Below, in pieces: positions 1-13,011 of a stretch of 13,011 bases of DNA. Location: positions 1-13,011 of the forward strand of contig JBMFRB010000018.1 of NCBI GenBank assembly GCA_049968255.1, written 5' to 3'. Under the pieces are notes generated by a model, which made no database searches, was not told the DNA's origin, and saw only the letters and a program-made list of their open reading frames with translations. The first letter of the stretch is position 1; every line of letters begins with the position of its first letter. Source of the stretch: Candidatus Sumerlaeaceae bacterium. Lineage in GTDB: Bacteria > Sumerlaeota > Sumerlaeia > Sumerlaeales > Sumerlaeaceae. The position numbers and the translations under genes were made by a program.

Positions 1-76
1 GCGGGAGTAGCTCAGTTGGTAGAGCATCAGCTTCCCAAGCTGAGGGTCGCGGGTTCGAGCCCCGTTTCCCGCTCCA
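1..76 (+). tRNA. tRNA-Gly (anticodon CCC)
   Basis: Canonical 76-nt cloverleaf: acceptor stem GCGGGAG/TTCCCGC, D-arm GCTC-AGTTGGTA-GAGC, anticodon stem TCAGC/GCTGA with loop TT-CCC-AA (CCC at 34-36), T-loop GGTTCGAGCC, discriminator U73 and encoded CCA at 74-76. Confidence 0.98.
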
Positions 77-398
77 CTTTTCATTTCCGCCGTGTGTAGC
101 CGAAAAATCGTGCCTGAGAAATTCTCCTTTATTGAGAGAGGTGTTTGGCTCAGCGAGACTCTATCTACTGGAGGGCTGCATGGTGTAGTCACACATGTAG
201 AAGCGTGTGCTGCGCGATAGCGCAACGTCCCACCCCACGCGGCTCTGCATCTCACGTGCGCACTGAAAAAACTCACAGGTGAGTTCTTCCGAGGCGCGAC
301 CTATTCCACCAGCAGTTTCCTCGAATACTTGACGCACAAGTTTCCATGAAACCAATGTTGGATGTAACAACAACCTTCCTTAGGAAAGGTCACGGGCA

Positions 399-1343
399 AT
401 GGAAAAGCGACGGCTTGGGGCAAAAGGTCCTTGGGTAACTGTGATTGGCTTTGGGGCTTGGGCGATTGGGGGAACAAACTGGGGGCCTACCGACGATAAG
501 CAGAGCAAGGAAGCGCTGCACGCAGCGCTCGATACGGGGGTCAACTTCATCGACACCGCCGACGTTTATGGCTACGGACATTCGGAAGAGCTCATTGGGC
601 AAGTTCTCGCGGAGCGGGGGCATCCGGAAGATGTGGCCATTGCGACAAAGGCCGGAAATGATTTCTATTCGGCACGGCCCGAAGATGACAAGGGTTATGG
701 CCCCATTCGCCCGAATTATAGCGTGCAGTATCTCATCTCCGCTGTCGAGAGAAGCCTGCGCCGATTAGGGCTGGAGTGCGTGGACATCCTTCAGCTTCAC
801 AGCCCGAATACGGACATACTTGAGCGCGACGAGCCGTGGGAAGCACTAGCAAGGCTAAAAGAACAAGGCAAGATTCGCCACGCGGGTCTAAGTGTGCAAA
901 GCTTCAAAGAAACCGAACAGACCCCTGTGGTGGAAAAGTGGGCGAAGGAGGGCTTACTGGATGTGATTCAGGTACGCTATAATCTTCTCGAGCGCGAGGC
1001 CGAGCGCACACTATTCCCCACCGCGCAGCGTTACGGCGTCGGAGTGATCGTGCGAATTCCGCTGCTGTTTGGCTTCCTTACGGGCAAATTCACCCGCGAG
1101 ACACGCTTCGGCGAGGATGATCACAGGCGCATGAATCTTAGTCCGGAGAAACTCGAAAAGTATTTTACGGAGCTCGAAGCTCTCGAACCGGAACTTGCTG
1201 AGGAACGACAGCGCACGGGAGCCACGCGTGCCCAACAGGCTTTGGCCTTCTGCCTGCGCCATCCGGCATGCCACACCGTGATTCCCGGGGCCAAAACAGC
1301 AGCACAAGTTATGGAAAACGTCGCAGCAGCGCGATTCATCTGA
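399..1343 (+). CDS. Aldo/keto reductase (AKR superfamily, IolS/YhdN-like)
   Basis: 314-aa ORF with GFGAWAIGG, catalytic tetrad motifs DTADVYG (Asp/Tyr), ATKAG (Lys) and LQLH (His), plus SLRRL, QVRYNLL and C-terminal IPGAKT. SD-like AGGAAAGG lies about 10 nt upstream of the ATG. Confidence 0.93.
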   Translation: MEKRRLGAKGPWVTVIGFGAWAIGGTNWGPTDDKQSKEALHAALDTGVNFIDTADVYGYGHSEELIGQVLAERGHPEDVAIATKAGNDFYSARPEDDKGYGPIRPNYSVQYLISAVERSLRRLGLECVDILQLHSPNTDILERDEPWEALARLKEQGKIRHAGLSVQSFKETEQTPVVEKWAKEGLLDVIQVRYNLLEREAERTLFPTAQRYGVGVIVRIPLLFGFLTGKFTRETRFGEDDHRRMNLSPEKLEKYFTELEALEPELAEERQRTGATRAQQALAFCLRHPACHTVIPGAKTAAQVMENVAAARFI

Positions 1344-1569
1344 TCGCTCGCGCGCTGGACGTTTGTGTGTCGAAATATTCCTATGGTGTGATGCCGCCCC
1401 CCGTGAAGGATCACGGCATGAAAACAACGTTATTAAAGGAGAAGGGAGGGACTTACCAGGGCGCCACTGAGGCAAAAATAGTGGCTCTTGACGCGCTGGC
1501 CGAGAATTCGTGCACTCGCCGCTTCAGGCGACAAGCCCCGGGGGATTGTTCCGCGTCTGGGCTTTGGAT

Positions 1570-1602
1570 GAGCTCCCGCAAGGGTCGCGGCGCTCTTTTT
1601 TT
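1570..1602 (+). terminator. Possible intrinsic terminator between the convergent AKR and permease genes
   Basis: GAGC(1570-1573)/GCTC(1592-1595) encloses CCC-GCAA-GGG and is followed by 7 T (1596-1602). The stem is imperfect. Confidence 0.4.
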
Positions 1603-1609
1603 GCGGTCC

Positions 1610-2107
1610 CTAACGAACAAAGGAACGGAACATCACATGCGCGAGCAGCCCAGCAATTGGCGGGAAAAACAAGGTGCACGCCAGGCGCGCCACCACAAAG
1701 CGCCATCCTAACATGCCGGTCTCTAATGGCAAAAGTAGGACATGGGTCAAGGCTCCCGCGGTGAGGAAAGCCACGAGACTCCCCACGCCGGCGCCAAACT
1801 TCAAGGCAAGAGAAGCGATGATCGTTTGCACCACTGGCCCACCGGGAGCCACCACGCCCGCGAGAGCTCCCAGCAAAATTCCGCGGATTCCGGCTTCCTC
1901 GCTAAGCCAGCGCGCAACAGCCTCTCGCGGAACGAGCACCGCCAGAAGCCCAAGCAGGAGAAATGTGAGGATCACTAACGGAAGCGCCTGAAGAAACTGC
2001 TGTCCCGCTGCCCGTACTCCCTGAGCTAATTGTTCCGGAGATCGGAGAGCTAACAGAAAAATAATGATAAGACATACAATTGTTAGCAAGACAATGGAGA
2101 CCAGCAT
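1610..2107 (-). CDS. Small integral membrane permease (DUF318/ArsP-like, single repeat)
   Basis: About 165 aa, strongly hydrophobic with several TM-like segments, and family-like motifs VPREAVARWL..EAGIRGILLGALAG..PGGP..GAGVGSLVAFLT. Start placed at ATG 2107 (MLVSIVLL), because the 31 upstream codons are hydrophilic and overlap a hairpin. Confidence 0.75.
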   Translation of the reverse strand: MLVSIVLLTIVCLIIIFLLALRSPEQLAQGVRAAGQQFLQALPLVILTFLLLGLLAVLVPREAVARWLSEEAGIRGILLGALAGVVAPGGPVVQTIIASLALKFGAGVGSLVAFLTAGALTHVLLLPLETGMLGWRFVVARLACTLFFPPIAGLLAHVMFRSFVR

Positions 2108-2142
2108 GGCAGATAGTCCCTGTTTGTTTTGAGCTGTGAGAC

Positions 2143-2179
2143 GAGGCGAGCCAGCGTCCCTGGCACGGGACGTTGCCTC
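2143..2179. other. Intergenic stem-loop between the pilin and permease genes
   Basis: CAGCGTCCC(2152-2160)-TGGCAC-GGGACGTTG(2167-2175), extended by GAGG(2143-2146)/CCTC(2176-2179). There is no U-tract on the minus (coding) strand. Confidence 0.5.
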
Positions 2180-2202
2180 ACCTTTTTGCCGCGAGCTCAT
2201 TG

Positions 2203-2796
2203 CTACTTCGTAACAATGTTGGGGCTGCGAACGATGTCGCCATTACTGACAGTCCCGTTTGTGGGATCGTAATAGATGTGCTGTGCCAGGTCGAGCCGGT
2301 CGCGGTCTGGTCCCGCCCCCGCAAGTATCCACGTCCCGTAACGAGCCTTCATCTGCGCAATCACTGGAGGTGAAGAAGGCTGTGTGACGTAGGTGAACCA
2401 GTCGAGGTTGGTGTAAAAATAGCGCGGATAAAATGCCTGCCACGTGGAGCTGACGTTGGGGTTTACGATAAACGGGTCGGTGGGAATGGAGGTGATGTAT
2501 GCGATGGGCGTGGTGATGCTGTCCATGAGAAACTTGTGCGCAGGCGATCCCGCTCCATTGTGTTGAGGCAATTGCAATGATCCATCGGCTAGGAGCTCTC
2601 CCATCAGGGGATAGCTATTGTTGTCCACAGCATACGACTCGATGGCGACAGCCTGCGTGCGCATGTCCGCGTGTACGCGCGCAACCTTCGAGCGCACTTG
2701 TGCTTCAAGAAAGTTTGGAACCGCAATCGCAGCCAGTATGGCGATGATTGCCACGACAATGAGAAGTTCGATGAGCGTGAATCCGCTGTTTCTCAT
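2203..2796 (-). CDS. Prepilin-type N-terminal cleavage/methylation domain protein (type IV pilin / GspG-like pseudopilin)
   Basis: Class III signal peptide MRNSG|FTLIELLIVVAIIAILAAIAVP with Gly-1, Phe+1 and Glu+5, then NFLEAQVRSKV..DMR..AIESY.VDNN.YP and C-terminal YDPTNGTVSNGDI. ATG 2796 is preferred over TTG 2841. Confidence 0.92.
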   Translation of the reverse strand: MRNSGFTLIELLIVVAIIAILAAIAVPNFLEAQVRSKVARVHADMRTQAVAIESYAVDNNSYPLMGELLADGSLQLPQHNGAGSPAHKFLMDSITTPIAYITSIPTDPFIVNPNVSSTWQAFYPRYFYTNLDWFTYVTQPSSPPVIAQMKARYGTWILAGAGPDRDRLDLAQHIYYDPTNGTVSNGDIVRSPNIVTK

Positions 2797-2855
2797 TTTT
2801 AGCGGAGAAAAATCCTTTCTACCTCTATAGCTTATTTTCAATATTGCATGGCTTG

Positions 2856-4667
2856 CTACTTTGCGACTTCGACAGGAATTTTCGTGCCGACAAACTGATT
2901 GTGTCGGCCCCGGGGCACATAATGGGTGTGTAGCAGTTCATGCGACCGGTGGCCTAGCGGCTGGCCAAGGAACTCTTCGTAGAGTTTCTGAATGAAGGGG
3001 TTTTCATGCGATTTGCGTTTAGGTTTGCTGGCGTCTTCAGCGTAGATCGCCCGCATGCGTGCTTCTCGTTCCGCCTTTGTCGTCGGCTTGGGCTGGCCAC
3101 CGCCGGCAATACATCCGCCGGGGCACCCCATGACTTCGATAAAGTGATAAGGCGAAGTGCCGTTGGCTACGTCTCTCATAAGGCGTTTTGCACCGCTGAG
3201 ACCACTGGTGACGGCAACGCGCACCTCGACGCCCTCCAGGAAGTTGAACTCTGGTTTTGTGCCCTCGATCTTGATTGCCGCCTCTTTGACCTGCGAAAGG
3301 CCGCGCACTGGCGTGACCTCGAGCCGCTCGAAAGGAATTTCGCGACCGGTTACGATCTCGTACACCGTGCGCAGCGCTGCTTCCATCACGCCGCCTGTGG
3401 TGCCGAAGATATCGGCGGCTCCCGTTGAGAAGCCGAGGGGATCATCGAACTTTCCATCCGGTAATTCCGTGAATTCGATGCCTGCGTCCCGAATCATGCG
3501 TGCGAGTTCACGCGTCGTGATGACAGCATCAACCGCGGGCATGCCATTGATGAACATTTCCGGGCGCGTAATCTCAAATTTCTTTGCGGTGCAGGGCATG
3601 ACCGACACAACGAAGAGGTCTTTTGGAGCCACGCCGAGTTTCTCCGCATAAAAGGTTTTGGCGAGGGCGCCCAACATCATGTGCGGCGATTTGCACGTGG
3701 AGAGATGATCGAGCTCGTGGGGGAATTCATGTTCGATGTATTTGATCCAGCCCGGTGAACACGAGGTGATCATGGGTAGGGTAGCGTGCGCGCCGGTGAA
3801 TGCCGCAGCGACACGCTGGAGGAACTCGTGGCCTTCCTCGATAATGGTAAGGTCTGCAGCAAAGTTCGTGTCGAAGATGTCATCGAAGCCAATTTCGCGC
3901 AGCGCTGTTGCCATCTTGCCGGTGACGATTGTGCCCGGTGGATAGCCGAATTCCTCGCCGAGGGCCACGCGAACTGCTGGTGCCGTCTGAACAATGACGC
4001 GCTTGCGCGGATCGAAGATCGCGTTCCAGACAGCCTCGGTGGAATCTCTTGCCAAGAGAGCCCCCACGGGGCAGACCATGACGCATTGACCACAGTTCGT
4101 GCAATTGACGCTGTTGAGCGGGAGCTCGTCCGCCGGACCAATTACCGAATGAAACCCACGCTTCTGGACGTTGAGAACACCAACGCCCTGGATCTCGTTG
4201 CACACAGTCACACAGCGTCGGCAAAGAATGCACTTCGAACTGTCGCGCACAATCGAGGGACTTGATAAATCCACGAATGTTTTCGAGCGCTCACCCTCGA
4301 AGCGGAACTCGGAAATCTGGATGAGTTCGCCAAGTTTCTGAAACTCGCAATTTTGATTGCGTAGGCAGCTCAGGCAGTTGCGCGGGTGGTCAGAAAGCAT
4401 AAGTTCGTAAAGAATTTTTCTTGCGCGCTTGACCCGTGCAGTGTTGGTGCGCACGACCATTCCTTCGCGCACAGGCACCATGCAGGAGGCTTGGAGTGTT
4501 CTCGCCCCCTCGATTTCGACCACGCAGATGCGACACGCACCCACCTGATGAACTCCTTCGAGGTAACAGAAGTGCGGAATCATGATGTTGTTGGCTTTTG
4601 CCGCTTCGAGCACGGTCATCCCGGGCTCGGCTTGGACCTGTTTTCCATTGATTGTCAGCGTGATCAT
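2856..4667 (-). CDS. hydA: Group A [FeFe]-hydrogenase catalytic subunit (HydA/HndD-type)
   Basis: H-cluster motifs TSCSPGW, MPCTAKKFE and EVMGCPGGCIAGGGQP. N-terminal [2Fe-2S] (FC..GACRIC..ASC), His-ligated [4Fe-4S] (HPRNCLSCLRNQNC), 2x[4Fe-4S] (CILCRRCVTVC, CTNCGQCVMVCP), and C-terminal small-subunit motif SHENP..HELLHTHY. Confidence 0.97.
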   Translation of the reverse strand: MITLTINGKQVQAEPGMTVLEAAKANNIMIPHFCYLEGVHQVGACRICVVEIEGARTLQASCMVPVREGMVVRTNTARVKRARKILYELMLSDHPRNCLSCLRNQNCEFQKLGELIQISEFRFEGERSKTFVDLSSPSIVRDSSKCILCRRCVTVCNEIQGVGVLNVQKRGFHSVIGPADELPLNSVNCTNCGQCVMVCPVGALLARDSTEAVWNAIFDPRKRVIVQTAPAVRVALGEEFGYPPGTIVTGKMATALREIGFDDIFDTNFAADLTIIEEGHEFLQRVAAAFTGAHATLPMITSCSPGWIKYIEHEFPHELDHLSTCKSPHMMLGALAKTFYAEKLGVAPKDLFVVSVMPCTAKKFEITRPEMFINGMPAVDAVITTRELARMIRDAGIEFTELPDGKFDDPLGFSTGAADIFGTTGGVMEAALRTVYEIVTGREIPFERLEVTPVRGLSQVKEAAIKIEGTKPEFNFLEGVEVRVAVTSGLSGAKRLMRDVANGTSPYHFIEVMGCPGGCIAGGGQPKPTTKAEREARMRAIYAEDASKPKRKSHENPFIQKLYEEFLGQPLGHRSHELLHTHYVPRGRHNQFVGTKIPVEVAK

Positions 4668-4673
4668 GGCCGT

Positions 4674-7600
4674 TCACCCTCTCCGATCGCATCGCAGGCA
4701 GCGCATAGCCTCGGCGATGGCGTTCAATTTGTGAAATCCGACGACGACTTCGCGGAAGTTGCGTTTGCGTGCCTCAGGATCCAGCGAGCGCATGGGGAAT
4801 CGCTCGTGTTCGGCGATTTCCTTTTCCTCGCTGGGCGCAGGAATCTCGATCGCTTCGCCTTTGTTGAGCTCACCGGTGCCGCCCAGATACTTGTCCACGT
4901 TCTGTGCCGCTCTTTTTCCGTCGGCGATGGCGGTAATCACGACGTCGGCCCCACGCACAACGTCGCCCCCGGCGAACACACCTTCCATCGTGGTCATCAT
5001 CGTGCGCGGATCTGTTTCGAGTGTGCCCCAGCGCGTCGTGCGAACCTCGCTCTTGTCAATGAAGGGTAAATCGGAATGTTGGCTGATGGCGGGGATTACG
5101 GTGTCAGCTTCGACAATGAATTCCTCGCCAGCGAGGGGCTGGGGTTTGCGGCGGCCGGAAGTATCGAAGCCGCGCAATTCCATCCGCACGCACTTCACGC
5201 CCTGCACTCGGCCATTGCCAAGGAACTCGACCGGTGCCACAAGCTGACGTATCTCGATCCCTTCTTCGAGTGCTTCTCGGATCTCGCGCTTGTCGGCCGG
5301 CATGTCGTCGATGAGGCGGCGATAGAGAATGGTCACCTTTTGCGCGCCGAGGCGAAGCGCGGTGCGGGCTGCGTCAAAAGCCGTGCTCCCACCGCCAATG
5401 ACAACGACGCGTTTGCCCACATCCACACGTTTGCCAAGATTCACTTCGCGCAAGAAGGAGAGACCGTGATACACACCAGCTTTGTCCTCGCCCGGAAGGT
5501 TGGTCTTATTGGGGAACTGTGTGCCGGTCGCGATGTAAATCGCGTCGTGGGTGCGCTGCAGCTCGGCGAAAGTCACGTCGCGCCCCACCTCGGTATTTGT
5601 GAGAATCTTCACGCCCACCTGCTCGATCATGCGAATCTCTTTTTGAAGAATCGCCTTGGGCAGGCGGTACTCCGGGATTCCCAAAGCAAGCATGCCGCCA
5701 GGCACCGGCAAGGCTTCGTAGACGGTGACGCTGTAGCCAAGGCGAGCGAGATAGTAAGCGCATGTTAGACCAGAGGGGCCCGCCCCAATGACTCCCACTG
5801 ATTGCGCCTTTTTTGGGAAGACGAGGTCGAGGCGGGGCTCCTCGTTATGGAAAACATAATCTGCGGCGAAACGTTTGAGGTCGCAGATTGCCACCGGTTC
5901 ATCGAGCTGAGCGCGCCGACATTTGCTCTCGCAAGGGTGGGTGCAGACGCGACCGCAAATTGCGGGAAAAGGATTCTCGCGCCGAACAAGATAATAAGCG
6001 TCGCGCGGTCGGCCTGCTGCGATGAGAGCCACGTAGCCAGGCACGTCCACCCCTGCCGGACATGCATTCTGACAGGGTGCTCTAAAGAGGTCGGCGCACA
6101 CGCTGGCACGGCAATGCTTGTCGTTGATGTGCTCTTCGTACTCGTCGCGGAAGTAGCGAATCGTGGAAAGAACCGGATTTCCCGCCGTTTGTCCAAGACC
6201 ACACGTAGCTGTCTCTTTGCAGGTCATGGCCAGTTCTTCGAGCAGGGCAATGTCCCCGGGTTTGCCCTGGCCGCGCGTAATCCTTTCCAGGATTTCGAGC
6301 ATGCGCTTGGTTCCAATGCGGCAAGGCACACATTTTCCGCACGACTCGTCTTGGACGAAATCCATGAAGAAGCGGGCCACATCCACCATGCATGAATCGG
6401 TATTCATGACGATGAGACCGCCCGACCCCATAATGGTTCCAAGGTGACTGAGCGAGTCGTAATCAATGGGCGTGTTGAGATGCTCGGCTGTCAGGCATCC
6501 ACCGGAAGGCCCGCCCGTCTGGGCGGCTTTGAAAGGTTTGCCTTTGCGCACTCCTCCAGCGATGTCGTAGATTATTTCGCCCAGGGTGATGCCCATCGGC
6601 ACCTCCACGATGCCCGTGTTTTCGACAGCGCCAGCAAGCGCAAAAACTTTTGTCCCTTTGCTTTTCTCGGTGCCAATGGAGGCAAACCACTCTGCACCCT
6701 TTAGCATGATCACCGGAATGTTGGCAAACGTCTCGACGTTATTGATGATCGTCGGCTTGTGGAAAATCCCACTCTCGAAGGGAAAAGGTGGTTTTTGGCG
6801 AGGCTCGCCGCGTTTGCCCTCAACACTAGCCATGAGAGCGGTTTCCTCGCCGCACACGAAAGCTCCGGCCCCGATGCGTATCTCGATGTCGAAGTCAAAG
6901 CCCGAGTCGAGGATGTTTTTTCCCAACAAACCAAATGCGCGCGCCTGCGTAAGCGCGTGGGCCAACCGGTCGACAGCAAGGGGATATTCCGCACGAACGT
7001 AAACGAAACCTTTCGTGGCGCCGATAGCATAAGCGCCGATGGCCATGCCCTCGATGATGGCGTGGGGATCGCCTTCAAGAAGCGAGCGGTCCATAAACGC
7101 CCCGGGGTCGCCCTCGTCGGCATTGCAGACGATGTATTTCTGATCCGCCTTGGTCTTTTGACCGGCCTCCCACTTGATTCCGGTGGGAAATCCTCCGCCG
7201 CCGCGCCCACGCAGTCCACTGCGCTTGATCTCTTCAATCACGCTGATGGGCGAGCGCTTCGTCAGCGCGTCGGCGAGGGCATAGTAACCGTCGTGGGCGA
7301 TGTAGGCCTCGATCGAGTCGTAGGGCATGCTTCCACAGCGCGCAGTCACGACGCGCATCTGACGCCGGAAGAAATCAATCTCAGAGAGGCGAGGCACAAA
7401 CTTTTCCCGTTCGGCATCGTAAAAGCAAAGTTGCTCGACCACGCGGCCGCCGAGGAGATGCTCGTTGACGATGCGCGCCACGTGCTCGGGCTGGAGTTTC
7501 GTGTAGAGAATGCCCCCTGGCTCGACGACCAAAGTCGGGCCAAGATGGCAACTGCCCAGACAGCCGGTCTCGTGGATAAGTGTTTTATGGGCGAGCCCAG

Positions 7601-7784
7601 CGCGTTGGAGCTCAGCCTCGAGCGCACGACGCACGTTCATGCAGCCCGAGGACACGCATCCTGCGCCCGCGCACACGAGGAGGCGGAATTTGGCGGCATC
7701 GCGAGCCTTGAGATAGAGAGCTTTGATTTTGTCGAGATCGGCCGCGGATCTTATTTTCTTAGCTTCTGGTTTGCCTTTGGCCAT
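4674..7784 (-). CDS. hydB: NuoF/HydB-like flavoprotein subunit fused to a GltD/NfnB-like FAD/NAD(P)H oxidoreductase module
   Basis: Residues 1 to ~565: thioredoxin-like [2Fe-2S] (CAGAGC..GCLGSC), NuoF motifs SGLRGRGGGGFPTG, NADEGDPGAFMDR, GAGAFVCGEET, GGPSGGC and ESCGKCVPCR..CGLG. Residues ~569-1036: PCQNACP, ICGRVCTHPCESKC, IGAGPSG, GIPEYRLP, IGGGSTAFD..YRR, VFAGGD and EAMRCLRC. SD AAGGAG overlaps the upstream stop codon. Confidence 0.93.
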   Translation of the reverse strand: MAKGKPEAKKIRSAADLDKIKALYLKARDAAKFRLLVCAGAGCVSSGCMNVRRALEAELQRAGLAHKTLIHETGCLGSCHLGPTLVVEPGGILYTKLQPEHVARIVNEHLLGGRVVEQLCFYDAEREKFVPRLSEIDFFRRQMRVVTARCGSMPYDSIEAYIAHDGYYALADALTKRSPISVIEEIKRSGLRGRGGGGFPTGIKWEAGQKTKADQKYIVCNADEGDPGAFMDRSLLEGDPHAIIEGMAIGAYAIGATKGFVYVRAEYPLAVDRLAHALTQARAFGLLGKNILDSGFDFDIEIRIGAGAFVCGEETALMASVEGKRGEPRQKPPFPFESGIFHKPTIINNVETFANIPVIMLKGAEWFASIGTEKSKGTKVFALAGAVENTGIVEVPMGITLGEIIYDIAGGVRKGKPFKAAQTGGPSGGCLTAEHLNTPIDYDSLSHLGTIMGSGGLIVMNTDSCMVDVARFFMDFVQDESCGKCVPCRIGTKRMLEILERITRGQGKPGDIALLEELAMTCKETATCGLGQTAGNPVLSTIRYFRDEYEEHINDKHCRASVCADLFRAPCQNACPAGVDVPGYVALIAAGRPRDAYYLVRRENPFPAICGRVCTHPCESKCRRAQLDEPVAICDLKRFAADYVFHNEEPRLDLVFPKKAQSVGVIGAGPSGLTCAYYLARLGYSVTVYEALPVPGGMLALGIPEYRLPKAILQKEIRMIEQVGVKILTNTEVGRDVTFAELQRTHDAIYIATGTQFPNKTNLPGEDKAGVYHGLSFLREVNLGKRVDVGKRVVVIGGGSTAFDAARTALRLGAQKVTILYRRLIDDMPADKREIREALEEGIEIRQLVAPVEFLGNGRVQGVKCVRMELRGFDTSGRRKPQPLAGEEFIVEADTVIPAISQHSDLPFIDKSEVRTTRWGTLETDPRTMMTTMEGVFAGGDVVRGADVVITAIADGKRAAQNVDKYLGGTGELNKGEAIEIPAPSEEKEIAEHERFPMRSLDPEARKRNFREVVVGFHKLNAIAEAMRCLRCDRRG

Positions 7785-7795
7785 GGCGGGTCTCC

Positions 7796-8299
7796 TTAGC
7801 TACACATTTCCAGAATGCGATTGAGCTTGTCGGGGTTGACCTGGCGTACGACGGTGTCATTGACCATAACGGCGGGCGCTAGCCCGCAAGCGCCGATGCA
7901 ACGCATGACCTCGAGCGTGAACTTGCGATCGGGGGTCGTGCCCCCAACGGCGATGCCCAACTGCTGACCCAGCCTTTTGACGATTTCAGCGCCGCCCCGC
8001 ACGTAGCAGGCCGTGCCCAGGCAGACGCGGATCGTGTATTCGCCCCGCGGCTTCGTGCTGAAGAAAGAGTAGAACGTGGTGACGCCGTAAACTTCGGACA
8101 GCGGAAGGTCCAGACGGTCAGCGATAAGCTGCAAGACGTGCAGCGGAAGATAGCCATAGATGGCCTGAGCCAAATGCAGCACTTGGATCAAGCATCCTTG
8201 CTGGCCTTTGAAGTCCTCCACAATCTGCGCGATTCGGGCTAGCTTTTCTTCCTCTGTCTCCTCACCGCACTGGCAAGTCTGTTCGAACTTTGTATCCAT
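7796..8299 (-). CDS. hydC: NuoE/HydC/HndA-like [2Fe-2S] subunit
   Basis: LIQVLH.AQ.IYGYLP, GVTTFYSFF, CLGTAC and CIGACGLAP motifs. Start placed at ATG 8299 (MDTKFEQ), with GGAGG 5 nt upstream, giving 167 aa. Confidence 0.94.
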   Translation of the reverse strand: MDTKFEQTCQCGEETEEEKLARIAQIVEDFKGQQGCLIQVLHLAQAIYGYLPLHVLQLIADRLDLPLSEVYGVTTFYSFFSTKPRGEYTIRVCLGTACYVRGGAEIVKRLGQQLGIAVGGTTPDRKFTLEVMRCIGACGLAPAVMVNDTVVRQVNPDKLNRILEMCS

Positions 8300-8388
8300 A
8301 AATCCCTCCACGAGGATATCCGCCGCTTTCTCGCGTGGGCGCGTTGCCCGCACTCCCACGACCCACGTTCCGGGCAAAACGTTCTATG

Positions 8389-8416
8389 GTTTTAGCAGAT
8401 CTCCCTATTTTGTGAA
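8389..8416 (-). promoter_or_regulatory. Candidate sigma70 promoter of hydCBA
   Basis: Minus strand reads TTCACA (8416-8411), 16 nt, then TAAAAC (8394-8389) preceded by TGn (extended -10). The -35 lies inside the palindrome. Identified by eye only. Confidence 0.3.
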
Positions 8417-8427
8417 ATTTGTCACAA
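8410..8427. promoter_or_regulatory. Rex-type operator (also fits the CRP-family consensus) upstream of the hydrogenase operon
   Basis: TTGTGAA-ATTT-GTCACAA matches the Rex consensus TTGTGAA-N4-TTCACAA at 13 of 14 positions and contains TGTGA-N6-TCACA. It lies about 110 bp upstream of hydC. Confidence 0.75.
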
Positions 8428-8557
8428 TATAAGTAGACACTATGGTCAACAAGAAACAGCACGAACAAAACTTGTTCTATTTTTGTGAGTTAGGTAGAAC
8501 CAAGTAGAGCTTTTTCAAAGCTTTGGCACAGGAAAGCTCACATGAAATCGAAAGAGT

Positions 8558-8575
8558 TCGTGAGAAAAATCACCA
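8558..8575. promoter_or_regulatory. Second, weaker Rex/CRP-like site
   Basis: TCGTGAG-AAAA-ATCACCA keeps the GTGA-N6-TCAC core, with 4 mismatches to the Rex consensus. Confidence 0.35.
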
Positions 8576-8747
8576 AATTGCGACTTTTTTTCTCTAATGT
8601 TCTCACGACTAAAAGCTCATAAAGAGCGCGACCGTACCTGCCGGAAAGCGCGGGCGAAAGGCGTCCACTTGCAGGAGAAAGACTGGCACAATTTTGGAGA
8701 TCGCGCTTTATTTCTCTATTGGCCTGTGGCCTGACGGTGAGTACGCA

Positions 8748-10091
8748 TCAGGGGTAGAGTCCGCGTCGCTCGGTGGCTTCGGCAACGGTCCGCACGCCTA
8801 TGAGCAGAGCCGCGGTGCGCAGGTCGCACTTTTCGCGCTCGGCCATTTTACACACGCGATTGAAAGCGTTGACCATGACCTTCTGGAGTTGCTCGTTGAC
8901 CTGTTGCTCGGTCCAGAAGAACGACTGGAGTCCCTGGACCCACTCGAAATAACTCACTGTCACACCGCCGGCATTTGTGAGGATGTCAGGGAGGATGAGA
9001 ATTCCCCGGTTGCGCAAGATCTCGTCGGCTTGCGGAGTGGTTGGGCCATTCGCCGCTTCGGCCACGATGCGAGCTCGAATTCGGTCCGCGTTCGCAATCG
9101 TGATTTGGTTCTCGACCGCGGCTGGCACAAGCACATCACACTCAAGCTCGAGAAGCTCCGCCGGCGAAATTGGCTCAGCGTTGGGAAACCCTGGGACGCG
9201 GCCCGTGCGATCCACGTGCACAGCTAAGGCTTCCACGTCGAGACCTTTGGGATGATAGACGGCGCCGTACTGATCGGCCACGGCGATGACTTTCATGCCA
9301 TATTCTCGGTGTGCGATGAGAGCAACATTGCGCCCCACGTTGCCGAAGCCTTGGACAACAATCCGGGCATTTTTCGTGCGCATTTTCTGGCGCGCCATTG
9401 CCTCGGCCACCACGTGCATCACGCCACGTCCCGTGGCCTGATTACGGCCATGCGACCCTCCCAACACGAGCGGCTTGCCCGTCACTGCTCCCAGTACCGT
9501 CACGCCTTTGCCCATGCTGTAGGTGTCCATAATCCACGCCATGGTTTGCTCGTTTGTGTTCATATCGGGCGCGGGCACATCGAGTTCCGGACCGATGAAG
9601 GGGCTAAGCTCGAATGTGTAGCGGCGCGTCAGGCGCTCCACTTCGCCCATTGACATCTGGCGTGGGTCGCAGCAGACACCGCCTTTTGCCCCACCGAAGG
9701 GGATATCCACAATGGCGCATTTCCACGTCATCCACATGGCCAGGGCGGCGATCTCGTTTACGTCCACGGAAGGACTGTAGCGGATGCCGCCCTTGCCCGG
9801 GCCGCGGCTGGTGTTGTGCAGTACCCGGTAGCCCTGGAAAAGCTCAATGTGGCCGTCGTCCATGCGCACGGGAAAACAGACCGTGAGAATGCGCTCGAAG
9901 CGCCGCAGCATGTTGAACATATCCTGCGAAAGGCCAAGGCGCTCCGCAGTCACGCGAAGCTGGTAGAGAGCCATATCCAGCGGGTCCACCGCACCCGCTT
10001 TGCGCTGGGAGACGGCCACGCCGACGGGCGTAAGCGACAGCGACGGGGCCAGAGAAGAGATCTTGGTGCAATCCGATCCTTTTTTCGTCAT
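8748..10091 (-). CDS. gdhA: Glutamate dehydrogenase (Glu/Leu/Phe/Val dehydrogenase family, hexameric ~45-50 kDa type)
   Basis: Motifs GPGKGGIRY, MTWKCA..PFGGAKGG (catalytic Lys), DVPAPDMNT, VTGKP..GGS.GR..ATGRG, QGFGNVG, EAANGPTT and NAGGVTVSYFEWVQ. ATG 10091 has an SD GAGGGG; GTG 10106 is an alternative start. Confidence 0.95.
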   Translation of the reverse strand: MTKKGSDCTKISSLAPSLSLTPVGVAVSQRKAGAVDPLDMALYQLRVTAERLGLSQDMFNMLRRFERILTVCFPVRMDDGHIELFQGYRVLHNTSRGPGKGGIRYSPSVDVNEIAALAMWMTWKCAIVDIPFGGAKGGVCCDPRQMSMGEVERLTRRYTFELSPFIGPELDVPAPDMNTNEQTMAWIMDTYSMGKGVTVLGAVTGKPLVLGGSHGRNQATGRGVMHVVAEAMARQKMRTKNARIVVQGFGNVGRNVALIAHREYGMKVIAVADQYGAVYHPKGLDVEALAVHVDRTGRVPGFPNAEPISPAELLELECDVLVPAAVENQITIANADRIRARIVAEAANGPTTPQADEILRNRGILILPDILTNAGGVTVSYFEWVQGLQSFFWTEQQVNEQLQKVMVNAFNRVCKMAEREKCDLRTAALLIGVRTVAEATERRGLYP

Positions 10092-10335
10092 TTTACCCCT
10101 CACCACCAGGAATGAGCGCGCTCATCATGGTGGCGCCAAAAGCTGAATTGCAACACGTTCCTGCGGTAAAAATCGAAAAAGCGTGGAAAATGTCTCCGGG
10201 CCAGCTGGACGCCAGGCGCGACTTGCCCCGCAAAGCATGGGCACCATGAATTTTCCTCCAATTTTGTAAACAAAGGCGAGGGGTAAGCTTGCATCGCCCC
10301 TCCAGGCGTGGCTAGAAGCTGCACCGAAAGGTTAT

Positions 10336-12738
10336 ATGACAAAAACAGTTCGTTCGAAAAAGGCGACCCCGAACAAGCACAGCGAATGGCGTGAGCAAGA
10401 AGCTGGGGCCAATCGGGAACGTCTGCCCGTCATTCCTCTCAAGGACGTGGTGATATTCCCCCAGTGTGTGTCGCCGCTTTACGTCGTTCGGCGCCGCTCG
10501 GTCACAGGCGTAGAAGAGGCGCTCGGCAGCGACAAGCGGGTATTCGTGGTGGCCCAGAAGCAGCCCGATGTGGAAACCCCGACGCGCAACGATTTGTACG
10601 ACGTGGGCACGATTGCCGAGATTTTGCAGACCCTGCGGCTACCTGACGGCTCGCTGAAAATCCTTGTCGAGGGCCAAGCCGTAGGGCGCATCCTCGCATT
10701 CACGCAAAGCGAGCAGCTCACCGAGACCATCGTCGAGCAGCTCGAGGTTGTGCGTGAATCCTCGAAGGAAATCGAAGCGCTCCTGCGACTTGTCCTGAAC
10801 CAGTTCGAAACCTACGTTTCACTGAGCGACAAGATTTCGGACGAGCTCTTTTTGACAATTCGCAATTTTGATGACCCCGTGCAGGTCGCCAACGCGATTG
10901 CGCATTACGCCAATTTCAAAACACCTGCCAAGCAGGAGATTCTCGAGTCGTTTACGACGAGCGATAAGCTGGAGAAGCTCTCGCGTATCTTGGCCAGTGA
11001 GAACGAGCTGCTCGAACTCGAGGACAAAATCATGCAGCAGGTGAAGTCGCGCATCAGCAAGACGCAAAAGGAGTTCTTCCTCAACGAGCAGCTCAAGGTC
11101 ATCGAGCGCGAACTGGGCATTGACCAGGAAGACGAGTACGAGATCGAGGAGCTCAGCGAGCGCATCGAGAGCTCGAAGATGAGCGACGAGGCGCGCGAAA
11201 AAGCACAGCGCGAGTTAGCTCGTATGGCGAAAATGGCCCCCATGTCGCCCGAAGCCACCGTGTCGCGCAGCTACATCGAGTGGTTGGTGGACCTACCCTG
11301 GGGCAAATTCACAAAGGACAAAACCGACCTGAATAAGGCGCAGGAACTTCTCGACGCCGAGCATTACGGCCTGCGCAAGGTCAAGGATCGCATTCTGGAG
11401 TTTCTAGCTGTGCATCAGCTCACGCGCAACGCCAAGGGGCCAATCCTGTGCCTGGTGGGTCCGCCAGGCGTTGGCAAAACTTCGCTGGCCCGCAGCGTGG
11501 CGCGTGCGCTCGGACGCAAATTCGTGCGCATATCGCTGGGCGGTGTACGCGACGAAGCCGAGATTCGCGGCCACCGGCGCACCTACGTCGGGTCGCTGCC
11601 AGGCCGCATCGTCCAAGGCATGAAGAAGGCAGGCTCGATGAACCCCGTCTTCTTGCTGGATGAAATTGATAAAATGTCATCAGATTTTCGCGGCGATCCC
11701 GCAAGCGCGTTGCTCGAAGTGCTCGACCCAGAACAGAACAAGCTTTTCAACGACCATTATTTGGAAGTGGATTTCGACCTCTCGCACGTGCTCTTCCTGA
11801 CGACGGCCAACACGGTGGCGGGAATTCCTATTCCACTGCTTGATCGCATGGAAGTGATCCGCATCCCAGGCTACACGGAGGAGGAAAAGCTGCATATCGC
11901 GCTCGAGTTTCTCGTGCCCAAGCAAGTTAAAGCCACGGGGTTGACGCGTCGGCGTATCGCTTTCACGCCCGAGGCCATCACGAGCATCATTGTCCATTAC
12001 ACGCGTGAAGCTGGGGTGCGCAATCTCGAACGCGAAATTGCCGCCATTTGCCGGCGTGTGGCCCGCGAAATTGTGGCCAACGGCGGCAAAACGCGCCGGG
12101 TTGTGGTGACGCCCGAGCTCGTGCGCGAGTACCTTGGCCCTGTGCGCTACCGCGATCTCGAGATCGAGAAGAAGCCAGAAATTGGAGTGGCGACAGGCTT
12201 GGCGTGGACCGAGGTCGGCGGCGAGATCCTGCCCACCGAGGCGATCGTCATGCGTGGCCGCGGCAATCTCATGCTCACCGGCCAGATGGGCGAGGTCATG
12301 CAGGAAAGCGCGAAAACCGCCCTGAGCTACATCCGCTCGCGCATGGATCAACTCAATATTCCGCGAGATTTTTATCGCACGTTCGATATCCACATCCACA
12401 TTCCCGAAGGCGCCGTGCCCAAAGATGGCCCGAGCGCTGGCGTGACCATGACCACGTCGTTGGTGAGCGCGCTGACCAAACGCCCCGTGCGCCAGGACGT
12501 GGCCATGACGGGCGAGATCACTCTGCGCGGCAAAGTGCTTAAGATCGGCGGCCTGAAAGAGAAAATTCTGGCGGCACACCGCGCACACATCCATCAAGTC
12601 ATTATTCCGCAAGAGAATGCCGACGAGCTCGAGGAGATCCCCGAAGAGATCCGCAAGGACATGAAATTCACTCTTGTGGAGACGCTCGACGAGGTGCTTG
12701 AGACGGCCCTCGTTCCCTCCCCGCGCAAAGCCAATTGA
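10336..12738 (+). CDS. lon: ATP-dependent Lon protease (endopeptidase La, LonA)
   Basis: 800 aa with an N-terminal Lon domain ([13 protein letters not shown]), Walker [21 protein letters not shown], Walker B FLLDEIDK, catalytic Ser in PKDGPSAG and catalytic Lys in IGGLKEK. Confidence 0.98.
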
Positions 12739-12890
12739 TCCGCAGCGCTTCGGCCCGGAGTTCGGGGAAACATTGCGCCCGATCCACGCACGGCCCCATG
12801 AACACAGTTCGCCAAGGAAGTGGGGGAATCTTTCAGCTCGAGGATCCACGCGGCGCTTATTCCACGCTGCCCCCCTACGCCCAGGCATAC

Positions 12891-12981
12891 GTGAGGACTG
12901 AGTGATGAGTGCTGGGGACTGAGTGCAGATTCACGCCCCTACTGTCGATGACCTACTCAGCCCTCAGTCCGCAGTCCTCGC
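12891..12981. repeat. Inverted pair of degenerate heptamer tandem arrays
   Basis: Left arm: GAGGACT GAGTGAT GAGTGCT GGGGACT GAGTGCA (12893-12927). Right arm: ACTC AGCCCTC AGTCCGC AGTCCTC (12955-12979), whose reverse complement is GAGGACT GCGGACT GAGGGCT GAGT. Confidence 0.75.
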
Positions 12982-12982
12982 A

Positions 12983-13011
12983 CCTTACACCCCCACGCGC
13001 GTGGGGACGAT
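12983..13011 (-). CRISPR. Single type I-E-like CRISPR repeat at the window edge (probable trailer repeat)
   Basis: Minus strand reads ATCGTCCCCACGCGCGTGGGGGTGTAAGG (29 nt) with hairpin CCCCACG/CGTGGGG. Length, hairpin and layout match type I-E repeats, and the 3' end (TAAGG rather than ..ACCG) looks degenerate. Only one copy is visible. Confidence 0.65.

Follow-up and report, generated by a model that had tools for sequence, protein, structure and literature searches.

A HydABC-type [FeFe]-hydrogenase operon in a Sumerlaeaceae genome with a predicted StnC/NfnA-like FAD/NADP(H) module at the HydB C-terminus

The window, which is the whole stretch of 13,011 nucleotides analysed here (positions 1 to 13,011 of contig JBMFRB010000018.1 of a Candidatus Sumerlaeaceae bacterium), contains three leftwards-transcribed genes in the order hydC-hydB-hydA, and all features of these genes described below are on the minus strand. 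The first gene, hydC (bfuC; 7796-8299), codes for a NuoE-like thioredoxin-fold [2Fe-2S] subunit of 167 aa counted from an ATG that has GGAGG 7–11 nt ahead of it, with TTG 8377 as an alternative opening of the ORF; hydB (bfuB; 4674-7784) codes for a protein of 1036 aa combining a NuoF-type core and a GltD-type FAD/NADP(H) module, and hydA (bfuA; 2856-4667) codes for a product of 603 aa identified by Pfam, NCBIfam, and its motifs. The intergenic gaps measure 11 nt (7785-7795) and 6 nt (4668-4673); a Shine-Dalgarno-like stretch accompanies both, lying inside the gap or in the adjoining 3' end of the preceding gene, and the minus-strand ORFs confirm the tight operon and the length of HydB given in the original prediction. 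The gene order is also seen in related loci, with an H-domain HydA present in 8 of 10 and the other two ending at a contig edge; in locus L008 a small additional [2Fe-2S]-like ORF separates hydB from hydA, where the window has only the 6-nt gap. A glutamate dehydrogenase gene (gdh, 8748-10106) lies upstream on the same strand, but a functional link was rejected, as the adjacency of gdh and Lon is found only in two same-genus genomes and is not kept in the other 8 of 10 related loci. The best explanation of the predicted products is that the window encodes a three-subunit HydABC/Bfu-type [FeFe]-hydrogenase with the sub-type I BfuABC architecture.

HydC matches the Pfam family 2Fe-2S_thioredx (PF01257) with 170.9 bits as well as the NCBIfam HoxE/NuoE families, and through PF01257 it has the thioredoxin-like [2Fe-2S] domain (IPR002023) by which BfuC is recognised in the Bfu family (PMC9304861). 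HydA is organized, according to Pfam, as a [2Fe-2S] domain, a His-liganded [4Fe-4S], 2x[4Fe-4S], the H-cluster domain (3099-4004), and a small-subunit-like tail, without an extra C-terminal [2Fe-2S] domain, and scores 878 bits with NCBIfam NF040763 (cut-off 765). The three H-cluster motifs P1, P2, and P3 are all intact (TSCSPGW, MPCTAKKFE, and GCPGGCIAGGGQP). The first of these was considered as an unusual Cys loss beside the H-cluster (L1 motif), but this was rejected since TSCSP is common: of 52 HydA ORFs in which the motif could be read, 31 have it, 28 of these being beside plain HydB genes among the matches listed, and Ser is described as usual at that motif position (Zheng & Huang, PMC11406978).

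The sequence features of the bifurcating core are retained in HydC and in the first ~565 residues of the predicted HydB, as alignments show: the [2Fe-2S] of HydC and, in HydB, the N-terminal [2Fe-2S], the FMN/NAD(H) site with its neighbouring [4Fe-4S], and the His/Cys hinge motif. HydB and HydC are a textbook binding pair. The N-terminal thioredoxin-like [2Fe-2S] domain of HydB (residues 28–108, 7461-7703; Pfam 2Fe-2S_thioredx; C38, C43, C75, C79) is followed by the NuoF core (6129-7229; Pfam) with the FMN/NAD(H) site, SLBB, and a [4Fe-4S] bound by C482, C485, C488, and C528, and the cysteines of both are invariant among 120 aligned homologs. Pfam assigns Complex1_51K at residues 186–357 (164.2 bits) and NADH_4Fe-4S at residues 468–552 (119.9 bits), and SLBB (residues 381–429) scores 23.3 bits, below the cut-off of 27 bits; with this sub-cut-off SLBB included, HydB has the FMN, SLBB, and NuoF [4Fe-4S] parts that define the core of BfuB (PMC9304861).

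The N-terminal half of HydB best matches HydB chains (7q4v_B with 745 bits, then 8a6t_B and 7p5h_B; 745–601 bits), and HydB is 50% identical to the genome's own canonical HydB across residues 15–578. In an AlphaFold model (pLDDT 83.7, pTM 0.80), the core aligns by VIA with HydB/BfuB chains at Z of 45–51 and an rmsd of about 2 Å; for the HydABC HydB chains, Z is 45–50 and the TM-scores are 0.84–0.95 relative to target. At the end of the core, EEHINDKHCRASVC, originally placed near nt 6095–6140, is located at nt 6096-6137 (residues 550–563) and aligns with EAHIHRKRCPAGQC of the canonical HydB. It includes the hinge motif H552...C558...C563 (6096-6131), whose His and Cys residues are, with C150, invariant in the 120 homologs; we infer that the four are Zn ('B2') ligands, and the NfnB Zn site is described as three Cys and one His (PMC12018979).

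Eight residues past the hinge, as the domain searches confirm, the 2x[4Fe-4S] ferredoxin-like tail of HydB is replaced by a predicted GltD-type module of ~480 aa that is circularly permuted and has two [4Fe-4S] sites together with FAD and NADP(H)-type sites. Pfam finds no Fer4 dicluster families in HydB at E <= 0.01, the region being occupied by Fer4_20, unlike the canonical HydB of the same genome, which shows Fer4 at residues 589–641; the usual C-terminal domain is missing, as originally claimed, and judged from Pfam HydB does not have the ferredoxin-type domain (IPR017896, clusters B3/B4) used to define BfuB (PMC9304861). The Fer4_20 dicluster domain (residues 557–647, 5844-6116; 88.4 bits) is followed by the FAD- and NADP(H)-binding Rossmann domains (residues 663–956, 4917-5798; Pyr_redox_2, 111.8 bits), which align to NfnA/StnC/NfnB chains and include GAGPSG (667–672), R707, GGGSTAFD (797–804), and YRR (821–823). 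Residues Y821, R822, and R823 are invariant in the 120 homologs, and YRR is present in 33 of the 34 fused HydB rows of our site table. The domain set expected at the outset was recovered by Pfam for Complex1_51K, NADH_4Fe-4S, Fer4_20, and Pyr_redox_2, with no Fer4, the exception being SLBB as noted above.

The C-terminal tail of HydB (residues 993–1036, 4677-4808) ends in RC1029LRC1032 and aligns at residues 993–1033 to residues 3–43 of 4ylf_B, with HydB 570–972 aligning to 4ylf_B 46–462; the correspondence of the tail to the NfnB N-terminus identifies the circular permutation. By alignment to 9bov_A, in which cluster A7 is bound by C108, C147, C151, and K170 (PMC11829005), the distal cluster would be liganded by C571 and C622 (together with C1029 and C1032) and the proximal cluster by C575, C614, C618, and K637, and all of the proposed ligands are invariant in the 120 homologs. 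With the hinges aligned, C571-x3-C575-P coincides with the last C-x3-CP of the first ferredoxin motif of the canonical HydB, placing the dicluster domain at the sequence position of the ferredoxin-like domain. The number of residues aligned by VIA is barely greater for a chain in which the ferredoxin-like domain is included (527 for 9bp5_B) than for one without it (523 for 9bov_B), which weakly suggests an equivalent spatial placement of the module.

The original prediction of a GltD/NfnB-like module was right in its architecture, but the generic label does not stand, as the alignments and site table point to the permuted, Lys-liganded StnC/NfnA type. The best matches of the C-terminal half are 9bov_A (451 bits), 9n5u_A, and 8oh5_C (451–395 bits), with NfnB chains scoring lower (4ylf_B 367 bits, 5jca_L 332 bits), and residues 565–1036 of the model align by VIA to 8oh5_C 98–568 with Z of 43.7 and an rmsd of 2.5 Å over 453 residues. 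Position 637 is Lys in 34 of 34 fused HydB rows and in 5 of 5 StnC-like rows, and the C-terminal CxxC is present in all of these except L009, whose contig ends there, whereas three NfnB/GltD-type rows, including the NfnB of this genome, have Glu for Lys637 and no C-terminal CxxC. The conserved R707 has its counterparts in NfnB R201 and StnC R239. HydB thus shares with StnC/NfnA the permutation (C1029/C1032), K637, R707, and Y821-R822-R823, but its module is the C-terminus of a NuoF-like subunit and not an insertion in a NuoG-like one. The predicted module is closest to the NADPH-oxidising, non-bifurcating module of StnC/NfnA, and in StnC the FAD is reported as non-bifurcating and the proximal cluster as Lys-liganded (PMC10482914, PMC11829005).

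Chance is excluded, as is the assembly chimera that the original prediction had named as a possible flaw, by the full-length fusions seen in 119 of the 120 best protein clusters (1023–1069 aa, at least 97% query coverage, 66–92% identity) and by the synteny kept in relatives. A 308-nt contig of run X1 (at least 99% alike) spans the fusion junction (5939-6246), but since run X1 may be the source sample it is not independent evidence. The tree of NuoF cores places the window within a clade of 27 rows, all of them fused (SH-aLRT 98), and a contig scan with NuoF-core patterns yielded at least 80 loci, an arbitrary sample rather than a census.

The NuoF-GltD hydrogenase architecture occurs widely across phyla and has been described before from genome data. 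It was noted in a 2018 genome paper (PMC6163223) and named 'sub-type I BfuABC' by Zheng & Huang in 2024 (mSystems, PMC11406978), so that early doubt about its novelty was justified and the window adds one more member to a known architecture. In the main text of the 2022 Bfu survey (Schut et al., PMC9304861) we found no mention of GltD, glutamate synthase, or fusion forms; BfuB was chosen there by a ferredoxin-type 4Fe-4S InterPro domain, so the fused form was probably missed. Literature searches turned up no biochemical or structural study of the architecture. Apparently new relative to what the papers say in describing it is that the module belongs to the non-bifurcating Stn type and not to the NfnB type, and that the known maturases are not found in this family.

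The sub-type I domain definition (PMC11406978) has B3/B4 replaced by a DPD_II (Fer4_20) dicluster and a C-terminal FAD/NAD(P) domain, represented here by Fer4_20 at 557–647 and Pyr_redox_2 at 663–956; HydA without the extra C-terminal [2Fe-2S] and Ser as the fifth residue of motif P1 are also shared. We found no architectural difference between the window and this type as described there, which is known from genomes only, and the bfuD found as a fourth gene in some of its clusters is absent from the window. The electron-bifurcating HydABC enzymes of A. woodii (7Q4V), T. kivui (8A6T), and T. maritima (7P5H) have the same three subunits, with an H-cluster HydA and HydC, but their HydB chains, of 599–630 aa, carry a ferredoxin-like 2x[4Fe-4S] domain at the end, where the window HydB has the ~480-aa FAD/NADP(H) module. 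StnABC/NfnABC (8OH5, 9BOV, 9N5U) share the permutation with C-terminal CxxC, the Lys ligand, the FAD Arg, and YRR, and also a NuoE/NuoF-type core; however, the module sits at the electron input in the NuoG-like StnC/NfnA rather than in a NuoF-like HydB, and these complexes retain the ferredoxin-like tail of BfuB and have no H-cluster. As a counterpoint to the reading given below, the same module type in Stn/NfnABC serves the mid-potential input rather than the low-potential exit. The NfnAB/NfnSL large subunit (4YLF_B, 5JCA_L) and GltD have the fold and cofactor motifs of the module, but with an N-terminal CxxC, Glu instead of Lys at the proximal cluster, a bifurcating FAD, and NfnA/NfnS as partner. 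Group A2 'glutamate synthase-linked' [FeFe] hydrogenases of HydDB have a GltD-type protein encoded beside hydA, as here, but the A2 call requires a neighbour with GltD domains 'but not NuoF' (PMC5037454), and the window HydB has both.

Our main reading, to which we give a probability of roughly 45%, is that the enzyme couples H2, NAD(H), and NADP(H), as the original prediction reasonably suggested, and that NADP(H) takes the place of ferredoxin on the low-potential branch. Electrons would be exchanged between FMN and the H-cluster along the chain of HydA clusters, NAD(H) would react at the FMN, and the branch from the HydC [2Fe-2S] through two [4Fe-4S] clusters would terminate in FAD and NADP(H) rather than ferredoxin; the net reaction would be 2 H2 + NAD+ + NADP+ <-> NADH + NADPH + 2 H+, free of ferredoxin, and H2 evolution from NADH and NADPH would be its likely direction in vivo. 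Using physiological potentials of –280 mV for NADH and –380 mV for NADPH and the H2 Eo' of –414 mV (PMC9304861), the computed H2 limit is about 150 Pa for NADH and NADPH together, compared with about 3 Pa for NADH alone. NADP(H) at about –380 mV is also reducible from 1-bar H2 without bifurcation, so thermodynamics does not demand tight coupling. The exit point of the low-potential electron in HydABC-type enzymes lies at the heart of the debate on bifurcation by a single FMN and its neighbouring clusters, and nature provides in the fused HydB a variant whose exit is apparently hard-wired to NADP(H) instead of diffusible ferredoxin; the enzyme would serve as a handy test object for bifurcation. 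If the coupling is obligate, the low-potential branch would be able to serve a two-electron hydride acceptor, providing a new route linking H2 with the NADPH pool.

Ferredoxin is known to dock at the B3/B4 Fd-like domain, to which the BfuC cluster swings (PMC12018979), and the dicluster domain lies at the same sequence position. Ferredoxin may remain a substrate, with the module clusters acting as the B3/B4 pair and docking it like the NfnB distal cluster, and with FAD/NADP(H) as a fourth port, which would amount to a hydrogenase and an Nfn-like transhydrogenase within one complex; the same fold gives electrons to ferredoxin in NfnAB (PMC10482914), and the original prediction had allowed operation with or without ferredoxin. 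We regard this as unlikely, as the module is of the StnC/NfnA type (Lys) and not the ferredoxin-reducing NfnB type (Glu), and in Tsi NfnABC the ferredoxin site lies between the C-terminal domain of BfuC and the small Fd-like domain (PMC12018979), a pocket that a module of ~480 residues would probably alter. Loss of the ferredoxin arm may instead have ended bifurcation, leaving NADH/FMN and NADPH/FAD to exchange with the H-cluster independently in an uncoupled NAD(P)H-linked hydrogenase. Non-bifurcating NADH-dependent enzymes with a differing beta subunit do exist (PMC7311640), and at standard potentials H2 can reduce either nucleotide without coupling, but we likewise doubt this account: the non-bifurcating sub-type II forms are described as being without the B3, B4, and B5 cluster domains (PMC11406978), and the window's complex retains, as invariant features, the N-terminal [2Fe-2S] and the hinge motif of HydB together with the cluster ligands of HydC. 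Zheng & Huang (PMC11406978) postulated that the FAD works as a second, canonical centre of bifurcation alongside the FMN-FeS centre. The conserved FAD-site R707 is consistent with this, but we consider it very improbable: the FAD is reported as non-bifurcating in StnC/NfnA, the nearest characterised relatives of the module; the NfnB Glu tied to the low-potential cluster is Lys in 34 of 34 fused rows; and the operon codes for no NfnA/NfnS-like partner that would bring a second FAD.

A caveat on both the predicted H-cluster of HydA and the coupling of H2, NAD(H), and NADP(H) comes from the maturases. Profile searches found no HydE, HydF, or HydG over cut-off in this genome, which is 95.75% complete (best scores 48.9, 97.4, and 53.3 bits, against cut-offs of 254.6, 325.6, and 312.2), or in the 12 other genomes of the family (0 of 13 in all), although strong HydA matches are present in 6 of the 13. 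A ThiH-like radical-SAM ORF (P0124; G000 C2:180065-181462) was rejected as a hidden HydG because 9 of 12 family relatives carry it, among them four without a HydA match (G006, G008, G010, and G011). HydA could be without its [2Fe] subcluster in this lineage, and the complex a remnant or a pyridine-nucleotide oxidoreductase rather than a hydrogenase, comparable to StnC with its vestigial formate-dehydrogenase-like part. This is hardly probable, as all three H-cluster motifs are intact, HydA is 74–95% identical across five family relatives with TSCSPGW retained, and a PAS-containing sensory-type [FeFe]-hydrogenase homolog is likewise kept; moreover, genome bins may miss an island. Active [FeFe] hydrogenases have also been reported in organisms without known maturases (PMC11216029). 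In its most novel form, the coupling reading describes a ferredoxin-independent, pyridine-nucleotide-only Bfu enzyme that makes or consumes H2 with NADH and NADPH obligately coupled and whose H-cluster is, in this lineage, built without HydE, HydF, and HydG; we consider the full combination quite unlikely. It would extend to bacteria the problem of maturase-free [FeFe]-hydrogenases, which has until now been raised for archaea and some eukaryotes.

A putative Rex-like operator, TTGTGAAATTTGTCACAA (18 bp, 8410-8427, no strand assigned), is located about 110 nt upstream of the hydC ATG. It has one mismatch to the Rex consensus, and is the sole match with at most one mismatch in the window; by the same consensus there are 4 such sites in the entire 3.1-Mb genome, and 6 of 10 related loci have a site with at most two mismatches directly ahead of hydC. 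Contig C6 carries a Rex-type gene, which codes for a Put_DNA-bind_N and CoA_binding protein. The putative operator hints at H2 evolution at high NADH, since induction of hydCBA at a high NADH/NAD+ ratio would make this the likely direction in vivo. We note that the genome also encodes a canonical HydABC, an NfnAB (as its own pair on contig C4), and a Hox-type [NiFe] enzyme, so the fused enzyme would be dispensable for any single link; the PAS-containing sensory-type homolog is a further [FeFe]-hydrogenase relative retained alongside them.

On the minus strand of a 13,011 bp contig, in a bin of 3.12 Mb and 31 contigs that is 95.75% complete, the genes hydC (7796-8299), hydB (4674-7784) and hydA (2856-4667) follow one another in tandem. 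The ORF coordinates confirm the tight operon of the original prediction, with gaps of 11 and 6 nt and a 1036-aa HydB, and each of the motifs it quoted is found at its given position. Shine-Dalgarno-like stretches lie within or adjoining the 3' ends of the upstream genes. By Pfam, HydC is a NuoE-type [2Fe-2S] protein and HydA (603 aa) has the full cluster chain and H-cluster domain; HydA scores 878 bits against NCBIfam NF040763 (cut-off 765) and includes the motifs TSCSPGW, MPCTAKKFE and GCPGGCIAGGGQP.

HydB is organized as a thioredoxin-like [2Fe-2S] domain (residues 28-108), Complex1_51K (186-357), a weak SLBB match (23.3 bits, below cut-off), NADH_4Fe-4S (468-552), Fer4_20 (557-647) and Pyr_redox_2 (663-956), and Pfam detects no ferredoxin-type dicluster family at E <= 0.01. 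This is the anticipated domain order lacking a terminal Fer4, with SLBB sub-threshold. The N-terminal half is closest to solved HydB/BfuB chains, on which the AlphaFold model (pLDDT 83.7, pTM 0.80) superposes with Z of 45-51 and an rmsd of about 2 A (VIA). The four cysteines of the N-terminal [2Fe-2S] cluster, the four of the FMN-proximal cluster and the hinge residues H552/C558/C563/C150, candidate zinc ligands, are invariant in 120 aligned homologs.

The fused HydB is not an artefact. The possibility of an assembly chimera is dismissed by the best 120 HydB clusters, 119 of which are full-length fusions (1023-1069 aa, coverage of at least 97% of HydB, identity 66-92%) from sources including Sumerlaeota, Holophagales, Armatimonadota, Clostridia and Hydrogenispora ethanolica, and by the ten related loci fetched, all of which have hydC 5' of the fused hydB; an H-domain HydA follows in eight, the other two stopping at contig edges. 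A single public-run contig bridges the HydB junction at an identity of at least 99%, although this run may be the source sample. When the genome itself and 40 relatives were searched, nine genomes contained full-length fused HydB, and in two more it is split into two ORFs (G002) or truncated at a contig end (G039). The split copy, in a genome of the same genus (L109, 5317-8500 of contig C5), comprises overlapping ORFs of 321 and 782 aa with the break inside the NuoF core, caused either by a frameshift or by misassembly.

The closest match of HydB 568-1033 is the GltD-type domain of Caldicellulosiruptor NfnA (9bov_A, 451 bits), with Thermococcus NfnA (9n5u_A) and Sporomusa StnC (8oh5_C) also among the closest, and NfnB (4ylf_B, 5jca_L) and true GltD scoring below these. 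Thermotoga maritima NfnB aligns in two pieces, HydB 570-972 with NfnB 46-462 and the tail 993-1033 with NfnB 3-43, and the module is therefore circularly permuted; StnC/NfnA proteins share the identical permutation, with an RC-x2-C pair at the extreme C-terminus. Passages of PMC11829005 give C108, C147, C151 and K170 as ligands of the FAD-proximal (A7) cluster of the Caldicellulosiruptor protein, and carrying these across the 9bov_A alignment assigns C575, C614, C618 and K637 as probable ligands in HydB; the cysteines left over, C571, C622, C1029 and C1032, would then bind the distal cluster. All of these, together with YRR, are invariant in the 120 homologs. In the site table, lysine occupies position 637 in 34/34 fused and 5/5 StnC-like rows, the C-terminal CxxC is present in all of these except L009, which is truncated by a contig end, and YRR is retained in 33/34 fused rows (the exception is L027). 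In contrast, all three NfnB/GltD-type rows, including the genome's own NfnB, have glutamate and no C-terminal CxxC.

A canonical HydB (644 aa), encoded elsewhere in the genome on contig C6, is 50% identical to the fused protein across residues 15-578. In the alignment, fused EEHINDKHCRASVC pairs with canonical EAHIHRKRCPAGQC and the canonical CxxCxxCxxxCP shrinks to C571-x3-C575-P, so the dicluster domain begins eight residues past the hinge, where the ferredoxin-like B3/B4 domain stands in the canonical sequence; the missing CxxC appears to be supplied by the C-terminal tail. The superposition extends to model residues 627-631 on chains with the ferredoxin-like domain, with only a few more residues aligned than on chains without it, and gives a faint hint that the two domains are equivalent in space.

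Judged by sequence, three elements are present in the operon: a subunit for the H-cluster, an FMN/NAD(H) subunit whose bifurcation-core signature is intact, and a covalently attached FAD/NADP(H) module. We propose that NADP(H) would take the place of ferredoxin as terminus of the low-potential branch, coupling H2 to both nicotinamides (2 H2 + NAD+ + NADP+ <-> NADH + NADPH + 2 H+), a tentative reading to which we give a probability of roughly 0.45. In published structures (PMC12018979, PMC11829005), electrons reach the B3/B4 domain from the mobile BfuC [2Fe-2S] cluster, and ferredoxin docks there. It is unlikely that ferredoxin remains a substrate of the fused enzyme. An uncoupled NAD(P)H hydrogenase is just as doubtful. 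From the physiological potentials that Schut et al. cite (PMC9304861), we calculate a ceiling for H2 evolution of about 150 Pa for NADH plus NADPH, about 3 Pa for NADH alone and about 0.15 bar for NADH plus ferredoxin. That the FAD is a second bifurcation site, as proposed in a passage by Zheng & Huang (PMC11406978), is highly improbable given the lysine ligand and the kinship of the module to Stn, whose StnC-type FAD/NADP(H) module is described as non-bifurcating in part of PMC10482914.

HydE, HydF and HydG are not found above cut-offs in this 95.75% complete genome, nor in any of the 12 other genomes of its family. Six of these 13 in all (completeness 80-96%) have strong HydA matches with hydA intact, and in G004 and G005, two family relatives, the only such match is that of the fused operon. 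The same searches were positive elsewhere in the class (all three genes in four genomes, HydE and HydG in a fifth) and in the T. maritima and B. thetaiotaomicron controls. The non-detection could reflect an island lost in binning, an unknown maturation route as discussed for archaea (PMC11216029), or an incomplete H-cluster; we see little chance that this HydA lacks a complete H-cluster. Testing also led to the rejection of a ThiH-like radical-SAM gene as a possible substitute for the maturases.

The architecture is already described from genomes, and the window holds a further member of an uncharacterised kind; the doubt about novelty in the original prediction was justified, as passages of two papers show. 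One, from 2018, reports a trimeric hydrogenase of Vallitalea guaymasensis having an 'enlarged beta-subunit with a GltD binding domain' in place of the two-[4Fe-4S] domain (PMC6163223), and Zheng & Huang 2024 (PMC11406978) define 'sub-type I BfuABC' by replacement of the B3/B4 domain, exactly as in this HydB, and note a Ser in motif P1. The HydDB criterion for group A2 is 'GltD ... but not NuoF' (PMC5037454). Schut et al. 2022 picked BfuB by a ferredoxin-type InterPro domain (PMC9304861), a selection that would probably leave out the fused HydB. A literature search limited to main articles found no biochemical or structural work on a fused-HydB hydrogenase.

In a NuoF-core tree (107 rows, quick IQ-TREE, LG+G4) the window falls inside a 27-row clade (SH-aLRT 98) in which all are fused: 11 rows from loci with an H-domain HydA, four from truncated loci and 12 database proteins without context. 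Eleven fused rows lie elsewhere, ten within a mixed clade of Stn-type and formate-dehydrogenase-type cores and L067 alone at the base, and the fused label requires at least seven changes, four forced by well-supported branches. At L067 (5335-12466; Verrucomicrobiota), a fused HydB is followed in order by a second HydC, by a further HydB that lacks a C-terminal domain altogether, and by HydA.

The survey of this architecture next to hydA covered 80 loci, an arbitrary sample among the matches listed, and at least 16 of these encode a fused NuoF-GltD ORF. HydA is downstream in at least five; at least five adjoin molybdopterin formate-dehydrogenase-type genes, at least two adjoin a HoxU-like protein and a Glu_synthase-domain protein, at least two precede an ORF with a methylene-THF-reductase C-terminal domain, and at least three are truncated by contig ends, with L055 entering two classes. 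The fused flavoprotein is therefore not specific to hydrogenases but serves as a reusable module. The formate-dehydrogenase-type, HoxU-like and methylene-THF-reductase contexts are those of L071, L079, L081, L054, L055, L040, L086 and L027; the molybdopterin subunit of L081 is in two ORFs (356 and 538 aa), possibly broken at a selenocysteine codon.

A putative Rex-like operator, the near-perfect palindrome TTGTGAAATTTGTCACAA, is located at 8410-8427, about 110 nt 5' of hydC. Only four sites in the genome, this one included, have at most one mismatch to a Rex consensus, and a similar site is immediately 5' of hydC in 6/10 related loci; a Rex-type gene adjoins the canonical hydrogenase. This predicted control points to induction of hydCBA when NADH accumulates, and therefore to H2 evolution as the direction.

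About 60 nt 3' of hydA, with no terminator-like site between, is a pair of genes (1610-2841, minus strand), one for a prepilin-type N-terminal-methylation protein (MRNSGFTLIELL...) and the other for a small membrane protein; the pair is kept 3' of hydA in all five family relatives having the operon. On the 5' side are a glutamate dehydrogenase-like gene (8748-10106, minus) and lon (10336-12738, plus), whose adjacency is retained within the genus only among the ten related loci compared. The genome also encodes a canonical HydABC, a sensory-type PAS hydrogenase homolog and Rex on contig C6, a HoxEFU-type [NiFe] hydrogenase cluster on C16 and an NfnAB pair on C4.
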